Sequence record: LR756500.1 | Length of the DNA stretch: 64,000 nt | Strand: one strand, 5' to 3' | Part shown: piece after piece, positions 1 through 64,000 of the stretch | Position numbering within the stretch: position 1 is the first letter of the stretch | Layout of the letters: the number at the start of each line of letters is the position of its first letter | Notes under the pieces: model-generated | The model's input: the letters and a program-made list of their open reading frames with translations, nothing else | Told to the model about the DNA's origin: nothing | The model's database searches: none | Made by a program: the position numbers and the translations under genes

Positions 1-293
1 TGACTCTTCATTGATCCTTCGATTAAAAATTTTTGTAATTGCGCTTATATAGCAGGCTTTTTCTCATAGGGTTATGATGAGTTAAAGTGTTGTAGAAATT
101 GAGCGTCGCGCTACGCGACTCGATTGTAAAGATGGTTAAGAGAGTGAAAGGATTAGTCGTGAAAGGGTTAGATGGTCTTGAAGTGTTAAGAGTGTATATA
201 TGATGGTATAGTATGTATAGAGTATAGAGCGATGTTTGAAAAGATAATAGGTTATAATCGTAGGGTGTAATCACTGATAATGAACATAGTGAC

Positions 294-716
294 CTATATA
301 GCAAGCAGTGCTAGTATAAGTACTGTTTACTAACACTAAGGTGATAGAACGAAGGCTCTATACTCTATAAGCTATATAGTTAGTGTATAGATGTGTTAAT
401 CTAATAGGCTTGTATGAAGAAACAGTGAAAAGTGTTGAAATGATGAGAAAAAGGGTATATTGATGAAAAAGGAAAACGGTGCATTGTGGTGAATGGATGT
501 GTATATGATGTGTGGTAATAAAGGCTTATTTAGTGTGTATAGCTATATGCATAGAGAAGGATAAGAGATGATACGCGTTTAAAAATGATGTGAATGTTGG
601 CCGTAGGATGTAATCACAGATATTGAACGTAAGGGCTTATATAAGGTGATAGAACGAAGGGCCGTTAAGCTTAGTGCTAGTAAACAGTACTTATACTAGC
701 ACTGCTTGCTATATAG
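294..716. repeat. 47-bp inverted repeat pair (294-340 and 670-716, 1 mismatch)
   Basis: ctatatagcaagcagtgctagtataagtactgtttactaacactaag is the reverse complement of cttagtgctagtaaacagtacttatactagcactgcttgctatatag except at one base. Confidence 0.95.
337..660 (+). repeat. 19-bp direct repeat taaggtgatagaacgaagg (337-355, 642-660) at the inner edges of the inverted repeat
   Basis: Exact match read in sequence. Confidence 0.95.
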
Positions 717-1057
717 CTAATATAGTGATATGATAGCTGAGATTGGGTAAAAGGGGGCCGTAGTGATTGAAAGTTAGTAGAAAGTATAAAGCACGATGTA
801 CTAAATACGGGGAACTAATCTTTGATAAAAGAACTAAAAATAAGAGTGGATATTAAAAACAGAAAGATAAGATGGTATAGAGAGGGTATGTATCTAGAAC
901 CTCGGGTCCGTGAATTATCCGGGTATATAAAAAAAAATTTTTTGGGAAATATTAAAAAATTTTTTGGGAAATATTTAAAAATAGGGTACTTTAATATAAA
1001 TTTTTAACAATGGGGTAATGTTATTATATTTAATTATAAAAAAATAAAAATAAACAT

Positions 1058-1222
1058 ATGGAAACAATTGATTTGAATGAATGTACGTTAATAAGTAGCG
1101 AAGAGTATTGTTTATTAGAAAATCCGGAATTTATAGGACAGACTAGATTAGATAGTAATGATATGTACTATATGGTTTGGAAGTGTGATGGAGTATTGTA
1201 TAAAACTTATAATAAACTTTAA
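1058..1222 (+). CDS. hypothetical protein (54 aa, not in ORF track)
   Basis: METIDLNEC...YKTYNKL, directly downstream of the promoter motif at 1021. Confidence 0.65.
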   Translation: METIDLNECTLISSEEYCLLENPEFIGQTRLDSNDMYYMVWKCDGVLYKTYNKL

Positions 1223-1226
1223 GAGT

Positions 1227-1361
1227 ATGAATGTAACTTGCCCAAAATGTTTGATGGAGAATGCTTATTATAATGGTAGGTGTTATGAATGTCCAGATTG
1301 TGATTATCAATGGGATACTATTGAGTTAGAGGATGATGAAGATTTAGTAGAAATTGATTAA
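1227..1361 (+). CDS. PhnA-like zinc-ribbon protein with acidic tail
   Basis: MNVTCPKC...YECPDCDYQW has two CxxC motifs; ATG at 1227 preferred over the track start at 1158. Confidence 0.6.
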   Translation: MNVTCPKCLMENAYYNGRCYECPDCDYQWDTIELEDDEDLVEID

Positions 1362-1370
1362 TTATTTATT

Positions 1371-1703
1371 ATGGAAGCAAAAGAACGACAGCCGTTGATG
1401 ACGGTTAGTAGTGAAGAACAGATTAAAAAGTTTAAAGAGTTGTTGAAGGTTATACCGGAATCTATACGTAAAAGAATTAGGTTAATTGAAGAGCCTCATA
1501 CGATAATAATATGGTTAGATGACATATATGAGCAGAGTTTTAATTTTCCTATTATGTTAGGTGTAAAATCTATTAAGCATGATATTGAGAATAATGTAAT
1601 ATTAACTTTTTATAAAGTTGATAGTGTTTCTTTTGTTATTAAAGCGAAAATTCGTGGTGATGTTGCTATTACTAAGAGTGTTACTTATGATATATTAGTT
1701 TAA
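1371..1703 (+). CDS. hypothetical protein
   Basis: 110-aa ORF, tightly packed after the previous gene. Confidence 0.7.
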   Translation: MEAKERQPLMTVSSEEQIKKFKELLKVIPESIRKRIRLIEEPHTIIIWLDDIYEQSFNFPIMLGVKSIKHDIENNVILTFYKVDSVSFVIKAKIRGDVAITKSVTYDILV

Positions 1704-1780
1704 AATACTTTAAAAAAAATTTTTAACTTGATTTATAAGTTATTATATTTATTTATAAAAATTTAAAATAACTTATAAAA

Positions 1781-2032
1781 ATGGGAACACAACAAATTAC
1801 AAAGTTAAGTCAAAAAGTATTTAATAGTGTTTTAGACAAATTAAGAAAGGTAGCAGATTGGACTTATGAAGAAACAGAAAATACAGAGGTTCATAGGTAT
1901 GATTTAAGTGATACATCAATTTATGTGTATAAGACTGGTACAATAGAAGGTTCATTACCGGAAGAGTATCAGGAAGGTATAGATAAAGCAATAGAAGGAG
2001 TAGAAATAGAAAATTTTGTAAGTTTTTATTAA
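1781..2032 (+). CDS. hypothetical protein
   Basis: 83-aa ORF after the promoter motif at 1740. Confidence 0.75.
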   Translation: MGTQQITKLSQKVFNSVLDKLRKVADWTYEETENTEVHRYDLSDTSIYVYKTGTIEGSLPEEYQEGIDKAIEGVEIENFVSFY

Positions 2033-2034
2033 TT

Positions 2035-2598
2035 ATGGAAAAGTTTATACAATTAGAGGCATATAGTCAATCGGATATTAATTTATCTAATGAAGTATTG
2101 GCAACGTTGATATTTGAAGGTTCAAATCAGGCTTCATTTAGAGGTATAGATAAAGAACGAATAGTAGGTGCAATAAATAGTGCAATTCGTAAGAATACCG
2201 CATTTGTACAAGAGTTGATTTTGGAAGAAATAGATAAAGATGCAATAAAGAAGGGTGAATTAAAGACGCCAAAGAGTTTAGTATTAGAAGATTTTCAGGA
2301 TGCAGTTAGAAATTTGATAAAAGAATTACGATTGAAACCTACTGTTAAGTTTATTGAAACGAAGGATAAGTTAGAAGGAAAGACTGGAGATTCTGTTTAT
2401 ATAAAATTTATAATGTATAATCCAAGTGGTAAAGAAAAAGAATTTAATGGTGAGTTGTTTATATCATTTTATAAAGGTAAAGTGGATGCTTTTGATTTAA
2501 TTGATAGTAAAATTAATAAAGAGATTGTTTCTTATAATAAAATGTTTTTATATAATCCAGATTTGTTATATAAGAAGATTCATCAAGATATTAGTTAG
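2035..2598 (+). CDS. hypothetical protein
   Basis: 187-aa ORF, 2 nt after the previous stop. Confidence 0.8.
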   Translation: MEKFIQLEAYSQSDINLSNEVLATLIFEGSNQASFRGIDKERIVGAINSAIRKNTAFVQELILEEIDKDAIKKGELKTPKSLVLEDFQDAVRNLIKELRLKPTVKFIETKDKLEGKTGDSVYIKFIMYNPSGKEKEFNGELFISFYKGKVDAFDLIDSKINKEIVSYNKMFLYNPDLLYKKIHQDIS

Positions 2599-2689
2599 TT
2601 GTTTTCATTTATTAAGTATAGATTACGGATGCATTAATCCGTTTTCTTTTTGTTTGATAATTTTATGTTCTAGAACCTCGGGACCACTT

Positions 2690-2990
2690 GCTCGTGTTAT
2701 ACAGAGCTGTACATGTACTTATCAATAAGTTAGGAATATAAGAAATGCTTGTTGGTGCAAGTTAAGTAGTGTTTCGGATCTGATTGTCTGACAAACAAAT
2801 TAAAGAAAGACTGATCCGTTTAATACTTTTGGGATTTTTTATTAAATTTATAAATAATTATGGCTTCCGAGCAGTATTTTCTGTGCCGGAAGGATTTTAA
2901 TTAGGGAAAACAGGTACATGATACATTTTAAATATGTACGTTGGTGCAAGTTAAGTTGTTGTTTTCGTCTGAAGTACCGATTTACATACA
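2690..2990. other. Non-coding structured region with a 17-bp direct repeat and several hairpins
   Basis: gttggtgcaagttaagt at 2751 and 2940; stems cggatc/gatccg, ttccg-gcag/ctg-gccggaa, gtacat/atgtac. Confidence 0.45.
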
Positions 2991-3063
2991 TTATAAAGTA
3001 TTTAAAAGAATATTTTTACTTTTAAATTTTTGTTATTAAATTTAATATATTAAAATAATAACA

Positions 3064-3270
3064 ATGAAAATTTGGAAAGATAATAAAGACTATATAATTG
3101 TTACTAGCAATAAAAGATTATACACTCTAATAGGAACTCCAAATGGATATCAATTGCAAAATCATAATTCAAGAGTAAATGATGATTGGGCTCCTTCAAA
3201 AGGTACTTTATTAAAGAATATTCCTAACAAAATTAAACGTAAAGTGTTTAAATTAAATAAAAATACTTAA
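3064..3270 (+). CDS. hypothetical protein
   Basis: 68-aa ORF with A-rich leader. Confidence 0.65.
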   Translation: MKIWKDNKDYIIVTSNKRLYTLIGTPNGYQLQNHNSRVNDDWAPSKGTLLKNIPNKIKRKVFKLNKNT

Positions 3271-3351
3271 AATCTTATTTTTTTATTTAAAACTTTGTTA
3301 TTATATTTATTTAATTAATTAATATTTATACACTTATAAAATTTTAAAGCT

Positions 3352-4041
3352 ATGGAATTAAAAGACTTAGTAGAATTAAGACAAATTGGACTATCATTAG
3401 TCGATAAAACAACAGAATTAATCAAAAAAGAAGTAGAAGGTGGAAAAGTATCAGAAGATACTCTTTTTGATTTATTACATAATTCGTTTAAAAAATTAAC
3501 ACCTGTTAAAGAAACAAAGAAAAAAGAACAAAAGGTTAAAAAAGAACAAAATATTGAAAAAGTTTTTAATACAAATACTCTCACAGGTGCAATACAAGAA
3601 ATTTTAACTAAAACAAATCCTGATACAGAATTTGATATTAATACAATTGATGAAACTGTTAAATCATTCTTTCCAAATTTAGAATTTAATAAATCATCTA
3701 TTCAAAAAATTCTTTCTAGATTAAAAGATAAACAAATTCTAATAAGAGTTAGAAGCGGTTTTTACAAAGCTAATACTAATCCTATTATCGAAAAAGCTAA
3801 AAAACCTAAAGAAGAAACAACTAAAGTTATTGTACCTACAACTATTAGAGACAAAGTATTAAAATTAATGCCGGAATCAAATGTAGCAATTGATGTACAA
3901 ATGATTTTTGAAAAACTTAAAAAGCATTATCCTAACAAAAAATATAGCATTAACTCATTATATCCTCAATTAACATTCTTAGTACAAGATAATCTTCTTA
4001 AAAGAATTAAAGCTGGTTTATATGCACGAGTTAAAGCATAA
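3352..4041 (+). CDS. putative DNA-binding protein with two winged-helix-like repeats
   Basis: Two similar units ending LIRVRSGFYK and LKRIKAGLYAR; follows promoter motif at 3298. Confidence 0.55.
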   Translation: MELKDLVELRQIGLSLVDKTTELIKKEVEGGKVSEDTLFDLLHNSFKKLTPVKETKKKEQKVKKEQNIEKVFNTNTLTGAIQEILTKTNPDTEFDINTIDETVKSFFPNLEFNKSSIQKILSRLKDKQILIRVRSGFYKANTNPIIEKAKKPKEETTKVIVPTTIRDKVLKLMPESNVAIDVQMIFEKLKKHYPNKKYSINSLYPQLTFLVQDNLLKRIKAGLYARVKA

Positions 4042-4047
4042 AATAAT

Positions 4048-4069
4048 AAAGGGTACTTATGTACCTTTT
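4048..4069 (+). terminator. intrinsic terminator
   Basis: aaagggtac-ttat-gtacctttt just after the stop at 4041. Confidence 0.6.
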
Positions 4070-4448
4070 AATTTTTTATTAATTACTTTTTTATTATATT
4101 TACTTAATATTTATTTTTTTATTCTTTCATATTTTTGGGGTTCATATTTTGTAATGGGTAACTAGCCAAGAAGTTACCCATTATTTTTTTATTACTTTAT
4201 AATACAAAAATCAATTATTGATTTTTGATTCATTTAATTAACTAATTAAATCTTTTAGATATTATTAATATCAATTGGCGTATTATATATTGTTGAAGTT
4301 TAATNNNNNNNNNNNNNNNNNNNNNNTATTACCTTTAAAGGTGTATAAAAGTTTGTAATTTTATTATATATTAATTTTACTTTATTAACTATTTTTATCT
4401 TTTAATATTTGTTATTATATTTATACTATAATTAAAATAATATAAACA

Positions 4449-4736
4449 ATGGACACAACTACAAAAATACCATTAAATGGGTTAACCCATACCAAAATGA
4501 TTGAAGAAATTAAAAAAGTTATTGATATAACTTTATGCTCTTCAATTAATAAAGGTACTTCATCTGGTTTAAGATATGTAAAACTCTATTATAAAGAGAA
4601 AAATGTAGCAGAAAATCAACTTAAATGCATTAATAAAAGATTAAATGATTCTGCTGAAATTGCTTTTGAAAGAGCGGATTATGCAAAAAGATTCGGTCCA
4701 TACTCTATCTTCATTTATAATTTCTATCACGATTAA
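4449..4736 (+). CDS. hypothetical protein
   Basis: 95-aa ORF after the promoter motif at 4412. Confidence 0.75.
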   Translation: MDTTTKIPLNGLTHTKMIEEIKKVIDITLCSSINKGTSSGLRYVKLYYKEKNVAENQLKCINKRLNDSAEIAFERADYAKRFGPYSIFIYNFYHD

Positions 4737-4903
4737 TGGATGATATAGAACATATATTATTTACATGTTCTGAAGGTGAATTAAATCATCTTATAGAAAA
4801 ATATCAAACTCATCGAGATTCCTGTGAAACAAGTAAAGAAAAACATATTATAGAGTGTATACTCAATAGAATTGATAAAGTAAAATTAGAAAAAAATCTT
4901 TAA
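4736..4903 (+). CDS. hypothetical protein (55 aa, not in ORF track)
   Basis: MDDIEHILFTC...LEKNL, TAATG overlap with the previous stop. Confidence 0.6.
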   Translation: MDDIEHILFTCSEGELNHLIEKYQTHRDSCETSKEKHIIECILNRIDKVKLEKNL

Positions 4904-4997
4904 AAAGTATGTTAAACAAAGTTTTACCGTTTATTAAAAAGTTATTATATTTACCTATAATTAAAATTTAAAATTATTAACTAAAACATTTATTATT

Positions 4998-5222
4998 ATG
5001 GCACCTTTATTACCGTTAGCAATCGCATTTTCTATAGGAGCAGCCTTTGGAGCAGGAGCAACTATTGGAGCACAAAAAGCAAAAAATCTTAAATTTACCA
5101 AATTTAAAGTACAAAATGCTGGTAACTCTAAAAAAGTTACAAAAGAAAAAGATAAAAATAAAGATAAAAAATCATCTAAAACTACAAAAGAAACAGAAAA
5201 AACTGAAACAGAAAAAGCTTAA
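4998..5222 (+). CDS. small membrane-anchored Lys-rich protein
   Basis: Hydrophobic Gly/Ala N-terminus then basic tail; follows promoter motif at 4942. Confidence 0.65.
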   Translation: MAPLLPLAIAFSIGAAFGAGATIGAQKAKNLKFTKFKVQNAGNSKKVTKEKDKNKDKKSSKTTKETEKTETEKA

Positions 5223-5335
5223 ACATTAAGAAAGTATAGAGAAGTTACCGATTAAAGTTGTTTCCATTTTTATATCTACTTCTCTTACTTTCTTTTTATA
5301 ACATAAGTGATTTCCATAGCAATAAATCACAGTCA

Positions 5336-5378
5336 GAGGACCTTTCATTTTTTAATACTCTTCGAAAGGTCCTCTTTT
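5336..5378 (+). terminator. intrinsic terminator
   Basis: 11-bp stem GAGGACCTTTC/GAAAGGTCCTC followed by TTTT. Confidence 0.7.
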
Positions 5379-5642
5379 ATGCTTAATCCCTAACTATTAT
5401 ATGCACTCTATGATATATTATATTTTTATATTCCGGCCTATTACCCATGTATTACCTTTGTATATTCCGGTTATACTTGGAATCAGATTCAACCCTAAAT
5501 ATATTACCCTATATAAAATTAACCGCGTATCCCTAGTAGCATTAAATTTAATTAAACATTCTTTATTAAAAATTTTTATCTATTAACCTTTGTTATTATA
5601 TTTATATAATTAAAAATTAATACATCTAAAATTTTTATAGCT

Positions 5643-5864
5643 ATGGCAACTAAATATCAATCACTTGAACAACAACTAATCCAAGAAACTTGGATCACTC
5701 TAGACCAATACCTTAAATATCATGCTGGTATGCTAGAAGACTTCAAACGCATAAAAGAATACAAAGAAAAATACTTCAAAAAAATCAACAAAAAGAACAT
5801 AGGTCAATGGTCTAATGTACCATCCAAAACCCTTAAAGTAGCAATCGATAACAACCTAATATAA
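5643..5864 (+). CDS. hypothetical protein
   Basis: 73-aa ORF after the promoter motif at 5593. Confidence 0.75.
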   Translation: MATKYQSLEQQLIQETWITLDQYLKYHAGMLEDFKRIKEYKEKYFKKINKKNIGQWSNVPSKTLKVAIDNNLI

Positions 5865-5870
5865 TAAATT

Positions 5871-6239
5871 ATGTCAAATTGTATAAAAGTAATAAATAAC
5901 AAATTATCATTCACTATTGATCATTTTGATATTATAGGGTTTAAAAACCTAATAGATGAAGCTGAATTAAAAATAAATAATGAAAATTGTTCTAAATACG
6001 GAGATGAAGCTACTAATACACTAATAGCAGTATGGTGGTTTCTATCAAAAAATACAAAAATTACTCCTTACGAAGTAATGATAACTTTTAACGAAGGAAG
6101 ATCATCACACACAACCAGAGATTTTAAAATTATACTTAACATAATATCTAAATTCATAACAAAACCTTTTAAAAAACAAATATTATGTCATGATATAGAT
6201 TATCCTGAAAAATATTATGAACCACTAATAAAATTATAA
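5871..6239 (+). CDS. hypothetical protein
   Basis: 122-aa ORF, operon-packed. Confidence 0.75.
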   Translation: MSNCIKVINNKLSFTIDHFDIIGFKNLIDEAELKINNENCSKYGDEATNTLIAVWWFLSKNTKITPYEVMITFNEGRSSHTTRDFKIILNIISKFITKPFKKQILCHDIDYPEKYYEPLIKL

Positions 6240-6241
6240 TT

Positions 6242-6523
6242 ATGAATATAAAAATTTTATCAAAAAAAGAAATCATCGAAGAATTCATAAGTGAAGAAGA
6301 CTATGATGATGTAATGTCAAATCCAGATTATTACTATCTACATGATGAAAACGGATTTGATAAAGAAACAATAGATGAAATTGTCAAAACTTTTAAAATT
6401 CATTTTCCAAATATTGTTATTGACGAAGAAAATGATTTTGAATCATTAAACATCCTTCTTGATACTCCTGAAAAACATATTTTAGCTTTCTCAATAATAT
6501 TCTCACTTACTAATAACAAATAA
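6242..6523 (+). CDS. hypothetical acidic protein
   Basis: 93-aa ORF, operon-packed. Confidence 0.75.
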   Translation: MNIKILSKKEIIEEFISEEDYDDVMSNPDYYYLHDENGFDKETIDEIVKTFKIHFPNIVIDEENDFESLNILLDTPEKHILAFSIIFSLTNNK

Positions 6524-7200
6524 AAAAGAAAGATTTTACAAAATTAATTCACGAACAACTATTTATTATATAATTCGATTCGGTCTAACTCTAATGTACT
6601 TATATCACTATTTTTAAACTATTACAAGCGGCTTTAAAGCCGCTTAATACCTTTTTCACCGACTCAATATGATAAATTTTATATAGGGCCGGCTAAAAAA
6701 GTTTCGATTTCAACAGGCTATTTTCCAATTACTTTACTTGCTACTAATTCATCATCACTTTAACTTTCATTAAACATAGATCACGAATTACTAAATATGT
6801 TTTCTTTTTATATCCATTAATTTATGTTCTAGAACCTTCGGGATAGGGGAACGACCAATACATGAATTAATTAACTACTCCTTTTCACACAAAACTACCG
6901 ATAAGACTCTTACTAAAAAAATCCTTCGGTTAACTTATTCAACATCAATATCTTATGTAAAAACTATTTAAGCCTTTCTATAACTGTCATACTAAATGCC
7001 TACTCTTTCTTAATTCCTATTCGCTGCTATCTAACTTTTTCTTAACCCTTTAATGACACAACTCATTAACAGCTTTACTATGCCTATTACCTTCTAATAC
7101 CTATTTACTTAACCTATTCGCTGACTGCATACTTGTTTGTATATTTGCCTTCTAATTATATTATATATTACTATCCCGTTATTACTTTATTAATTATTTT

Positions 7201-7657
7201 TATCTATTAACCTTTGTTATTATATTTATATAACAATTAAATAATTATACAATGGACAAATCACCTAAACTAATCGATGCAGTAGAAGCTACTATTGATA
7301 ATTTCTTCAAATGGTACACAAACGAAGATAATGACTCTCTTATCAAATGGTTCGCAGATTGGCAAACTTCTAATTGCTTAACTATAAATGGTATTCATGC
7401 ACAAGATGATAATAAAAATGGTATGACAATACTTAAAAAACTATTCGAAAATAAAGAACAAACAGTCACTTTCAATACATACCAAGGTGATTCATACATA
7501 GATACTCATTTCACTATTAATAAAGATATTTATACAATTCAAGTATGTGACATACCATTTACAGAAGAAACATACCCACCTATAACTTTTTTATAATTTT
7601 TTATCTATTAAACTTTGTTATTATATTTATATAACAATTAAATAATTATACAATGGA
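7201..7657 (+). repeat. 56-bp promoter/leader direct repeat (7201-7256, 7602-7657; 1 mismatch), partial third copy near 5577-5607
   Basis: tatctattaa(c/a)ctttgttattatatttatataacaattaaataattatacaatgga. Confidence 0.9.
7252..7596 (+). CDS. hypothetical protein
   Basis: 114-aa ORF with its own promoter. Confidence 0.8.
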   Translation: MDKSPKLIDAVEATIDNFFKWYTNEDNDSLIKWFADWQTSNCLTINGIHAQDDNKNGMTILKKLFENKEQTVTFNTYQGDSYIDTHFTINKDIYTIQVCDIPFTEETYPPITFL

Positions 7658-7964
7658 ACCAACTAATAAATCAACTTCACATAAAATAGAAATATCATGG
7701 GAAGAATTTAGAAAACAAACATTCCAAAAAGCATTAGAACTTATACAAAATCGTAATTGCTCTACATTCAAAATAATAGGATACAAACATCTATATATTA
7801 GATTAATACTTTACTACAATGATTGCAATGAAATATTTGAATTTGAAAAAGATAAAGAACCAACTCATTTCTATACAAAAAACAAAACTCATGACGAACA
7901 TATGATAGAATTAAAACAATTTAAAGAAGAATTTGAAAGAGACATTCCTGAAACTAATCAATAA
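7653..7964 (+). CDS. hypothetical protein
   Basis: 103-aa ORF with its own promoter. Confidence 0.8.
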   Translation: MEPTNKSTSHKIEISWEEFRKQTFQKALELIQNRNCSTFKIIGYKHLYIRLILYYNDCNEIFEFEKDKEPTHFYTKNKTHDEHMIELKQFKEEFERDIPETNQ

Positions 7965-7980
7965 CTAAATCTATAAAATT

Positions 7981-8589
7981 ATGAAAATTAAATTATTCTA
8001 CAACGGTCCCAACAAACTAACAGATGTACGGGAAACACATAACATACTACATATCATAAACGAATTTGAAAAATGCACCAATAAAACAAAAATCAATCAT
8101 CTCTCCGACCTCTTCGACAAAAACAGACCTAAAGGTGAATTCTTCATCGAAACAAACATACTACATGAAAACCTTATTAACAAAAATGAATTATCTTCAA
8201 TCAACTGGTCCTATAAAATACTAAACAACATAATCAACGATATCAAATCAAATCTTGAATCCTCTCTTAATATATCTCTTACAGAAGACTTTGACTCTAT
8301 ATCAACCAACTCTCCAAACAAACAAGAAGGCCACTATAAAAAATTCTCTATCAAATCCTCTCTTCCAAACTTTCCTAAAATGCTATACGACATACACCTT
8401 ATCATATACGAATCAAAAACATTCCAATTCCAATACAAAAAAGACTTCATCCCTACTCAACTACACAACGAAATTCTAACCGAATCAATGGAATCAAAAA
8501 ACATTCAATACCCTCTCGATATTATCAACCTAAATACAATCACTCTCAACTTCATCCTTAACTATATCAAAACTAACTATACAAAATAA
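7981..8589 (+). CDS. hypothetical protein
   Basis: 202-aa ORF with strongly C-biased codons. Confidence 0.75.
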   Translation: MKIKLFYNGPNKLTDVRETHNILHIINEFEKCTNKTKINHLSDLFDKNRPKGEFFIETNILHENLINKNELSSINWSYKILNNIINDIKSNLESSLNISLTEDFDSISTNSPNKQEGHYKKFSIKSSLPNFPKMLYDIHLIIYESKTFQFQYKKDFIPTQLHNEILTESMESKNIQYPLDIINLNTITLNFILNYIKTNYTK

Positions 8590-8915
8590 AAATATACTTC
8601 TACAGCATCTTATACTACTCCACTTATACAATATATTTAAGCATCATACACCGACTCTTTACCGTTATATCTTATTAACACTCTTATCTTTATACTTTTC
8701 TTTTCAGATTCTCTCTATAAGGGCCGTCTAAAATCTATCTCTCTTCAATCTACTCTTTCTTCAACATTATCAGTATCCCGGCTATCAATCACTTATATGC
8801 CTCTCTATCCTTTTAAACTTTATACCCTTTTTAATGTTTATTTCCAATTCTTTAATTTTTATATTATATTTATATCATTAAATAATTATTAATTAATCTA
8901 TTAAATCTATCAATT

Positions 8916-9525
8916 ATGAAAACACTAAACCTTTTCCTAACACTCTTTACACTAACATCTATTTTCACTGCATGCGAAAAAGATGAAGTAATAGAGCTTA
9001 AACAAAAAAATGATGAACTATCAACAAACGTTAACAATCTTCAACATCAATTCGACACTCTTAGTCTTGACACCATCATCAATGGTACTGATACCATCAT
9101 TATTCTCAACAGCGATACAATCTACATCAGCACTCATGATACCATCTACATCGCTCCAGATAATACATTCATTGAAGACTCACTTAGTATTGAAATAAAC
9201 ATTACTTCAAATACTGGAAATGAATCCGTAAGATATGAATTAATTCCATATAACTTTTTAACACCGCCAATACATACCTTTGAATCATCCTATTCAACCT
9301 CTGCTACACAAAAGTACCTACTACATGATATAAAAGTACCTACTACATGATATAAAATACCGACTAAAAATAACAACAATTAGTACTGATTGTACATTTA
9401 CTCTAAACTTTAAAAATTCATCTGATAAAACAATATCATTAACAAATGGCTATAACCCATCAATCGAACTATTCATTACCTACAATCAATCTACTCATAC
9501 TTTCATACTAACAAATATGAAATAA
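8916..9525 (+). CDS. Bacteroidota-type lipoprotein, frameshifted by a 22-bp tandem duplication (144 aa as is, 195 aa if one copy is removed)
   Basis: Signal peptide II MKTLNLFLTLFTLTSIFTA-C followed by EKDE; aaagtacctactacatgatata duplicated at 9311-9354; the downstream frame stays open to TAA at 9523-9525. Confidence 0.75.
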
Positions 9526-9538
9526 TTACCTCAAACAA

Positions 9539-9564
9539 AAAAGAGCTTAACCGCTCTTTTTTTT
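9539..9564 (+). terminator. intrinsic terminator
   Basis: aaaagagc-ttaacc-gctctttttttt immediately after the restored lipoprotein stop. Confidence 0.75.
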
Positions 9565-9776
9565 CATCACCCACGAACCATCAACTTCTTATTCTTTATC
9601 TTTCCATCCTCTATTACAAGAACCTCTATATCCATTAATTTTTGGACCCATCCCAAAAAAATAAACTTTATTAAATATGTTATTTTCTTTAAAATAAATT
9701 TCCAGTTCTTTATTTTTTATATTATATTTATATCATTAAATAATTATTAAATATTAACTTATAAAATTACTACAAA

Positions 9777-10232
9777 ATGAAAACACAAACCGAAAAAACA
9801 GAAAAAATGCTTAAAAAAGAAAAAGCAATGCTAAACAACATGCTCACTCACTTAAAATCAAACAGTATCAAATGTCAAATCGACAAAATCAAAGAAATCA
9901 TCATTCAGGAAAAAACTGATAAAGTTGAAGAAATCAAAATCGATGAATTAATTCTTAACGGTTATTACAAATCAAATGAAAAATTCAACTTCAAACTATC
10001 AGTTCATCCCGAAGAAATAAATGAAAACGGTCACCCTCAAGTAATTCTTCAACTAGAAGTTGAATCTAACAAATTCATAAAAATGCACCCCCAAACTAAC
10101 GGTCAACTAACTTTTATGATCAAAAACTTTCAAACAGGTATAGAAGAAACTTCTACTATAGAAAACTCTACAATAGAAAACTCTACTCCTGAAATAACTA
10201 CAAAAGATAACAAAAACAACAAAAAGAAATAA
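9777..10232 (+). CDS. hypothetical protein, paralog A
   Basis: Shares KTEK.LKKEK.M..NM.TH.K.N.IK and HPE..NENGH.QV...PQTNGQL with 10549..11049. Confidence 0.8.
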   Translation: MKTQTEKTEKMLKKEKAMLNNMLTHLKSNSIKCQIDKIKEIIIQEKTDKVEEIKIDELILNGYYKSNEKFNFKLSVHPEEINENGHPQVILQLEVESNKFIKMHPQTNGQLTFMIKNFQTGIEETSTIENSTIENSTPEITTKDNKNNKKK

Positions 10233-10251
10233 CAAACCCCTATACCAAATC

Positions 10252-10280
10252 AAAGGAGTATTCAAACACTCCTTTTTTTT
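10252..10280 (+). terminator. intrinsic terminator
   Basis: aaaggagt-attcaaac-actccttt followed by a T-run. Confidence 0.75.
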
Positions 10281-10548
10281 CGGCCTTCACCCACCAATTC
10301 ATTCCTTTCATCATACATCAACCACAATGCACGATTACTTTATACCACTTAGTTACATGAACCCTTTGTCACGAGCGCAAAATTTCCTTATTCTCTTCAT
10401 GAACCCTACCCTACCATTCGGGCCCATCCCTCCTAAAATTTATTTAAAATTTTTTAAAATACTTTATTAATTATTTCCGATTCATCCCGATTTATATTAT
10501 ATTTATATAACAATTAAATATTTATAAACTTAATAAAATTACTACAAA

Positions 10549-11049
10549 ATGAAAACAGAAATTTCAAAAACAGAAAAAAGACTTAAAAAAGAAAAATCAA
10601 TGTTCTCAAACATGATTACACACTTTAAAGCAAACGGTATCAAATCAATCGAACTAATTCCAATCGAAATCCTAAAAGATATCGCAAAAGAACCTACATT
10701 CGAACAACCTGAGGACCCAAACAATCCAAATCCAAAACCAATCGAAAAAGAAAAAGAACCGGAACCAACTGAAAAAGAATACAAAGTTATCGGTTCACAC
10801 ACCACAAACAAAAAATTCAAATTCGAACTTACAATCCATCCCGAAGATACAAATGAAAACGGTCACCTACAGGTCCTACTTCATATGGAATGCAAACCAG
10901 ACCACTACATTACAATGCGTCCCCAAACAAACGGACAACTACTATTCATGGTTAACAACTTTGAGGTCGGTCTAATTGAACCAAAAACAGAAGAACCTTT
11001 ATTAGAAACAAACTCAACAACTACAAAACAATCAACAAAGAAAAAATAA
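10549..11049 (+). CDS. hypothetical protein, paralog B (Pro/Glu-rich insert)
   Basis: Clear paralog of 9777..10232. Confidence 0.8.
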   Translation: MKTEISKTEKRLKKEKSMFSNMITHFKANGIKSIELIPIEILKDIAKEPTFEQPEDPNNPNPKPIEKEKEPEPTEKEYKVIGSHTTNKKFKFELTIHPEDTNENGHLQVLLHMECKPDHYITMRPQTNGQLLFMVNNFEVGLIEPKTEEPLLETNSTTTKQSTKKK

Positions 11050-11064
11050 CCACCCTACAAACTT

Positions 11065-11095
11065 AAACGGGAATTCAATCAAAATTCCCGTTTTT
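11065..11095 (+). terminator. intrinsic terminator
   Basis: aaacgggaatt...aattcccgttttt. Confidence 0.75.
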
Positions 11096-11220
11096 AAAGG
11101 CCCACCCACGACCCTTACATGCATCATTTACCAACCTCTTTCATCCGACGGATTATCATGAATACCGGCCTATAGGAATCAAATATTTTTCGTGTCATGA
11201 TCACGACCTGTTGTTAAATG

Positions 11221-11310
11221 GGCCTTCACTAACTTGAGACGTCGGGCTAGATCGGATTATTATATAATTCAATATGATATCATTTTAATATCATTATAAT
11301 AAGTAAAATG
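11221..11310. other. candidate replication origin (C-rich to G-rich skew switch with an AT-rich palindrome)
   Basis: ttattata (11257-64)/tataataa (11295-302) flank the perfect palindrome atgatatcat (11274-83); skew flips here. Confidence 0.4.
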
Positions 11311-11410
11311 TAAATGAATAAGGTTAGATGATGTTAATATAAATGTGTTATTGATATGGGTATAGAGTAAAAACGATCATTATAGATTTAAATTTGAATG
11401 GATAGATAGA

Positions 11411-11634
11411 GGCGGACCGGTTTGGGAGACCAGAAGATAAGAGATAATTCTTTATATAGAAGAAGATTGTTATTTATATTGTTGTATAGAGAATGTTTTT
11501 TATATATAGGTAGTATTTTGTAAGAGTGTATAGATGTTTGTAATTATATAGAGTGTTGTTATAAAGAAGGTTGTTTATGAGACTATAGATATTATATAGA
11601 GTGTTATGTAGTATTTGTTTGGCGGACCGGTTTG
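11411..11634 (+). repeat. 14-bp direct repeat ggcggaccggtttg (11411, 11621), each followed by a gaccaga motif
   Basis: Exact match, GC-rich in an AT-rich non-coding context. Confidence 0.85.
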
Positions 11635-11705
11635 ATTTTTGTGTACGGGACCAGATTAGAGTTGTTGGATGTATTTTGGGATATATAATAAAAAATAGAG
11701 TTTAN

Positions 11706-12197
11706 NNNNNNNNNNNNNNNNNNNNNNNNNNGTTTGTTTATGAGACAGATTATGATTATTTTTATAATTCACAGGATAATGATGAAGATATTGATAATTC
11801 AAAAGAGGATTTGTTAGATGATATGAAAAATTGGGATGATAAAGAGATACGAAAACTTAGTATAGAGGCATATTATAAAAGTTTTAAAGTGTATAGTTTA
11901 AATCAAGATGTTGATAGATTGTTAAAGAATTTTGTGGATGTATATTCGATGTTTATAAGAAGATGTTTTAAAGAAGAGAGAAAGATTGATTATAATAGAG
12001 ATATAAATTTTTTTAGAAAGTATAAAGATAGATTAAATGATATGATTAAAAAATCATTAGAAAAAGATATTAATAAGTTGTTTGCAGATAAAAAATATGA
12101 TATAGGAGTTTATTATAGAAAGTTTGTTAATAAAAAGTTATATAATAAATATGAGCATTTATTTAATGCTGATGATTTTGGAATGTTAGATAATTAA
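11706..12197 (+). CDS. NADDFG-tag family protein 1 (start inferred inside the N-run)
   Basis: Ends HLFNADDFGMLDN; FVYE at 11733 lies exactly nine codons after 11706, as in sibling genes. Confidence 0.7.
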   Translation, partial: XXXXXXXXXFVYETDYDYFYNSQDNDEDIDNSKEDLLDDMKNWDDKEIRKLSIEAYYKSFKVYSLNQDVDRLLKNFVDVYSMFIRRCFKEERKIDYNRDINFFRKYKDRLNDMIKKSLEKDINKLFADKKYDIGVYYRKFVNKKLYNKYEHLFNADDFGMLDN

Positions 12198-12211
12198 AAT
12201 AAAGAAGTGAN

Positions 12212-12634
12212 NNNNNNNNNNNNNNNNNNNNNNNNNNGTTTATATTAGATGAAGGAGTTTTTCAGAAGTTGAAAGACTGGGGTAGTTCATTGTTTAGAAG
12301 TACAGTTGGAAAGATGTATATAAAGTATAATAATCCTAAGAATATGATTGAGAAGAAGTTTACTAATGCTGCTGATGTTATATTAGATGGTGTAGATGAA
12401 TTTTTAAATAGTAATGGAGAGTTATTATGGGATAAGTTGTTAAAAGAGAAGAAAGAAGAGGTTAGAAATTTTATAGCTACGTATAATGCATCATCTAGAT
12501 CTCATAAGACTAATGAACAAGAGTTATATGATTTTATTAAGTATGCTCTTAATAAGAAAGAAGATGATGGAGATGATGGTAAGTCTTATAACTCATATAG
12601 TAGTAAATCATATAAAACTAAATTTAGAAGATGA
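12212..12634 (+). CDS. family-associated protein with inferred N-terminal motif and no C-terminal tag
   Basis: In-frame FILDEGVFQKLKDWG begins at 12239, nine codons after 12212 inside the 27-nt N-run; gtttatattaga matches the 13446 gene. Confidence 0.65.
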   Translation, partial: XXXXXXXXXFILDEGVFQKLKDWGSSLFRSTVGKMYIKYNNPKNMIEKKFTNAADVILDGVDEFLNSNGELLWDKLLKEKKEEVRNFIATYNASSRSHKTNEQELYDFIKYALNKKEDDGDDGKSYNSYSSKSYKTKFRR

Positions 12635-13428
12635 AATTTATATTAGAGTATAAAGTTTTTGTTAATGATAATATTTTAAGAGATAAGATTATTGATATTT
12701 TTTCCAAAGTTGGAAAAGAAAGATATAATATTAAAGATATTAAAAAGATTGTAGATAGTAAAAGTTTTAAAACATTAGATGATAAAGTAAAAGAGATATT
12801 AAATAGGTATTTTAATATTTATAATAGAGATAAAAATTTAGAATTTAAATATATTATAGAAGAATTGAATAGGTATTTTCCTAAAGCTTTAGATAGACAA
12901 ATGGATAATATAATAGATGATATAGGAGATGATATAGATGTACGTTTTTTTAATATAGAAGATGAAGAAGATATAAAATTTTTAGCTAAAGATATTGAAA
13001 AATATATTAATAATTTTTTACTATTTATTTATATCGATAATAATGATATATGGGTAGAGAGATTAAATTTATTAAAGGTTAATGATAAATTTGTAGATTA
13101 TTTTATTGATTATGTATTAGAAGAATTAGATATGAAACATATTGATAAGATTAATTCAGAAAATTATAAAGCATTAATAAAAATATTTAATATTGATAAT
13201 GGTTATATTAAATTTAAAAGTGAAGGAATATTTTATAAAAAGATTGCAGAAAATGTTTTTAGGTATATTGTAAAGAGTATTGATAAAAAATTAATTGAAA
13301 ATTTAGATGAAATTATTAAGCAAAATAATTTTATAGTTCCATATTTTAAAGATGTATTAACTCCAGAGCAGATTAAAAAGTATGATCATATTTTGAATGC
13401 AGACGACTTTGGATTTTTAGATAATTAA
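12631..13428 (+). CDS. NADDFG-tag family protein 2
   Basis: Starts MKFILEYKVFVND, ends HILNADDFGFLDN. Confidence 0.85.
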   Translation: MKFILEYKVFVNDNILRDKIIDIFSKVGKERYNIKDIKKIVDSKSFKTLDDKVKEILNRYFNIYNRDKNLEFKYIIEELNRYFPKALDRQMDNIIDDIGDDIDVRFFNIEDEEDIKFLAKDIEKYINNFLLFIYIDNNDIWVERLNLLKVNDKFVDYFIDYVLEELDMKHIDKINSENYKALIKIFNIDNGYIKFKSEGIFYKKIAENVFRYIVKSIDKKLIENLDEIIKQNNFIVPYFKDVLTPEQIKKYDHILNADDFGFLDN

Positions 13429-13445
13429 AAAAAAAAAAGAATATA

Positions 13446-14282
13446 ATGAAATATATAAAGGAGTATGAAGAGTTTATATTAGAAGCTAATGAGGCTAAAT
13501 TAGNNNNNNNNNNNNNNNNNNNNNNNNNNNNNNNNNNNNNNNNNNNNNNNNNNNNNNNNNNNNCAAGTTTAGAGTTAATTGATAATGAGTTAACTTCGTT
13601 ACCTAAAGAGATAGGAAATTTAACGAAATTAACAAGTTTATATTTAAGTAGTAATAATTTGACTTCGTTGCCTAAAGAGATAGGAAATTTAACGAAATTA
13701 ACAAGTTTATATTTAGGTGTTAATCAAAAATTAAATGAGTTGCCTAAAGAGATAGGTAATTTAACTAAATTAATAACTTTACATTTAAATGATAATAAGT
13801 TGACTGAATTGCCAAAAGAGATAGGAAATTTAACGAAATTAACAAGTTTATATTTATATAGTAATAGNNNNNNNNNNNNNNNNNNNNNNNNNGGTAATTT
13901 AACAAAATTGACAAATTTAAATTTAGGTAAAAATATGTTGAGTAAGTTGCCAAAGGAGATAGGTAATTTAACAAAATTGACAAATTTAAATTTAGGTAAA
14001 AATATGTTGACTGAATTGCCAAAAGAGATAGGAAATTTAACGAAATTAACAAGTTTATATTTAAGTAGTAATAATTTGACTTCGTTGCCTATTGAATTGA
14101 TTAAATGGAAATTTTTTGATGAATTATATTTAAGTAAATTAAGTGATGAATTATGGTTAAAATTATTTAATACAGATAAGTTTAAGGCGATAAAGCATAA
14201 AGATTTTCCAAAGAGGTTAAGAGGGAATAAAGAGGTAGAGGATATAGCGAATGCGGATGATTTTGGATTTTTCGATAATTAA
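13446..14282 (+). CDS. leucine-rich-repeat protein, NADDFG-tag family
   Basis: 23-aa repeats [23 protein letters not shown]; starts [13 protein letters not shown], ends [13 protein letters not shown]; contains two N-runs. Confidence 0.9.
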
Positions 14283-14297
14283 AAATAAATTAATAAA

Positions 14298-15077
14298 ATG
14301 AAGTACATAAAGGGATATGAAGATTTTATAACAAATAGTTTAAATGAAGCTAAAATTAAAGATGGAGAGAATGGATTAGAGTTTATAGCTAGATTAACTA
14401 AAATTACAATTGATAATTTAATTAATAGAGATATTTTAAATTTAGGTGTTTATGCATTAACTGAATTACCAAAAGAGATAGGAAATTTAACAAAATTAAC
14501 TATGCTACGTTTATATAGTAATAAGTTGACTGAGTTGCCANNNNNNNNNNNNNNNNNNNNNNNCTTAACATATTTAGATTTAACTAACAATAAGTTGACT
14601 GAGTTGCCAAAAGAGATAGAAAATTTAACTAACTTAACATATTTATCCTTAGGTAGTAATCCGTTGAAGGAATTTCCAAAGGAAATAGGAAATTTAAAGA
14701 ATTTAGAAGAATTAAATTTAAATAGAAATCAGTTGGTTGAGTTGCCAAAGGAAATAGGAAATTTAACAAAATTAACAATTTTAAATTTAGGTAGTAATAA
14801 GTTTAAGGAGTGGCCAAAGGAGATAGATAAATTAAAAAATTTAACACATTTATATTTACATGATAATGAGTTGGAATCAATACCTGATGAGTTGGTTGAG
14901 CGGAAATGGTTTTATGAGTTAGATTTAAATAGATTGAGTGATGAAGTATGGTTAAGGTTGTTTAAGATGAATGGAATTAAGGTGATAAAGCATAAAGATT
15001 TTCCAAAAAAATTAAGGAGTAGTAAAGAAATTAATGATATAGCGAATGCGGACGATTTTGGATTTTTCGATAATTAG
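14298..15077 (+). CDS. leucine-rich-repeat protein, NADDFG-tag family
   Basis: [11 protein letters not shown] repeats; starts MKYIKGYEDF, ends [13 protein letters not shown]. Confidence 0.9.
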   Translation: MKYIKGYEDFITNSLNEAKIKDGENGLEFIARLTKITIDNLINRDILNLGVYALTELPKEIGNLTKLTMLRLYSNKLTELPXXXXXXXXLTYLDLTNNKLTELPKEIENLTNLTYLSLGSNPLKEFPKEIGNLKNLEELNLNRNQLVELPKEIGNLTKLTILNLGSNKFKEWPKEIDKLKNLTHLYLHDNELESIPDELVERKWFYELDLNRLSDEVWLRLFKMNGIKVIKHKDFPKKLRSSKEINDIANADDFGFFDN

Positions 15078-15898
15078 ATTAATCCAAAGTCATCAGCATT
15101 TATTAGATGGTTGTATTTGTTGTTTAAATATGAGTTAGTAATTACTATTTTTTTATATCTATTAAAATTAGATATATTTTTATTTAATATTTGATCAACT
15201 TTATTTATAATAATATCTTTAAAATAATCTTTAAATTTATTGTAATATGATTTATTAATATTTGAATAAGATAGTTTAAATTCAATAAGTTTATTATTTA
15301 AAAAATATAAATAGTTTATATTATCGTGGATATTTCCCCATTCTTCATTTATACGTTTAAGTATAAAGTTACAAAAAGAATCAAATGTTTCTTTATAGAA
15401 TTTTAAAAGTTCATTTTCTTCTAATGATATATCTTTTTTAAAATATTCTTCTATAAAAAAATCACAACTAAAAAGTTTTCGTTCTTGTTTATTATCGAAT
15501 TTTTTATTTATATCTGTTTTGAAATATTTAATTTTATTTTCAATTATTAAATCTTTATATTTATCGTATAGATTTGGAAAATATTTATTTAAATTTTCTT
15601 CTATTGCTGAAAAGTGTTTAATATTAAAGCTATAATCTTGATTTTTATGTATATAGTTATCTAAAACTAAATCTAATCTTTCTTCTAATGTTAAATGAGT
15701 ATATTCAATAATGATATCAAAAGGATAATCTTTTTCTTCAAATTCACTAGAAGATATATCTTTAAGAATTTCTATAGCAGCACTTGTTCGTATAGGATCT
15801 TTTTCTTTAGATTTTTTAAAATATGATTCTTCATTAATTTTAAATCTATTATTATAGACTTCGTTTAAAAATTCTGTATATTTAAAAATATATTTCAT
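15074..15898 (-). CDS. NADDFG-tag family protein
   Basis: Starts MKYIFKYTEFLNE, ends HLINADDFGLI. Confidence 0.85.
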   Translation of the reverse strand: MKYIFKYTEFLNEVYNNRFKINEESYFKKSKEKDPIRTSAAIEILKDISSSEFEEKDYPFDIIIEYTHLTLEERLDLVLDNYIHKNQDYSFNIKHFSAIEENLNKYFPNLYDKYKDLIIENKIKYFKTDINKKFDNKQERKLFSCDFFIEEYFKKDISLEENELLKFYKETFDSFCNFILKRINEEWGNIHDNINYLYFLNNKLIEFKLSYSNINKSYYNKFKDYFKDIIINKVDQILNKNISNFNRYKKIVITNSYLNNKYNHLINADDFGLI

Positions 15899-15906
15899 AT
15901 TATAAT

Positions 15907-17016
15907 TTAGTTATCAAAGAATCCAAATTCATCTGCATTATGTAATTCTTCAAATTCTTTTTTAAGTGTATCTGATAGTTTATTAATAGCTTTGAGTTTT
16001 CCTATAATAGTAAGATCTTTTTTAATTCTATTTCTCCAGTAGTCGTCAATTGCAGATTGAGTTAAATTAGGATTTTTTGAATAATTAAAATTTTTAGGTT
16101 CTACATTTAACGGAGCTCCTATTAAATTTTTTAAATAATTATTACTAACATCAAATTTATTTTTATTAGGTTCTAGAAATTCTATATTGAATCCGAAGTC
16201 TATTGATACCAAAAAGCTATTTGATAAATCTAGATTACTATCGAAAAAATATGTATTTGTAGATTTATTTATTTGTGATGGATTTAATTTTAATTTAACT
16301 ATTTCTAATTGTATTTTTTCTAAATTATTTATAATATTTTTAGCATCTTTACTATTACCAATAATTTTAAATTTAGGTAATGCTCCATTTAAAAATGATT
16401 TAAAAGAAATTGTAGAAGTATATAAATTATTTTTTGAATCTACATTATAAATAAGAGCATTTTCTATATTTAAAGTTGAACCTGGATATACACACCTTTC
16501 ATATTCATATGTTCTAAATGTATAGAAAGTTCCGGTTCTTTTTACATTTAATGTAAATTCTTGTATATTTTTTTCAATTGTTTCAGGATCTATTTTTGTT
16601 ATTCTTTTAGGAAAATCTATACCAAAAAATCTCCATTGAGCTTCTACTTCTTTTTGTACTAATTTTTTTATACTGTTTTTATAAGTATATCCATCATAAA
16701 ATTCTGTATCTCTTTGTATAAATACTACAAAATCTAAAGGATAAAATACGAAACAATCCCATTCTTTAGGATCATAATAATTAAAAAGATCTTTCGTTGA
16801 AAAATATTTACCATGTATTTGTGTTGAGATATTAATAAATTTATTTCGTGTCCAGTAATCAAACGCATCATTATTTAGAATTTTTACGATTATAAAGTCT
16901 TTTTCACTATTAATAATAGAACCATTTTTAATCGATTGACTAGAAATTTTTTGAAAATTTGCATATAAGTCTATATCACTTCTTTTAAATTCTTCGTATA
17001 ACGGTAAATATTTCAT
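15907..17016 (-). CDS. NADEFG-tag family protein with a short C-terminal LRR-like segment
   Basis: Starts MKYLPLYEEF; LDLSNS...FDVSNNYLKNLIGAP; ends LHNADEFGFFDN. Confidence 0.85.
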   Translation of the reverse strand: MKYLPLYEEFKRSDIDLYANFQKISSQSIKNGSIINSEKDFIIVKILNNDAFDYWTRNKFINISTQIHGKYFSTKDLFNYYDPKEWDCFVFYPLDFVVFIQRDTEFYDGYTYKNSIKKLVQKEVEAQWRFFGIDFPKRITKIDPETIEKNIQEFTLNVKRTGTFYTFRTYEYERCVYPGSTLNIENALIYNVDSKNNLYTSTISFKSFLNGALPKFKIIGNSKDAKNIINNLEKIQLEIVKLKLNPSQINKSTNTYFFDSNLDLSNSFLVSIDFGFNIEFLEPNKNKFDVSNNYLKNLIGAPLNVEPKNFNYSKNPNLTQSAIDDYWRNRIKKDLTIIGKLKAINKLSDTLKKEFEELHNADEFGFFDN

Positions 17017-17094
17017 ATAGTATTATTTAATTTAAATATATATCCAATAATAGAATTAAAATATATTTTAATTAGCTAACAAGATCTTTAAATA

Positions 17095-17102
17095 TATAAA
17101 TA
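17095..17102 (+). promoter_or_regulatory. possible T4-type late promoter TATAAATA
   Basis: Exact T4 late consensus 11 nt before the endolysin ATG; the AT-rich background makes a chance match plausible. Confidence 0.35.
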
Positions 17103-17113
17103 AAAGATATTTT

Positions 17114-17713
17114 ATGATTAATATTGAAAAATTAAAAGGACAAATTCCAGATATTGTTTATGATCAAATTGAATTAACTGCATCTAAATTTAATATTACC
17201 ACAAATTTAAGACTTGCACATTTTTTGGCACAGTGTTCTCACGAAAGTGGAGATTTTAGATTAGTTAAAGAAAATTTAAATTATTCTGCATCTGGTTTAT
17301 TAAAGATATTTCCAAAATATTTTACAACAGAAACTGCACCTTTATATGAAAGACAATCTCAAAAAATTGCTAATAAAGTATATGCTAATAGAATGAGTAA
17401 TGGAGATGAAAAATCTGGAGATGGATTTAAATTTTGTGGTAAAGGATATATCCAACTTACAGGTAAAGAAAATTATACAAAATTTTCTCAGTTTATTGGT
17501 GAAGATTGTGTAGCAAATTCAGATTTAGTTGCAACTAAATATCCGTTAGCTTCTGCTGCATTTTTCTTTGATAAAAATGGTTTATGGAGTATATGCGATA
17601 AAGGATCAACTATTGAAGTTGTTACATCTGTAACAAAAAGAGTTAATGGTGGAACTATTGGATTAGACGATAGAATAAATAAATTTAATAAATTTTGGAA
17701 CTTATTAAAATAA
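17114..17713 (+). CDS. GH19 (chitinase-like) endolysin
   Basis: AHFLAQCSHESG, ENLNYS, YANRMSNGD, GKGYIQLTGKENY motifs. Confidence 0.9.
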   Translation: MINIEKLKGQIPDIVYDQIELTASKFNITTNLRLAHFLAQCSHESGDFRLVKENLNYSASGLLKIFPKYFTTETAPLYERQSQKIANKVYANRMSNGDEKSGDGFKFCGKGYIQLTGKENYTKFSQFIGEDCVANSDLVATKYPLASAAFFFDKNGLWSICDKGSTIEVVTSVTKRVNGGTIGLDDRINKFNKFWNLLK

Positions 17714-17722
17714 AATTAAAAT

Positions 17723-18082
17723 ATGTTTAAAGAAAAATTATTATCATTACTTAAGCAATCTTCTAAGAGTCCATGGGGAGGATTTTCATCAACTAGAATA
17801 AGTGCTTATTTTTTATTGATTGCTATATTATTATTTTCTGTTGTATTTTTAGGAATAGAAGTATATGCTGCAGTTGTTTCACTAAAATTAACGGGAACAT
17901 ATGTTATATCAAATGAAGCAATAATTATTTTTGCATCATTATTAACTCATCATTTAACATTATTAGGCATAAATAAATCTAGTGAAACTAAACAATTAAA
18001 AAATAATAATACTAAACCAGAAGAAATAAATTCTGCGCAAAAGGCAGATGAAGTTAAAAAAGAAAATGAAGTAATTACTTAA
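17723..18082 (+). CDS. holin-like membrane protein
   Basis: Two hydrophobic segments and a charged C-tail, directly after the endolysin. Confidence 0.5.
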   Translation: MFKEKLLSLLKQSSKSPWGGFSSTRISAYFLLIAILLFSVVFLGIEVYAAVVSLKLTGTYVISNEAIIIFASLLTHHLTLLGINKSSETKQLKNNNTKPEEINSAQKADEVKKENEVIT

Positions 18083-18106
18083 AAAAACTAATTTAAATTA
18101 GTTTTT

Positions 18107-18340
18107 TTAATCTTTATTTTCGTTGTTTCTTAATACTATTTCTGCATATTTTTCAAACACTAAATCTCCTATTTCTTTTTTATCATCTCGTGTTAATTTA
18201 TGATATAAATTATCATCTGTAAAAAATTCTATTTTTACTACAGGATCATCGTATGTTAAATCAGTTACATAATAAACTTTTTCATTAACTGACATTGAAC
18301 CATTTAATTCAATGGTTATTATTTCTTTATTTGTTTCCAT
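18107..18340 (-). CDS. hypothetical protein
   Basis: 77-aa ORF overlapping the upstream sigma gene stop. Confidence 0.65.
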   Translation of the reverse strand: METNKEIITIELNGSMSVNEKVYYVTDLTYDDPVVKIEFFTDDNLYHKLTRDDKKEIGDLVFEKYAEIVLRNNENKD

Positions 18341-18872
18341 CTATTATTAAATTATAAAATATTTTGTTATATTTAAATAAAATTTGTTTTACTATAGGTA
18401 ATGTGTAATTAAGTTCTTCAACAATCTCTTGATATTTTTTATATTCAATATATCTTTTACTTAAAATTTTTTTATCTCTTTCAGATTTAATAGAATAAAT
18501 AAAATTTGTTATTTTATTACATAATTCTTTAAATATTAAATTATTATCTGTTTTATAATCAGATTTAATATCTAAATACTCAATATCGGATAATACTTCA
18601 TATTTTCTTTTAATAGATTGTTTTTTCTTAAAATAATCGCTGCATTCATTAACTGTTATAGTACAAATCCAATTAGAAAATTTTTGATTAATATCATATG
18701 TATGTATTTTAGAAAAAACTTTAATAAAAACATTTTGAATTATTTCATTAATGTCTTCAATATTTTTAATTTTTGCTGATGCAATTTTTTTAACATAAGC
18801 ATAATATTTATCATATAATTCTTTTTGAGAATTATTATTATTATTTAATACACCTAATATTATAGATTCCAT
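18327..18872 (-). CDS. ECF-type RNA polymerase sigma factor
   Basis: Region 2 QKELYDKY...EIIQNVFIKVFSKIHTYD...FSNWICTITVNECSDY plus a C-terminal HTH (YQEIVEELN). Confidence 0.8.
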   Translation of the reverse strand: MESIILGVLNNNNNSQKELYDKYYAYVKKIASAKIKNIEDINEIIQNVFIKVFSKIHTYDINQKFSNWICTITVNECSDYFKKKQSIKRKYEVLSDIEYLDIKSDYKTDNNLIFKELCNKITNFIYSIKSERDKKILSKRYIEYKKYQEIVEELNYTLPIVKQILFKYNKIFYNLIIDGNK

Positions 18873-18928
18873 TTTTAAGCTTTAAAAAAGATCTATTGCT
18901 AGATCTTTTTTTTAATGTTTAAATTAAA

Positions 18929-19708
18929 TTATATTTTAAAGTCTGATAATATATTATCAATATTATCTTTAGTTACATTAGTATTTTTTAAATCACTAAA
19001 CTTTTTCCTTGAAGTTATTTCATAAAAATGTTTTAGTTCATCTAATGTTTCTATAACACATACTCCCATTTCAACATCATGAAATTTAAGTTTTATGCTT
19101 ACATTAAGATATTTACCAGAATTATCTTTTAATAAATTCTTTTTAATAAAGAATTTTCTATCAGCAATACCATCCCATTCTAAATTAGTAAGACCTTCAT
19201 TAATTATTTCTTCTATTGAAATTGTTCCCATTGATAAACGATCATCAGTATTTTTATCGAAAATTAGTGATTGATCTTCTTCAAAAATTACAACTGTAAT
19301 ATCCTCGCCAATCATTTCTTTCTCTATAATAGAAGAAATTAATTTCCAATCGCCACCTGCTAAACCTGCTCCTATTAAAGGTATCCCAAATTTTTTGCCT
19401 GTAAATAATAATTTGATTTCTTTAAATGCACTTTTAATAGCATCATAATCAACATTATTTTTACCTTTAAAATGAAATTGAGTATAGGCATTAATTATTA
19501 TAGGAGTAGTATTAGTTGTATATGAAATTCCTCCTAATTTTTGTTGTGGAGTTCTTGGATCATTTTTATCAACATTAAAAGCTTCTGGAAAAATTACTTT
19601 AATTTGTTTAGCAATGCCTGCTCCCATAGTACTAAAGCAATTACAACCATGCACTATAATATCAAATTCAGTTGCTTGTCTAATTAAATTTCCGGTAATC
19701 TCTTTCAT
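18929..19708 (-). CDS. macrodomain (ADP-ribose binding/hydrolase) protein with C-terminal extension
   Basis: GNL...IVHGCNC...MGAGIAKQI and PLIGAGLAGGDW motifs. Confidence 0.85.
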   Translation of the reverse strand: MKEITGNLIRQATEFDIIVHGCNCFSTMGAGIAKQIKVIFPEAFNVDKNDPRTPQQKLGGISYTTNTTPIIINAYTQFHFKGKNNVDYDAIKSAFKEIKLLFTGKKFGIPLIGAGLAGGDWKLISSIIEKEMIGEDITVVIFEEDQSLIFDKNTDDRLSMGTISIEEIINEGLTNLEWDGIADRKFFIKKNLLKDNSGKYLNVSIKLKFHDVEMGVCVIETLDELKHFYEITSRKKFSDLKNTNVTKDNIDNILSDFKI

Positions 19709-19709
19709 A

Positions 19710-20333
19710 TTATTTTACTCTACAAGCTCTTGTTGATGTAATATCCATAGGATATACTAATCTGTATGCACATCTTACTTGATCCCTAGTATAATTAGAA
19801 GAATAATAAAGTATATCATTATTCATAACTGAATATGCCATCCAATCACTTCCATCTACTTCTGTTTCATCAATAGGTTGAATTAAAGAAGCCTTTATTG
19901 ATAATTGTGTAGTGGGTTTTATAGCAGTTGATGTAGTAGTTTTAGTAGCAGTTGATGTATTAATTTTTAAACCGCCATATCCAGGAGATTGATCATCATC
20001 ATCTTCAGGCGCTGCACTAAATGTTCTAAATGATCCATTATTATTAACTGAATAACCTTCTTCTACTTCAAGTTCATCCATATATTCACGAATATCATCT
20101 TGCGTTGCCCAATAACCATCTTTTCTTAAAGCTTCTTTAATTTGAAGATTAGTGGTGCTACCATTAACTTTAATTAATTCATCAGCTTTATCTTTTACGA
20201 TTGTTTTTGTTAATTGTTTTCTCATATTATTATTTTTTTTAATTTGACAAATGCATACTTTATCCATAGTTAATCCACACTCTGGACATTTTTTTAATAA
20301 AATTGTTCTCAATATTTTATAAATTTTATTCAT
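19710..20333 (-). CDS. hypothetical protein
   Basis: Long ORF; true start may be internal (MRKQLTK). Confidence 0.7.
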   Translation of the reverse strand: MNKIYKILRTILLKKCPECGLTMDKVCICQIKKNNNMRKQLTKTIVKDKADELIKVNGSTTNLQIKEALRKDGYWATQDDIREYMDELEVEEGYSVNNNGSFRTFSAAPEDDDDQSPGYGGLKINTSTATKTTTSTAIKPTTQLSIKASLIQPIDETEVDGSDWMAYSVMNNDILYYSSNYTRDQVRCAYRLVYPMDITSTRACRVK

Positions 20334-20358
20334 ATATGTAAATATAATAATTTTGTAT

Positions 20359-20904
20359 TTAATATAAAAATGTGTTTGTATAAATTGTTTGTATTGCTTT
20401 TATTCCGTTATTGTTTATTTTTCTTGTTCCTATACCTGCAAACTTTTTAGTTAAAATAGGTTCTTTACATTCTCTGAATTCTTTAATTTCATAAACATAT
20501 TTCATCCAAATATTTTTATTTTGTTCAAAAAGATATATAGGTTTATTAACTATTGTTGCCATCGCAACAGCCCATCCAGTTCCTCCATTGACTATATTAT
20601 CTATTAATTCTCCTATTGCAAAAATAGTATCTGCATTTTTAACTTGAAACCAATTTCTCCTTAATAAATTATTTACATAAATATTATTAGAAGGATATTT
20701 TCTTTTTAAAAGTCGTGAAGCTTTTCGATAATATGAATCGGATTCCTCTAATTCTTTTTCTGTTAATATTATAAAATGTTTAGAATCAGTATTATGTGAT
20801 ATAAAAGAAAAAGCTATGGTGCTTACTCCATATTTTTCACCATAGGTTTCCCATATAGTATCAGCACCTTTAGCTCCTCCTGAATAATTAATATAATCAT
20901 TCAT
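20359..20904 (-). CDS. SLOG-like nucleotide-binding protein
   Basis: SGGAKGAD, RRNWFQV, GGTGWAV and FAGIGTR motifs. Confidence 0.55.
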   Translation of the reverse strand: MNDYINYSGGAKGADTIWETYGEKYGVSTIAFSFISHNTDSKHFIILTEKELEESDSYYRKASRLLKRKYPSNNIYVNNLLRRNWFQVKNADTIFAIGELIDNIVNGGTGWAVAMATIVNKPIYLFEQNKNIWMKYVYEIKEFRECKEPILTKKFAGIGTRKINNNGIKAIQTIYTNTFLY

Positions 20905-23387
20905 TATTGATCCTTTTTAGATTCAAGTTGTTCAACTTTTACATCAAAGAATTTAGTAATTGTTTTTTCAAGTGGAGTTCCTTTTACTGTTTCTAATAAA
21001 CCTTCTATTCCACCTTTTTGAAATATTCCATGTAAACCACCGCCTTGAGCTTTAAGATTTTCAGCTAATATTTTATTATTTTCTAAATTACCTATTGATA
21101 CTAAAGCATCTATTAATCCAGGTTGAATTGATTGATTTTTAGCAGTAACTTCTTTAATTGATAAATCAGTAAATTTAGAAGCTAAATAAAGTTTTTGTTC
21201 ATCATCGGCTTTTCTTCTTGATAATTGAGTAGCATGTATTGAATCATGTTTAGCTTGTTGTTCAATTTCATAATTTAAATCAACTAATTTAGTATTAGCT
21301 TTTTCTGCACTTCTTTTTAAATTAATTTCTGCAACTAATTTTTGAGTTTCATCTACTTCATTCATTTCGTTTCTTTTTAATTTTTCATAATTAACAACGA
21401 AATTAAGATCTCTTTCTTTTTGTTTAATTTTTAAATTATTCTCTACTGCATCGTGTTGAGAAGTTTCTAATAAATTAGCTATATCTTTATCACCAATTGT
21501 AACATTAAGTACTTCAACATCGTAAATTCTCATTCCATTTTCATCGAATACTTTTCCTACTCTGCCTTTTTCTTTTTCAGATACACCTAGAATAATATCT
21601 CTAATCATATCTGTTGAGTTATCGTTAAAGTATTCAATAGTTTGTTTTTTAACGGCATTTCTAATTACAGATCTTAAATGTTGCGTTAAAAGTTTAACAT
21701 AATTAGAAACATTAAACCATTTTTCAGATTTACCTTCAAAATTAACTCTATAAGATAATCTAATATTAACATTTACAAAATCTTTTGTAATTGCTTCAAC
21801 AATATCTGAAACAATATTATTTTCTGTTTGAAGATAAACAGTTTCAAATAATAAATGATCTGTTTTTGGTTTATTAGTAGATAAAGCTAAACTTTCTAAA
21901 GTTTCATCATATTCTAACATTACAACTTTAGGTCCAACTATTACTTCTCTTTCACCAGTCTTTTTAACCTTTTGAATAGCAAATCCTGGCCATACATTAA
22001 GAGTTACAGCTCCATCATATTTATCATTAATTTCAACAGTACGAGGTTTTGTAAACTCATTATTTCGTTGCATTTTTTCACCTACTAAACCTTGAAATGA
22101 TCCTCTGCTTTTTAATCTTCTATCATAATTTGCAAATTGTTCTTCCTCAATAGCAAAATCAGCAGATGCACTAAATAGCATATCACCCATTACTGAAGCA
22201 TCTCTAAGTTCATTTGATTTCTTTCTTAGTTCTCTATTGTAATTTAATGCTTCTGTATTACTTGGAAACCATAAATTAACTTGTTTATCAGAAAGAATTC
22301 GTTTAACGATAACTTCTGATCTAGGATCCGGAAGAAGCATTTTATTTCCTTTAACTAATTTAATGCTTCCATCATTTTTATCTAAAATGTATCTTCCTGA
22401 ACCTTCAGGAACAGCTACTGCATAATGAATTTCTCTATCACCGTATTTTATTAATGATAATTCAGGTCTTGGAAAAAATATTCTTTGTTCTTTTCCAGTA
22501 ATAAATAATTCTTCACCGGCTATTCTTTGTTTACCATCTTTACCTTCTTCTTGATAATCTTGAATAACTTTAACATAAATACCCATGTTATCATTAAGTT
22601 CAACTGCTTTGAAAATTCTATTGCCTTTTTCATCAATAAAAGTTTCAGTAGGTTTTGGAAATACTACAGCTGGACCTCTTTCATATCTTTTATCTCCATT
22701 TTGATCTAAAAGAATGCAATATTCCAATCTTTCTAATGTTACAGCATTTCTTGCATAACTGCCTCTTTCATCTTTTAATACTTCAATACCAGTAGGAGGT
22801 ATATAAAATGAAACATCAGTTCCTTTAATTAAAAGAATATTTCCAGTAAACAATTCTTCTTCCTTTATAACATTAGGTTTCTTTGTCTTTTTAGAATCAT
22901 TATCATCTTTAACATCCGCTGCTTTCAATACAGTATTTTTGATATTAGCTTTTGCAGCTACTTCATTATATACTCTTACTAAAAGATATTCATTCCATTT
23001 AAGTTGATGACCTTGTACTTCTTCTGCAATTTGACCTGGCCATAATGCAAATGTTGTAGGGCCAGGTATATTGATTTTATTACCAATATCTAATTTAACA
23101 CCTTCTTGTTTTCCTTTTGATGGATGAGAATTGTTTTCTGTCTCTGGATTTTCAAGAATAATGTATTGTCCTTCAGTTGCAACTACCCAAGTTTGAATAG
23201 ATGATTGTACTTGTACAGCCATAAACTGTCTCGTTCTTTTATCATAGATAACAGGTTTATCTGTATCCCCTGGACTAATTTTAAAAGGCCCATTTACTAT
23301 TTGAACAGTTCCTGAAGAACCATCTTGAATATAAGCGTATGTTCCTTGTGATAAAACTAAATCTCCTAATCGCTGAATTTCTGCCAT
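20904..23387 (-). CDS. major vault protein-like protein
   Basis: Repeated beta units with GP..F/L.P..E motifs, an MVP-like shoulder (TKDFVNVNIRLSYRVNF...LRSVIRNAV...NSTDMIRDIILG...GMRIYDVEVLNV) and a long C-terminal coiled coil. Confidence 0.75.
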   Translation of the reverse strand: MAEIQRLGDLVLSQGTYAYIQDGSSGTVQIVNGPFKISPGDTDKPVIYDKRTRQFMAVQVQSSIQTWVVATEGQYIILENPETENNSHPSKGKQEGVKLDIGNKINIPGPTTFALWPGQIAEEVQGHQLKWNEYLLVRVYNEVAAKANIKNTVLKAADVKDDNDSKKTKKPNVIKEEELFTGNILLIKGTDVSFYIPPTGIEVLKDERGSYARNAVTLERLEYCILLDQNGDKRYERGPAVVFPKPTETFIDEKGNRIFKAVELNDNMGIYVKVIQDYQEEGKDGKQRIAGEELFITGKEQRIFFPRPELSLIKYGDREIHYAVAVPEGSGRYILDKNDGSIKLVKGNKMLLPDPRSEVIVKRILSDKQVNLWFPSNTEALNYNRELRKKSNELRDASVMGDMLFSASADFAIEEEQFANYDRRLKSRGSFQGLVGEKMQRNNEFTKPRTVEINDKYDGAVTLNVWPGFAIQKVKKTGEREVIVGPKVVMLEYDETLESLALSTNKPKTDHLLFETVYLQTENNIVSDIVEAITKDFVNVNIRLSYRVNFEGKSEKWFNVSNYVKLLTQHLRSVIRNAVKKQTIEYFNDNSTDMIRDIILGVSEKEKGRVGKVFDENGMRIYDVEVLNVTIGDKDIANLLETSQHDAVENNLKIKQKERDLNFVVNYEKLKRNEMNEVDETQKLVAEINLKRSAEKANTKLVDLNYEIEQQAKHDSIHATQLSRRKADDEQKLYLASKFTDLSIKEVTAKNQSIQPGLIDALVSIGNLENNKILAENLKAQGGGLHGIFQKGGIEGLLETVKGTPLEKTITKFFDVKVEQLESKKDQ

Positions 23388-23410
23388 TGTAATTTAATTT
23401 AAGTTAATAA

Positions 23411-24064
23411 TTATTTGTTAATTGTTGTTAAAATATTTTTTATATTTAATGCTATATCTTCTTTACCACTTAATGCTTTAACATTTTTATTTTTATCTAT
23501 TAAATATGCAACATGTATATTTTCATCTTTCATTTCTTTTTTATCATTAGCTATTACATAATCACACTTATTTTTTTCTAATGATTCTGTTGCAATATTA
23601 ATTAATTCAAAATAATTTAATCCAACTTCAAATTTAAAACCAATAAGTATAACATCTTTATTCCATTCTTTATTCCATTCTTTAATATATGAAATTATTT
23701 TAGGATTATATTTTATTCTTTCTGCTAAAGATTGTATAAATGCTTCTTTATCGGTACTTTTTAATTTAGTAGTAATAGGTTCAAATCCAAAATCGCTAAC
23801 AGTCATTGTATGTATAACTACATCTACTAAAGGAATTAACTCCTCCATTATTTTCTTTAACGAATCAACATTTGTAATTTCATATATATTTTGTATATTT
23901 GATGGTATAACACTACCTCTAGCATAAACATAAAAAATATTATGACCAGCTCTATGTAATTCTTCTGCTATTATTGATCCTAATTTTCCAGATGATATAT
24001 TAGTTAATACTCTAACATCATCTATGTATTCACGTGTACCTCCAGCTGTAATTAAAACTCTCAT
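23411..24064 (-). CDS. coaB: phosphopantothenate-cysteine ligase (stand-alone CoaB)
   Basis: VLITAGGTREYIDDVRVLTNISSGKLG, VSDF, LIGFKFE and YVIAND motifs; ATG at 24064. Confidence 0.85.
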   Translation of the reverse strand: MRVLITAGGTREYIDDVRVLTNISSGKLGSIIAEELHRAGHNIFYVYARGSVIPSNIQNIYEITNVDSLKKIMEELIPLVDVVIHTMTVSDFGFEPITTKLKSTDKEAFIQSLAERIKYNPKIISYIKEWNKEWNKDVILIGFKFEVGLNYFELINIATESLEKNKCDYVIANDKKEMKDENIHVAYLIDKNKNVKALSGKEDIALNIKNILTTINK

Positions 24065-24110
24065 ATAATGTGACAATTAATTTTTTAATTGCGTATACGG
24101 TATAATAAAT

Positions 24111-24215
24111 TTAAAATATTAACGTAATAATATGATTATGATTTTGTAAACAAGTAATAACATCAAGAACTTTATATGCAGAAATACCACCAGATATAGC
24201 TATTAATATTTTCAT
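24111..24215 (-). pseudogene. coaC: truncated CoaC (PPC decarboxylase flavoprotein) relic
   Basis: MKILIAISGGISAYKVLDVI matches the HFCD-family N-terminus; stops after 34 aa, with KFIIP in a shifted frame. Confidence 0.7.
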
Positions 24216-24454
24216 TTCTTTTTACCTCTAAAATGATTATCTAATGTTTCTTTTAAATTAGGTACACCAGGTATACCATTAAATAATAATGGTAATAAAC
24301 ATATTAAAATGTTTATAATTGGTATTAAACATAACAAATATACAAACATCGGTAAAGGAATTTCATCACTATAATAGTTTTCATGTTTATACAAAAACTT
24401 TATAATAAAATATGTTATAACATAAGTTAACAATATTATTAAGGTTAGTATCAT
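24212..24454 (-). CDS. small two-TM membrane protein
   Basis: Two hydrophobic segments; promoter motif upstream. Confidence 0.7.
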   Translation of the reverse strand: MILTLIILLTYVITYFIIKFLYKHENYYSDEIPLPMFVYLLCLIPIINILICLLPLLFNGIPGVPNLKETLDNHFRGKKK

Positions 24455-24500
24455 TATAAATAATTTAAATTTTTATAAATATAATAATTTAGTTAGTAAT

Positions 24501-25607
24501 TTAAAAATTATTTGTAATATAAGTTACATTATGAGCTTCAATATGTTTAGGTATATCAATACCTCTAAAAAGTTTGTTAATTACTTTTTCAGGGACCATT
24601 TCTTCTCTAGATAAATTTTGATCTAAAACTTTATTGAATGTAGTATTAATATAAATGATATTAATATAAGCATTATATAATGTAAATAAAGATATTAAAC
24701 TTTCTCGTGTTAATTTAGAAGTATTTGTTGCATTCCATATAAATGATTTACCTTCTCTTAAATATCCTTTAGCAATTTCTTTAGCTGCTTGTATTACATG
24801 ACCTTGTGGCTTATCAGGCTTTATTTTTAATTTAATTCTTATTTCATCTAAACTTATAACAGGTATATCTTTTAAATGAGTTTTAATATAAGTATCTTTA
24901 CCACTTCCAGGTAAGCCACTCATTAAATAAACTTTAGATTTAGTATCATTAAATGCTTCATCTGTATGATAATAAGTTTTTTTAACAATATAATTAAATT
25001 TAGTATATTCATTTTTAAATTGATATGAATTATAATAACATCCTAATTCTTCTGCATATAATCCAAACCAATTAATCTTTTCAATCATACTTTCAGTATC
25101 TGATGCAATTCTTCCCAAAGTATCATATATAGCAAGTTTATGTAATAAAAACAAATTACAATCTAAACTCATTTTAATTATATCATACTCTTGATCTTTA
25201 TTTGTTTTATCTATAATCCAAGGTGGTTCACCGTGATAAAGAATAAGATTTGCTATTTGTAATTTATCTTCAAATGTTATTATATTCTTCTGTTCAATTT
25301 TATCTAAAAGTTCTAGCGCAATATGATAACCTATTCTACTATGTCCGTGACTTCTAATATGTCCATTTTCTTCTTTACTACAATATGGTTTTCCGATATC
25401 ATGTAAAGTTATTGCATATCTTAATATTTTTTGTTGTTGTTCTGTAAATAATATAGATTCTTTTTCAAATTCATCTAAAACCATTCTGACATGCGTTAAT
25501 ACATCACCCTCCGCATGATATTCTTTATCTTGTTCGCAATGTTTCATATCATGAAAGTATGGTATAATTTCAGGTAATATTTTTTGTATATAAGTTAAAA
25601 AATCCAT
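24501..25607 (-). CDS. HD-domain plus P-loop kinase (polynucleotide kinase-like, RNA end healing)
   Basis: YHAEGDVLTH...LHDIGK and GLPGSGKDT...SLDEIR...WNATN. Confidence 0.85.
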   Translation of the reverse strand: MDFLTYIQKILPEIIPYFHDMKHCEQDKEYHAEGDVLTHVRMVLDEFEKESILFTEQQQKILRYAITLHDIGKPYCSKEENGHIRSHGHSRIGYHIALELLDKIEQKNIITFEDKLQIANLILYHGEPPWIIDKTNKDQEYDIIKMSLDCNLFLLHKLAIYDTLGRIASDTESMIEKINWFGLYAEELGCYYNSYQFKNEYTKFNYIVKKTYYHTDEAFNDTKSKVYLMSGLPGSGKDTYIKTHLKDIPVISLDEIRIKLKIKPDKPQGHVIQAAKEIAKGYLREGKSFIWNATNTSKLTRESLISLFTLYNAYINIIYINTTFNKVLDQNLSREEMVPEKVINKLFRGIDIPKHIEAHNVTYITNNF

Positions 25608-25609
25608 TT

Positions 25610-26704
25610 TTATTTTTTCATTTCATTATATAAAGTTGCTCTTTTCCAGTTTTTTGTCCAATGTTCATCTGTTTGGACATGACCTTTTCTAACCCATTTA
25701 AATATAGAATTATAAAACATATCATTTGGAAATTCATCAGCAATTCTTGTTACTATTCCTTCTTTAGGAGATATAAAAAATTCTGAATCACTTAATGTAG
25801 AATATGTTGAAACTAATTCTTCTATTTTATTATAAATAAAAGTTTCATTTACATTAAAATTTTTATCGCTTTTAAATAAAACAGGTACAGTTGGTAAATC
25901 TAACATATTTGCATAAAATTCAACTTCTTCCCATGATAACCAAAAGTCTCTACTCATATCTCTTATACCAAAAACATAAAAATGACTATCTAATTTAGAA
26001 TATTCTATGCTATGAATTCCATACATATTTTCACCACATATTTCTAATTCTCCTAAGTCATGTCTAATCATATTCCATAATGGAGATAACCAACTATCCC
26101 ATCCATTTTGTGATGGTGATATTCTTGATCTACCAAATACTCCAAAACGAGAAATACTTGTATTAGAACCATCTAATTTTTCAGTCATAATAATTTCACC
26201 TTTGCATACTTTATTTATATTTTTAGCAATTCTATCATCACTTGTTGTTCCTGGCGAATTTAAAACATGATATGTTCTTGGATATTTTTCAACAATCATA
26301 TTTCTATCTTTTTCAAATAAATGTAAAACATTTCCTTGCTTTAACATTTTCTGAACATTTTCTTGATTAAAATGATAACCTTTTAATCGTTTACCATTTT
26401 TTAAAATTGGATTACCCCATTTATCATAATCTTTAACAAACTCATTTAATGATAAATTATGAGGATATATTTGTATTAAATTTGCCTTTTCTCTTAATTC
26501 TGAAGTTGATATAATTGTTGTTTCAGCATCTATATGATGTTTAGCGCATAATGATACACCATTATTTAAATAATATCCACCATCTAAAAATAAATTTCTA
26601 TCTATTATATGATGTGCATCGATTGTAGGTTCATTACATATAACGCATTTATAATTATCTCGTTTAAATACTTGAGTCTTAAATTCTTCTCTACTTAATA
26701 ACAT
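25610..26704 (-). CDS. HNH domain fused to an RNA ligase
   Basis: RDNYKCVIC...DAHHI...LCAKHH then KYPRTYH...EKLDGSN...CGENM...KEGIV...KWVR. Confidence 0.85.
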   Translation of the reverse strand: MLLSREEFKTQVFKRDNYKCVICNEPTIDAHHIIDRNLFLDGGYYLNNGVSLCAKHHIDAETTIISTSELREKANLIQIYPHNLSLNEFVKDYDKWGNPILKNGKRLKGYHFNQENVQKMLKQGNVLHLFEKDRNMIVEKYPRTYHVLNSPGTTSDDRIAKNINKVCKGEIIMTEKLDGSNTSISRFGVFGRSRISPSQNGWDSWLSPLWNMIRHDLGELEICGENMYGIHSIEYSKLDSHFYVFGIRDMSRDFWLSWEEVEFYANMLDLPTVPVLFKSDKNFNVNETFIYNKIEELVSTYSTLSDSEFFISPKEGIVTRIADEFPNDMFYNSIFKWVRKGHVQTDEHWTKNWKRATLYNEMKK

Positions 26705-26706
26705 AA

Positions 26707-28191
26707 TTATCTATGGATTTTTTCACATGCGTCATTACCATCTATAAGATCTATTTCATCATCATTCCTTTTAAATCCTATACTTGTACTTACATTGTTA
26801 TTCATTTTATGACTCATTTTGGTATGTTTCTTTATTTTTTCAATAGTATCAATTTCAGCAACAATTTCACTCATTAACCACTTTTCATTCAAAACTATTT
26901 TTAAAGAATCCAATTTCATTTTTAACATATTTATACTATTATAAATATGAGCTCCGGTAACTTTTGATTCAAAATATTTATTAATTATTTTATCATTTAC
27001 AAATATTTTTGTAGTATCTTCTTTATCAATATTAAAATTATATTTAAGAGATTTTAATATAATATTTTTAATATTATCTTTAGTAATCGAATCGAATAAT
27101 AAAACTTTATCAAATCTTCCAGGTCTCTGAGCAGCTAAATCTAAAAAGCTTGCAGAGTTAGTTGCACATAAAAATCCTACTCCTTTACTTATCTTATTAG
27201 TTCCATCTAAAATATCTAAAAATAAACCTAATTTTTCAGAATAAGATCCATTATCTCTAGATCCTAAACTTAAATCAATATCATCTGATATTATAATTGA
27301 AGGCTTTAATATCTCAGCAAGTTCAACCTTTTCTTTAAAAAATTTATCAATAGAAGTTTTAATAATTGTAACTCCTAATTTATTTAATTCATTTGATAAT
27401 ACTAATGTTGATTCAGTTTTACCAGTACCTGGATTACCTACCATTAAATATCTTAAAAAGACTTCTTTTTCTTTAAATATATCATAAAATAACGATACAT
27501 TATCCATAATATCTTTTGGTAAATAAATATCATCAAAACTTCTTTCTTCTAATTTATTAATCTTCCAATCAAATTTATTATTAGACATTTCAATAAATTT
27601 ACCTTTAATATCACTTTCTTGTAAAGCAAGTTCAAATAAATTTGAATAAATGCGTTCATCAATAAAATTAGTAACTTCTCTACTATACATTCGTATTAAA
27701 TATACCATTTCACCAGAATCTATAAATTTATCAAATGCTAATAATAAGGTTAAATCTTTATGTTTAAATGTAATGTGCGTAGGATTGTTAAGACTTTCGC
27801 CTAATGTCACATTATTTTGAAATCTACCATTAAACATAAATGAAATATCATTAATATCATAAAGAGTTTGTTTGTCTTTATTTTGATATATAATATTAAA
27901 AAAATCTGAAAATATTTTAAATACTGGATATGAAAATCTTTGTCCAAAATCAAAATATGTTTTATAACTCAATGTATTAATTCCATCTCCACGTTCTTGA
28001 CCACTATTAAAGGCATTACTTCCAATATCTGTTACAGTTTTTACTATTTCTTTAGATACTTTTTCCATATTTTTTTCATTTATTATTAAATAATATTTTT
28101 CATTTACTTTTCTTTTACTATAAATTTCAGAAGCAGCTTTATTTAATCGAGTAATAAAATCTCCATAAGCACTATTTTTATCAAGATTCAT
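26707..28191 (-). CDS. AAA+ ATPase
   Basis: GNPGTGKT Walker A, ISDDID Walker B, RPGRFD arginine finger. Confidence 0.85.
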   Translation of the reverse strand: MNLDKNSAYGDFITRLNKAASEIYSKRKVNEKYYLIINEKNMEKVSKEIVKTVTDIGSNAFNSGQERGDGINTLSYKTYFDFGQRFSYPVFKIFSDFFNIIYQNKDKQTLYDINDISFMFNGRFQNNVTLGESLNNPTHITFKHKDLTLLLAFDKFIDSGEMVYLIRMYSREVTNFIDERIYSNLFELALQESDIKGKFIEMSNNKFDWKINKLEERSFDDIYLPKDIMDNVSLFYDIFKEKEVFLRYLMVGNPGTGKTESTLVLSNELNKLGVTIIKTSIDKFFKEKVELAEILKPSIIISDDIDLSLGSRDNGSYSEKLGLFLDILDGTNKISKGVGFLCATNSASFLDLAAQRPGRFDKVLLFDSITKDNIKNIILKSLKYNFNIDKEDTTKIFVNDKIINKYFESKVTGAHIYNSINMLKMKLDSLKIVLNEKWLMSEIVAEIDTIEKIKKHTKMSHKMNNNVSTSIGFKRNDDEIDLIDGNDACEKIHR

Positions 28192-28193
28192 AA

Positions 28194-29090
28194 TTATATA
28201 ATGTTATATTCATTCCATTCTTCTTCAGCAGCTTTAGATACTTTATCAACTATTATATTTAAATCATTTCCATATAAACCTGCGCCTGAAAATGAACCTA
28301 CTTCTAATAAACCGAATTCTCCATTCATTTCAGTAACATCTAAAGTCCATACATGTTCTGGATTAAATAATTTAGCACATTTATTAGCAAAATTATAAGC
28401 TTTATCATTAGTACATAATTCATTAATTGAATGTGAACCCATTAATATGTAATCTTTAGTCGTTGTACCTGGAATAATTGTTTCAGGATATGACCAATCT
28501 CTGTATAAACTTCCTGATATAACTTCCTGATTAACAACAACAAATCTCCATTCTTTATGCAAAGCTTTCACATCAGAAACTATTACTAATAAATCAGGGT
28601 TTATATCATAAAATCCACAAAGTTTTATTCCTTCTTCATAATTATTATATGATAGAACTGTGCCTGTAAAATCCTTTAATCCTGAATTAGGTCTAATAAA
28701 AATATGACCGCTATGACCACTTTTATTATATAAATTATAAAGATAATCTTTTCTTCTAATAAGATCACCAAATGGTAACATAGTATAATTTTTATGTACT
28801 AATAAATCTCCAAATATAGGATAGTATGAAGTACAATTATATTTGGTTTCATCTAAATAAACCCCTGGTATCCATTTAACATATCGTTTAATTTTTATAC
28901 CTAAATTCAATGAACCATAAAACACTACACAATCATCATCATTAAATAATTTAGAAATATAACTTAAATCATTTTCAAAAGGAATATATTCAATTAACTT
29001 ATATTCAATTTGTTTTTTCTTTAATACTTTTATTAAATAAGGTTCAGTATCAGTAAATAGATTCTTTTCAATTAACCATTTAGTTTTCAT
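28194..29090 (-). CDS. ATP-grasp domain protein (DUF4343/R2K-like)
   Basis: FIRPNSGLKDFTG, EWRFVV, TLDV...LLEVGSFSGAGLY. Confidence 0.75.
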   Translation of the reverse strand: MKTKWLIEKNLFTDTEPYLIKVLKKKQIEYKLIEYIPFENDLSYISKLFNDDDCVVFYGSLNLGIKIKRYVKWIPGVYLDETKYNCTSYYPIFGDLLVHKNYTMLPFGDLIRRKDYLYNLYNKSGHSGHIFIRPNSGLKDFTGTVLSYNNYEEGIKLCGFYDINPDLLVIVSDVKALHKEWRFVVVNQEVISGSLYRDWSYPETIIPGTTTKDYILMGSHSINELCTNDKAYNFANKCAKLFNPEHVWTLDVTEMNGEFGLLEVGSFSGAGLYGNDLNIIVDKVSKAAEEEWNEYNII

Positions 29091-29094
29091 AATA

Positions 29095-29349
29095 TTATTC
29101 TAAATTTGCTGCTAAAAATATTGCAGCTTCCCATCCATCTTTTGTAGGTTCAAATGTTGCAAATGGAGATTTAATTCTTTTATCTTCTTTAAATGAATCT
29201 GGAAGATGTTTTCTAATCATAATTTTATTTATATCTGTATTAAAAAATAATAAAATTTTTTGACCATTAAAATCTTTTATATCTTTATATTCTACTAAAC
29301 ATACACAAGATTTATCCATCTGCTCGAATTTTATAACTTTAAATTTCAT
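29095..29349 (-). CDS. hypothetical protein
   Basis: 84-aa ORF, operon-packed. Confidence 0.65.
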   Translation of the reverse strand: MKFKVIKFEQMDKSCVCLVEYKDIKDFNGQKILLFFNTDINKIMIRKHLPDSFKEDKRIKSPFATFEPTKDGWEAAIFLAANLE

Positions 29350-29354
29350 TTTAA

Positions 29355-29597
29355 TTAACTAATTAAAAAATTATAACACTTTTCTAAAACTTTTTCTTTA
29401 TCTTCAGTATATTCAGCTTCCCATACAACTAAAACTTTATAATTTTGTCTTTTTAAAAATTTAATTCTTAATTCTTCATGTAACCATATATCTTTAACTT
29501 TAGTCCATCCTCCTATTTTATCGTCAGGTTTATTTTTTAAAGGATTAGCATGCCAAAAATCTCCGTTAAATTCAATTACTTTATTATTACTAAACAT
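29355..29597 (-). CDS. C-terminal fragment of a Vsr-like/PD-(D/E)XK homing endonuclease
   Basis: VIEFNGDFWHANP...YKVLVVWE; lacks the upstream catalytic D strand. Confidence 0.65.
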   Translation of the reverse strand: MFSNNKVIEFNGDFWHANPLKNKPDDKIGGWTKVKDIWLHEELRIKFLKRQNYKVLVVWEAEYTEDKEKVLEKCYNFLIS

Positions 29598-30871
29598 TAA
29601 CTTATTTCAACTAAATATTTTATTGTACATTTTTCTGGTTCATATATTGTAAATTCATCATTTATAAGATCTGCTCCTCCATGTGCATATACTGAATCAT
29701 ATTTATTGTCATCAAGCATTTTTTTACTGAGTTTATATGCATCAGAATTATGTTTTGTCCAATGCCATTGTTTTCCTACATTAACAGCATAAATCGCCAA
29801 AAATCCTGAATCATCATTGCCTTTAGCCCAATAAGAACCTCTAAATGATGAATAACCAGCAGATTTTTTAGCTTTATTTGCAAAATAGACTGCATCGCCC
29901 CACATGGACCCCGAATATATTGAATTTTTCGGTCTAATTAATAAACCTTTTTGAAGTATAAAATACCAATTTTGATTTCTAGAACCGTGCCAAAATAATT
30001 CTTCTCTTTTAGGAACATTATCATATTTAGAAGTATGATTTTCATATTTATTTTGGGTCTCAATATTAACTACTTTATAAGCTTTTTTGAAATTATTTTT
30101 CATATCACCTAAAGCCTTTTTAATCTGTTCATTTTCATCTGCATTAGTTTCTTCTATTAATAATCCTAATTCTTCAAGAATAGTAACATCTTTATAATCT
30201 TCATGTTTTTCTTGAGCAACTTGTATTGCTTTCTTTTTCTTAGTATTAGCTAATACTTGACCAGCCATAGTATCTAATGTATCTTGTTCACTAGATATTT
30301 TTTTGCTAGCTTCTTCTAATTCTTTTTGATTTGTAATAGCAGTAAACAAATGATATTGAACTTTATTCATTTGTCTTGGAATTATTGTAAAAAGCTTTAA
30401 TAACTTTTTATTTAATTCTTTATGATCAACATTAATTTTTAATGAGCCTGATATATCATTAATAACTTCTTGAGCTTCATCAACCATTGCTTGTGTTACT
30501 GCTTCTGAAGTAACAGTATATTTTTCTTGCACAACAACGTTTGCATACTGTTGTAATCTACTAAAAATTTTATTAATAATTGGATTATCAATTTCTTTTC
30601 TTACTATTTTTTTAGTAACAGTAGTTTCTAATCCATTGCCTTCAATAGTTTCTTTATGAAGATGAGTTACATCCTGATAACCTTTTTTAGTTTTTGATCT
30701 ATAAATAGAATCCCATTCACTAATAGAATAACTTTTAGATACACTCGTTTTTTGAACACGTCCATATTCAACATGCATTGTTCCATCTCCATGGTCATAA
30801 AGATCATAAAATTTATTATTGTTCAGTTCCGAAACCATGATTAATTTAATAACTTTAGTGTAATTACTCAT
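29597..30871 (-). CDS. PARP-type ADP-ribosyltransferase (WGR, helical and catalytic domains)
   Basis: NNKFYDL...EYGRV (WGR-like), KLFTIIPR helical domain, FWHGS, VYFA and NDEFTIY (H-Y-E triad). Confidence 0.9.
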   Translation of the reverse strand: MSNYTKVIKLIMVSELNNNKFYDLYDHGDGTMHVEYGRVQKTSVSKSYSISEWDSIYRSKTKKGYQDVTHLHKETIEGNGLETTVTKKIVRKEIDNPIINKIFSRLQQYANVVVQEKYTVTSEAVTQAMVDEAQEVINDISGSLKINVDHKELNKKLLKLFTIIPRQMNKVQYHLFTAITNQKELEEASKKISSEQDTLDTMAGQVLANTKKKKAIQVAQEKHEDYKDVTILEELGLLIEETNADENEQIKKALGDMKNNFKKAYKVVNIETQNKYENHTSKYDNVPKREELFWHGSRNQNWYFILQKGLLIRPKNSIYSGSMWGDAVYFANKAKKSAGYSSFRGSYWAKGNDDSGFLAIYAVNVGKQWHWTKHNSDAYKLSKKMLDDNKYDSVYAHGGADLINDEFTIYEPEKCTIKYLVEIS

Positions 30872-30923
30872 AATCTATATTTTTAAATTCATTTTTAATA
30901 TCTTTATAAATTCCTATTCTCTA

Positions 30924-31295
30924 TTAAATATTTGATATATACTTAATTCCTGCTTTATCGTAAGCTATAAGTTTTAAATCATCAATATAACATTTTGTAT
31001 CAAAATCAGTTTGTGGATCATTTGGTACATTATCATATAAATTAGTCATTTCATCACCATATTCTTCTTTGACTTTTTTATATGTAATTCTATAATCATT
31101 TAAAATAATTTTTAGTGTTTTAAATGATTCAATTTCTTTTGTTATTTCATCCATTCTATTTTCTAATTCACTATATTTGATATCTAGATAATATTCTTCT
31201 GGATGTTTTGTATCACCATCACCACCTTCGTATTTAACTAATAGATATAATTTATCTAATCTAGGTTTTTCTACTTCTTGAAAGTTAAATTTCAT
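30924..31295 (-). CDS. hypothetical protein
   Basis: 123-aa ORF. Confidence 0.7.
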   Translation of the reverse strand: MKFNFQEVEKPRLDKLYLLVKYEGGDGDTKHPEEYYLDIKYSELENRMDEITKEIESFKTLKIILNDYRITYKKVKEEYGDEMTNLYDNVPNDPQTDFDTKCYIDDLKLIAYDKAGIKYISNI

Positions 31296-31314
31296 TCTTA
31301 TCTTTATATATTAT

Positions 31315-31596
31315 TTAACTTAAAAAATCTTTTGCTTCTGTAAAAATTAATTCTTTGCAACTTATATTGTCATTACAATTTATACAATTATCTAGCAAAC
31401 ACCATTCCATTATAATACTTTCCATATCATTGGTAATTATTATTAAAGGAACTTTATTATCAAATGTAAATATTTGATCAAGATATTCTATCTTAAAAAA
31501 TATTTCTATATTAGGATATTTTTTAAGAAAATAATTATAAATATCTTTAAATTCTTGTTCTGTTCGACAAACTATTTTTTTATTAACTGTTTCCAT
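31315..31596 (-). CDS. Cys-cluster small protein, paralog 1
   Basis: WCLLDNCINCNDNISC. Confidence 0.7.
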   Translation of the reverse strand: METVNKKIVCRTEQEFKDIYNYFLKKYPNIEIFFKIEYLDQIFTFDNKVPLIIITNDMESIIMEWCLLDNCINCNDNISCKELIFTEAKDFLS

Positions 31597-31598
31597 AT

Positions 31599-31886
31599 TT
31601 AAATAAAATCTTTACCTTCTGTTACTTTATAATTAGTACAAGTTCCACCACCACAACTATTACAATATTCTTTAATATTTATATCTTTATCATATGAGCA
31701 ATAATCAATTTTTACTTCATTATCTTCTTCATATGAAACAATTAAAATAATATTTTCATTGTCGTCATTTAAATAACTAATCATATCATCTTTATCGGGA
31801 ACACTTTGTACACTATAAAATTCATTAAAATAATTTAATATTTCATTTAAATCTTTTTCAGTTTCAATATTAATTTTTTTATTCAT
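31599..31886 (-). CDS. Cys-cluster small protein, paralog 2
   Basis: YCSYDKDINIKEYCNSCGGGTC. Confidence 0.75.
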   Translation of the reverse strand: MNKKINIETEKDLNEILNYFNEFYSVQSVPDKDDMISYLNDDNENIILIVSYEEDNEVKIDYCSYDKDINIKEYCNSCGGGTCTNYKVTEGKDFI

Positions 31887-32167
31887 AAAAAATCTTTACT
31901 TTTTATAATAGTATAATTAACACATTCTAAATTACATTTATTACAATATTCTTTAATATTTATATCTTTATCACATGAACAATACTCTAATTTTACTTCA
32001 TTATATTCATTATATGAAACAATTAATATAGGATATTTATTAGATTCTTTTAAAGTTTCATTAACAAAATTAATATTAACTTTTCTTGTTATTGTATAAA
32101 ACTTATTAAAATAATCTAATATATCTTTAATTTCTTTTTCTGATTCTATTATAATTTTTTTATTCAT
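31883..32167 (-). CDS. Cys-cluster small protein, paralog 3
   Basis: YCSCDKDINIKEYCNKCNLEC. Confidence 0.75.
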   Translation of the reverse strand: MNKKIIIESEKEIKDILDYFNKFYTITRKVNINFVNETLKESNKYPILIVSYNEYNEVKLEYCSCDKDINIKEYCNKCNLECVNYTIIKSKDFL

Positions 32168-32413
32168 TTAAGTTGATGCTATTTGTCTTCCATGAAGTAT
32201 TATCATATTTTCTTCATCATCGAAAATTTTTCTAATTTCTTCGTCTTCATTCTCCTCTTCGTCTTCATTCTCATAATAAGGTTCAGTTATTGAAAAATTA
32301 TCTACAATATGATCTAAATGACCACCAAAACCTTCTATTCTAAATCCAACATGAATATCACCATGTGTATTAATTATTTCTTGTAATTTTAACGCTAATT
32401 CGCTTGCTTTCAT
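32168..32413 (-). CDS. hypothetical acidic protein
   Basis: 81-aa ORF. Confidence 0.7.
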   Translation of the reverse strand: MKASELALKLQEIINTHGDIHVGFRIEGFGGHLDHIVDNFSITEPYYENEDEEENEDEEIRKIFDDEENMIILHGRQIAST

Positions 32414-32427
32414 GTTATAAATTTTAA

Positions 32428-32586
32428 TTAACTATCATAATGATTATCATCTTCTCTATATTCGTCACAATCAATTTCATCCTCATCATCTTCAGCCTCG
32501 AATTTACAATAGCTATCTTCTGTTTGTCCATTAGTTGCATCTGGATAGTCACAACTATCTCCATTATACCATATACAATTGCACAT
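32428..32586 (-). CDS. small Cys-rich acidic protein (52 aa, not in ORF track)
   Basis: MCNCIWYNGDSCDYPDATNG...YCKFEAEDD; fills the gap between neighbours. Confidence 0.55.
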   Translation of the reverse strand: MCNCIWYNGDSCDYPDATNGQTEDSYCKFEAEDDEDEIDCDEYREDDNHYDS

Positions 32587-32603
32587 ATTTTTAAATTTAA
32601 TGA

Positions 32604-32915
32604 TTAATTATTATCTTCTTCTTCTTCATCTTCTTCATCTTCTTCTGAATCTTGGAATTCGCCGTTCCAATTTTCACCAAATTCAACAAGACCAAGCCTT
32701 TTAATAACTTCAGCTTCTTTATCAGTTATTTTTATATAAGTCATACTTTCATCGATTGTACGTTCAGCATCGCCGAAATCATATGATCCAAAACTTACTA
32801 ATTTATCACCATTTTCATCAATAATCTTTTTTAATTTTTCATCAATAATTTGACATCCATATACATAATCTGCATCATTACAGTCAAATTGAATTTTTAA
32901 TAAATACTTACTCAT
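32604..32915 (-). CDS. hypothetical protein with acidic tail
   Basis: 103-aa ORF. Confidence 0.7.
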   Translation of the reverse strand: MSKYLLKIQFDCNDADYVYGCQIIDEKLKKIIDENGDKLVSFGSYDFGDAERTIDESMTYIKITDKEAEVIKRLGLVEFGENWNGEFQDSEEDEEDEEEEDNN

Positions 32916-32934
32916 TTTAATTTAATTTTTATTT

Positions 32935-33273
32935 TTATTCTTTATATACTTCATCATTAAATGTTGAATTTTTTATTGACGTAGTATCTTGTATAATAGT
33001 TTCATTTAAAGAACTTACATTAATAGTATCTCCTTGTCTATTGTGTATAATAATAGATTTTAAAATTTGATCTGTTCCTCCTATAGTTGTTCTTTTATTA
33101 TTTTTATCTTTAAAAATAATAGAAATTCCATAGTTACTTGACTCTAATTTTATATCAACAAATTCAATTACAACAGGAGATACTAATGAATTAATTTGTT
33201 CTTCAGTTGTTGCTTCTTTATGACATGCACTAATTACAAATAATGTAATTAAGATATAATATATTTTTTTCAT
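32935..33273 (-). CDS. lipoprotein
   Basis: MKKIYYILITLFVISA-C signal peptide II. Confidence 0.65.
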   Translation of the reverse strand: MKKIYYILITLFVISACHKEATTEEQINSLVSPVVIEFVDIKLESSNYGISIIFKDKNNKRTTIGGTDQILKSIIIHNRQGDTINVSSLNETIIQDTTSIKNSTFNDEVYKE

Positions 33274-33578
33274 TTTCCAAAAATTATGTGTAAAACTATA
33301 TTTATTCCTGCTAATATAAATTTAATTGCTCCACCTAATCCAATAATGAATCCAAAATCATACCATGTACCATTATTATTTACTGCATAAATAGATATAT
33401 CATCACTAAATAAACTACCAATAAAAGAAACTATTGTTATAGTTCCGTGCCATGCACCTCCCCAAAATCCATAAGTATGACCTATTGTACATTCTTTAAT
33501 TTGTTCAACATCTGCACATCCTGTTAAAAAAATTGTTATAGCAATTAATGCTATGAATAAAATATTTATTTTTTTCAT
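33270..33578 (-). CDS. membrane lipoprotein-like protein
   Basis: LTG-C lipobox, GFWGGAWHG and WYDFGF hydrophobic segments. Confidence 0.65.
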   Translation of the reverse strand: MKKINILFIALIAITIFLTGCADVEQIKECTIGHTYGFWGGAWHGTITIVSFIGSLFSDDISIYAVNNNGTWYDFGFIIGLGGAIKFILAGINIVLHIIFGK

Positions 33579-33579
33579 G

Positions 33580-33816
33580 TTATTGATATTTAGGATTAAA
33601 AATATGTTTTGTTAAATTTAAAATTGATTCTCTAGAATAATAAATATATTTAAATTTTAAATCATTATCATAAAAATATATTCTATCTTTTTTGATATAT
33701 TTTACTTTTAAAACGAATATATGACAACCATATGTTTTTGAAATTAAAATTTCATCTCCAATATCTATTCGTTTATCATAAATATCTACTAAATAATCAT
33801 CGGAGTTATCGTACAT
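33580..33816 (-). CDS. hypothetical protein
   Basis: 78-aa ORF. Confidence 0.6.
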   Translation of the reverse strand: MYDNSDDYLVDIYDKRIDIGDEILISKTYGCHIFVLKVKYIKKDRIYFYDNDLKFKYIYYSRESILNLTKHIFNPKYQ

Positions 33817-34139
33817 TTAGAAGCTTTTATTAATTCATTAATAGGTTTATTTTCATTTTCGAATCTTGCATCCATTTCATATAAGATATAAATATTTTCT
33901 CCTAACTCATTAGCAATTTCTTGAAGTTGTTCTTCATCTCTTGTAATATCTATATCTCCATACCAGACTTTTCCTTGAGATTCTACTACTATGTTTGCAT
34001 TAAAAATAACCTTATTATTAGGAAATTGCGATCTATAAAATGATTTACTGCCTGAAATCATTCTACCTATATAAAATCCTTTTTTATATAAGATATCAAT
34101 TGCTTTATTATTTTCTGGTGTATTAAATTCGCTAAGCAT
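33789..34139 (-). CDS. hypothetical protein
   Basis: 116-aa ORF. Confidence 0.7.
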   Translation of the reverse strand: MLSEFNTPENNKAIDILYKKGFYIGRMISGSKSFYRSQFPNNKVIFNANIVVESQGKVWYGDIDITRDEEQLQEIANELGENIYILYEMDARFENENKPINELIKASKCTITPMII

Positions 34140-34140
34140 T

Positions 34141-34458
34141 TTATAAGTTTTTTATTTTATACCATGTATTAATATATGATTGCATATTTGCAGCGCCTGC
34201 TGCATTACTAGAATGAATATTTATTTTCATTCCAGTTATATCAAAGTTTTGATCTGTTAATAACCATTTTAAACAATCTAAACCAGTGGGAAGAAGACCA
34301 TTTTCATCTTCCCCTAAATCATGATCTAGTGAAACTTCTTCAGGCAATCCATTTTCTAAAATTGTAGATACAAATTCATTAAAACTTTTAACTATTACCC
34401 AATTAGAACCTTTAGGAGTTCTTTCATCATCTAGATATAATTTATACTGGTTTAACAT
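34141..34458 (-). CDS. cyclic-phosphate-processing receiver domain protein
   Basis: LYLDDERTP, SLDHDLG, TGLDCLKWL and IHSSN motifs. Confidence 0.75.
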   Translation of the reverse strand: MLNQYKLYLDDERTPKGSNWVIVKSFNEFVSTILENGLPEEVSLDHDLGEDENGLLPTGLDCLKWLLTDQNFDITGMKINIHSSNAAGAANMQSYINTWYKIKNL

Positions 34459-34464
34459 TTTTAA

Positions 34465-34782
34465 TTATCCTTTGTATTCTGTACAAAATTTTGTAACATC
34501 AGTTCCAACTTTTTCTTTTAATCCAAAGAATTTTTCTTTAAAAGCTTTAAAACCGTTATCGTCATCTGTAATTACAAATTCATCAATAACTTTTCCCTTT
34601 TTAGCTCTTCCTTCTGAAATAATTCTACCAAATTTTTTGTTAAAATTATCTTTTTCGCTACAGATAGCTAATCCGACAGAAGTCTTAACTTCCTTTTCGG
34701 ATTTTATTTCAAGAACCGCAGCTAATGTGAATCTACGTCCTTGCGCATCAATACCATGCGTAAATAATGTTTCTGTCTTCAT
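34465..34782 (-). CDS. hypothetical phage protein
   Basis: GLAICSEKDNFNKKFGRIISEGR. Confidence 0.7.
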   Translation of the reverse strand: MKTETLFTHGIDAQGRRFTLAAVLEIKSEKEVKTSVGLAICSEKDNFNKKFGRIISEGRAKKGKVIDEFVITDDDNGFKAFKEKFFGLKEKVGTDVTKFCTEYKG

Positions 34783-34849
34783 AAATAAAATTTTAATTGT
34801 AAATAATTAATTAGGTGTAAATATAATAAATATGTTTTAAATATTATAA

Positions 34850-36010
34850 TTAATGATTATATTTTTCATTTTTTATTTCATTTTCAATATTACAGCGATA
34901 TTGATTTTCATATTTATCTCTAAAATATGATGTATAAAATATTTCTTTTTTATCTAAAATATTTAATAAAAATTCCTTTCTTTTCTTAAAGAAATCTTTT
35001 TCATTATAATTAGAAAATTCACTAATTATATCAAGTACATTTTCATTATATCTATATTTTTCTCCCCATTGTGCTAAATCAATATCACATAATATTTTAC
35101 CTAAAGCATTTGTTACTTCCTCTGAATGTTTAGTTGCTAATATTGCATCATAAATTCCATCAACTATTCTTTCTTCTAAAGAAGGCTTAATATTTAACAA
35201 TATAGAATTTACTGCTTCGTGTGCACTTAATGTTTCATTTTCTTTATACTCTGCTACATCAGTAGAATAAATATAATCATGATAAAAAATACTAATTTCT
35301 AAAATAGCTTTATCAATTTCATCTATAGTATTAGATTCACAATAATTATCTAAATAATTTATCATATCATATATATGATAAATGTCGTGAAAATGTCTAT
35401 TTTCATTTGTATATACTTTAAATATTTCATCAAAATTTGTTTCAGCTATTTCAATATTAAATATATTAGTTAATTTTTTATAAGCATCAATATATCTTTC
35501 CTTTAGAAACTTATAATATAATAAATAAAATTCAGTTAAATTAGGTACAAATTTACCAACTTCTTTTCTCCATCCTGTTATTCCAATTAATCCTCTAACC
35601 ATAGAAGAACTCAAATGTTCATATTCTCTTGGAGTAATAAAATAAATAGTATCTAACGTATTATTGTCAATTAAATCTTTATTAATATAATTTAATGTTC
35701 TTTCTTCTAAAAAATCTTTTTCATTTCTTAGACCTCTTACTAAATATTTAATATCTTTTTCAACTGCATATTTAGCAATAAATCCATCTTTAAATTCTCT
35801 AACATGAACATTATTTATATTAGATGTTTTTAAAAAGTCAATAACTATTTTTTTACGTATTTCTAAGCTAAAAAAATATTTATCTTTTTTAGATGGATTT
35901 TCAGCTATTAATACATAAAGATTATCGAATATCTCTGCAGCTTTTTCTATAACCCAACAATGACCACGAGTTAAAATATCAAAACTTCCTGCATATATAG
36001 CATTTTTCAT
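34850..36010 (-). CDS. coaD: phosphopantetheine adenylyltransferase fused to an HD-like phosphohydrolase
   Basis: YAGSFDILTRGH, VRGLRNEKDF..E and SSSMVR, then RHFHDIYHI...FYHDYIY...CDID. Confidence 0.85.
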   Translation of the reverse strand: MKNAIYAGSFDILTRGHCWVIEKAAEIFDNLYVLIAENPSKKDKYFFSLEIRKKIVIDFLKTSNINNVHVREFKDGFIAKYAVEKDIKYLVRGLRNEKDFLEERTLNYINKDLIDNNTLDTIYFITPREYEHLSSSMVRGLIGITGWRKEVGKFVPNLTEFYLLYYKFLKERYIDAYKKLTNIFNIEIAETNFDEIFKVYTNENRHFHDIYHIYDMINYLDNYCESNTIDEIDKAILEISIFYHDYIYSTDVAEYKENETLSAHEAVNSILLNIKPSLEERIVDGIYDAILATKHSEEVTNALGKILCDIDLAQWGEKYRYNENVLDIISEFSNYNEKDFFKKRKEFLLNILDKKEIFYTSYFRDKYENQYRCNIENEIKNEKYNH

Positions 36011-36012
36011 TA

Positions 36013-36519
36013 TTATTTATTATTTTTAATGATTTCAGTAATTTTGAATATTTTATCTTTATCAGAAGAACCTGAATTAATAGCTTTAACAATATTATAT
36101 GATTTAAACATATCTTCATCATATTTGGATAAACCTAATTTTTTCATAAAATCTATTTTTTCTTGTAAATTAGTAACTTCAGCTTCAATATCTAATATTT
36201 TTGTTAATTTAGATTTAATTTGATCTTCAAACAGTTGAATATGATTTTTAGATGAAGATAACAAATCAAAAACAGATTTATCACTTAATACTAAATATCC
36301 TACTAATACATTACTAATAATTTTATTAAATGTTTTTTCATCATTAGGAAAAAGTTCAATTTCATAAAATCCACTATAACCATTATGTTTATAACTTTTA
36401 ATTCTTATATATTTTATACCATATACCCTATTAAAATTCATAATTTCTTGTGTTATCCATATAGGAGCTTTAACTGATAATTTTACAAAATCTCCATCTT
36501 TAAATTTTCTAGTTGACAT
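36013..36519 (-). CDS. hypothetical protein
   Basis: 168-aa ORF with a coiled-coil C-half. Confidence 0.7.
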   Translation of the reverse strand: MSTRKFKDGDFVKLSVKAPIWITQEIMNFNRVYGIKYIRIKSYKHNGYSGFYEIELFPNDEKTFNKIISNVLVGYLVLSDKSVFDLLSSSKNHIQLFEDQIKSKLTKILDIEAEVTNLQEKIDFMKKLGLSKYDEDMFKSYNIVKAINSGSSDKDKIFKITEIIKNNK

Positions 36520-36520
36520 A

Positions 36521-36835
36521 TTAATTATTTTTAATTTGAAATTCCCATTTATTTAATTTTCTATTACTTGATTTAATAATATCTTTAAAATCAAATCCTA
36601 AAGTTTTAGATACAACCATAAGCATAATAAATATATCTGCACATTCATCTAATGCATCTAATTTAATTTGTACTTCTGATTTATTTTCTTTATTGTATTT
36701 ATAACCTTCTAATAAAAGAATTTCTGCTCCTAATTCTCCAGTTTCTTCTATTAATTTTGTAAATTTAGCTAATACTTTTTCTTTATCTAAAGAATCTAAT
36801 TTATAAATTCTTTTAATTATTTTATTTACTTTCAT
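36521..36835 (-). CDS. MazG-like nucleotide pyrophosphohydrolase
   Basis: KLIEETGELG...LDECADIF (EExxE...ExxD). Confidence 0.75.
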   Translation of the reverse strand: MKVNKIIKRIYKLDSLDKEKVLAKFTKLIEETGELGAEILLLEGYKYNKENKSEVQIKLDALDECADIFIMLMVVSKTLGFDFKDIIKSSNRKLNKWEFQIKNN

Positions 36836-36879
36836 ATGTAAATATAATAAAAAAGTAGCTAATTTAAAAATTTTGATAT

Positions 36880-37989
36880 TTATTTAACTATTAATTTTTT
36901 TCTAAATATTGCATTTTTATTAGTTGCAATTACAATATATTGTCCAATAGGTATTCTTTCATGTGGATCTATAGCTTCAATTATATCATTCGTAAATCCT
37001 GTAATAATTATTTTTGAATATAATTCTTGTCCTAATTCATTAATAACAACCACCATAATTTCTTCAGCACTAGAATGACTTATATGTATAAATAATGATT
37101 CATCTACATCTTTAGGATTAGGATAAATATCAAAAGAAAAAGGTTGTTCATATATTATGTATTTAGTATCAAAATATTTATAAAATCCATTTTTATCTAC
37201 TTGTTTTAATCTATAATAATTTATTCCATTTGTTGGATTTATATCATATATTGAATATTCAATATTTTCATTAGAATTGCCCACAGCAAAAACAATATCA
37301 AGCATATTAAAATTAATAAGATTATTTGATTTTTCTATAATAAATAAATCTGTATTAATTTCAGATGATGTAGCCCAATCTATTTTAACTTCATTATCTA
37401 TTAAACTTACTTCAAAATTTAATAATTCAATTGGTAAAGTATTTACTATTATGCTATCAGTAATAACAACAGAACCTGAAATAGTAATAGGATCAATTCC
37501 CATTATACAACAACTACCTGATACAGAACTTGCAATTATTGTTCCATTACCATTTATGTCTGCTCCTACTCCATTATTAATATTACCAGTTACAAATAAA
37601 TTTCCATTAATTGTTATATTATTTGAATTATTGTTATTTATTAAATCATTTAAAATAATAAGAGTTGCACCTTCATCTATTATAACTATACATCCATTAT
37701 TAAATTGAATATTTTGTACAACTAATATACCACAACCTATTATATGTAATGAACATTGAGATCCAATTATTAATGTTCCTCTACATTCTGCATTTATTGA
37801 ATCTGTTCCAGATATAGTTATTGTATCTTTAGAGGGATCAGGTATTCCATGATCCCATGTTCCAGTAATACACCAATTTCCATCCTTTATAGATGTTGTA
37901 TGTTTAGCAATGGCTTTAAGATAATTATCTTGACTTGATACACTTAAACTTAATAAACAAAATAATAAAGTTAAAATTAATTTTATCAT
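36880..37989 (-). CDS. secreted protein with a T9SS type-A C-terminal sorting domain
   Basis: Sec signal peptide; LPIELLNF...W.TSSE.N...YYRLKQVD domain; IYPNP...GQ...G.Y...KKLIVK. Confidence 0.85.
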   Translation of the reverse strand: MIKLILTLLFCLLSLSVSSQDNYLKAIAKHTTSIKDGNWCITGTWDHGIPDPSKDTITISGTDSINAECRGTLIIGSQCSLHIIGCGILVVQNIQFNNGCIVIIDEGATLIILNDLINNNNSNNITINGNLFVTGNINNGVGADINGNGTIIASSVSGSCCIMGIDPITISGSVVITDSIIVNTLPIELLNFEVSLIDNEVKIDWATSSEINTDLFIIEKSNNLINFNMLDIVFAVGNSNENIEYSIYDINPTNGINYYRLKQVDKNGFYKYFDTKYIIYEQPFSFDIYPNPKDVDESLFIHISHSSAEEIMVVVINELGQELYSKIIITGFTNDIIEAIDPHERIPIGQYIVIATNKNAIFRKKLIVK

Positions 37990-38280
37990 TGAATTGTTAA
38001 ACGTTAATAAAACGTATTATTTATATTTATTATATATATTCCTTTATGTAATTGATTACTAGTATGTATTTACTAAATATCAAATAATGTTATTTTTTAT
38101 AAATCCTGCTTTATTTCCTTCATAAAAAATAGTATCACCTTTTTTTAAATTATATGTTTGCGCTATATAATGTGCTAATTTATTATCAATTTCTAAATAA
38201 AACAATCATATATTTTAATATCAGTTAAATTATTTATTTCTAAAAATTCTTTAACATTATCAATTACAATTTCTTTCATA

Positions 38281-38511
38281 TTATTTTTCTTCAATATATT
38301 TATCTATTATACTAAAAGCGTATACTCCATAATAAATAGTACAAAATATTAATATTAATACTACTGTAAATAATGATGGAAACAATGTTAATCCTATAGA
38401 TGAACATATAACAAATGATATAAAACCAGTAAAAGTAAAAAGTATAAAAAACGCAATAATTAATGAAACAATAATTATTGAATTAACTAAAAAATTAAAA
38501 TCTTTATTCAT
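38281..38511 (-). CDS. small membrane protein
   Basis: Almost entirely hydrophobic, 76 aa. Confidence 0.65.
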   Translation of the reverse strand: MNKDFNFLVNSIIIVSLIIAFFILFTFTGFISFVICSSIGLTLFPSLFTVVLILIFCTIYYGVYAFSIIDKYIEEK

Positions 38512-38522
38512 ATTTAAAATTA

Positions 38523-38864
38523 TTAAATTAGAGAATCATATATAATATTTCCTGCTATTTCTAAATTATTGTTTTTATTTATGCCCGCAATAATATCTTC
38601 ATTTTTATTATATGCGCACATGTGGAAATTTTCGTTTTCGTAATCCATTGCAAAATCTTCAGACAATTTATCTGATATTAATAATTCATTATTTAATCCA
38701 ATTGCACATAAAATATCTCCAGATTCAATGTTAAATGCATATTGAGTATATTTACTTAAATAACTTTCTAAAAAATTACCGTCAAATTCTTTTTCAAGTA
38801 ATTGTTCTAAAACTTTAATTATATTTTCTGCATCATTTATATTTCTTATAATTGCTATTTTCAT
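38523..38864 (-). CDS. hypothetical protein
   Basis: 113-aa ORF. Confidence 0.7.
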   Translation of the reverse strand: MKIAIIRNINDAENIIKVLEQLLEKEFDGNFLESYLSKYTQYAFNIESGDILCAIGLNNELLISDKLSEDFAMDYENENFHMCAYNKNEDIIAGINKNNNLEIAGNIIYDSLI

Positions 38865-38865
38865 A

Positions 38866-39939
38866 TTATAATAAGTTTGTTGCCATTTCTGCCAATGGAC
38901 TTCTTTCTCCTTTTAATAAATTAATATGAGTAAACATAGGTTGACCCTTTAATTTGTGAATTAAATAAGTTAATCCGTTAGAGTGTTTATCTAAATAAGG
39001 AGAATCAATTTGAAATATATCTCCAGTAAAAACAAATTTTGCTCCCTGACCAGCTCTAGTTATAATAGTTTTAACTTCATGAGGAGTTAAATTTTGAGCT
39101 TCATCAATAATAAAATAAGTATTAGCTAAACTACGTCCTCGTATATATGCTAAAGGTGTTATAATTAATTTATCATTTTTTTGTAATTCCTCTATTTGTC
39201 GTAGTTCATTACTGCCCTTACTAAAATTGTATTTTATAACACCTAAATTATCAAATAATGGTTGCATATAAGGAGCAATTTTTTCATTAACATCACCTGG
39301 TAAAAATCCTATGTCTCTATTAGCTAATGGAACAATAGGTCTTGCTAACATTATTGATGCATATTTATTAGATTGCTCTAAAGCAGCGGTAAGTGCCAGA
39401 AGGGTTTTACCAGTATTATGTGAACTTATTCCATCTCCACCCCAATATCTATGATTTTCATGCAATACTTCAAAATCATATACCTCACTATCCTTTAATT
39501 TTTTTATTTCTTTAATTTCACTCCATCCATCTTTAGTATAAATAGCATCACCTATATTTAAATTTTCAGTTTTTTCCCAGCCTAATCTTTTTTCTAATAA
39601 ATGATCAAATGAACATTTTATAGAAAGCTTATTTGATGTTAGTATTTTAAAACATTCTCTTTTTGATTTTTTATAAAAATCACCAATCTCTTGATATCCA
39701 TCAGGCGTATCAATTAATATCATATTAGAAATATTAGAATTATAAAGGGTTTCAATTTCTATAATTTCACTATAATTACGTATATGTTCATTAAAAAATG
39801 CATTTATTTCTTTTTCATAATATTTACTTATCTCATTAATAGATATATCATCAGTAATATTTAAAACTTTTCGAATTTCAATGACATTATAATATTCTAA
39901 TAATTCTTCTATTTTTTCTTCTATTTTTAAATTCATCAT
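38866..39939 (-). CDS. phoH: split-intein C-fragment (175 aa) fused to the PhoH C-terminal half
   Basis: Intein blocks [15 protein letters not shown] and SSHN (N at 39415-17), followed by TGKTLLAL...RGRSL...IIDEAQN...GDIFQID. Confidence 0.9.
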
Positions 39940-41179
39940 GTATAATTTTTGTTATTTTTTTAATTGTATTAAATATATTATCACTATCCCAAATAATTAA
40001 TACATTTTTATTATTATTAATAGCAATATTTTGTTTATAAATATCTTTTTTAAAAATCACTTCTGCATCTTCTTTTGAATATAAATGTCTCCAATTATTC
40101 CATTCATTTATTGATAATTTTTCTTTATTAGGATGAATATGACTTCCATTATATTCAATAATTATATCTAAATCTTTTATATAAAAATCGTAAAAATATA
40201 TTTTTTTAGTTTCTTGATCATATATAAAATATTCATTCTCTTTATACATATATTCAAACTCTATTCCATAATCTTTCTTACATATTTCTATTAACTTATC
40301 AAAAAATATAATAGATGATTTAGAATAAAATTTATTTTTCCAAGCTTTAATTTTTTTGTTTAAAATTTCTATTTTTTCTTCATCGGATTTATTATTTAAT
40401 GTTTGCTGCCATTTATCTTGTCTTTTTTTCCATACTAAATATCCTTCTTGTTTTCCATACTTTTCTATACATTTTTCTAAACTAAATGTACTTTGTCTTT
40501 CTGATAAAGCTTTATATGCTTCTAATAAACTTAAACCTTTATTTAAAAAATGTTGTAAAGTAGTAGGATAAATATATGTTCTCTCTCCACTAACTTTATA
40601 TCTTTTTATAGCTTCAGCTCCTTTACTTTGTTTATTATAAATTTTTTCTTTAGCTTCTTCATCAGTATATAAGTTATTAGTTATAGGATTAATTTTATTT
40701 AAATAAAATTCCCATCTATTACTATTACCAAACGATTTTTTAATTTCATCATAATTTTTTTTATTTTTAGTTGTTACATATTTTTTATTGTATATTTCTT
40801 TTTGTACTTTTATAGCTTCATATATTGATATATTTCGTTTTTTAGATATATTTTTAATAGAAATATTTCCTTGACGATTTTTAATCAATAGTTTAGTTTC
40901 AAGTTCAGACCAACCTCTATTTAAATAATATTCATTAGAAGTATTTGAATTTGGACCATATCCTAATAAAGTATTTGTTATTTTAGTTTTTAAATTAATA
41001 TTATTAAATATTTCTAAATATAAATCATATTTTATTTTTAAATTTTCTGTATTATAAGTATTAATGTGTTTTATATTTTGTTTTATAATATCACAATATT
41101 TATTAAAATTTAGTGGTTCATTTAATAATATAAAATTTCTTTTTTCTTTAATTTTTTTAAATAATAAATTTAAACTCAT
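39887..41179 (-). mobile_element. free-standing Vsr-like/PD-(D/E)XK homing endonuclease between the phoH halves
   Basis: YFYDFYIKDLDIIIEYNGSHIHP...VLIIWD C-terminal nuclease; helical YY..RGW N-terminal region. Confidence 0.75.
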
Positions 41180-41225
41180 AATATATTTTTATTTTATATA
41201 TTATGAGTTTAAATTTATTATCCAG

Positions 41226-42128
41226 CTATTCCTGTTGATTTTTACTATTAATTTTATTTTTTGATTTCATTTTATATATTTTAATTTTTTCATCTGGATA
41301 TAAACATCCTGCTTTTCCAGTTAATACTATTAAAGGACAATCATTATTTAATAAAGCATGCATTGCAAAAGATTGTTCTGCATTTTTAGGTTCAATTCCA
41401 AATATTTTTTTCTTATCTATTTTAATAAGTTTATCTGTATTTTTATCGTAATATGCTAATGCACTAGATGTATCACATTTTAAAATAAAATATTCGTTAG
41501 ACTGCGGATAATCACTTTCAGTAAAACCTAAATCAACAGGACTTAATCCTTTAGGTGTAACATATAATTTATCTATATTATCAGCAGTCAATTGTTTTAA
41601 AATATCTGCTTGTTTATCAACTATATTTGTATCTTCAATTTTTCCGGCTTTATAATCTTCTGCATCTATACCTAATGATAAAGCTTTCATTCTTAGATTA
41701 ATATCTTGACTTACTAGTATTACCTTTTTAGGTATATAATTTTTGTTTATTAATCCATTTGAATCATATTCAGCATATTGTTCTTTTAATTTACTAGCAA
41801 TAGCAAGTATTCTATGATCTGCGGTTTTCTCTGGAAAAGATGTTGACAAATCATCATTAAAAGGAGCTCCTTTAACTATAAATAATTTTCCTAATCTTTC
41901 TCCTAAAACTATTCCTTCTTTAAAGTTTCCAAGCTCAGCTAATTTATTAAGTTCACGTACAAATTCTCTGGCATGAAAATTTATAGTTTCTGAACCCTTT
42001 TTAAATTTATCTAATTCTTCTAAAACTACTATAGGTATAACTACATCGTTATCTCTAAAATTATATATACATTTATAATCATATAATAGAACATTTGTAT
42101 CTAACACTAAAATTTTATTCATTTTCAA
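41226..42128 (-). CDS. phoH: PIN-PhoH N-terminal half fused to a short split-intein N-fragment (26 aa)
   Basis: VLDTNV...VLEELD...ADHRIL...SQDINLR PIN domain; ends VLTGKAG-CLYPDEKIKI (Cys at 41304-06). Confidence 0.9.
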   Translation of the reverse strand: MKMNKILVLDTNVLLYDYKCIYNFRDNDVVIPIVVLEELDKFKKGSETINFHAREFVRELNKLAELGNFKEGIVLGERLGKLFIVKGAPFNDDLSTSFPEKTADHRILAIASKLKEQYAEYDSNGLINKNYIPKKVILVSQDINLRMKALSLGIDAEDYKAGKIEDTNIVDKQADILKQLTADNIDKLYVTPKGLSPVDLGFTESDYPQSNEYFILKCDTSSALAYYDKNTDKLIKIDKKKIFGIEPKNAEQSFAMHALLNNDCPLIVLTGKAGCLYPDEKIKIYKMKSKNKINSKNQQE

Positions 42129-42432
42129 TTTTTTTAACTTTTAAATGTATTTCTGTTAATATAGGACCTTTTAATTTTGCATTAAAATATAATCTATCTC
42201 CAATATCGGGGATTACTATTTTAATAATTTTATAAGAAGCATTTTTAAATTTAAGAATTTCATCTACAGATATAAATGGTCCTCCATCAAAATCTATAAA
42301 ACCGATACTTCCATCTTCTAAAGAACCATATCTATTAAAATGAGTAAGACCTGATAAAACTACAGTATAATCAGAAATTAATTCAAATTTTCGATTATCA
42401 CCATATCTAGATATTATATCTATTACATTCAT
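42115..42432 (-). CDS. hypothetical protein
   Basis: 105-aa ORF. Confidence 0.7.
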   Translation of the reverse strand: MNVIDIISRYGDNRKFELISDYTVVLSGLTHFNRYGSLEDGSIGFIDFDGGPFISVDEILKFKNASYKIIKIVIPDIGDRLYFNAKLKGPILTEIHLKVKKIENE

Positions 42433-42623
42433 ACTTTAGTAATTTTTAAATTATCGTCTTGTTTAAAGACTTTATAACAACCTTGATCTGTTTTTTTAGT
42501 ATATTGTGTACCATTATGTGTCTGAGTGTTCCAAAATTTATCTGCATCTTCCTTTGATAAATTTTTTTTAATTATAATCCAACGTTTATCGCATTTATCA
42601 TAAAATTTAACACAATATTTCAT
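42429..42623 (-). CDS. hypothetical protein
   Basis: 64-aa ORF. Confidence 0.6.
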   Translation of the reverse strand: MKYCVKFYDKCDKRWIIIKKNLSKEDADKFWNTQTHNGTQYTKKTDQGCYKVFKQDDNLKITKV

Positions 42624-42787
42624 TAATCATCTTCTTCTTTTTTTCTACATTCTTTGCATAAAAATGGTTTTCCTTTAATAGAATAAGATATATATTTAAA
42701 TATTTGAGCAATGCATTGAAATATTATTAATGCTAATAAAAATGTTAAAATTGGGTGATTACCCATAAATATTAATAATTCATTCAT
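42623..42787 (-). CDS. small single-TM protein with CxxC (54 aa, not in ORF track)
   Basis: MNELLIFMGNHPILTFLLALII...LCKECR. Confidence 0.55.
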   Translation of the reverse strand: MNELLIFMGNHPILTFLLALIIFQCIAQIFKYISYSIKGKPFLCKECRKKEEDD

Positions 42788-42809
42788 AGTTATTATTTTT
42801 TATTATATG

Positions 42810-43418
42810 TTAAAAATTAATTTTGTTTAATTTTTTGTAAAAATAAATATTATCGTGAAGTCCTTCCCATTTTGGTATAGATATATCAGATTCTATTTCT
42901 TCGAAATTATTATTTAAGTATTCAAAAAAATTATCATTACCAGTACATCCTCCTGATCTTTCACCAACATAAATTAATACTTTATTTTTATCCATTGCTT
43001 TTACAACTCTTTCAGCAACATCATAATTATAAGGAGGCCAAGCCATAAATACATTTCTGTTATTATATTTTATAACAGCTTCTTCAGCATCTAATTCTTC
43101 TACTTTAGTATAAAATTTACCATCCATACACCAAGCATTTTTTTTATTAGGATGAATATCAGTACAAACTATATCAACACCTTCTTTTTCTAAAAGACTT
43201 TCTGTATACGCATATCCACTACATACGCTGAGAATAGGAGAATATTTTTTAATTTCTCTTATCATTTCATCTGTTGGTATATGCCAAGATGTTCCTTTTC
43301 TAAATTTTTCTCTTTTACTATAAGAATTCATAAATCCATCTAATTTATCTAAAATAGATCCATCAAATATAGATTTTTCTATAAGAGGAATTAATTCCTC
43401 GGGTACTAAAATTTTCAT
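42810..43418 (-). CDS. SAM-dependent methyltransferase-like protein
   Basis: ILSVCSGYAY motif I, MAWPPY and YVGE..GGCTG. Confidence 0.6.
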   Translation of the reverse strand: MKILVPEELIPLIEKSIFDGSILDKLDGFMNSYSKREKFRKGTSWHIPTDEMIREIKKYSPILSVCSGYAYTESLLEKEGVDIVCTDIHPNKKNAWCMDGKFYTKVEELDAEEAVIKYNNRNVFMAWPPYNYDVAERVVKAMDKNKVLIYVGERSGGCTGNDNFFEYLNNNFEEIESDISIPKWEGLHDNIYFYKKLNKINF

Positions 43419-44215
43419 ATTAAAACTCTGTATTCTTTTTCTAAAATTTGTTCAAATTGTTTAATTATATAAATAAAATCTTCCGGTAATCTATCTAATG
43501 TTTTATTTATCCACTGTTTAGGAATTGTTTTATAATATGATTGAGACATAGCTCCAACCATTGAAGCTATAGTATCAGTATCGCCTCCTAACATAATAGC
43601 TTTATGCATAGCATCTTCAAATGAATCACTTTGTAAAAATATAATTATAGATTCTGGGACTGATTTTTGACAACTAACTTGAAATTTATAATCTTTAATT
43701 ATATCCGTATATTTTCTTTTTAAATCATATTTAAAAGCGTATTCAATAAAAGTTTTAATATACTTTTTATTTTTACCACTTCTTGATAAACTTATTACAG
43801 ATGCTACAGCTTGTGCTCCTTTAATTCCTTCTATATGATTATGAGTAGGCATTGCACTTAATTTAGAATAATAAAGTGCATCTTTAATATCTTTAGCAAT
43901 AAATCCAATAGGACTAACTCTCATTGCTGATCCATTTCCCCAACTATTATAAGGTTGTGGATCATCTTCTTTTAACCATGTTCTAAATGCTTTTCCATAT
44001 CCAACATCAAAATATTTATTGCCATATTCTAAAAAATTACTTTTAAAATCATTTTCAATAGGTTCATTTTTAAGCATTGTTTTAGCTACTGCTATAGTCA
44101 TAACTGTATCATCTGTAAAATGACTTTTAGATGTAAAATTTTTAAAATTAAAATTTTTACAATTTTTTCTTTCAAAACGACTTCCCTGTACATCCCCTAT
44201 TATTGCTCCAAACAT
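43415..44215 (-). CDS. ADP-ribosylglycohydrolase (DraG/ARH family)
   Basis: GAIIGD, FTDDT, SWGNGSAMR, THNH and GGDTDT. Confidence 0.9.
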   Translation of the reverse strand: MFGAIIGDVQGSRFERKNCKNFNFKNFTSKSHFTDDTVMTIAVAKTMLKNEPIENDFKSNFLEYGNKYFDVGYGKAFRTWLKEDDPQPYNSWGNGSAMRVSPIGFIAKDIKDALYYSKLSAMPTHNHIEGIKGAQAVASVISLSRSGKNKKYIKTFIEYAFKYDLKRKYTDIIKDYKFQVSCQKSVPESIIIFLQSDSFEDAMHKAIMLGGDTDTIASMVGAMSQSYYKTIPKQWINKTLDRLPEDFIYIIKQFEQILEKEYRVLI

Positions 44216-44339
44216 ATATTTCTTTTTAAAAATTAAGTTTAAACCGATGCATTATAATAATAGCATATTTTTTTAATATTACCTATTATTAAAATATTTA
44301 GCTATAACCAAGATTATTAGAATTAAACCGGTTTAAATT

Positions 44340-44891
44340 TTAAATAAGCTTATTAGCAATTCCTAATTTAACCGCTTCATTTGCTGATATATACCAGTCT
44401 AATTTTTCTTTATTAATAAGTTTTATTTTTTCTTTTGTTATTTTAGTTTTTTCAGAAATAATTTCAGATAATATTTTTTGTACTCTATCAAGTTCTTTAA
44501 TATTCTCTTTTAATTCAGTAATTGATCCAAATAATCCTGATGCAGCTTCATGTAGCATAAATGTTGCATATTTATGAGAATATCGTTGTACTCCTGCTAA
44601 AAAAATAATTGCTCCCATACTCATAATTTTTCCAAATCCATAAGTATAAACTGGAGTATAAGATTTTTCAATTATTCCATATAATGCTAATCCATCATAT
44701 ACACTTCCTCCAAATGAATTAATTATAAGTTCAATAGGTCTTATTTTATAATTATTATAAATTTCACTCATTCTTGCATCATAATCACTTATTTCTAAAA
44801 TTTTTTCTATTACTTCTTTAATTACATAATCATTTATATCATTTGATAATACAATATATCTATTTTTGTCTAATTCTGTTTCTATTTGCAT
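44340..44891 (-). CDS. clpP: ClpP-like protease subunit
   Basis: INSFGGSVYDG, SMG (Ser), FMLHE (His) and DWY. Confidence 0.85.
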   Translation of the reverse strand: MQIETELDKNRYIVLSNDINDYVIKEVIEKILEISDYDARMSEIYNNYKIRPIELIINSFGGSVYDGLALYGIIEKSYTPVYTYGFGKIMSMGAIIFLAGVQRYSHKYATFMLHEAASGLFGSITELKENIKELDRVQKILSEIISEKTKITKEKIKLINKEKLDWYISANEAVKLGIANKLI

Positions 44892-44895
44892 ATTT

Positions 44896-46083
44896 TTACA
44901 TTAATGATAAATCTCTTTTACATAATTCTATTTCACTATCTAATCCTAAATGTTTTATTGGATTATCTGATAATTTAACTGTTCCAATATATTGTTTACC
45001 AAATGGCTTTGCAAATGTCATTTTAATGACCATATTTAATGGTCTAAATCCTACGTCATTTGTAAGATTAGTGCCTATACCAAATGATGCTTTAATTTTA
45101 CCATTACAATATTCATTTATATCTATTGCTAACTGGGGATCTAATGAATCAGAAAAAACTATAGTTTTAGTTTTAGGATCAATTCCTAAACTATTATAAT
45201 GATTAATTACTTTATTTGCAAATTCAAAAGGATCACCACTATCGTGACGAACGCCATCAAACAATTTTGCTAAAGACAAATCAAAGCTATTGAAAAATGA
45301 ATCAGTAGTAAAAGTATCTGAAAGAGCAATTCCTAAATCTCCTCTATATACATTTACCCAATTATCCATTGCTAATTTATTAGCCATTCTATAACCATAT
45401 TTAACTCCATGAAACATAAACCATTCATGAGCATGAGTTCCAATTATTTTTAAATTATATTTTAATCCAAAATAAACATTTGAAGTTCCAATAAACCATT
45501 TATGTAAATTATTTTCTAAAAAATCTTTTATAACTTTTTCTTGATTATCAAAAGAAGCTCTTCTTCTTGTTCCAAAATCAACAACTTTAATATTATTAAA
45601 ATTAAATAATTTAGATTTAGTCAAATTAATTTCAGTTCTTTCATCTTCAGATTTCATTATTTGACCAGTCATTTTAAAAAATAATTCAGAAATCACAGCC
45701 ATTAATGGAACTTCCCATAATATAGTTTCATGCCATGGACCTTCAATAACAACTTGTAAATCTCCATTTGTTTGAATTATACCTACCTGACTAGGATCAA
45801 ATCTATATCCATTTAAATAAGTAATATAAGTGGGATCTAAATAACTACCGCATTTTTCTGTTAACTTAATTCTTTCTTCGTTAGTTAATTTTAATTCTTT
45901 AAAACTATCTACTTGTTTTCTAAGTTCTGATGCAAATCCTTCTGGAAATTTATCTTCTTTTCTTCTATTAATAAACTCATATTTAACATCAGCTCTAGGA
46001 AATAATTTTATAACTGCCTGTTGTTGAGTAAATTTATAAAGATCAGAATCTAAAATTGAATTAATAATTCTTGGATATTTCAT
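44896..46083 (-). CDS. pncB: nicotinate phosphoribosyltransferase
   Basis: LDSDLYKFT, DFGTRRR, GTSNV, GTHAHEW, RHDSGDP and FGIGT. Confidence 0.92.
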   Translation of the reverse strand: MKYPRIINSILDSDLYKFTQQQAVIKLFPRADVKYEFINRRKEDKFPEGFASELRKQVDSFKELKLTNEERIKLTEKCGSYLDPTYITYLNGYRFDPSQVGIIQTNGDLQVVIEGPWHETILWEVPLMAVISELFFKMTGQIMKSEDERTEINLTKSKLFNFNNIKVVDFGTRRRASFDNQEKVIKDFLENNLHKWFIGTSNVYFGLKYNLKIIGTHAHEWFMFHGVKYGYRMANKLAMDNWVNVYRGDLGIALSDTFTTDSFFNSFDLSLAKLFDGVRHDSGDPFEFANKVINHYNSLGIDPKTKTIVFSDSLDPQLAIDINEYCNGKIKASFGIGTNLTNDVGFRPLNMVIKMTFAKPFGKQYIGTVKLSDNPIKHLGLDSEIELCKRDLSLM

Positions 46084-46087
46084 AATA

Positions 46088-46567
46088 TTATATTTTTAAA
46101 AATTCTTTACAAGTGTCTATTAAATTATTTTTTATTTTATTATCGAACTTTTTACTAATATACCTTCTGCCTGGGAATCCATCTTCAATACCTACAGCTA
46201 AATTTATACATGTATGTTGATAATATGTATACCATTCTCCTAATTCAAATCTAGTAGTTTGAGCATAAGATCGTCCTTCAATTTTTTCTTTTTCATTAGG
46301 TAACCAGAATAATATACCATAGCCTTTAAATGCCGCGGCATTTAAATATTTACTTTCCCATTCGACTTGTTTATTATATTCAATTTCATTTTTTTCAATA
46401 CCTATCTTTCTTTTAGGACAAGCTATAATAGCATCACTATTTTCAATTAAAAATTTTATAGCTTCTTCATGCCAATCAAATGCTCCTTGAATCGGACCAG
46501 CTAAAAATATTAATCTATTATGATATTTTTCATTAATTTTTGATGGTGCATAAAATATTCTTTTCAT
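46088..46567 (-). CDS. nucleoside 2-deoxyribosyltransferase-like protein
   Basis: IFLAGPI...W, QVEWE...ILFW, TRFELG. Confidence 0.75.
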   Translation of the reverse strand: MKRIFYAPSKINEKYHNRLIFLAGPIQGAFDWHEEAIKFLIENSDAIIACPKRKIGIEKNEIEYNKQVEWESKYLNAAAFKGYGILFWLPNEKEKIEGRSYAQTTRFELGEWYTYYQHTCINLAVGIEDGFPGRRYISKKFDNKIKNNLIDTCKEFLKI

Positions 46568-47124
46568 AATTTGGTATTTTTAAAATTTGAATTAACAGTT
46601 AATTCTCCTGCAAATACATTTATGTCTAATAATTCAATTTTATTTCTATAAACTATAATATCATTTTCAGATAATAAACTAAAATGCCAAGCGTCAGATG
46701 ATACATTTATCATTTTTCTTTGTACTTGCCATAAAGCGTGAACATGACCAACTATATTAAACATTTCATTACATTGACATTTTTCTGGGTAATGATTAAG
46801 ATAATATGGGTTTCCTTTGATTTCTATTATATTATAATTTAATACTTCTACAAAATATTGTTCAAGAAAATTTCTATCATATTTTAAATCATAATTACCT
46901 GAAATAAGAATTTTAATTCCATTTAACTGATTAAGAATTTTATAACCTTCTTTTGTTACAGATACATCTCCTAAATGATATACTAAATCTTCAGGTTTAA
47001 CTTTTTCATTCCATCTTTTAATAATATATTCATCAACTTCTTTTGAATTTGAAAATAAAAAATCTCTTCCAAATAAATTTAATCTTTCATCATGAAAATG
47101 CGTATCTGATGTAAAATATCTCAT
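46564..47124 (-). CDS. calcineurin-like metallophosphoesterase
   Basis: SDTHF, HLGD, GNYD, HYP and GHVH. Confidence 0.8.
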   Translation of the reverse strand: MRYFTSDTHFHDERLNLFGRDFLFSNSKEVDEYIIKRWNEKVKPEDLVYHLGDVSVTKEGYKILNQLNGIKILISGNYDLKYDRNFLEQYFVEVLNYNIIEIKGNPYYLNHYPEKCQCNEMFNIVGHVHALWQVQRKMINVSSDAWHFSLLSENDIIVYRNKIELLDINVFAGELTVNSNFKNTKL

Positions 47125-47594
47125 TATTCTATTGTAAAATTAACATTAACACCCATTTGTTTTAATTTGTCTACTGCTTCCTCTGCTTCTTTAATAAATT
47201 TCTTTATCATTTTTTTATCATCTGTATATGTAAGATAATAATAATCATCATATCCACATCCTTCATAATCCCATTTATCGTAAAGATAACGAATTCCAAA
47301 TAATGTCGTAGGTTCTTTTAATTCACTTCCTAATATATCATAAATAAAATCTTTTATGATTTTCTGTTTTCCATGTACATCTCCTTCATCTATACTTACA
47401 TTATCAAATCCTTTAAGTTCTTTAATAAACATTTTTAGAAATTCTTGATTAATTTCCTCTACTTGAAACTCTTTTTTTATTTCTTGAAAGTTTTCTCTAA
47501 TAATATCTTCAAATTCTTTTACAAATTGTAATACTGTTATTTTATTTACTTTAAGGTTTGTATTAAAAGTAAAATGTATATCTCTTGCTGGCAT
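47124..47594 (-). CDS. hypothetical protein
   Basis: 156-aa ORF. Confidence 0.7.
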   Translation of the reverse strand: MPARDIHFTFNTNLKVNKITVLQFVKEFEDIIRENFQEIKKEFQVEEINQEFLKMFIKELKGFDNVSIDEGDVHGKQKIIKDFIYDILGSELKEPTTLFGIRYLYDKWDYEGCGYDDYYYLTYTDDKKMIKKFIKEAEEAVDKLKQMGVNVNFTIE

Positions 47595-47603
47595 AATTTG
47601 TAT

Positions 47604-48515
47604 TTAAATAGATTTAATAAAAAAATCAAATAATTCATGATGAACATCCATAATAAATTCTTCTTTAAATGATATATTCTTAGCATCTTCAATATTAAAC
47701 CATTTTAATTCTGCTATATCATCTCCAGGATGAACATCAGTAGTAACTGTTGCTTTAAATAAAGTTGTTAAAATTTTATCGACTTCATTACGATATCTCC
47801 AATCATTCATTACTTTATTTGTAATATAAGTTATATCTTTTAATTCTCCACCACCTTCTTCTTTAAATTCTCTTTTTACAGTATCATATAAATTTTTATC
47901 TGTAGAAGGATCAAAAAATCCACCAATGAATCGATATTTAGGTTCATGTGCTCTTTTACCGAATAATACTTTGGTAACACTTTCATTTATTATACCAACA
48001 TCAATTACGGGAAAACCACAAGGAAATTTAGTATTCATTGCATAAATTATACCTCTTCTAAAATCTTTAGAAGCTCTAATTTCTTTACTTATATCTCTTC
48101 GTGTTGCAGTAGCACTGATCAATTTTGTAGGCTTAAGTTCTCTTGTTTCAAATTTACCTTTATAATGAGGTATAAAAGAATCTCTACTGCCATATAAAAC
48201 AACTGATGAAGTATTATAAACTTCACCTATTCTAGAATCAACTTCATGACTCCATTTTTTATCATCGCCCTGATCTGGAATAGGTAAAATATTTACATTA
48301 GTATATAATTCTTCAATCATTAATTTACGTGTAGCAAATTCTAAAGGATTATTTCTAGAAGGAATAGTTTTAGCAACTCCTAAAAATATAATAACTTTTT
48401 TATGTTTATTACTAACATAATCTATTAATTCTACATGACCTTCTGTAAGTTCATCTGTTTGGAATCTTGCAATAATTACACCTACTTCAAAATCTTTTTC
48501 AAATGTATCATCCAT
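47604..48515 (-). CDS. nadM: bifunctional NMN/NaMN adenylyltransferase-Nudix hydrolase
   Basis: ARFQ...GH, RNPL, SATATR, then RFIGGF...REFKEE Nudix box and PGDD. Confidence 0.88.
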   Translation of the reverse strand: MDDTFEKDFEVGVIIARFQTDELTEGHVELIDYVSNKHKKVIIFLGVAKTIPSRNNPLEFATRKLMIEELYTNVNILPIPDQGDDKKWSHEVDSRIGEVYNTSSVVLYGSRDSFIPHYKGKFETRELKPTKLISATATRRDISKEIRASKDFRRGIIYAMNTKFPCGFPVIDVGIINESVTKVLFGKRAHEPKYRFIGGFFDPSTDKNLYDTVKREFKEEGGGELKDITYITNKVMNDWRYRNEVDKILTTLFKATVTTDVHPGDDIAELKWFNIEDAKNISFKEEFIMDVHHELFDFFIKSI

Positions 48516-48577
48516 ATTATTTAATATTGAGAGTATTTAATTATGTAAATATAATAATAAAGTTAGTTAAATAAAAA

Positions 48578-48808
48578 TTATAAGGGAAGTTTAACAGAAC
48601 TTAAAACTTCAGAATCTATAATTTGTGGAAAATATTTTTCTGAACGAGGTCTACTAAAATCAACTTTTATAAATTTTTTATTAAGAATTTTTAGTGCACT
48701 TAGATATTGATTTTGTTGTTGATATGAAGTAAACTTATAGGTATTAATAAAATCACTAAAATCTTCTGAAGATAAATGAATTCCACTTTTATTTTGAAGT
48801 TTTAGAAA
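48578..48808 (-). pseudogene. relic of a tyrosine recombinase N-terminal region
   Basis: Start-less frame FLKLQNKSGIHLSSEDF...SYQQQNQYLSALKIL...VDFSRPRSEKYFPQIID resembles the SAM-domain/linker of Bacteroidota XerD/integron-like integrases. Confidence 0.5.
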
Positions 48809-48809
48809 A

Positions 48810-49037
48810 TTATAGAACCGCCCAATGCGTAACTTTCTCCATAGTCATAAAGCCGAAGATATTTTTCTTTGGTCTAATCCTAAATGGTTTTTCATCTTCA
48901 ATACCGTTCTCAAATCTAACAGCATAGTAATCTTCGGTTTCAGGCAATCGCTCTGTTACAGGAATCCATAAATAACTACCGACATCATATATACCCAATT
49001 TGGGATTCTCTATGTTGTTCAAATTTTGTTCTTCCAT
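48810..49037 (-). CDS. DUF551-like small protein
   Basis: WIPVTERLPE...VTHW. Confidence 0.65.
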   Translation of the reverse strand: MEEQNLNNIENPKLGIYDVGSYLWIPVTERLPETEDYYAVRFENGIEDEKPFRIRPKKNIFGFMTMEKVTHWAVL

Positions 49038-49109
49038 ATTTATTTTATTTTTAAGTTGATAATTCTGTGTTATGAATCTCCAACATCGTTTAGCTGCAAA
49101 ATATTATGT
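48975..49109 (-). mobile_element. attC-like recombination site
   Basis: Arms ACATAATATTTTGCAGCTAAACGATGTTGGAGATT and AATCCCAAATTGGGTATATATGATGT are partly complementary; the site starts right after the upstream stop. Confidence 0.4.
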
Positions 49110-49113
49110 GTCA

Positions 49114-49305
49114 TTAAGATAAAACTACATAATAATCTCTATTTACACTTCTTTCTTCTTCTGCTATTAACTCAAGAACTTCCGATACTTTACCTTTCCA
49201 ACAACACATTCCACCATATGCTGATATTATTTCCACATCAACATCATTGTCTAAATGTTCGTGTGTTACTCCTTTTATTATACCTTCAAAATCTTTAATA
49301 TTCAT
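49114..49305 (-). CDS. cassette-like hypothetical protein (63 aa)
   Basis: MNIKDFEG start sits just after a GTTATGT core site. Confidence 0.6.
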   Translation of the reverse strand: MNIKDFEGIIKGVTHEHLDNDVDVEIISAYGGMCCWKGKVSEVLELIAEEERSVNRDYYVVLS

Positions 49306-49318
49306 AATAATTAACACT

Positions 49319-49400
49319 ACATAACAACGTGTATAAAACATTGCCTTTTATGGTCTTTTTTAAGTTTATACTAAATTTAATCTTTTGTTCATTCTATTAA
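49319..49400 (-). mobile_element. right half of an attC-like site
   Basis: ...GGCAATGTTTTATACACGTTGTTATGT with a GTT core; the left arm is missing. Confidence 0.4.
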
Positions 49401-49711
49401 GTTTTGTGTTGGCATTTTCTTCGTAAAATTGTTTCGCATCCATATTGTTTATTTTTAGTTTTTAATCCGCAAAAAATACTTCTCCAACCCTTGTCCATTA
49501 TAAGTCATATTAATGTTAATATATTCAACTTGTTTTATTAGTCTAAAATAGATGTCAATTATATCATCTTTTAATTTTTCTTTTACATCGCCAATAAATT
49601 CATTTTTATAATAGCAGTTGTTACCATCTATTTTATATTCTTGCTCATTTTGTAAATTATTAATTATTACAAATATATGCTAATGTTAAATTATTTATAA
49701 TCATAAATAAT

Positions 49712-50728
49712 TTAATATGAATTTATAGAATCAAATAATGGACATAATCTACAATCATTAACCTTATTATCTTCTATATTTTTTCTTAAATTAATTAATG
49801 ATTCGGAATTCCAAATATCATCAAATTTATCAATTTTAAATACATTAAAAGATTCATGAATCTTTTTATTTGATATTTCTGAAAATCCACAATGCCAATA
49901 ATTGCCATGCACATCTATAAATGCAGTAAAAAATGAACATTCACAACTTTCAATATCATTGATCATTTTATCACTCATTACATGTTTAAGACGAGGTTTT
50001 GAACATTGATCTAAACCAATAGTTATTTTATTTTTAATACAATGTTTAATTAGATTTCTATATTCATCTTTATCTAATAAAGTAAAATTACTTCCTTTTA
50101 CAGGTTTTGGTGTTATTAAAACTAAATAATCCGGTTTAATATTTTCATTCAAAAATCTATCAATAATATAGTAAGTAAAGTCTAATGTTTCTTTTGATAC
50201 AATTATTTGAAAACCAACTTGTTTATGACCTAATTGTTTTATTTTATAAAGAGTATTAAATGCTAAATTAATTTTATCTTGATATATACTTATTCCAATA
50301 CCTCCTAATTTAGGAACTAATCTTTTAGCTAGCTCTGGAGTTAGATCGATTCCAGTAAGAGTTATATTAGGTTTAATATGTAATGAATTACAATAATCAA
50401 TTATAGCTTCTGTATCTGGATTTGATTGTATACCTGTTATTCCTAAACTAATTTGTGTTAAGGTAGGTGGCATTTTTGAAATTAATAATTTAAAATCTTC
50501 TATAGACATATTTTTTGAAGTCTCTTCATGATTATATCTATAACAAAATTTACATTGATGTAGACAATTGCCTTTAGCAATTTCTACTTCTAAAGTTTCA
50601 GGTCCATATTTAGAATAATTACTTTTATTTTTACTTAAAAAATAACCAGTTTTAAAATCAAAGATAGACTTATATCCATCTACCTTTAAAATTTTAAAAC
50701 GATTAAAAAATGTTTTTATTTTGAACAT
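49712..50728 (-). CDS. radical SAM protein with a SPASM/twitch-like C-terminus
   Basis: CLHQCKFC (CxxxCxxC), SCEC...IDVHGNYWHC and CRLC. Confidence 0.85.
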   Translation of the reverse strand: MFKIKTFFNRFKILKVDGYKSIFDFKTGYFLSKNKSNYSKYGPETLEVEIAKGNCLHQCKFCYRYNHEETSKNMSIEDFKLLISKMPPTLTQISLGITGIQSNPDTEAIIDYCNSLHIKPNITLTGIDLTPELAKRLVPKLGGIGISIYQDKINLAFNTLYKIKQLGHKQVGFQIIVSKETLDFTYYIIDRFLNENIKPDYLVLITPKPVKGSNFTLLDKDEYRNLIKHCIKNKITIGLDQCSKPRLKHVMSDKMINDIESCECSFFTAFIDVHGNYWHCGFSEISNKKIHESFNVFKIDKFDDIWNSESLINLRKNIEDNKVNDCRLCPLFDSINSY

Positions 50729-50854
50729 TATATTATAAATATTGAATAAAAAAATCTTTTAACTTTTACATTAAATTGTTTAATTTTCGACATATATTTC
50801 ATTCCGCGTCCACCATAATGTCCTAATGTTGTAAAATTGTCTCTTTTTTTCATA

Positions 50855-51424
50855 TTATGCTAATTTAAATTGTTTAATAAAATATCGTAAAAATTCATTT
50901 TTAGAGCCTCCTATATTTCTAACCCAATCATAATAGGATCTTTTTTGCTCTTCAGATACCCAAATAGTAGGAGTAGATGTTCCATTATATGGAATAGTTT
51001 TTTGACAATCCCAATCTGGATATTTTTCAAAATCATATGTTCTTTCATCAGCAATAAAACAAATAGATGTCATTGAATTATTTAGATCAGGTTCGTAAAA
51101 TACTGAGCATATTACATTATTTTGTATAAGAGTTTGATGATATGTTTCCATTGAACCAAAATATGGTTCATCATTATTATACATAGTATATCCTTGACTA
51201 TTACTTGTTCCGCCGTTTAAGATAATCAAAGTTTTGTCATTTTGAATAAAATTCCATAATTCTTTATCATCTTTATTTTGCATTATATATTCTAATGCTG
51301 CATGGCCAGATTGTATGCCTTTTTGAATATCACTTATAGTTCTCATTGTGAGAAAATACATTCGTTTTTTAAGTTGTTTTTCCATAATATTATTATCTTC
51401 CTTTCTTACCTGGATATAAAACAT
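50855..51424 (-). CDS. PTH2 (peptidyl-tRNA hydrolase II)-like fold protein
   Basis: MYFLTMRTIS..QKGIQSGHA, KTLIIL, FYEPDL..SMTSICF; true start probably MEKQL. Confidence 0.5.
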   Translation of the reverse strand: MFYIQVRKEDNNIMEKQLKKRMYFLTMRTISDIQKGIQSGHAALEYIMQNKDDKELWNFIQNDKTLIILNGGTSNSQGYTMYNNDEPYFGSMETYHQTLIQNNVICSVFYEPDLNNSMTSICFIADERTYDFEKYPDWDCQKTIPYNGTSTPTIWVSEEQKRSYYDWVRNIGGSKNEFLRYFIKQFKLA

Positions 51425-52124
51425 TTACAAGATCTGATTGCCAATATTCCTTTGTTTCAATATCTATAATTGTTAATGGACCATTATAACTTGCACCTGT
51501 ATCAATTAACCAGACTTCTGCAAAATTAATTGGTAATGTTTGTTTACCGAAATTTAATGTTGGTGTATGACCTATAAATATTTCATTATATTCAGAAATT
51601 TTATTTATATGACCATGATTTTTATGCATAAATTGTTTGTGTTGTGCAGTATAAATTAAATTTCTGTTCCATCTTAAATCATCAGGATCTTGAATTTTAA
51701 TATCTACATTAGGATCAAATCCACCATGTAAGAAAATTCTATTATCATTATCTATGTAATATGCTAATCCATTTTTAATTAAATTTCTATGTGACAATGG
51801 AATTTCACTAGAATATGATTTAAGAGTAGCATTACCTCCTTCATTAATCCATGTTTGATCATAATAATCATCAGCCCATGGATGAGATTCTAAATATACA
51901 TTGTCAAAATAATTTTGAAACCATTTATCGTGATTACCTGCTATATAAATAAGATTTTTAATCTTTAATAATTCATCATAACATTCTTTAACTTCTGGCC
52001 ATCCATCACAAACATCACCCATGCATATTAATTCATCTTCTTCATAGTTAAAATTACATTTTTGTAATACTTGAATTAATGCTTTATATGCTCCATGTAT
52101 ATCTGTTATTGCAAATCTTTTCAT
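51393..52124 (-). CDS. Ser/Thr phosphatase-type metallophosphoesterase
   Basis: DIHG, GDVCDG, GNHD, HGG, GHT and IDTG. Confidence 0.85.
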   Translation of the reverse strand: MKRFAITDIHGAYKALIQVLQKCNFNYEEDELICMGDVCDGWPEVKECYDELLKIKNLIYIAGNHDKWFQNYFDNVYLESHPWADDYYDQTWINEGGNATLKSYSSEIPLSHRNLIKNGLAYYIDNDNRIFLHGGFDPNVDIKIQDPDDLRWNRNLIYTAQHKQFMHKNHGHINKISEYNEIFIGHTPTLNFGKQTLPINFAEVWLIDTGASYNGPLTIIDIETKEYWQSDLVNVLYPGKKGR

Positions 52125-52393
52125 TTGTTAATTAAAGTTTTAATAATATAAGAATCAGATAATGCTTCTTTATTATTTGAATTAATTTTATATAACTCGG
52201 TTAAAATTTCTATTTCATCAAGTCTATATTTTGAAGCAGATTCAAAATCTTGAATTTTAACACTATATAATTTTTGTTCTCTAATTAAATTTAGTGTATT
52301 TTCTAAATCTTTTTCAATTAAACTAATTAATTGTTTTTCTTTTTCTTGCAAACTATTTAATTCATTTAATAAATTATTTATTTTTTCACTCAT
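52121..52393 (-). CDS. UVR-motif coiled-coil protein, copy 1
   Basis: QDFESASKYRLD; first 27 aa identical to copy 2. Confidence 0.7.
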   Translation of the reverse strand: MSEKINNLLNELNSLQEKEKQLISLIEKDLENTLNLIREQKLYSVKIQDFESASKYRLDEIEILTELYKINSNNKEALSDSYIIKTLINK

Positions 52394-52610
52394 TATTAAT
52401 CTTTTTTATATAATTTTTTAAATTTTCCATGTCATCAAATCTATATTTTGCAGCATTTTCCCAATCTTGTTTTAAAACAAAATTGTTTTTTTCTTCTTTA
52501 ATAATTTTTAATTCTTCTTCTAGATTATTTTCAATTAAACTTATTAATTGTTTTTCTTTTTCTTGTAAACTATTTAATTCATTTAATAAATTATTTATTT
52601 TTTCACTCAT
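52386..52610 (-). CDS. UVR-motif coiled-coil protein, copy 2
   Basis: QDWENAAKYRFD. Confidence 0.7.
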   Translation of the reverse strand: MSEKINNLLNELNSLQEKEKQLISLIENNLEEELKIIKEEKNNFVLKQDWENAAKYRFDDMENLKNYIKKINNE

Positions 52611-52986
52611 GATTAATCTTTTTTATATACCATAAATATTTTGGTTCATTTATTATACCTTTATTATCAGGATGAGGATCATGTATAAGATTTTTATTTT
52701 TATAGATTACTGAATGATTAATATTTTTATTTCTAGGACTTGTTCCACCTACTATATAATAATCATTATTAGATTCTTTTATTATTTGATCTTCATCATT
52801 ATAGCTTTCAAATTCAAATCCATTATCCCATAACCATCCAATCATTTCTTCTGCCCAGTCTCCATTGATATCTTCTAATTTAGGTATTTTTTCTATAGGT
52901 ATTTCGGTTATTGAAGAAAGACACGCAGCTAAACAATTGCCACGTGTCCCTATTTTATGTAATTTTGTTTGATATGTAAATATCAT
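52603..52986 (-). CDS. hypothetical phage protein
   Basis: GNCLAACLSS...HSVI...IHDPHP, possibly a papain-like fold. Confidence 0.65.
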   Translation of the reverse strand: MIFTYQTKLHKIGTRGNCLAACLSSITEIPIEKIPKLEDINGDWAEEMIGWLWDNGFEFESYNDEDQIIKESNNDYYIVGGTSPRNKNINHSVIYKNKNLIHDPHPDNKGIINEPKYLWYIKKINHE

Positions 52987-54015
52987 TTAAATAATAACTT
53001 TGTAACCTGCATCTGCTAAATATCCTATAGCATGTTTAACAATACCTTGTTTATTTTTATCTGATAAAGTTATTTGAATTCCTGTAATTTTTTTAACTTC
53101 TTCTTTAATTTTAACTGCACTATAACCAGTTAAATCTAAAGTTTTATCAATAACAGTTTTATCAATAACAGTTTTATTAACTACCTTATTTAAATCTTTA
53201 TCATTATTAGATAAATCTTTATCTTTAGGTATCATAGCAAGAATTTCATTTCTTTCTGATGATGATACATTTCCATCTTTATCTTTTTTAGTATCAACTA
53301 CAATATTAAGAACTTTATATCTGCATACTCTCATTTTTTGATTTTTATAATCAGTAGGAACTGCTACTACATCTTTAGGATTAACAACAACTTCAATTAA
53401 AGTATCTCCTGAAAAAGTTGATGCATATTCCCAAGCTGCAACATGCAATCCTGAACTACAAGTATTATTTCTATTTGCATCAACTTTTTCTCTTTGCATT
53501 TCAACAACTAAACCAACATTATTTTTAAGTGTTTTAGTATGAGAGTCCATTAAATTTGTACCTACTTTAGTAACTTTTTTATAAGCTATAAAATTACCTT
53601 CTGGTGTAATAGGATGATGATTAGATTCTAAGAAACTATATAAATCTTTTCTTGATTCTAAAGATGGATTAAGTCTTAAATTTTCCCAGAATTTTATTAA
53701 ATAAATAAAATCTAATCCTTCATTTATAAAATCTAATAATCTTTTAGCTAAAATATGAGGAACTGGTTCCTTTTTATCATCTTTCATCCAAAGCAATCCA
53801 TCATCTGTTACTTCAAAATAAGTATTCGCATATCTTACAATTTTACTTTTAGGACTTAATATTTCTTTAACGGATTCATAATCTTTATCCTTTAAAAATC
53901 CTTTAACTGATTTAAATTTTGCTGTATCTGAAGAACTTATATTATAAGTTCTTCCTTCAAAATTAATTACTATATTATTATTAGTAATTAAGTGACTTAA
54001 TGTTTCATTTTTCAT
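52987..54015 (-). CDS. rIIB: rIIB-like protein
   Basis: NPSLES...LYSFL...ITPEGNFIAYK, CSSGLH, NPKDVVAVP.DY...KMRVCRY. Confidence 0.9.
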   Translation of the reverse strand: MKNETLSHLITNNNIVINFEGRTYNISSSDTAKFKSVKGFLKDKDYESVKEILSPKSKIVRYANTYFEVTDDGLLWMKDDKKEPVPHILAKRLLDFINEGLDFIYLIKFWENLRLNPSLESRKDLYSFLESNHHPITPEGNFIAYKKVTKVGTNLMDSHTKTLKNNVGLVVEMQREKVDANRNNTCSSGLHVAAWEYASTFSGDTLIEVVVNPKDVVAVPTDYKNQKMRVCRYKVLNIVVDTKKDKDGNVSSSERNEILAMIPKDKDLSNNDKDLNKVVNKTVIDKTVIDKTLDLTGYSAVKIKEEVKKITGIQITLSDKNKQGIVKHAIGYLADAGYKVII

Positions 54016-54016
54016 T

Positions 54017-56374
54017 TTACGTTATTTTTAATGTTAAACTTTCTATTTTTTCTTTGTTATCTTTATTAACTAATTTAATGTATTCATTTATTTCATTTAT
54101 ATAATTTTCAATTCTATATGTTTGAAATAATGGAATTAATTTATAAGTTTTATTAATATTTTTAATCTTATCGATAGATATTTCAATATTTTTATCGAAT
54201 TTATAAGATAAATTTGATATAAAATAATTAACAACATATTTATTTAGAGAATTATAAATTTTAGAATTAGATTTTTTTAATGCTAAAATTTTAGTTGTAA
54301 TGTCGGTAATAACTTTTCCAATTTCTGTATCTCCAAAATTTAATTTATCATAATGTTGACTTACTATTAAATCCTCATATAACTCAAATAAATAAGAATT
54401 TTCTAAATATTCATTTATTAAATCGACATTTTTTTTATCTTTAATTAATTCTTCAGCTGAAGTTATAATTGAATTCCCTATTTTTTTATTTTCTATTTTT
54501 GTTATATTTTTTTTATTTATAGCTAATAAATTAAACTGCTTATAATTATGCAATATTTTTAATTTTAAATGTAATTCTGCATTTAATTTAAAATCTGATA
54601 ATTTATCTACAGCTACATAATAAGTATCTTTATCTGCTAAAAATTGGTAATTCCATTTTGCATCAAATAAATTAGTTGTTTTGTTATATGTAAAATCTAT
54701 GCTTTTCCATTTATCATCAGTATCACATCTATATTTAGAAAAATCAAAAACAACATACTTAGCTGGAAAATGAGTAATTATAGGAAGTTTTATTCCATTC
54801 TCATCTTTTGCTAGAGTTATTTTTAATGGAATAACGTCTTTATAATTAATTACATTAAATATTTTTTTAATATTATTTAATTCTATAAGTTTTTCATTTT
54901 CAAATTCAATAGTTTTAGCTTTAATTGCTATTTCATCTTTAATCATCCATTTAGGTGGCTTATAAAATAATTCCTTAATTAATATAAATCCATTTTCATT
55001 ATTTTTTATAATAGATAAATCTCTTTTAATATTTCTTTTTGATGAATCTAATAAATAACATGGTAAAGAATTCCATATTCTTGCATCATAAAATCCAACT
55101 TCATTTAATGAATTTTTATTTTCAATATTTTCAACTTTAATATTTTTATCTTTTCTAAATATTTGTGTAGATGTAAATTTATTGTATTTAAAACTTACTT
55201 CTAATTTTTGATTATTATAGAAAAAATCTGTAAACAATTTATTTTGTTGTAACCAAGTTTTCATATAATGTAAAAAATTAGAATCTTTATTTTCACTAAA
55301 TAAATCTACTCCTTGACCATTAATAATTGAACTATAAATTGCACATGCATGAATATAATTAGTAGCTTTTTTAATTTCTGTATTAAATTCCTCTTTAAAA
55401 ATATTTTTAATATATGTAAATCTATCTCTTAAAATTTTATTAGTTTTATCAGTATATTGCAAATTTTCTCTGTTAACTGAAATGTCTAATACACCATTAT
55501 CAAAATATAATATTAAAGTATTTTGAATATTATTATTATAGTGTTCTGGTATATTTTTATATTCAGCTAATTCATTATCATAAGGGTATGGTATACCGTC
55601 TATTGATATGATAGTAGTTTTTTCAAAAGTTTGTTTATTATTTCCAATAGCATTTGAATTTGAATTAACTTGAGCAATATTGTATTTATTACTTTTGGAA
55701 ATATCATTATAATATGACAATTTTGGAATTATTATGTTAAATCCTGAATATTTAGGCTGACATTCCCATAATGATGTATATTCAATACATTTTTTTTCGA
55801 AGGTATTTCTATCATTTGGATTTATAGGAATAATAATAGATGTACCATTTAATTCTTGGGTTTCTTCTTGATTTAAGAGAATTATTTTTCCTCTTTTAGA
55901 TTCATCTATATATGCAGTATAATAATATTTAATTTTATCTACTACGGTTATTACATTAAAAATATCTGTATATGAAAACGGAGTTTTAGCACCTAAACCA
56001 AATCCTCCTGTCATATAATTTGAATATCTTTTTGTTGATGCTGCATATTTACAAAATACGTTTCCCATTCTATCTGGGGAGATACCGGGTCCATTATCTT
56101 TGAACTCAATAGATAATGATGAATTATTTATTAATTCTTGTCCTTTATTATCTCTAATAATTATTTCAATTGGAATATCATTGTGTCCAACTTCTCTATT
56201 TGCATCTCTAGCATTTGATGCTATTTCTCTACAAATAGAATCTATTGGTTTTTTATAAATTTTTGATCGTAACATATCAAAAATTATACCTGTATCTTCT
56301 ACATTTACTGAAAAATCATATTCTTTAATTTGCCCTTCTGCTTCTGTATGAATTGTTGATTGTGGTAATTTCAT
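54017..56374 (-). CDS. rIIA: rIIA-like protein (GHKL ATPase N-terminus)
   Basis: REIASNARDA, DNGPGIS, STK...GGFGLGAK.PFSY; adjacent to rIIB. Confidence 0.9.
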   Translation of the reverse strand: MKLPQSTIHTEAEGQIKEYDFSVNVEDTGIIFDMLRSKIYKKPIDSICREIASNARDANREVGHNDIPIEIIIRDNKGQELINNSSLSIEFKDNGPGISPDRMGNVFCKYAASTKRYSNYMTGGFGLGAKTPFSYTDIFNVITVVDKIKYYYTAYIDESKRGKIILLNQEETQELNGTSIIIPINPNDRNTFEKKCIEYTSLWECQPKYSGFNIIIPKLSYYNDISKSNKYNIAQVNSNSNAIGNNKQTFEKTTIISIDGIPYPYDNELAEYKNIPEHYNNNIQNTLILYFDNGVLDISVNRENLQYTDKTNKILRDRFTYIKNIFKEEFNTEIKKATNYIHACAIYSSIINGQGVDLFSENKDSNFLHYMKTWLQQNKLFTDFFYNNQKLEVSFKYNKFTSTQIFRKDKNIKVENIENKNSLNEVGFYDARIWNSLPCYLLDSSKRNIKRDLSIIKNNENGFILIKELFYKPPKWMIKDEIAIKAKTIEFENEKLIELNNIKKIFNVINYKDVIPLKITLAKDENGIKLPIITHFPAKYVVFDFSKYRCDTDDKWKSIDFTYNKTTNLFDAKWNYQFLADKDTYYVAVDKLSDFKLNAELHLKLKILHNYKQFNLLAINKKNITKIENKKIGNSIITSAEELIKDKKNVDLINEYLENSYLFELYEDLIVSQHYDKLNFGDTEIGKVITDITTKILALKKSNSKIYNSLNKYVVNYFISNLSYKFDKNIEISIDKIKNINKTYKLIPLFQTYRIENYINEINEYIKLVNKDNKEKIESLTLKIT

Positions 56375-56436
56375 ATTGCCTATTTATTTATATTTGTTGC
56401 CTTTTAAATTAATTATATGGAAAATATTAATTTTGT

Positions 56437-56868
56437 TTACATTTCCGTAAAACATTTTTTTCTTAATTCTGTAATAGTATAACCTTCTGGTATATCTAAT
56501 CTTTTTTCATATAAACCTCGTTTAATTCTTCTTATAAATCCTGTTGCTGTTAGCATATTTAAATATGTGTCCTGTGTAGAATTATTTCTTTCCATATGCT
56601 TTAATATTTCATTTCTACATATCTTTTCACCAACAGTTTTAGAATTAAATAATATTTTGATATCTTTCCAAACATGTAATTTTTTATTTCTAATATAAGA
56701 AATTATATTACTACCACTTATAGTATAATCATTTTGTGTTATTAACGATCCAGTAACATAATTTCCAAGGCATATAGGAGTTGTAGTATTATTAATTGTA
56801 ACGCTAGCCGAGCTAATACCAGTTGTACCTGTTGTAATAAAAGGAATATTTGTATTTACAAAATTCAT
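56437..56868 (-). CDS. hypothetical protein with a wHTH-like C-terminus
   Basis: TYLNML..TGFIRRIKRGLY. Confidence 0.65.
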   Translation of the reverse strand: MNFVNTNIPFITTGTTGISSASVTINNTTTPICLGNYVTGSLITQNDYTISGSNIISYIRNKKLHVWKDIKILFNSKTVGEKICRNEILKHMERNNSTQDTYLNMLTATGFIRRIKRGLYEKRLDIPEGYTITELRKKCFTEM

Positions 56869-56873
56869 ATGAA

Positions 56874-57131
56874 TTAATGTAATGGATGAGATTTAGCATA
56901 TCTATAATTCCAACGTTTTTTTAAGTCTTCAGAATATTCTGAATCATTTTGATACTTATTTACTACTTCATATAAAGCAGGATAAGCGGATTCTAATAAA
57001 TTTCTATTTATTGAATCTGCAACAGTCATTGCTTCTATTAAATGAGTGTAAAATCTTCCCGTTAATTTTAATTGCCACATGCAGAATTTTTCTTCTTCTT
57101 CTGTTATAATAGCATCTACAAAATCTTTCAT
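56874..57131 (-). CDS. hypothetical protein
   Basis: 85-aa ORF. Confidence 0.7.
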   Translation of the reverse strand: MKDFVDAIITEEEEKFCMWQLKLTGRFYTHLIEAMTVADSINRNLLESAYPALYEVVNKYQNDSEYSEDLKKRWNYRYAKSHPLH

Positions 57132-57658
57132 TATTTATTTATTTTAATTGATTTAAAAAAAAGTAACATTTTATTACCTTCCATCTTTGGACTTCCTTCT
57201 GGTTCACCAAGACCATTTAAGTCTTGTATTAATTTAGTTAATAATTTAGTTCCTAATTCTTTATGAGTAATCATTCTTCCTTTAAAAAAAACAAAGGTTT
57301 TTATTCTATTACCTTCGTTTAAAAACTTTTTAGCATGATTTAATTTAAAATTATAATCATGCTCATCAGTCATAGGAGTATATCTTATTTCTTTTGTTTT
57401 TACTTGAGTTTGATTTTTTTCTTGATCTTTTTTCTTTTTCTTTTGTAAATATAAAAACTTTTTATAATCTATTACTTTAACAACTGGAGGATTAGTATTA
57501 GGTGAAATTTCAACTAAATCTAAATCTAAATCATCAGCTTCTTGTAATGCTTCTTCTATGCTACATACTCTTGATTCTATTTCATCTCCAACAATTCTTA
57601 CTGTTTTTGCTTTTATTTGATTATTTATACGAAAATTTAAATTATCATTCTTAGACAT
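57131..57658 (-). CDS. infC: translation initiation factor IF-3
   Basis: RINNQI...VRIV...DLVEISPN..PPVVKVIDY.KF...KEIR...DEHD..FK...F..GN. Confidence 0.95.
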   Translation of the reverse strand: MSKNDNLNFRINNQIKAKTVRIVGDEIESRVCSIEEALQEADDLDLDLVEISPNTNPPVVKVIDYKKFLYLQKKKKKDQEKNQTQVKTKEIRYTPMTDEHDYNFKLNHAKKFLNEGNRIKTFVFFKGRMITHKELGTKLLTKLIQDLNGLGEPEGSPKMEGNKMLLFFKSIKINK

Positions 57659-58289
57659 GGTTCTCTTTTAATTTTTTTATTATATTTTTTATTTGTTCAT
57701 CAGTTAAATGCGATGGTATTATTTTAAAAAATTTAAACATCTCATAATAATTTGGATGCGATTCAGATATTCCTATAAATTTAATTAATTCTTCAATATT
57801 AGAAGAATCTTTCAATATTATTGGAATATTATCAACTAATATAATATCTTTACGTTTAAATTCAATGTTAGCTTCTGGAAATTTTAAAACTGTATTATAA
57901 ACACCTTCCCACATTTCCTCTGGATCAAAACCTGCTTTATCTTCAAATAAAATATTGAAATACCATTTATCATTATAATATCCAAAATGTTTTTCATTTA
58001 TTTCTAAATTTTCATTTTCATATCCAAATACAATATTATTTTCAGCAAAAACTTTTCTGTATATTTTTAATTCTTCAGGATATGATGAAGTTGACATAAT
58101 TAATCTAACATCATCTCTATTTGATAAAAATTGTAAAGATTCTTTAGCATAAGGATAAAATTCTATTCTAGAATCTCCTTTTTTATAATTAGGTTTAATA
58201 ACTGTTCCATGTAAATCGAATGCCCAATATGTTTCATACCAATTATATTTGTCTCTTATCTTTGGTAAATTTTCAATAACTTTTATCAT
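57651..58289 (-). CDS. HAD-like protein
   Basis: AFDLHGT and FEDKAGF. Confidence 0.6.
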   Translation of the reverse strand: MIKVIENLPKIRDKYNWYETYWAFDLHGTVIKPNYKKGDSRIEFYPYAKESLQFLSNRDDVRLIMSTSSYPEELKIYRKVFAENNIVFGYENENLEINEKHFGYYNDKWYFNILFEDKAGFDPEEMWEGVYNTVLKFPEANIEFKRKDIILVDNIPIILKDSSNIEELIKFIGISESHPNYYEMFKFFKIIPSHLTDEQIKNIIKKLKENHV

Positions 58290-58290
58290 A

Positions 58291-58851
58291 TTATTTATTA
58301 AAACAACTACAATTTTTAAAATTATTTAATTCATCTAATTCATTCCACATATTTGAATATAAGTTTTTTATTTTTAAAGCATATCTAAATATTGGATATT
58401 CTTCAACATATAATTTATACATTCTTTTTCCTTTTTCATCGTCACTATTTTTACTATTAAATGTATTGGAAATCCTATCACATAATTTAATAAATATTGC
58501 TAAATCTGATTGCCATATTTTAGGATATGTTTTAAAGTTTTTTTCTTTTCTACTCCATCCTCTTTCATTAGAAACTCTTAATACTAAATCAGCTATTCTA
58601 TTATTAAAAGTAGTTGATAATTTTGCAGGACTTGTATCAGTATCTTCTATTGTATCATGGAGAGCACATGCAGAAAGTACATCTTCTTTATCATTTTCAT
58701 TAATATAATAGATATACTCGGTAGCTTTGTTTAGAACGTCATTTATATGTTTAGAGTATGGAGCATTTCCATAACGTTGAGATTCTGAAGGTAAATCATG
58801 TTTATTAAAAGCGTATTCTTTAGCTTTTTCTAATAAATTATTTTTTGTCAT
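58291..58851 (-). CDS. RelA/SpoT-type HD hydrolase (Mesh1-like)
   Basis: A..KH..QRY...PY..H, LHDTIEDT and KLCDRISN; ATG start at 58851 preferred. Confidence 0.8.
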   Translation of the reverse strand: MTKNNLLEKAKEYAFNKHDLPSESQRYGNAPYSKHINDVLNKATEYIYYINENDKEDVLSACALHDTIEDTDTSPAKLSTTFNNRIADLVLRVSNERGWSRKEKNFKTYPKIWQSDLAIFIKLCDRISNTFNSKNSDDEKGKRMYKLYVEEYPIFRYALKIKNLYSNMWNELDELNNFKNCSCFNK

Positions 58852-59058
58852 ATTTAATTCTATATGCAAATATAATAATATAGTTTAAAATTTAAAAATA
58901 AATAACTCATTATTTGTTTAATAAAAGTTTAACTTTTAAATAAAAATTATAAATTTCTTTAATTTCTATTTCATTGTAATCTTCAGGAACTGAATTTTTA
59001 CCCATAGCATAATTTGCTAAAAAAATTTTAAATCCAGTTTTTTGGTATTCAATATTCA

Positions 59059-59271
59059 TTATTTATTATCTAATTTTTTATTTGCAATTGCTTTTTTAAT
59101 TAACACAGCGCCTTCATAGTTTTCATGAGCAATATTTATTTCAAGTAATTCTTCTAATTGTTCTAAATCAAATAACATAATGTCATCATCAGTAAATTCC
59201 ATTTCAAAATATTTTCCACCATCATTTCCTAAAAAGCCATGTTCTTCCATAAAATTTTCTAGTGCATTCAT
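59059..59271 (-). CDS. small acidic protein with a UVR motif
   Basis: AHENYEGAVLIKK. Confidence 0.65.
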   Translation of the reverse strand: MNALENFMEEHGFLGNDGGKYFEMEFTDDDIMLFDLEQLEELLEINIAHENYEGAVLIKKAIANKKLDNK

Positions 59272-59322
59272 ATAAGATATTTTTATTTATATATCACCGC
59301 GACTAATTAAAATGCAAAATTA

Positions 59323-59649
59323 TTACTCTTCGTTATCGATATCTTTTTGAGTTTTTGTTTCAAATTTAACTCTTAATCCTTTAAGGTGAGCAAACATATC
59401 AACAAAAATTACATCTTTAAGTTTACTTATAATATTATTTGCTTCTTTTTTATCTATATTATAAATTGATAATCTTTTAACTTTACCAATATATTTAAAA
59501 TCAGAATTTTGTTTATGATATATTATTAAATGCTTAGTGTCACTATCATAAACAAACATAGCATCTTTATTTTCATAAGATGAAATAGATCCATAAGTTG
59601 GTCCAAATTCTTCAAATATTTCGTAAGGTAATAATTTATTAGTTAACAT
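59323..59649 (-). CDS. hypothetical protein
   Basis: 108-aa ORF. Confidence 0.65.
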   Translation of the reverse strand: MLTNKLLPYEIFEEFGPTYGSISSYENKDAMFVYDSDTKHLIIYHKQNSDFKYIGKVKRLSIYNIDKKEANNIISKLKDVIFVDMFAHLKGLRVKFETKTQKDIDNEE

Positions 59650-59659
59650 ACTTTTTATT

Positions 59660-59863
59660 TTATTTATCCCTTAAAGAAATATTTTCTAATTTAACATGTT
59701 GAATAGGAAATCTATCAACAATAGCACATAATCCCCAGCTCGGAAAAAATTTATTATAACCTAAAAAATCTAAAGTTCCCCCTATGGTTTGATTTTTGTC
59801 TGTAGTATTTTTTATTAAAACTTTCTTATTAAGAAATTTATTCTGGGCTTCCTGTAATGTCAT
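59660..59863 (-). CDS. hypothetical protein
   Basis: 67-aa ORF. Confidence 0.6.
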   Translation of the reverse strand: MTLQEAQNKFLNKKVLIKNTTDKNQTIGGTLDFLGYNKFFPSWGLCAIVDRFPIQHVKLENISLRDK

Positions 59864-60341
59864 TTGCTTCTTTTATTATTCGTTCTCTTTCTAATCTAGC
59901 TGCTTTTAATTCTTCATTTGATTTCCATTCATAATTAGCATCTATATCTTTAGAACATTTTTCGCATTTTACCATATACCATCTTGATGTGGTTCTACCT
60001 ATATTTTCTTTAGATCCGCAATCTTCACATGTTTCAAAAGATTCATTTTCAGCTGCATTTATTAATTCATAAATATAATCATCTCCATGATCTATATAAA
60101 ATCTTAAGCCTCCAAATTTTTCTTTTATTTGATGAAGTGTAACCATAAATTTTTCATCTTCAGGTTTATTATCTAAATATGTTTTTATATTTAACATTAA
60201 TTTATCTAATATATCATACCAACCATCATTACATTCCATACCAAATAATTTAATAGAATGCATAGGGCCTTCTTCTCTTTTTAATTCACCAAAAAATTCT
60301 GGATATTTTTCTATAAGTTTTAATTCTAATTCTTCTTTCAT
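59838..60341 (-). CDS. conserved phage hypothetical protein with a Zn-ribbon
   Basis: QIKEKFGGLRFY...CEDCG...CEKC. Confidence 0.75.
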   Translation of the reverse strand: MKEELELKLIEKYPEFFGELKREEGPMHSIKLFGMECNDGWYDILDKLMLNIKTYLDNKPEDEKFMVTLHQIKEKFGGLRFYIDHGDDYIYELINAAENESFETCEDCGSKENIGRTTSRWYMVKCEKCSKDIDANYEWKSNEELKAARLERERIIKEANDITGSPE

Positions 60342-60342
60342 T

Positions 60343-60669
60343 TTAAAATAATGGATTAAGTGGATAATATTTTTGTATATATTTTAATAAAATTTGTCCA
60401 TGACATATTAATTTATCATCATCTTTATATTCGATACATTCAGTACAATAACATCCTAATGTTTTATTTTTTAAACTTTCTAATTTATTAAATAATATTT
60501 GATTATTTAATAAATATTTTTCATATTCTATAATGGCTTCTTTAACTGAATCTACTTTATATTTAGCAAGTGTTCCTTCTTTATGACTGAACGGATTACC
60601 CCATATCGAGGGTCTTCCTATATAAACATCGTAATTAGATTTTTTAATATTTACTAATTTAGCCATCAA
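60343..60669 (-). CDS. DUF4326 family protein
   Basis: YIGRPSIWGNPF...LGCYC...CHGQIL. Confidence 0.8.
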   Translation of the reverse strand: MMAKLVNIKKSNYDVYIGRPSIWGNPFSHKEGTLAKYKVDSVKEAIIEYEKYLLNNQILFNKLESLKNKTLGCYCTECIEYKDDDKLICHGQILLKYIQKYYPLNPLF

Positions 60670-61069
60670 AATATGTTTTTTCTATATCATTACAATTAAT
60701 CAAATGTAACATGTCGTAAAGTTGCATATCTACTAATAAAGCTTTTCCACCATTTCTATTAATCATTTCTACTTCATCCCACATATCATCAAAGTGTAAA
60801 TCAAAACCTCCTCTAGCATATTCACCTTGTTTAAATGCTCCATTAGTATATATAACTTTATTCTTTGGAATTTCAAGATATTTAATTACTTGATATAAAT
60901 CACTATTTTGACTTGACGTTCCTAGTATAGCACCGTTTTCATCTCTTATATAATCATCTTGTCTACTAGTTAACACCCAAACATCAGCTCCAGCTTTAAT
61001 TAAAAGCTTAGCTAACTCTCTAATATGAGGTTCTGATAATGTCATATCGTAATCAAATGATATTTTCAT
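60659..61069 (-). CDS. HAD-like protein
   Basis: ISFDYDMTL, LTSR and LHFDD. Confidence 0.65.
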   Translation of the reverse strand: MKISFDYDMTLSEPHIRELAKLLIKAGADVWVLTSRQDDYIRDENGAILGTSSQNSDLYQVIKYLEIPKNKVIYTNGAFKQGEYARGGFDLHFDDMWDEVEMINRNGGKALLVDMQLYDMLHLINCNDIEKTYFDG

Positions 61070-61097
61070 AATATTATATGAATATTGGAAATTTTGT

Positions 61098-61415
61098 TTA
61101 AAAATATTTAAAAAAATTATACAACTTTCTAGATTTAAGATAATTTAAATTTGTATCATTTAAATATGCTTCCTTTTCAAACGATATATTATAATATCCT
61201 TTAGTATAAAATTCTATTAAATAGATAATATAAAAGGGAATTACTAATAATTCTAATTGTTGAGTTAAATGTATACGTTCGTGATTAATTAATTCCTTTG
61301 TTATTTTTGTATTCTTAGATAAAAATATAAATGGCCATATTGTAATTGCATCTGCATCCATATTACCTACAAAGAAGCAAAAAAACTTTAACCACTTGTC
61401 ACTAATTATTATCAT
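61098..61415 (-). CDS. zincin-like (HExxH) small protein
   Basis: AITIWPFI...HERIH..QQ...Y..ISFEKEAY; the track start overlaps a tRNA, ATG at 61415 preferred. Confidence 0.7.
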   Translation of the reverse strand: MIIISDKWLKFFCFFVGNMDADAITIWPFIFLSKNTKITKELINHERIHLTQQLELLVIPFYIIYLIEFYTKGYYNISFEKEAYLNDTNLNYLKSRKLYNFFKYF

Positions 61416-61428
61416 ATGTTTATATTTG

Positions 61429-61500
61429 AGCGAGATATCAGGATTGAACTGACGGCCCTTGGTTTGGAAAACCAATGCTCTACCACTGAGCTAATCTCGC
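61429..61500 (-). tRNA. trnG: tRNA-Gly (TCC), no encoded CCA
   Basis: Cloverleaf: GCGAGAT/ATCTCGC acceptor, TTGGT-TTTCCAA-ACCAA anticodon arm, TTCAATC T-loop. Confidence 0.9.
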
Positions 61501-61507
61501 ATTTTAA

Positions 61508-62089
61508 TTAACTAATTAAAACATCATATAATAAATTAATTTGATATTCTAAATCTTCTTTTAATCCATTATTATAAATAACATAATCAGAATTTTTAAC
61601 TCTATAAATATCTGTAATTTGTTGTTTATTAATTCTTTTAATAACATCTTCTCTTGTACAATTATTTCTCTTTATTACTCTTTCTATTCTTTTTTCTATT
61701 GGTGAAACAACAGATATCATTTTATTATAAGAATCTTCATCATTTTTTTCGAATATAATTGCATTTTCGATAATTACAAATGGCTTTTTTTGTATTTTAC
61801 ACCAATAATCTATTTCTAATTCTACATAAGGATGAATTATTCTTTCAATTTTATAAAGTTTATCGTTATCATTAAAAATAATAGAAGCTACTTTTTCTCT
61901 ATTTAAACTTTTATCTGGGAAATAAACATCACCTAATAAATCAATAACTTTTTCTTTAATAGCATCATTTAAATATGCATCTCTTGCAATTTGATCTGCA
62001 TTTAATACTGGAACACCTAATTTTGAAAATAAAAAAGCTACAGTACTTTTACCTGCACCTATACCACCTGTTAAACCTATTTTTGCCAT
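61508..62089 (-). CDS. coaE: dephospho-CoA kinase
   Basis: IGLTGGIGAGKS, LNADQIAR, IIHPYV and RVIKRN; ATG at 62089. Confidence 0.92.
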   Translation of the reverse strand: MAKIGLTGGIGAGKSTVAFLFSKLGVPVLNADQIARDAYLNDAIKEKVIDLLGDVYFPDKSLNREKVASIIFNDNDKLYKIERIIHPYVELEIDYWCKIQKKPFVIIENAIIFEKNDEDSYNKMISVVSPIEKRIERVIKRNNCTREDVIKRINKQQITDIYRVKNSDYVIYNNGLKEDLEYQINLLYDVLIS

Positions 62090-62111
62090 ATTAAATCTAT
62101 TTAAAAATTTG

Positions 62112-62185
62112 AGCCTCCAGTAGGATTCGAACCCACGGCCCTCTCGGTACAAACGAGATGCTCCGACCAACTGAGCTATAGAGGC
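62112..62185 (-). tRNA. trnT: tRNA-Thr (TGT), no encoded CCA
   Basis: GCCTCTA/TGGAGGC acceptor, TCTCG-TTTGTAC-CGAGA anticodon arm, GGTTCGAATCC. Confidence 0.92.
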
Positions 62186-62187
62186 AT

Positions 62188-62225
62188 TGGAGCGGGCTCG
62201 GCGATTCAACCGAGGATCATCCCGC
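62188..62225 (-). ncRNA. tRNA-Gly-like minihelix (acceptor and T-arm only, with CCA)
   Basis: GCGGGATGATCCTCGGTTGAATCGCCGAGCCCGCTCCA. Confidence 0.55.
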
Positions 62226-62237
62226 ATATTTTATTAG

Positions 62238-62309
62238 AGCGAGATATCAGAATTAAACTGACGACCTGAACATTGGCAATGTTCCGCTCTATCACTGAGC
62301 TAATCTCGC
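62238..62309 (-). tRNA. trnG: tRNA-Gly (GCC) with atypical T-loop TTTAATT, no CCA
   Basis: GCGAGAT/ATCTCGC acceptor, GAACA-TTGCCAA-TGTTC anticodon arm. Confidence 0.85.
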
Positions 62310-62447
62310 ATTGTGTAGTTTTTGTAATATCCCCTGAACTACTAACAGTGCTAACCTATGATTTAGAGAACAGTTGCGCATTATTAAGAGGCAGTTCATA
62401 TCTTCGATCCATTATAGTGCACCATAAGAGGGCTAATTTCTAAATTG

Positions 62448-62519
62448 TTGTCTCTCACTGAGTCGAACAGTGATTTTTAGATCCAAATTCTAATATAATA
62501 ACCATTATATCAAGAGACA
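62448..62519 (-). tRNA. trnQ: tRNA-Gln (TTG), AT-rich, no CCA
   Basis: TGTCTCT/AGAGACA acceptor, TTAGA-ATTTGGA-TCTAA anticodon arm, CACTG-TTCGACT-CAGTG T-arm. Confidence 0.8.
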
Positions 62520-62529
62520 ATTTAAAATG

Positions 62530-62580
62530 CGTAATAAAATAAAACAACGTTTCAACATGTTTCAATTTTATTTTATTACG
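62530..62580. repeat. 15-bp perfect inverted repeat between tRNAs
   Basis: cgtaataaaataaaa (62530-44) / ttttattttattacg (62566-80). Confidence 0.85.
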
Positions 62581-62673
62581 ACTATATAACAATAAGCAGC
62601 TGACTACTAATTTCAGCATGTCTCCGTTTAAATTATCACTAACCCTAGGTGTAGAGAACTTATTATTACATTG

Positions 62674-62753
62674 TGGAATCGGAGGGATTCGAACCCCCAA
62701 GTCTTTCGAGCCTGATCTACAGTCAGGTAGGCCACCAATTGCCCAACAATTCC
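62674..62753 (-). tRNA. trnY: tRNA-Tyr (GTA), no CCA
   Basis: GGAATTG/CGATTCC acceptor, CCTGA-CTGTAGA-TCAGG anticodon arm, long variable arm, GGTTCGAATCC. Confidence 0.92.
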
Positions 62754-62756
62754 AAT

Positions 62757-63029
62757 TTATACTAATTCACTTAAAATTTGCCATTTAAATTTATCTTCTT
62801 CTAAATCAATTCTTTGCATTACTAATGCTCTCAATATTCCGTAACTATTAACTGAAATATTTTCTTTAAATTTATCCATTGCATCATTAATAGATAAAAA
62901 ACTTATCTTAGGTTCTTTTCCTTCATTACGTTCTATCTTTGTTAAATTTTCAATTATTTTACATACATTATATTCATTTAATTCATAAGAAACTGATACA
63001 TAATTTGATATTAAATATAATTTTTTCAT
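62757..63029 (-). CDS. hypothetical protein
   Basis: 90-aa ORF. Confidence 0.65.
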   Translation of the reverse strand: MKKLYLISNYVSVSYELNEYNVCKIIENLTKIERNEGKEPKISFLSINDAMDKFKENISVNSYGILRALVMQRIDLEEDKFKWQILSELV

Positions 63030-63328
63030 TTAGATAACTCTTTAAAATAATTATAAACTTTTTTAAATATATTAATTTTTTCTTTGATATCTTCTTTAAT
63101 ATTAACTTGGCTATAGCCTATTCCAATTTGATTATTAGCAGTTTGAATTGTTTCAGTAATTATAACTTCTTCATTTTCATTTTCATCTAAAGAGTTAATT
63201 TTTAATCTACCTTCCTCGTAATATGAATAATAATTTGATTTAATTTTTTCTATAATAAAATTTGAAGGTATTTTACTTTCATTTTCATAAAATATTTTAT
63301 TGCCTGTTTCAATATGTTCTAATATCAT
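63026..63328 (-). CDS. hypothetical protein
   Basis: 100-aa ORF. Confidence 0.65.
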   Translation of the reverse strand: MILEHIETGNKIFYENESKIPSNFIIEKIKSNYYSYYEEGRLKINSLDENENEEVIITETIQTANNQIGIGYSQVNIKEDIKEKINIFKKVYNYFKELSK

Positions 63329-63331
63329 AGC

Positions 63332-63661
63332 CTATTTATTTTGATTATTAATTTTTAATTTTTCTAATAAATCTTCTGTATCTTTAAGAGTTTTAGCAAA
63401 ATGTTTTTCTTTGTTTAAAACTCCTTGCCTATTAGCTTCATGCTTATCTAAATTTAAATTATTCAATAAGTCAGATGCTATTGATTTAGCATTTAAAAGA
63501 TCATTTGCTTTATAAGTCTTTGAAGGAATATAGGTATCACTTTTATGAGATTCTCTTAAATCTATTAGATGACCACAATTATAACTAAAAGATATTTCTT
63601 TATTAATGGTTCCTTCTACATAACCATACCTTTTTGTCCATTTTATTCTAGGCTTTCTCAT
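63332..63661 (-). CDS. hypothetical protein
   Basis: 109-aa ORF. Confidence 0.65.
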   Translation of the reverse strand: MRKPRIKWTKRYGYVEGTINKEISFSYNCGHLIDLRESHKSDTYIPSKTYKANDLLNAKSIASDLLNNLNLDKHEANRQGVLNKEKHFAKTLKDTEDLLEKLKINNQNK

Positions 63662-63953
63662 CTTTAACTATTTTAATTAATTCTCTTAAACTTTCTAATT
63701 CAGCCTCTTCATAAGAAGATAAATTTTTCCAAGGAGTACCTTTTATTGTCCAACTAGTAATTTCACTTTCAGTTCCTCTATTACCGACAACTTTTCTAAT
63801 AGGAATATGTAAATTATATTTTTCTCTAAACCATCTAAAAGCTTGTTGATATAATGGTGCTTTAATGTAAACTCCATTATAAAATGCTAATTTATAATCT
63901 TTTATATAAATAGATTTATCATCTAAAAAAAACTGCAAAACATTCTTCATCAA
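63648..63953 (-). CDS. hypothetical phage protein
   Basis: APLYQQAFRWFREKYNLHI...SYEEAELE. Confidence 0.7.
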   Translation of the reverse strand: MMKNVLQFFLDDKSIYIKDYKLAFYNGVYIKAPLYQQAFRWFREKYNLHIPIRKVVGNRGTESEITSWTIKGTPWKNLSSYEEAELESLRELIKIVKDEKA

Positions 63954-64000
63954 ATCCTAATTCTTTAAGAGTTAACGTTTCTTCATAAGGTACAAATTCT

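What the first reader, a model, noticed from the sequence alone, without database searches (positions are those of the whole stretch)
36880..37989. Phage gene for a Type IX secretion system cargo
Seen: a Sec signal peptide, a Gly/Asn/Cys-rich beta-solenoid-like region, the LPIELLNF...YYRLKQVD domain and a type-A CTD (IYPNP...KKLIVK). Established: this CTD routes proteins through the Bacteroidota T9SS to the cell surface. Inference: the phage uses host T9SS to display or secrete its own protein (receptor masking, adhesion, or jamming of the translocon or gliding motility).
Basis: partly seen in the sequence, partly recalled or inferred. Interest (0 to 1): 0.65.

Follow-up and report, generated by a model that had tools for sequence, protein, structure and literature searches.

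The report
Huge-phage gene for T9SS-secreted protein
A 460-kb groundwater phage carries an intact gene for a small adhesin-like protein with every sequence and fold mark of cargo for the Bacteroidota type IX secretion system; this is real, but phage-borne T9SS cargo was already reported in 2019-2020 and what the protein does is still unknown.

Summary
Window 36880-37989 (- strand) is one 369-aa ORF with four parts:
- a Sec/SPI signal peptide, cut VSS|Q, with Gln at +1 (the Bacteroidetes Q-rule);
- a roughly 155-aa right-handed beta-helix, closest to the TibA autotransporter adhesin passenger (Z 11.6);
- an FN3-like "LPIELL...YYRLKQVD" module;
- a C-terminal type-A T9SS sorting domain (TIGR04183 32.7 bits against a cutoff of 23; seven-strand fold matching the PorU and mirolase CTDs, Z about 10).

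The window is LR756500.1, a 462-kb "uncultured phage" from groundwater.

Several features of the genome point to a Bacteroidota host. Five of six SPI signal peptides follow the Q-rule. There is no Shine-Dalgarno signal. Nearly all homologues lie in Bacteroidota.

The gene has the phage's own base composition (GC3 5%). Its closest relatives (42-46% identity) sit on two other phage-like contigs and form a well-supported clade with it. It therefore looks like a retained phage gene rather than a recent passenger.

It is the only T9SS-tagged gene in this genome. CTD-tagged genes were also found in all five other huge-phage genomes I tested, but those five were a biased sample.

Phage-encoded T9SS cargo has been described before (de Jonge 2019; Bellas 2020), so this is a new member of a known kind. 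Expression, secretion and purpose (surface shielding or adhesion is my best guess) remain untested.

The parts
36880..37989 (-). Complete CDS of the 369-aa pre-protein, including the stop codon at 36880-36882
   Evidence: ORF list. An identical protein is on record on 3 contigs, including the 462-kb phage record. Gene GC is 23.3% and GC3 4.9%, against 24.2% for the window.
37933..37989 (-). Sec / signal peptidase I signal peptide, residues 1-19, cut VSS|Q so that Gln is residue +1 (Bacteroidetes Q-rule)
   Evidence: Hydropathy and sequence inspection. Q-rule literature: PMC5837995. Five of six SPI-type signal peptides in the phage genome have Q at +1.
37447..37911 (-). Cargo domain, residues 27-181: a short right-handed parallel beta-helix rich in Asn, Gly and Ile, with 7 Cys. 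It has an N-cap motif G-x-W...W..G.P...D.I.I and a Cys-Cys pair (160-161) conserved in the phage clade.
   Evidence: AF2 model. VIA-align: TibA 4q1q_B Z 11.6, Hap 3syj_A Z 9.3. Atlas structural look-alikes are beta-helices of CHU_C-, PEP-CTERM- and Por_Secre_tail-tagged surface proteins. Alignment A1.
37138..37440 (-). FN3-like beta-sandwich module, residues 184-284 (LPIELL...YYRLKQVD). It is a spacer or stalk that commonly precedes type-A CTDs.
   Evidence: VIA-align Z 10-10.8 to FN3 domains. Atlas TM 0.91-0.95 to the same module in PF18962 proteins with many different N-domains. More than 587 Bacteroidota genome loci carry it. It has no Pfam or NCBIfam model.
36883..37128 (-). T9SS type-A C-terminal sorting domain, residues 288-369. 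It has seven beta-strands, IYPNP in strand 1, Gly320 in the beta3-beta4 loop, G349-x-Y351, and the C-terminus KKLIVK.
   Evidence: TIGR04183 32.7 bits against cutoff 23. The family profile hits the CTDs 8glk_D and 8glj_D at E 1.8e-8 and 1.3e-5. VIA-align: PorU CTD 6za2_B Z 10.2 (23% identity), mirolase CTD 8qb1_A Z 9.9. The model has seven strands. Motif definitions: PMC11285876.
37990..38280 (-). 291-bp AT-rich intergenic region upstream of the gene. A promoter may lie here, but none was identified. There is no Shine-Dalgarno sequence before the ATG.
   Evidence: Sequence. The sigma-70 consensus scan found no more sites than shuffled sequence, and no terminator. Genome-wide, SD-like cores are absent.

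Best explanation
The gene encodes a secreted protein that a huge (about 460 kb) groundwater phage makes inside its Bacteroidota host and sends out through the host's own export machinery.

Proposed route:
1. The Sec translocon carries it across the inner membrane.
2. Signal peptidase I cuts after VSS, exposing Gln20. The host glutaminyl cyclase would convert this to pyroglutamate.
3. The protein folds in the periplasm, where the 7 Cys of the N-domain can form disulfides.
4. The 82-residue type-A C-terminal domain is recognised by the T9SS (PorV/SprA translocon), and the protein crosses the outer membrane.
5. The CTD is then removed. The mature protein is either released or tied to the cell surface.

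The mature product is a roughly 155-residue right-handed beta-helix held on an FN3-like stalk. This is the build of an adhesin or surface-coat protein, not of an enzyme.

My best guess for its use is that it changes the surface of the infected cell, either by shielding or occupying surface structures so that other phages cannot adsorb, or by altering adhesion, during the long infection cycle of a huge phage.

Shown here: the domain anatomy, the curated CTD match, the folds, the phage origin, the Bacteroidota signatures, and retention of the gene in a phage lineage. Inferred: expression, actual T9SS dependence, surface attachment, and the purpose.

The confidence of 0.65 is for the whole statement. 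I put the export route alone at about 0.8 and the surface-remodelling purpose alone at about 0.35.
For: CTD:
- TIGR04183 is above its curated cutoff and covers the full profile at the extreme C-terminus.
- The family profile matches the CTD chains 8glk_D and 8glj_D.
- The model has a seven-strand sandwich, with Z about 10 to the PorU and mirolase CTDs.
- The loop Gly and the C-terminal motif that PMC11285876 reports as functionally relevant are present.

Signal peptide: Q at +1.

Host phylum:
- Five of six SPI signal peptides in the genome obey the Q-rule, and there are six lipobox proteins.
- SD-like cores occur upstream of 2.8% of genes, against 4.5% background.
- 79 of the 80 best genome loci are Bacteroidota.

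Retention in phages:
- GC3 is 4.9%, like the genome.
- The window protein forms a clade (SH-aLRT 99) with P0002 and P0003.
- Both of those sit on phage-like contigs.
- One of these contigs shares 11 of 42 ORFs with this genome at 26-49% identity.

Adhesin-like build:
- TibA and Hap are the top matches for the N-domain.
- No enzyme family hits it.
- Its structural look-alikes are beta-helices of surface-sorted proteins.

Precedent: phage T9SS cargo is already reported. Al-Shayeb et al. state that huge phages encode surface proteins that may affect superinfection.
Against: - No RNA data exist for this phage, so expression is unshown.
- No promoter was recognisable.
- Pfam's CTD model misses the domain, and single-sequence phmmer finds no solved CTD, so the tag is divergent.
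- CTDs can be species-specific (PMC11285876), so recognition by the unknown host is not guaranteed.
- The host is not identified, and whether it has a T9SS is only inferred from its phylum.
- Nothing computed separates shielding, adhesion, or mere release into the medium.
- The bacterial homologues have no known function and no consistent gene neighbourhood.
Confidence: 0.65

Rival explanations
1. Passenger gene. This would be a host T9SS-cargo gene picked up by the phage that is not expressed, or of no use to it.
For: Hundreds of bacterial homologues share the same architecture. No expression data exist. It is the only such gene in the genome.
Against: Composition is fully matched to the phage (GC3 4.9%). 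A 369-codon frame has stayed open in a 23% GC genome. Orthologues at 42-46% identity on two other phage-like contigs form a clade with SH-aLRT 99, with signal peptide and CTD motifs kept in P0002; P0003 begins without a clear signal peptide. That divergence is similar to the other shared phage genes.
Confidence: 0.1
2. Secreted enzyme. The beta-helix would be a small polysaccharide lyase or depolymerase, exported to strip capsule or EPS, for example to ease progeny release or to stop progeny sticking to debris.
For: Right-handed beta-helices are the fold of pectate lyases and phage depolymerases. Atlas look-alikes include G8/CEMIP beta-helix proteins. The Cryophage T9SS cargos are glycoside hydrolases.
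Against: The helix is only about 155 residues. There is no Pfam, NCBIfam or PHROG enzyme hit. The conserved columns of the N-domain are Gly, Asn, Trp and Pro, which are structural, with no conserved acidic or basic cluster. The best structural matches are adhesin passengers.
Confidence: 0.1
3. Virion protein. The two C-terminal Ig-like domains would decorate the capsid or tail, as Ig-like domains do on many phages, and the CTD resemblance would be incidental.
For: Ig/FN3-like domains are common on virions. The family profile gives weak hits to the T4 gp5 beta-helix (E 2e-4). In gut phages, T9SS-tagged ORFs were seen next to head genes (PMC6949934).
Against: There is a cleavable signal peptide with the Q-rule. 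The neighbours are nucleotide-metabolism and regulatory genes (cytidylyltransferase, MazG-like, PhoH, PIN), not structural ones. The same three-part architecture occurs in bacterial chromosomes. The gp5 hits are to a repetitive beta-helix and are probably compositional.
Confidence: 0.05
4. Decoy cargo. The protein's job would be to occupy the T9SS translocon or PorV shuttle, shutting down host secretion and gliding (jamming), rather than to act outside the cell.
For: It carries a bona fide-looking CTD. From my own knowledge, phages of Flavobacterium depend on gliding/T9SS surface proteins, and other phages block motility organelles.
Against: A decoy would not need a conserved folded beta-helix plus stalk, yet the N-domain is conserved in the phage clade. 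Nothing about the CTD looks abnormal for release. No evidence bears on this directly.
Confidence: 0.05

Closest known systems
Phage-encoded T9SS cargo proteins of 'Cryophage' (Bellas et al. 2020, PMC7468147), and T9SS sorting-domain ORFs in gut phage contigs (de Jonge et al. 2019, PMC6949934)
   Same: A phage of a Bacteroidota host carries genes with a type-A T9SS sorting domain, and these are presumed to be exported by the host system.
   Different: The Cryophage cargos are an endoglucanase, a GH39 and a PA14 protein, and they are hypervariable between strains. Here the cargo is a small beta-helix with no enzyme signature, present as a single copy in a roughly 460-kb genome. No variation was seen between the two samples that hold it.
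Bacterial type-A T9SS cargo (TIGR04183 / PF18962 proteins), for example the CTDs 8glj and 8glk and the P. gingivalis PorU and T. forsythia mirolase CTDs
   Same: Signal peptide, passenger, FN3-like spacer and seven-strand CTD with YPNP, loop Gly, GxY and a basic C-terminus. Bacterial homologues of the whole protein reach 38% identity (P0004).
   Different: This one is encoded by a virus. Its CTD is divergent enough to miss Pfam PF18962. Its composition is extreme (GC3 5%).
Autotransporter adhesin passengers TibA (4q1q) and Hap (3syj)
   Same: Right-handed parallel beta-helix fold of the cargo domain: Z 11.6 and 9.3.
   Different: There is no beta-barrel translocator and no sequence similarity (about 10% identity). 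Export would be by T9SS, not type V. The helix is much shorter.
Phage superinfection-exclusion surface proteins, such as T5 Llp and the Cor lipoproteins (from my own knowledge, not tested here)
   Same: A phage-made protein sent to the host envelope that may stop further phage adsorption. Al-Shayeb et al. suggest this role for huge-phage surface proteins in general.
   Different: Those proteins are small lipoproteins with known receptor targets. No target, and no exclusion activity, is known here.

Membership tests
T9SS type-A cargo (TIGR04183 / PF18962 CTD proteins) | Recognised by a curated model of the type-A sorting domain, above its cutoff | tested here: met
   TIGR04183 gives 32.7 bits against a cutoff of 23, E 5.3e-8, and 37.1 bits in the six-frame genome search. 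Caveat: Pfam PF18962 gave no hit at E<=1.
T9SS type-A cargo (TIGR04183 / PF18962 CTD proteins) | The domain lies at the extreme C-terminus and covers the whole model | tested here: met
   Residues 288-369 of 369 match profile positions 1-72 of 72.
T9SS type-A cargo (TIGR04183 / PF18962 CTD proteins) | N-terminal Sec signal peptide, since cargo crosses the inner membrane by Sec | tested here: met
   The n/h/c regions and a VSS|Q cut site are seen by inspection and hydropathy. No dedicated predictor was available.
T9SS type-A cargo (TIGR04183 / PF18962 CTD proteins) | Compact Ig-like 3+4 beta-sandwich of seven strands | tested here: met
   The AF2 model has seven strands between residues 284 and 368. 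VIA-align gives Z 10.2 (rmsd 2.2 A) to the PorU CTD and Z 9.9 to the mirolase CTD. The fold definition comes from PMC11285876.
T9SS type-A cargo (TIGR04183 / PF18962 CTD proteins) | Conserved loop beta3-beta4 Gly and conserved C-terminal motif | tested here: met
   G320 is nearly invariant, and G349 and Y351 are conserved, in the 24-sequence alignment. The C-terminus is KKLIVK. Motif relevance is from PMC11285876.
T9SS type-A cargo (TIGR04183 / PF18962 CTD proteins) | The producing cell has a T9SS | tested here: inconclusive
   The host is not identified. Bacteroidota signatures are strong: Q-rule in 5 of 6 signal peptides, no SD, and homologues almost all in Bacteroidota. The phage itself encodes no PorP/SprF and no type-B CTD.
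T9SS type-A cargo (TIGR04183 / PF18962 CTD proteins) | Secretion depends on the T9SS, and the CTD is cleaved on export | not testable with these tools
   This needs expression in wild-type and T9SS-mutant cells.
Phage-encoded T9SS cargo (as in Cryophage) | The gene lies in a bona fide phage genome, not in a host flank | tested here: met
   The gene is at 36.9 kb of the 462-kb record LR756500.1. The IMG/VR copy is rated 96% complete. PHROG hits to rIIA/rIIB, RNA ligase and polymerase lie in the same window, and virion structural proteins lie elsewhere in the genome. Composition is uniformly low-GC.
Phage-encoded T9SS cargo (as in Cryophage) | Cargo genes are hypervariable metagenomic islands between strains | tested here: inconclusive
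   Only two samples of one study hold the phage. Contigs are identical over the gene.
Autotransporter (type V) adhesins | C-terminal beta-barrel translocator domain | tested here: not met
   The C-terminal half is an FN3-like domain plus a T9SS CTD. The protein is not a member; it shares only the passenger fold.

The most novel reading that the evidence does not exclude
A lineage of huge groundwater phages has kept, over long divergence, a small beta-helix protein that the host T9SS places on the infected cell. There it would act as a surface shield or anti-receptor, blocking adsorption of competing phages or disabling the gliding adhesin track. That would be the first superinfection-exclusion or surface-remodelling factor delivered by a type IX secretion system.
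Probability: 0.2. Interest if true: 0.65.

Novelty: new member of a known kind. Interest (0 to 1): 0.38.

Why it matters
The gene adds a clean, complete example of a virus using a phylum-specific secretion system to put its own protein outside the infected cell. It comes from a curated 462-kb phage genome. It also shows the trait in the published 634-642 kb phage genomes predicted to infect Bacteroidetes, where the paper describing them does not mention T9SS.

The signal-peptide Q-rule, the lack of Shine-Dalgarno sites and the T9SS tag together give a sequence-only host-phylum call for an uncultured phage.

If the protein really remodels the host surface, it offers a way to study how huge phages manage superinfection, adhesion or gliding during long infections. 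As it stands it is an annotation-level result. The concept is already published and the function is unknown.

Tried and rejected
- **Pfam and PHROGs on the protein.** Neither gave a significant hit, and PF18962 was not reported.
- **Single-sequence phmmer of the CTD against the PDB.** Nothing at E<=10. Only profile and fold evidence link it to solved CTDs.
- **T4 gp5 beta-helix hits of the family profile (E 2e-4).** I judged these compositional or repeat similarity, not homology to a tail spike.
- **Promoter and terminator consensus scans.** There were fewer promoter-like sites than in shuffled sequence and no terminator, so these are uninformative in 23% GC DNA. No Bacteroidota TAnnTTTG -7 box was seen by eye in the upstream 290 bp.
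- **Expression.** No RNA run holds the sequence.
- **Strain variation.** Contigs of the second sample are identical over the gene. Two joints with 21-letter sides in that output were disregarded as unreliable.
- **Other T9SS marks in the phage genome.** A search for a second T9SS-tagged gene, a type-B CTD or PorP/SprF found none.
- **Terminase_6N Pfam in the genome.** No hit. Phage identity rests on other hallmarks.
- **Al-Shayeb et al. main text and the first 200 supplementary files.** No mention of T9SS.
- **Tree of the family.** Beyond the phage trio the branching is unresolved, so no donor lineage can be named.
- **Searches not run.** The large profile search (search of protein representatives) and complex prediction were not used, because no claim here rests on absence of relatives or on a specific binding pair.

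Full report
**What is there**

Window 36880-37989 on the - strand is a single 369-codon ORF that starts at the first ATG after a stop. Its GC content is 23.3% and its GC3 is 4.9%, matching the 24% GC window.

The protein has four parts.

1. **Residues 1-19, signal peptide.** This is a classical signal peptidase I signal: Lys3, a 12-residue uncharged hydrophobic core, then V-S-S followed by Gln20. There is no lipobox and no later membrane segment. Gln at +1 is the 'Bacteroidetes Q-rule' (PMC5837995).
2. **Residues about 27-181, beta-helix.** The region is rich in Ile, Asn and Gly and has seven Cys. In an AlphaFold2 model built on 24 homologues (mean pLDDT 80) it forms a short right-handed beta-helix.
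   - The best match in a Foldseek-independent scan of 48,161 PDB chains is the TibA autotransporter adhesin passenger (4q1q_B, Z 11.6, rmsd 2.3 A, 117 residues).
   - The Hap adhesin is also listed (Z 9.3).
3. **Residues 184-284, FN3-like sandwich.** This is the LPIELL...YYRLKQVD stretch (Z 10-10.8).
4. **Residues 288-369, type-A sorting domain.**
   - It matches the curated NCBIfam model of the T9SS type-A sorting domain end to end (TIGR04183, 32.7 bits against a cutoff of 23, E 5.3e-8).
   - The model has seven strands, and it superposes on the CTDs of PorU (Z 10.2, 23% identity) and mirolase (Z 9.9).
   - A profile of the family also hits the CTD chains 8glk_D and 8glj_D (E 1.8e-8 and 1.3e-5).
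   - YPNP, the beta3-beta4 loop Gly (G320), G349-x-Y351 and a basic-hydrophobic C-terminus are present. The loop Gly and the C-terminus are the motifs that PMC11285876 found relevant for secretion.
   - Pfam's model of the same domain misses it, and single-sequence phmmer finds no solved CTD. The tag is therefore real but divergent.

**It is a phage gene**

- The window is identical to positions 1-64000 of LR756500.1, 'uncultured phage', 462,018 bp.
- The session's own copy is an IMG/VR record of 429 kb rated 96% complete.
- The window holds rIIA/rIIB, T4-type RNA ligase, a polymerase and five tRNAs. Virion structural / tail-spike families occur elsewhere in the genome.
- The immediate neighbours are a cytidylyltransferase, a MazG-like protein, PhoH and a PIN protein. 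The gene therefore sits among metabolic and takeover genes, not in a structural module.
- The DNA is found only in groundwater metagenomes of one study.

**The host is almost certainly a Bacteroidota**

- In the whole phage genome, five of six SPI-type signal peptides have Gln at +1, and six more proteins have lipoboxes.
- Shine-Dalgarno cores are rarer upstream of genes (2.8%) than in random genome positions (4.5%), with an A-rich tract at -13 to -10.
- The FN3-like-plus-CTD module occurs in more than 587 loci of reference genomes. 79 of the best 80 are Bacteroidota.
- The named hits of the protein search are likewise nearly all Bacteroidota.

**It has been kept by phages**

- The closest relatives (42-46% identity) are P0002 and P0003.
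- P0002 lies on a 45-kb contig with ClpP, Apyc1-like, sigma-70-like, PTH2 and NADAR genes. Eleven of its 42 ORFs match this phage at 26-49% identity, within the same genome region.
- P0003 lies on an 8-kb contig of small unknown ORFs with an HNH endonuclease and a T4 RNA ligase.
- The three form a clade with SH-aLRT 99.
- The next relatives are a bacterial protein (P0004, next to dnaA) and another phage-like one (P0008, on a 142-kb contig with YopX and a tRNA synthetase). The rest of the tree is unresolved.
- Together with the fully phage-like codon composition, this argues against a recent, useless capture.

**How common is it?**

- In this genome the gene is unique. There is one TIGR04183 match and one FN3-like module, and there is no type-B CTD and no PorP/SprF.
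- TIGR04183 matches above cutoff were found in all five other huge-phage genomes I searched: LR756502, LR756504 and LR745206 (634-642 kb), plus two IMG/VR genomes of 222 and 288 kb. Al-Shayeb et al. predict that all their genomes over 634 kb replicate in Bacteroidetes.
- Those ORFs all have signal peptides. They include small proteins of about 190 aa, a Reg_prop protein, and a reprolysin-type metalloprotease with PKD domains.
- The five genomes were chosen because they already matched the FN3-like module, so the sample is biased.
- A pattern scan of IMG/VR found 29 viral loci with the module.

**Prior knowledge**

- de Jonge et al. 2019 noted T9SS sorting-domain ORFs in gut phage contigs (PMC6949934).
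- Bellas et al. [quoted passage not shown]
- Al-Shayeb et al. 2020, who published this genome set, say only that huge phages encode membrane or surface proteins that may affect superinfection. T9SS is not mentioned in the text or in the supplementary files I could search.
- Q-rule signal peptides in phage proteins were noted for P. gingivalis phages (PMC10367356).

The concept is therefore known. This is a new, well-formed member in a new setting.

**Mechanism**

The route is Sec export, cleavage at VSS|Q, periplasmic folding, CTD-dependent passage through the T9SS, and CTD removal. It follows from established knowledge of type-A cargo and from the features met here. None of it has been shown for this protein.

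The mature protein is a beta-helix on an FN3-like stalk.
- It has no enzyme-family match.
- The conserved N-domain positions are structural residues: Gly, Asn, Trp and Pro.
- Its structural look-alikes are beta-helices of proteins carrying CHU_C, PEP-CTERM or Por_Secre_tail surface-sorting tags.

I therefore favour a binding or coating role at the cell surface, with superinfection exclusion or altered adhesion as the most plausible pay-off for a slow-replicating huge phage. The secreted-enzyme, virion-decoration, decoy-cargo and dead-passenger readings are less likely, for the reasons given under rival explanations.

**Limits**

- There is no expression data and no recognisable promoter.
- The host is unknown.
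- CTD compatibility can be species-specific.
- The bacterial homologues have no known function and no consistent neighbourhood, so they give no functional lead. One of them lies between PorP/SprF and CHU_C genes.

**Verdict**

- Observation: confirmed.
- Interpretation: supported as to the export route, open as to the purpose.
- Novelty: a new member of a known kind.
- Interest: moderate to low.

Noticed in passing
window 38866-42128 (- strand): A PIN + PhoH (PhoH2-like) ATPase gene is broken inside its Walker-A loop by an intein that is itself split.
- ORF 41226-42128 ends '...TGKAG' followed by a 26-aa piece that starts with Cys.
- ORF 38866-39939 carries the remaining Hint blocks, ending in 'SSHN', and then continues 'TGKT...' into PhoH.
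- A free-standing 430-aa ORF (39887-41179) with a nuclease-like C-terminal motif lies between the two halves.

This looks like a 'fractured gene' with an unusually short N-intein.
   Followed up: partly
IMG/VR loci L009-L036; also L139, L140: 19 of 28 viral ORFs carrying the FN3-like YYRLKQVD module end 48-58 aa after that motif. Their short tail (consensus ..YNxLGQxV....G.......K...) lacks the YPNP strand.
- All have signal peptides, mostly with Q at +1, yet they miss TIGR04183.
- hhalign places the tail on CTD strand 3 after skipping strands 1-2.
- AF2 folds it as three confident strands (pLDDT 90).
- Two further examples also sit on phage-like contigs.
- None of the 78 bacterial loci has a short tail, but that list was ranked by similarity to a full CTD, so the comparison is biased.

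The tail may be a phage-associated minimal or truncated T9SS tag. It remains unexplained.
   Followed up: partly
whole phage genome (G000): e.g. G000:C1:215987-216571, 235791-236189, 56733-57260, 423653-424132: Besides the target, four more predicted SPI-secreted proteins obey the Q-rule, and six proteins have lipoboxes. The phage therefore sends about a dozen proteins to the host envelope. Their functions were not examined.
   Followed up: no
other huge phages: L133 (LR756502), L134 and L138 (LR745206), L135 and L137 (IMG/VR 222 kb), L136 (LR756504): T9SS type-A CTD genes with signal peptides occur in all of these genomes. They include a recurring class of small proteins of about 190 aa, and an 802-aa reprolysin-like M12B metalloprotease with PKD_6 domains.
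   Followed up: partly
window 52987-56374 (- strand): Adjacent rIIB-like (342 aa) and rIIA-like (785 aa) genes give strong PHROG matches, E 4e-60 and 1e-55.
   Followed up: no
window 24501-26704 (- strand): A likely RNA-repair pair. One gene is a polynucleotide-kinase/ATPase-like protein (24501-25607). The other is a T4-type RNA ligase whose N-terminus also matches HNH endonuclease families (25610-26704).
   Followed up: no
window 34850-36010 and 44896-46083 (- strand): A cytidylyltransferase-like (NMNAT-type fold) protein lies directly downstream of the target. A nicotinamide phosphoribosyltransferase-like protein lies 7 kb upstream. Together they may form a phage NAD salvage pair, but this was not examined.
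   Followed up: no
window 61428-62753 (- strand): A cluster of five tRNA genes: Gly-TCC, Thr-TGT, Gly-GCC, Gln-TTG and Tyr-GTA.
   Followed up: no
window 36040: A minority contig in each of two groundwater samples carries a 2-base insertion (GT) here, near the 3' end of ORF 36013-36519. This may be a strain variant or an assembly error.
   Followed up: no
locus L005 (bacterial 459-kb contig): The bacterial homologue P0046 sits between a PorP/SprF gene and large CHU_C (type-B CTD) proteins. This is a hint that some family members work with gliding or adhesin loci. The arrangement was not seen in the other two bacterial contexts.
   Followed up: no

Follow-up and report, generated by a model that had tools for sequence, protein, structure and literature searches.

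Structure of the interrupted phoH gene

The locus raises the question of whether a phage phoH gene that is broken inside its Walker A motif, with an endonuclease gene lying between the two pieces, still gives rise to one protein and, if so, by what route. We addressed it in a window of 64,000 nucleotides of sequence record LR756500.1, from a huge groundwater phage of about 429–460 kb in which this phoH is the sole copy in the genome. Three open reading frames lie on the minus strand, at positions 41226–42128 (300 aa), 39887–41179 (430 aa), and 38866–39939 (357 aa), and follow one another along that strand in the order PIN-PhoH2 N gene, endonuclease gene, and IntC/PhoH C gene (Table 1). The three frames differ, each open reading frame has its own start and stop, and within each piece there are no stops or frameshifts. 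As argued below, this phoH is probably a fractured gene of the type described by Dassa et al. (2009), in which a class 1 split intein of the VidaL family and a free-standing Vsr-like homing endonuclease form a cassette in the Walker A codons and the two halves of the protein would be joined by trans-splicing.

The N gene ends in ...PLIVLTGKAG followed by CLYPDEKIKIYKMKSKNKINSKNQQE (26 aa), and residues 1–175 of the C gene end in ...GISSHN, followed by TGKTLLAL.... The counted lengths (N-extein, 274 aa; IntN, 26 aa; IntC, 175 aa; C-extein, 182 aa) predict a spliced product of 456 aa. The N-extein has 274 aa when read from the TTG at 42128 and 272 aa when read from the ATG at 42122, which is the start of the database gene call (P0179), and with this ATG as the true start the predicted product would have 454 aa. 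In the NCBIfam PhoH2 model NF053827, the N-part matched positions 2–248 and the C-part positions 247–423, so that the two parts abut exactly; each piece alone scored under the 680-bit equivalog cut-off, as expected of halves. Similarly, phrog_2765 matched the N-extein and was covered by the C-extein over positions 262–442, PF13638 (PIN) was present on the N gene, and the C-extein matched the PhoH of PDB entry 3b85 (E 1.7e-27). The exteins aligned from one end to the other with a contiguous PhoH2 of 441 aa (L008), with 44% identity over residues 5–274 of the N-extein and a C-extein collinear to the last residue of L008. The motifs of a PIN-PhoH2 protein are intact, namely the PIN acidic residues, both halves of Walker A (GKAG and TGKT), and Walker B (IIDEAQN). 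The initial annotation had placed the break of phoH inside Walker A, with GKAG and TGKT in two open reading frames, and had predicted that the joined exteins would form a contiguous PIN-PhoH of ~456 aa containing GKAGTGKT; the abutting model positions bear out the former, and the counts and the alignment to L008 agree with the latter.

Given that the DNA of the locus has 22% G+C and numerous homopolymer runs, one might suspect an assembly or sequencing artefact, in which frameshift errors in AT-rich DNA had split a contiguous intein-containing phoH. However, an independent, public re-assembly of the likely source sample matched the stretch in a 20-kb contig at a depth of ~50, free of differences and gaps (0 of each); fragments from a second sample showed no difference across the IntN stop and the start of the endonuclease, and the arrangement of three genes is found again in samples unrelated to this one and in the cultured phage PA5oct (L009), making such an error scarcely credible. 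Apparent joints at the locus are 20–23-letter matches in AT-rich DNA of other contigs and are not real.

Table 1. Features of the interrupted phoH locus, in the direction of transcription of the minus strand
Feature	Position	Strand	Matches or remarks
N-extein (PIN domain and N-terminal PhoH ATPase, to the first half of Walker A, …LTGKAG)	41307..42128	-	NF053827, phrog_2765
Core of IntN, CLYPDEKIKIYKMK (14 aa, conserved), comprising Cys1 and HINT-fold strands beta1-beta2; split site S1	41265..41306	-	
IntN tail SKNKINSKNQQE (12 aa) and TAG stop	41226..41264	-	length and sequence variable among relatives
Perfect 29-bp RNA hairpin in spacer, endonuclease AUG (41177-41179) in 3' arm	41158..41224	-	
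Free-standing homing-endonuclease gene, 430 aa	39887..41179	-	192 homologues, phrog_22677, AF2 model
Vsr-like catalytic domain, endonuclease residues 283-425	39905..40333	-	VIA-align, PDB profile matches
53-nt overlap in different frames, endonuclease 3' end and IntC gene start	39887..39939	-	
IntC N-terminal helical extension, residues 1-57, four helices, outside the HINT fold	39769..39939	-	
IntC HINT core, residues 58-175 (helix alpha1, blocks B, F, G)	39415..39768	-	phmmer, Foldseek
C-extein (Thr+1 and rest of PhoH ATPase), 182 aa and stop	38866..39414	-	NF053827, phrog_2765, PDB 3b85

Two parts of a split intein

In the N gene, GKAG is followed by CLYPDEKIKIYK..., the beginning of the 26-aa IntN. 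The pattern of its core, C-L-x-x-[DNS]-[EQ]-[KR]-[IV]-x-[IV]-Y-x-[MLI]-K, was also found in the N genes of L001, L004, L005, L006, and L007, and the core is thus conserved across six loci and three host genes. The tails of the relatives measure 1 to 17 aa, and in L004 and L006 the tail-coding DNA overlaps the start of the endonuclease gene. A phmmer search of the tail region against the PDB returned a chance match only (E 1.5), with a query too short to inform, and a search for other PIN-PhoH2 N-halves ending in the IntN of this locus yielded, among close relatives, only contiguous PhoH2 proteins of 440–463 aa.

On the C-terminal side, the IntC core matched VidaL (6vgv; E 2.2e-18) and gp41-1 (E 3.5e-07) in phmmer, and the C gene carries the intein C-terminal motif TIGR01443 (18.7 bits; cut-off 15.6); since VidaL was matched at this E-value and TIGR01443 lies above its cut-off, the assignment as an IntC is far beyond chance. 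Its AF2 model (pLDDT 84.9) shows the horseshoe of the HINT fold and had 61 matches in the PDB at E up to 0.001, the best 50 of which were all HINT domains of inteins, BILs, or hedgehog proteins; the best Foldseek match was again 6vgv (E 6.8e-10; TMt 0.72; rmsd 1.8 Å; 38% identity). A split of the S1 type, as in VidaL and PolB16, is defined by an IntN of ~15–37 aa that holds block A only, with helix alpha1 and blocks B, F, and G in IntC. At this locus, helix alpha1 lies at IntC residues 62–66 and the alignment to VidaL begins at IntC residue 60.

The residues of a class 1 intein are C275 in the N gene and S110-x-x-H113, D155/H160, H174-N175, and T176 in the C gene, with block B reading S110-F-D-H113 and block G GISSH174-N175. 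In 16 aligned relatives the catalytic positions (Cys1, S110/H113, D155, H174, N175, and Thr+1) are conserved. The invariant columns of IntC are P79, D80, G81, K91, S110, H113, D155, H160, N162, and H163, and S172, S173, H174, and N175 are nearly invariant. The +1 residue is Thr here and in most relatives. Inteins with Thr at +1 are often slower than those with Cys or Ser at this position. The effect of changing Ser+1 to Thr has been compared kinetically (PMC13014065).

The four helices of the N-terminal extension of IntC (residues 6–14, 19–25, 34–40, and 42–56; pLDDT 77–92) are conserved in ~35 relatives, of which at least 90% have L13 and F49 and most have H52. A profile search of 1.84 billion representatives found the extension solely at the N-termini of IntC-type proteins; a profile search of the PDB gave chance-level matches only, and the ESM Atlas gave weak helix-turn-helix-like look-alikes (TM 0.47–0.55), which we did not count as evidence. 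We rejected M72 as the true start of IntC because residues 58–71 align to VidaL and the relatives with conserved residues 1–57 all begin at the equivalent Met. The extension could modulate or even hinder splicing.

Much of the intein as first annotated stands: block A is encoded by the N gene and B, F, and G by the C gene, i.e., the split site is atypical as stated, and Thr had been named as the +1 nucleophile. The two lengths that it gave need refinement. The 26 aa of IntN are correct as counted, with a conserved core of ~14 aa and a variable tail in the last 12 aa; for IntC, the length of 175 aa and the SSHN/TGKT boundary hold, with ~57 of these residues lying outside the HINT fold in an additional helical module.

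Predicted association of IntN and IntC

Complex prediction with IntC residues 1–190 and the tail of the N-gene product (residues 258–300) gave a median score of 0.85, when compared to 0.01 for the best of three controls; the mark set for this score was attained by 51 of 78 solved complexes and by 2 of 108 mismatched pairs. The runs shared at least 77% of contacts, with a partner pLDDT of at least 56, and the IntN core contacted IntC residues 59–63, 73–76, 96, 108–109, and 154 at the lowest predicted error. Specific association of IntN and IntC is therefore supported at the level of the model, which may partly recall the solved VidaL structure and for that reason shows likeness, not activity.

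A high-confidence interface such as the predicted one would unite the halves with or without chemistry, and the pieces of PhoH2 might merely be held together non-covalently by IntN and IntC, with no ligation. We consider this very unlikely, as the P-loop is broken at its centre (GKAG/TGKT) and must be continuous for nucleotide binding, ~200 intein residues would occupy the active site, and the conservation of N175, H174, C1, and Thr+1 is explained by splicing chemistry only. It is somewhat easier to imagine, though still unlikely, that the gene is dead, i.e., that the cassette broke phoH, the intein halves are non-splicing relics, and the phage lacks a functional PhoH2. Many genes in huge phages are dispensable, the locus was contained in none of the RNA runs looked through, and Thr+1 together with the unusual 57-aa insertion at the N-terminus of IntC could compromise activity. 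However, the catalytic intein residues and extein motifs are all intact, in pieces free of stops and frameshifts, the IntN core is conserved in six loci with three different host genes, the IntN-IntC interface is predicted with confidence, and no second phoH exists in the genome. Trans-splicing of the two halves remains the reading that we favor.

A Vsr-like endonuclease between the intein halves

The 430-aa open reading frame between the intein halves has homologues of which some are named very-short-patch-repair endonuclease or carry PF04480/PF18741, and its AF2 model has a pLDDT of 86.7. Upon structural alignment of residues 283–418 with VIA-align, the best matches were Vsr (1cw0_A; Z 9.7, rmsd 3.4, 114 aligned), I-Bth0305I (3r3p_A; Z 9.3, rmsd 2.8, 95/97 aligned), and a second Vsr entry (1vsr; Z 9.1), indicating that the catalytic domain has the Vsr/I-Bth0305I fold, and the open reading frame had rightly been called Vsr-like. 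The PDB profile matches were five, all to Vsr-fold nucleases (E 0.015–0.14), with I-Bth0305I at E 0.036. D331 and E342 are invariant among homologues, and H349, D379, and K382 are conserved in at least 90%. The N-terminal helical region presumably binds DNA. The kinship to Vsr came out solely from the profile search and VIA-align: phmmer with the endonuclease against the PDB and NCBIfam gave no match, and Foldseek with the whole 430-aa model gave none at E up to 0.001.

Like the endonuclease of this locus, I-Bth0305I combines a multi-helix N-terminal region with a nuclease at the C-terminus and is a mobile element of phage genes for DNA metabolism. The two proteins are 18% identical, and I-Bth0305I is encoded in a group I intron of phage recA, whereas the endonuclease described here is free-standing between intein halves.

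The hairpin that buries the start of the endonuclease gene is very stable (dG −28.9 kcal/mol; z −10.5; as stable in 0 of 200 shuffles). Around the endonuclease starts of L001, L004, and L006, z lay between −1.9 and +0.4, and PA5oct alone among the relatives checked had a clear counterpart (z −3.0). Since the hairpin is missing in most of the relatives checked, its regulatory role is suggested only weakly and we make no claim that it is a feature of the family. The overlap of the endonuclease gene with the IntC gene has counterparts of 44 and 41 nt in L001 and L002, respectively. Of the 16 fractured-gene loci of Dassa et al. (2009; PMC2677866), 15 have a hairpin of the same class ahead of the endonuclease start, and overlaps of 6–69 bp between the endonuclease gene and the downstream gene occur in 15 loci.

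Related loci

We found phoH fractured at the same site in at least three other metagenomic loci (L001, L002, and L003). The same intein family occupies the same P-loop position in phoH (L001, L002), uvsX/recA (L004, L006, and PA5oct), and dnaB, and the N and C genes are separate throughout these loci, with spacings and overlaps that differ between relatives. L003 has an in-frame fusion of the endonuclease to IntC, and even there the N gene is separate; L005 and L007 have no endonuclease and nonetheless keep separate N and C genes. Related loci show the stages of the Dassa model at one insertion site: contiguous intein, endonuclease-IntC fusion, free-standing endonuclease, and loss of the endonuclease.

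These relatives bear on whether the pieces are joined before the protein stage, by an intron, ribosomal bypass, or frameshift, into a contiguous intein-endonuclease precursor, so that the split would be only apparent. The position of the hairpin, exactly between the N gene and the endonuclease gene, the in-frame fusion in L003, and the A-rich runs inside the 53-nt overlap are compatible with such joining. A scan of positions 38500–42500 against Rfam at E up to 1, however, gave no family match, group I and group II introns included, and therefore no support for an intron; the three open reading frames have their own starts and stops in three frames, and N genes stay separate in relatives with other spacings or overlaps, with the endonuclease fused to IntC, or with no endonuclease at all. 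We regard joining at the RNA or translational level as highly improbable.

Comparison with known systems

The initial annotation knew of no phoH host for such an arrangement, in agreement with the searched literature, where a split intein in phoH is new. The PhoH inteins on record there are exclusively contiguous ones of class 3 from Actinobacteria (PMC4760082, PMC6195587), and phoH has 0 occurrences in the main text of Dassa et al. (2009; PMC2677866). The contiguous PhoH inteins of Actinobacteria and Deinococcus-Thermus (PMC4760082) share the host family, the P-loop NTPase PhoH, with the intein of this locus. They are, however, contiguous, bacterial, and of class 3 (WCT triplet; PMC6195587), whereas the intein described here is split, phage-borne, class 1-like (Cys1, block B His), and accompanied by a separate endonuclease gene; we found no evidence for a WCT triplet in it.

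With the fractured genes of Dassa et al. (2009; PMC2677866) the locus shares the defining features, namely co-oriented, adjacent N, endonuclease, and C genes and intein halves with a Vsr-like endonuclease between them, as well as phage origin and two accessory features of the nucleotide sequence, a hairpin at or upstream of the endonuclease start and a 3' overlap with the IntC gene. The locus is a genuine, previously undescribed example of this known arrangement. In most inteins of the Dassa set, the split reportedly occupies the canonical position, with block B before it and block F after it, whereas at this locus it falls after block A.

The closest solved relative of the IntC core is VidaL (PDB 6vgv/6vgw), which has a 16-aa IntN and is split after beta2, the S1 site (PMC13014065). 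Common to both are the S1 split before helix alpha1, Cys1, block G (SSHN/VSHN), and insertion into the P-loop before (S/T)GK. The two differ in host gene (phoH as opposed to a recombinase/helicase-type gene for VidaL) and in the +1 residue (Thr as opposed to Ser), and the 12-aa tail of IntN and the 57-aa N-terminal helical module of IntC have no counterpart in VidaL or VidaL-type IntC, respectively. VidaL is biochemically characterised, whereas the intein of this locus is known from sequence and models.

Atypical splits are also found in AceL-TerL (25 aa), GOS-TerL, TerL CAT (30 aa), and PolB16 OarG (15 + 168 aa) (PMC10189870, PMC13014065), which, like the locus, combine a very short IntN with a long IntC in phage or metagenome DNA. 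The 168-aa IntC of PolB16 is a precedent for an IntC of ~170 aa. Unlike the S1 split of this locus, that of the TerL inteins lies after helix alpha1 (S2 site); PolB16 has Ser1/Ser+1 and no sequence match to the IntC of the locus at E up to 1, and none of the four is inserted in phoH.

Proposed mechanism and significance

What we infer for the chemistry and efficiency of splicing, the activity and target of the endonuclease, and regulation by the hairpin is as follows. The intein is split at S1, after beta1-beta2, and therefore the N gene product, PIN-PhoH(N), ends in a short IntN and the C gene product consists of the 175-aa IntC and PhoH(C). The IntN hairpin would dock into a pre-formed IntC and complete the HINT horseshoe, upon which Cys1 would undergo an N-S acyl shift aided by block B Ser110/His113. 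The thioester would be transferred to the hydroxyl of Thr+1, Asn175 would cyclise with the aid of His174, and an O-N shift would leave a Gly274-Thr peptide bond in a 456-aa PhoH2 with an intact GKAGTGKT P-loop, a PIN-PhoH2 RNA helicase/RNase. The endonuclease is presumed to spread the cassette by cutting the intein-less phoH that co-infecting relatives carry, and the 29-bp hairpin burying the AUG may hold down its translation.

An IntN of peptide size is rare among naturally split inteins, with five characterised examples named in the searched papers (AceL-TerL, GOS-TerL, TerL CAT, VidaL, and PolB16). Their appeal for semisynthetic protein labelling lies in an IntN that is accessible by peptide synthesis. 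The locus and its ~35 database relatives form an uncharacterised branch of the VidaL family, with a 14-aa IntN core, Cys1/Thr+1, and an extra IntC module, and are a candidate source of inteins that may be orthogonal to existing ones. With this locus, the range of fractured genes widens from DNA-metabolism enzymes to an RNA helicase/RNase (PhoH2).

More tentatively, the 57-aa module, possibly together with the IntN tail, might be a new accessory domain of a large subfamily of split inteins with ultra-short IntN. It could serve as a built-in clamp or chaperone, covering the vacant beta1-beta2 groove and catching the 14-aa IntN, or else as a switch on which the assembly of PhoH2 during infection would depend; we regard this as a speculative possibility. 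Were it true, the subfamily would provide a Cys1/Thr+1 system optimised by nature, with an IntN of peptide size. As a separate observation, one huge phage was found to carry three split-intein fractures of genes.

The phoH gene is broken inside its Walker A motif

The window spans the first 64 kb of LR756500.1, a 462-kb unannotated "uncultured phage" record; the phage originates from groundwater metagenomes, and its genome copy is one 429-kb contig with 24% G+C. The fractured phoH locus, whose phage-gene neighbours include rIIA and rIIB, consists of three minus-strand ORFs, each in a different frame. At its end the N gene reads ...PLIVLTGKAG, then CLYPDEKIKIYKMKSKNKINSKNQQE, then a stop codon; the first 175 residues of the C gene constitute the C-terminal intein fragment (IntC), followed by TGKTLLAL.... 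Since the N gene is made up of 274 + 26 aa and the C gene of 175 + 182 aa, the predicted spliced product is 456 aa long; the ORF listing and these counts bear out every number proposed for the locus in the initial annotation.

Coordinates of the features and related loci
Feature	Sequence	Position	Strand	Details
N gene (PIN-PhoH2 N piece + IntN)	Window	41226-42128	minus	300 aa; 298 aa from ATG at 42122, the start in the database gene call
Hairpin	Window	41158-41224	minus	perfect, 29 bp; spacer folding, ΔG -28.9 kcal/mol, z -10.5
Endonuclease ORF	Window	39887-41179	minus	430 aa
C gene (IntC + PhoH C piece)	Window	38866-39939	minus	357 aa
ORF, signal-peptide-like N-terminus	Window	36880-37989	minus	369 aa
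Five clustered tRNA genes	Window	61428-62753	minus	Gly-TCC, Thr-TGT, Gly-GCC, Gln-TTG, Tyr-GTA
Second fractured gene	G000:C1	425877-428599	minus	phage's own contig, outside window
Third fractured gene	G000:C1	58856-62454	minus	phage's own contig, outside window
L001, fractured phoH	JGI 3300077562	392-4293		short form, three pieces
L001, GIY-YIG endonuclease gene		2733-4037		with second intein
L002, fractured family B DNA polymerase	SRR8925819	1835-4687		contig also carries a fractured phoH
L003, fractured phoH	SRR23702477	260-2930		higher-G+C PIN-PhoH2
L005, split RecA/UvsX-type gene		869-2496
L007, split RecA/UvsX-type gene		2747-4776
L009, PA5oct fractured uvsX	NC_071039.1	1263-4269		gp276/gp275/gp274

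The N piece, which carries a PIN domain, corresponds to positions 2-248 of the NCBIfam PhoH2 model and the C piece to positions 247-423, and matches to PHROG 2765 agree with this picture. A contiguous 441-aa PIN-PhoH2 (L008; MT838184.1) is collinear with both pieces, with the N piece as far as residue 274 and with the C piece starting at the Thr. Together, these alignments place the break exactly inside Walker A, and joining of the two pieces would, judging from their sequences, restore GKAGTGKT. That the pieces have decayed into a pseudogene is disfavoured, since the catalytic and extein motifs are intact and this is the sole phoH copy, a tblastn search of the 429-kb genome having found no second one.

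The intein is of the VidaL family and split at the S1 site

IntC residues 60-178 matched the solved VidaL intein (6vgv; E 2.2e-18), and IntC also matched gp41-1 (E 3.5e-07). The AF2 model of IntC (pLDDT 84.9) superimposed on 6vgv with an rmsd of 1.8 Å at 38% identity, with dozens more HINT domains ranking below it. The C gene holds block B (S110-F-D-H113), block F, block G (H174-N175) and Thr+1, all invariant or nearly so in 16 relatives. Because the N gene holds block A only (Cys1 and β1-β2) and helix α1 lies in IntC (residues 62-66 of the AF2 model), the split site is the atypical S1, described for VidaL with its 16-aa IntN (PMC13014065) and for PolB16 OarG (15 + 168 aa; PMC10189870). Comparison of the N genes of five related loci revealed a conserved 14-aa IntN core, C-L-x-x-[DNS]-[EQ]-[KR]-[IV]-x-[IV]-Y-x-[MLI]-K, beyond which a variable tail runs for 1 to 17 residues among related loci. 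At two of them (L004 and L006) the DNA for the tail overlaps the endonuclease start, and we read the 12-aa tail of the phoH locus as read-through into the cassette.

For IntC 1-190 paired with N-gene residues 258-300, complex prediction yielded a median score of 0.85, compared to 0.01 for the best control; 51 of 78 solved complexes attained this mark, as did 2 of 108 mismatches. Contact agreement between runs was at least 77%, with a partner pLDDT of at least 56. The tightest predicted contacts were between IntN residues 276-287 and IntC residues 59-63, 73-76, 96, 108-109 and 154, which in the model correspond to the strands and block B/F residues to be expected in a completed HINT fold; the 12-aa tail is also placed against IntC. 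Because the VidaL structure is already solved, what this prediction shows is resemblance to a functional split intein, not activity. We conclude that the phoH intein is a VidaL-family, S1-site split intein with Cys1/Thr+1 and predicted trans-splicing.

This intein stands out most for IntC residues 1-57, confidently predicted as a four-helix module (AF2 model) that touches IntN in the complex model. This extension is conserved in ~35 relatives, whereas VidaL and PA5oct-type IntCs are without it; we found none elsewhere in 1.84 billion representative proteins, and no meaningful match in PDB or Atlas.

Described PhoH inteins are contiguous and bacterial: 21 in Actinobacteria and Deinococcus-Thermus (PMC4760082), and class 3 inteins in mycobacteria (PMC6195587). 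No description of a split intein or fractured gene in phoH was found in the literature searched, in agreement with the earlier view of phoH as an undescribed host for this arrangement. The fractured gene is of moderate interest for phage biology, and of practical interest to protein engineers in search of short-IntN inteins.

The ORF between the halves encodes a Vsr-like putative homing endonuclease

The databases contain 192 relatives of the 430-aa ORF; several bear the name very-short-patch-repair endonuclease or the domains PF04480/PF18741. In its AF2 model (pLDDT 86.7), a lengthy N-terminal stretch of helices is followed by an alpha/beta domain at the C-terminus (residues 283-425). This domain aligned with E. 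coli Vsr (Z 9.7), the homing endonuclease I-Bth0305I (catalytic domain; Z 9.3; 95/97 residues) and AbaSI (Vsr-like domain). In the PDB, a profile built from 34 relatives matched Vsr-fold nucleases and nothing else (E 0.015-0.14), and D331 and E342 are invariant, with H349, D379 and K382 nearly so. Together, these results confirm the proposed Vsr-like nature of this free-standing putative homing endonuclease.

The endonuclease is separated from the N gene by a 46-nt spacer, its AUG lies inside the 3' arm of the 29-bp hairpin, and 53 nt at its 3' end are shared with the IntC gene. Both features resemble the fractured genes of Dassa et al. 2009 (PMC2677866), in which 15/16 loci had hairpins and 15 loci had overlaps of 6-69 bp; attenuated endonuclease translation was proposed for these genes. 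Among the relatives checked, only PA5oct has a hairpin counterpart.

Related loci display steps of gene breaking

The IntC family comprises 49 database clusters (E up to 0.001), and its insertion point is always before (T/S/C)GK(T/S) of a P-loop, in hosts that include RecA/UvsX, PhoH (P0005 in L001, P0006 in L002), DnaB, an AAA ATPase and others. In L001 the P-loop reads ...GPAG and then CLINSEKIKIYKLKE (15-aa IntN), followed by a Vsr-like endonuclease and an overlapping IntC-PhoH gene; a second, canonically split intein lies before Walker B (DN/CMHPDTVI... and ...LSKN/SIVIIDETQN). In L003 a less closely related intein with Cys+1 breaks the gene at the same P-loop position; its 30-aa IntN takes in helix α1 (an S2-type split), and the Vsr-like endonuclease and IntC-PhoH form a single in-frame fusion (604 aa). 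A contiguous version is found in a RecA-type host (P0046). The inteins that split L005 and L007 belong to the same subfamily; there the N gene lies next to the C gene, an endonuclease gene is missing from between them and the IntC extension is kept, which looks like an endonuclease-loss stage. The cultured jumbo Pseudomonas phage PA5oct has a VidaL-like intein in uvsX, with a 17-aa IntN (CLPETAKVKIRLSKKQS), an extension-free IntC and a Vsr-like endonuclease (477 aa) labelled as hypothetical; the phage's record is without intein annotation. Taken together, these loci exemplify, at a single type of site, the steps in the gene-breaking model of Dassa et al.

RNA joining, recoding or an assembly error, any of which would make the phoH split only apparent, is unlikely, since no Rfam family matched the region, relatives keep separate N and C genes at differing spacings or, in L005 and L007, even where the endonuclease is absent, and re-assembly gave zero differences at a depth of ~50, with a second sample agreeing in part. 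RNA splicing or ribosomal bypass, which the initial annotation had set against trans-splicing, is thus improbable, and we conclude that the locus is a genuine fractured PIN-PhoH2 gene.

On the L002 contig, a family B DNA polymerase is also fractured, its halves separated by a split intein of the canonical type and an ORF for a Vsr-like endonuclease (382 aa).

Other features of the phage

The second fractured gene of the phage has a topoisomerase-like N part (179 aa) that closes with a canonical IntN containing block B, then a 300-aa Vsr-like endonuclease ORF and an IntC (...VVHN/S) fused to a 410-aa C part. The third has a ribonucleotide-reductase-like N part (423 aa) with a canonical IntN, followed by a 376-aa Vsr-like endonuclease ORF and an IntC (...VSHN/T) fused to a 390-aa C part. 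With phoH, the only one split atypically, one phage thus holds three intein-plus-endonuclease fractures.

By eye, the C-terminal region of the 369-aa ORF looks like a type IX secretion sorting domain of Bacteroidota, which may point to the host phylum. The phage also carries a cluster of five tRNA genes; such clusters are common in huge phages.
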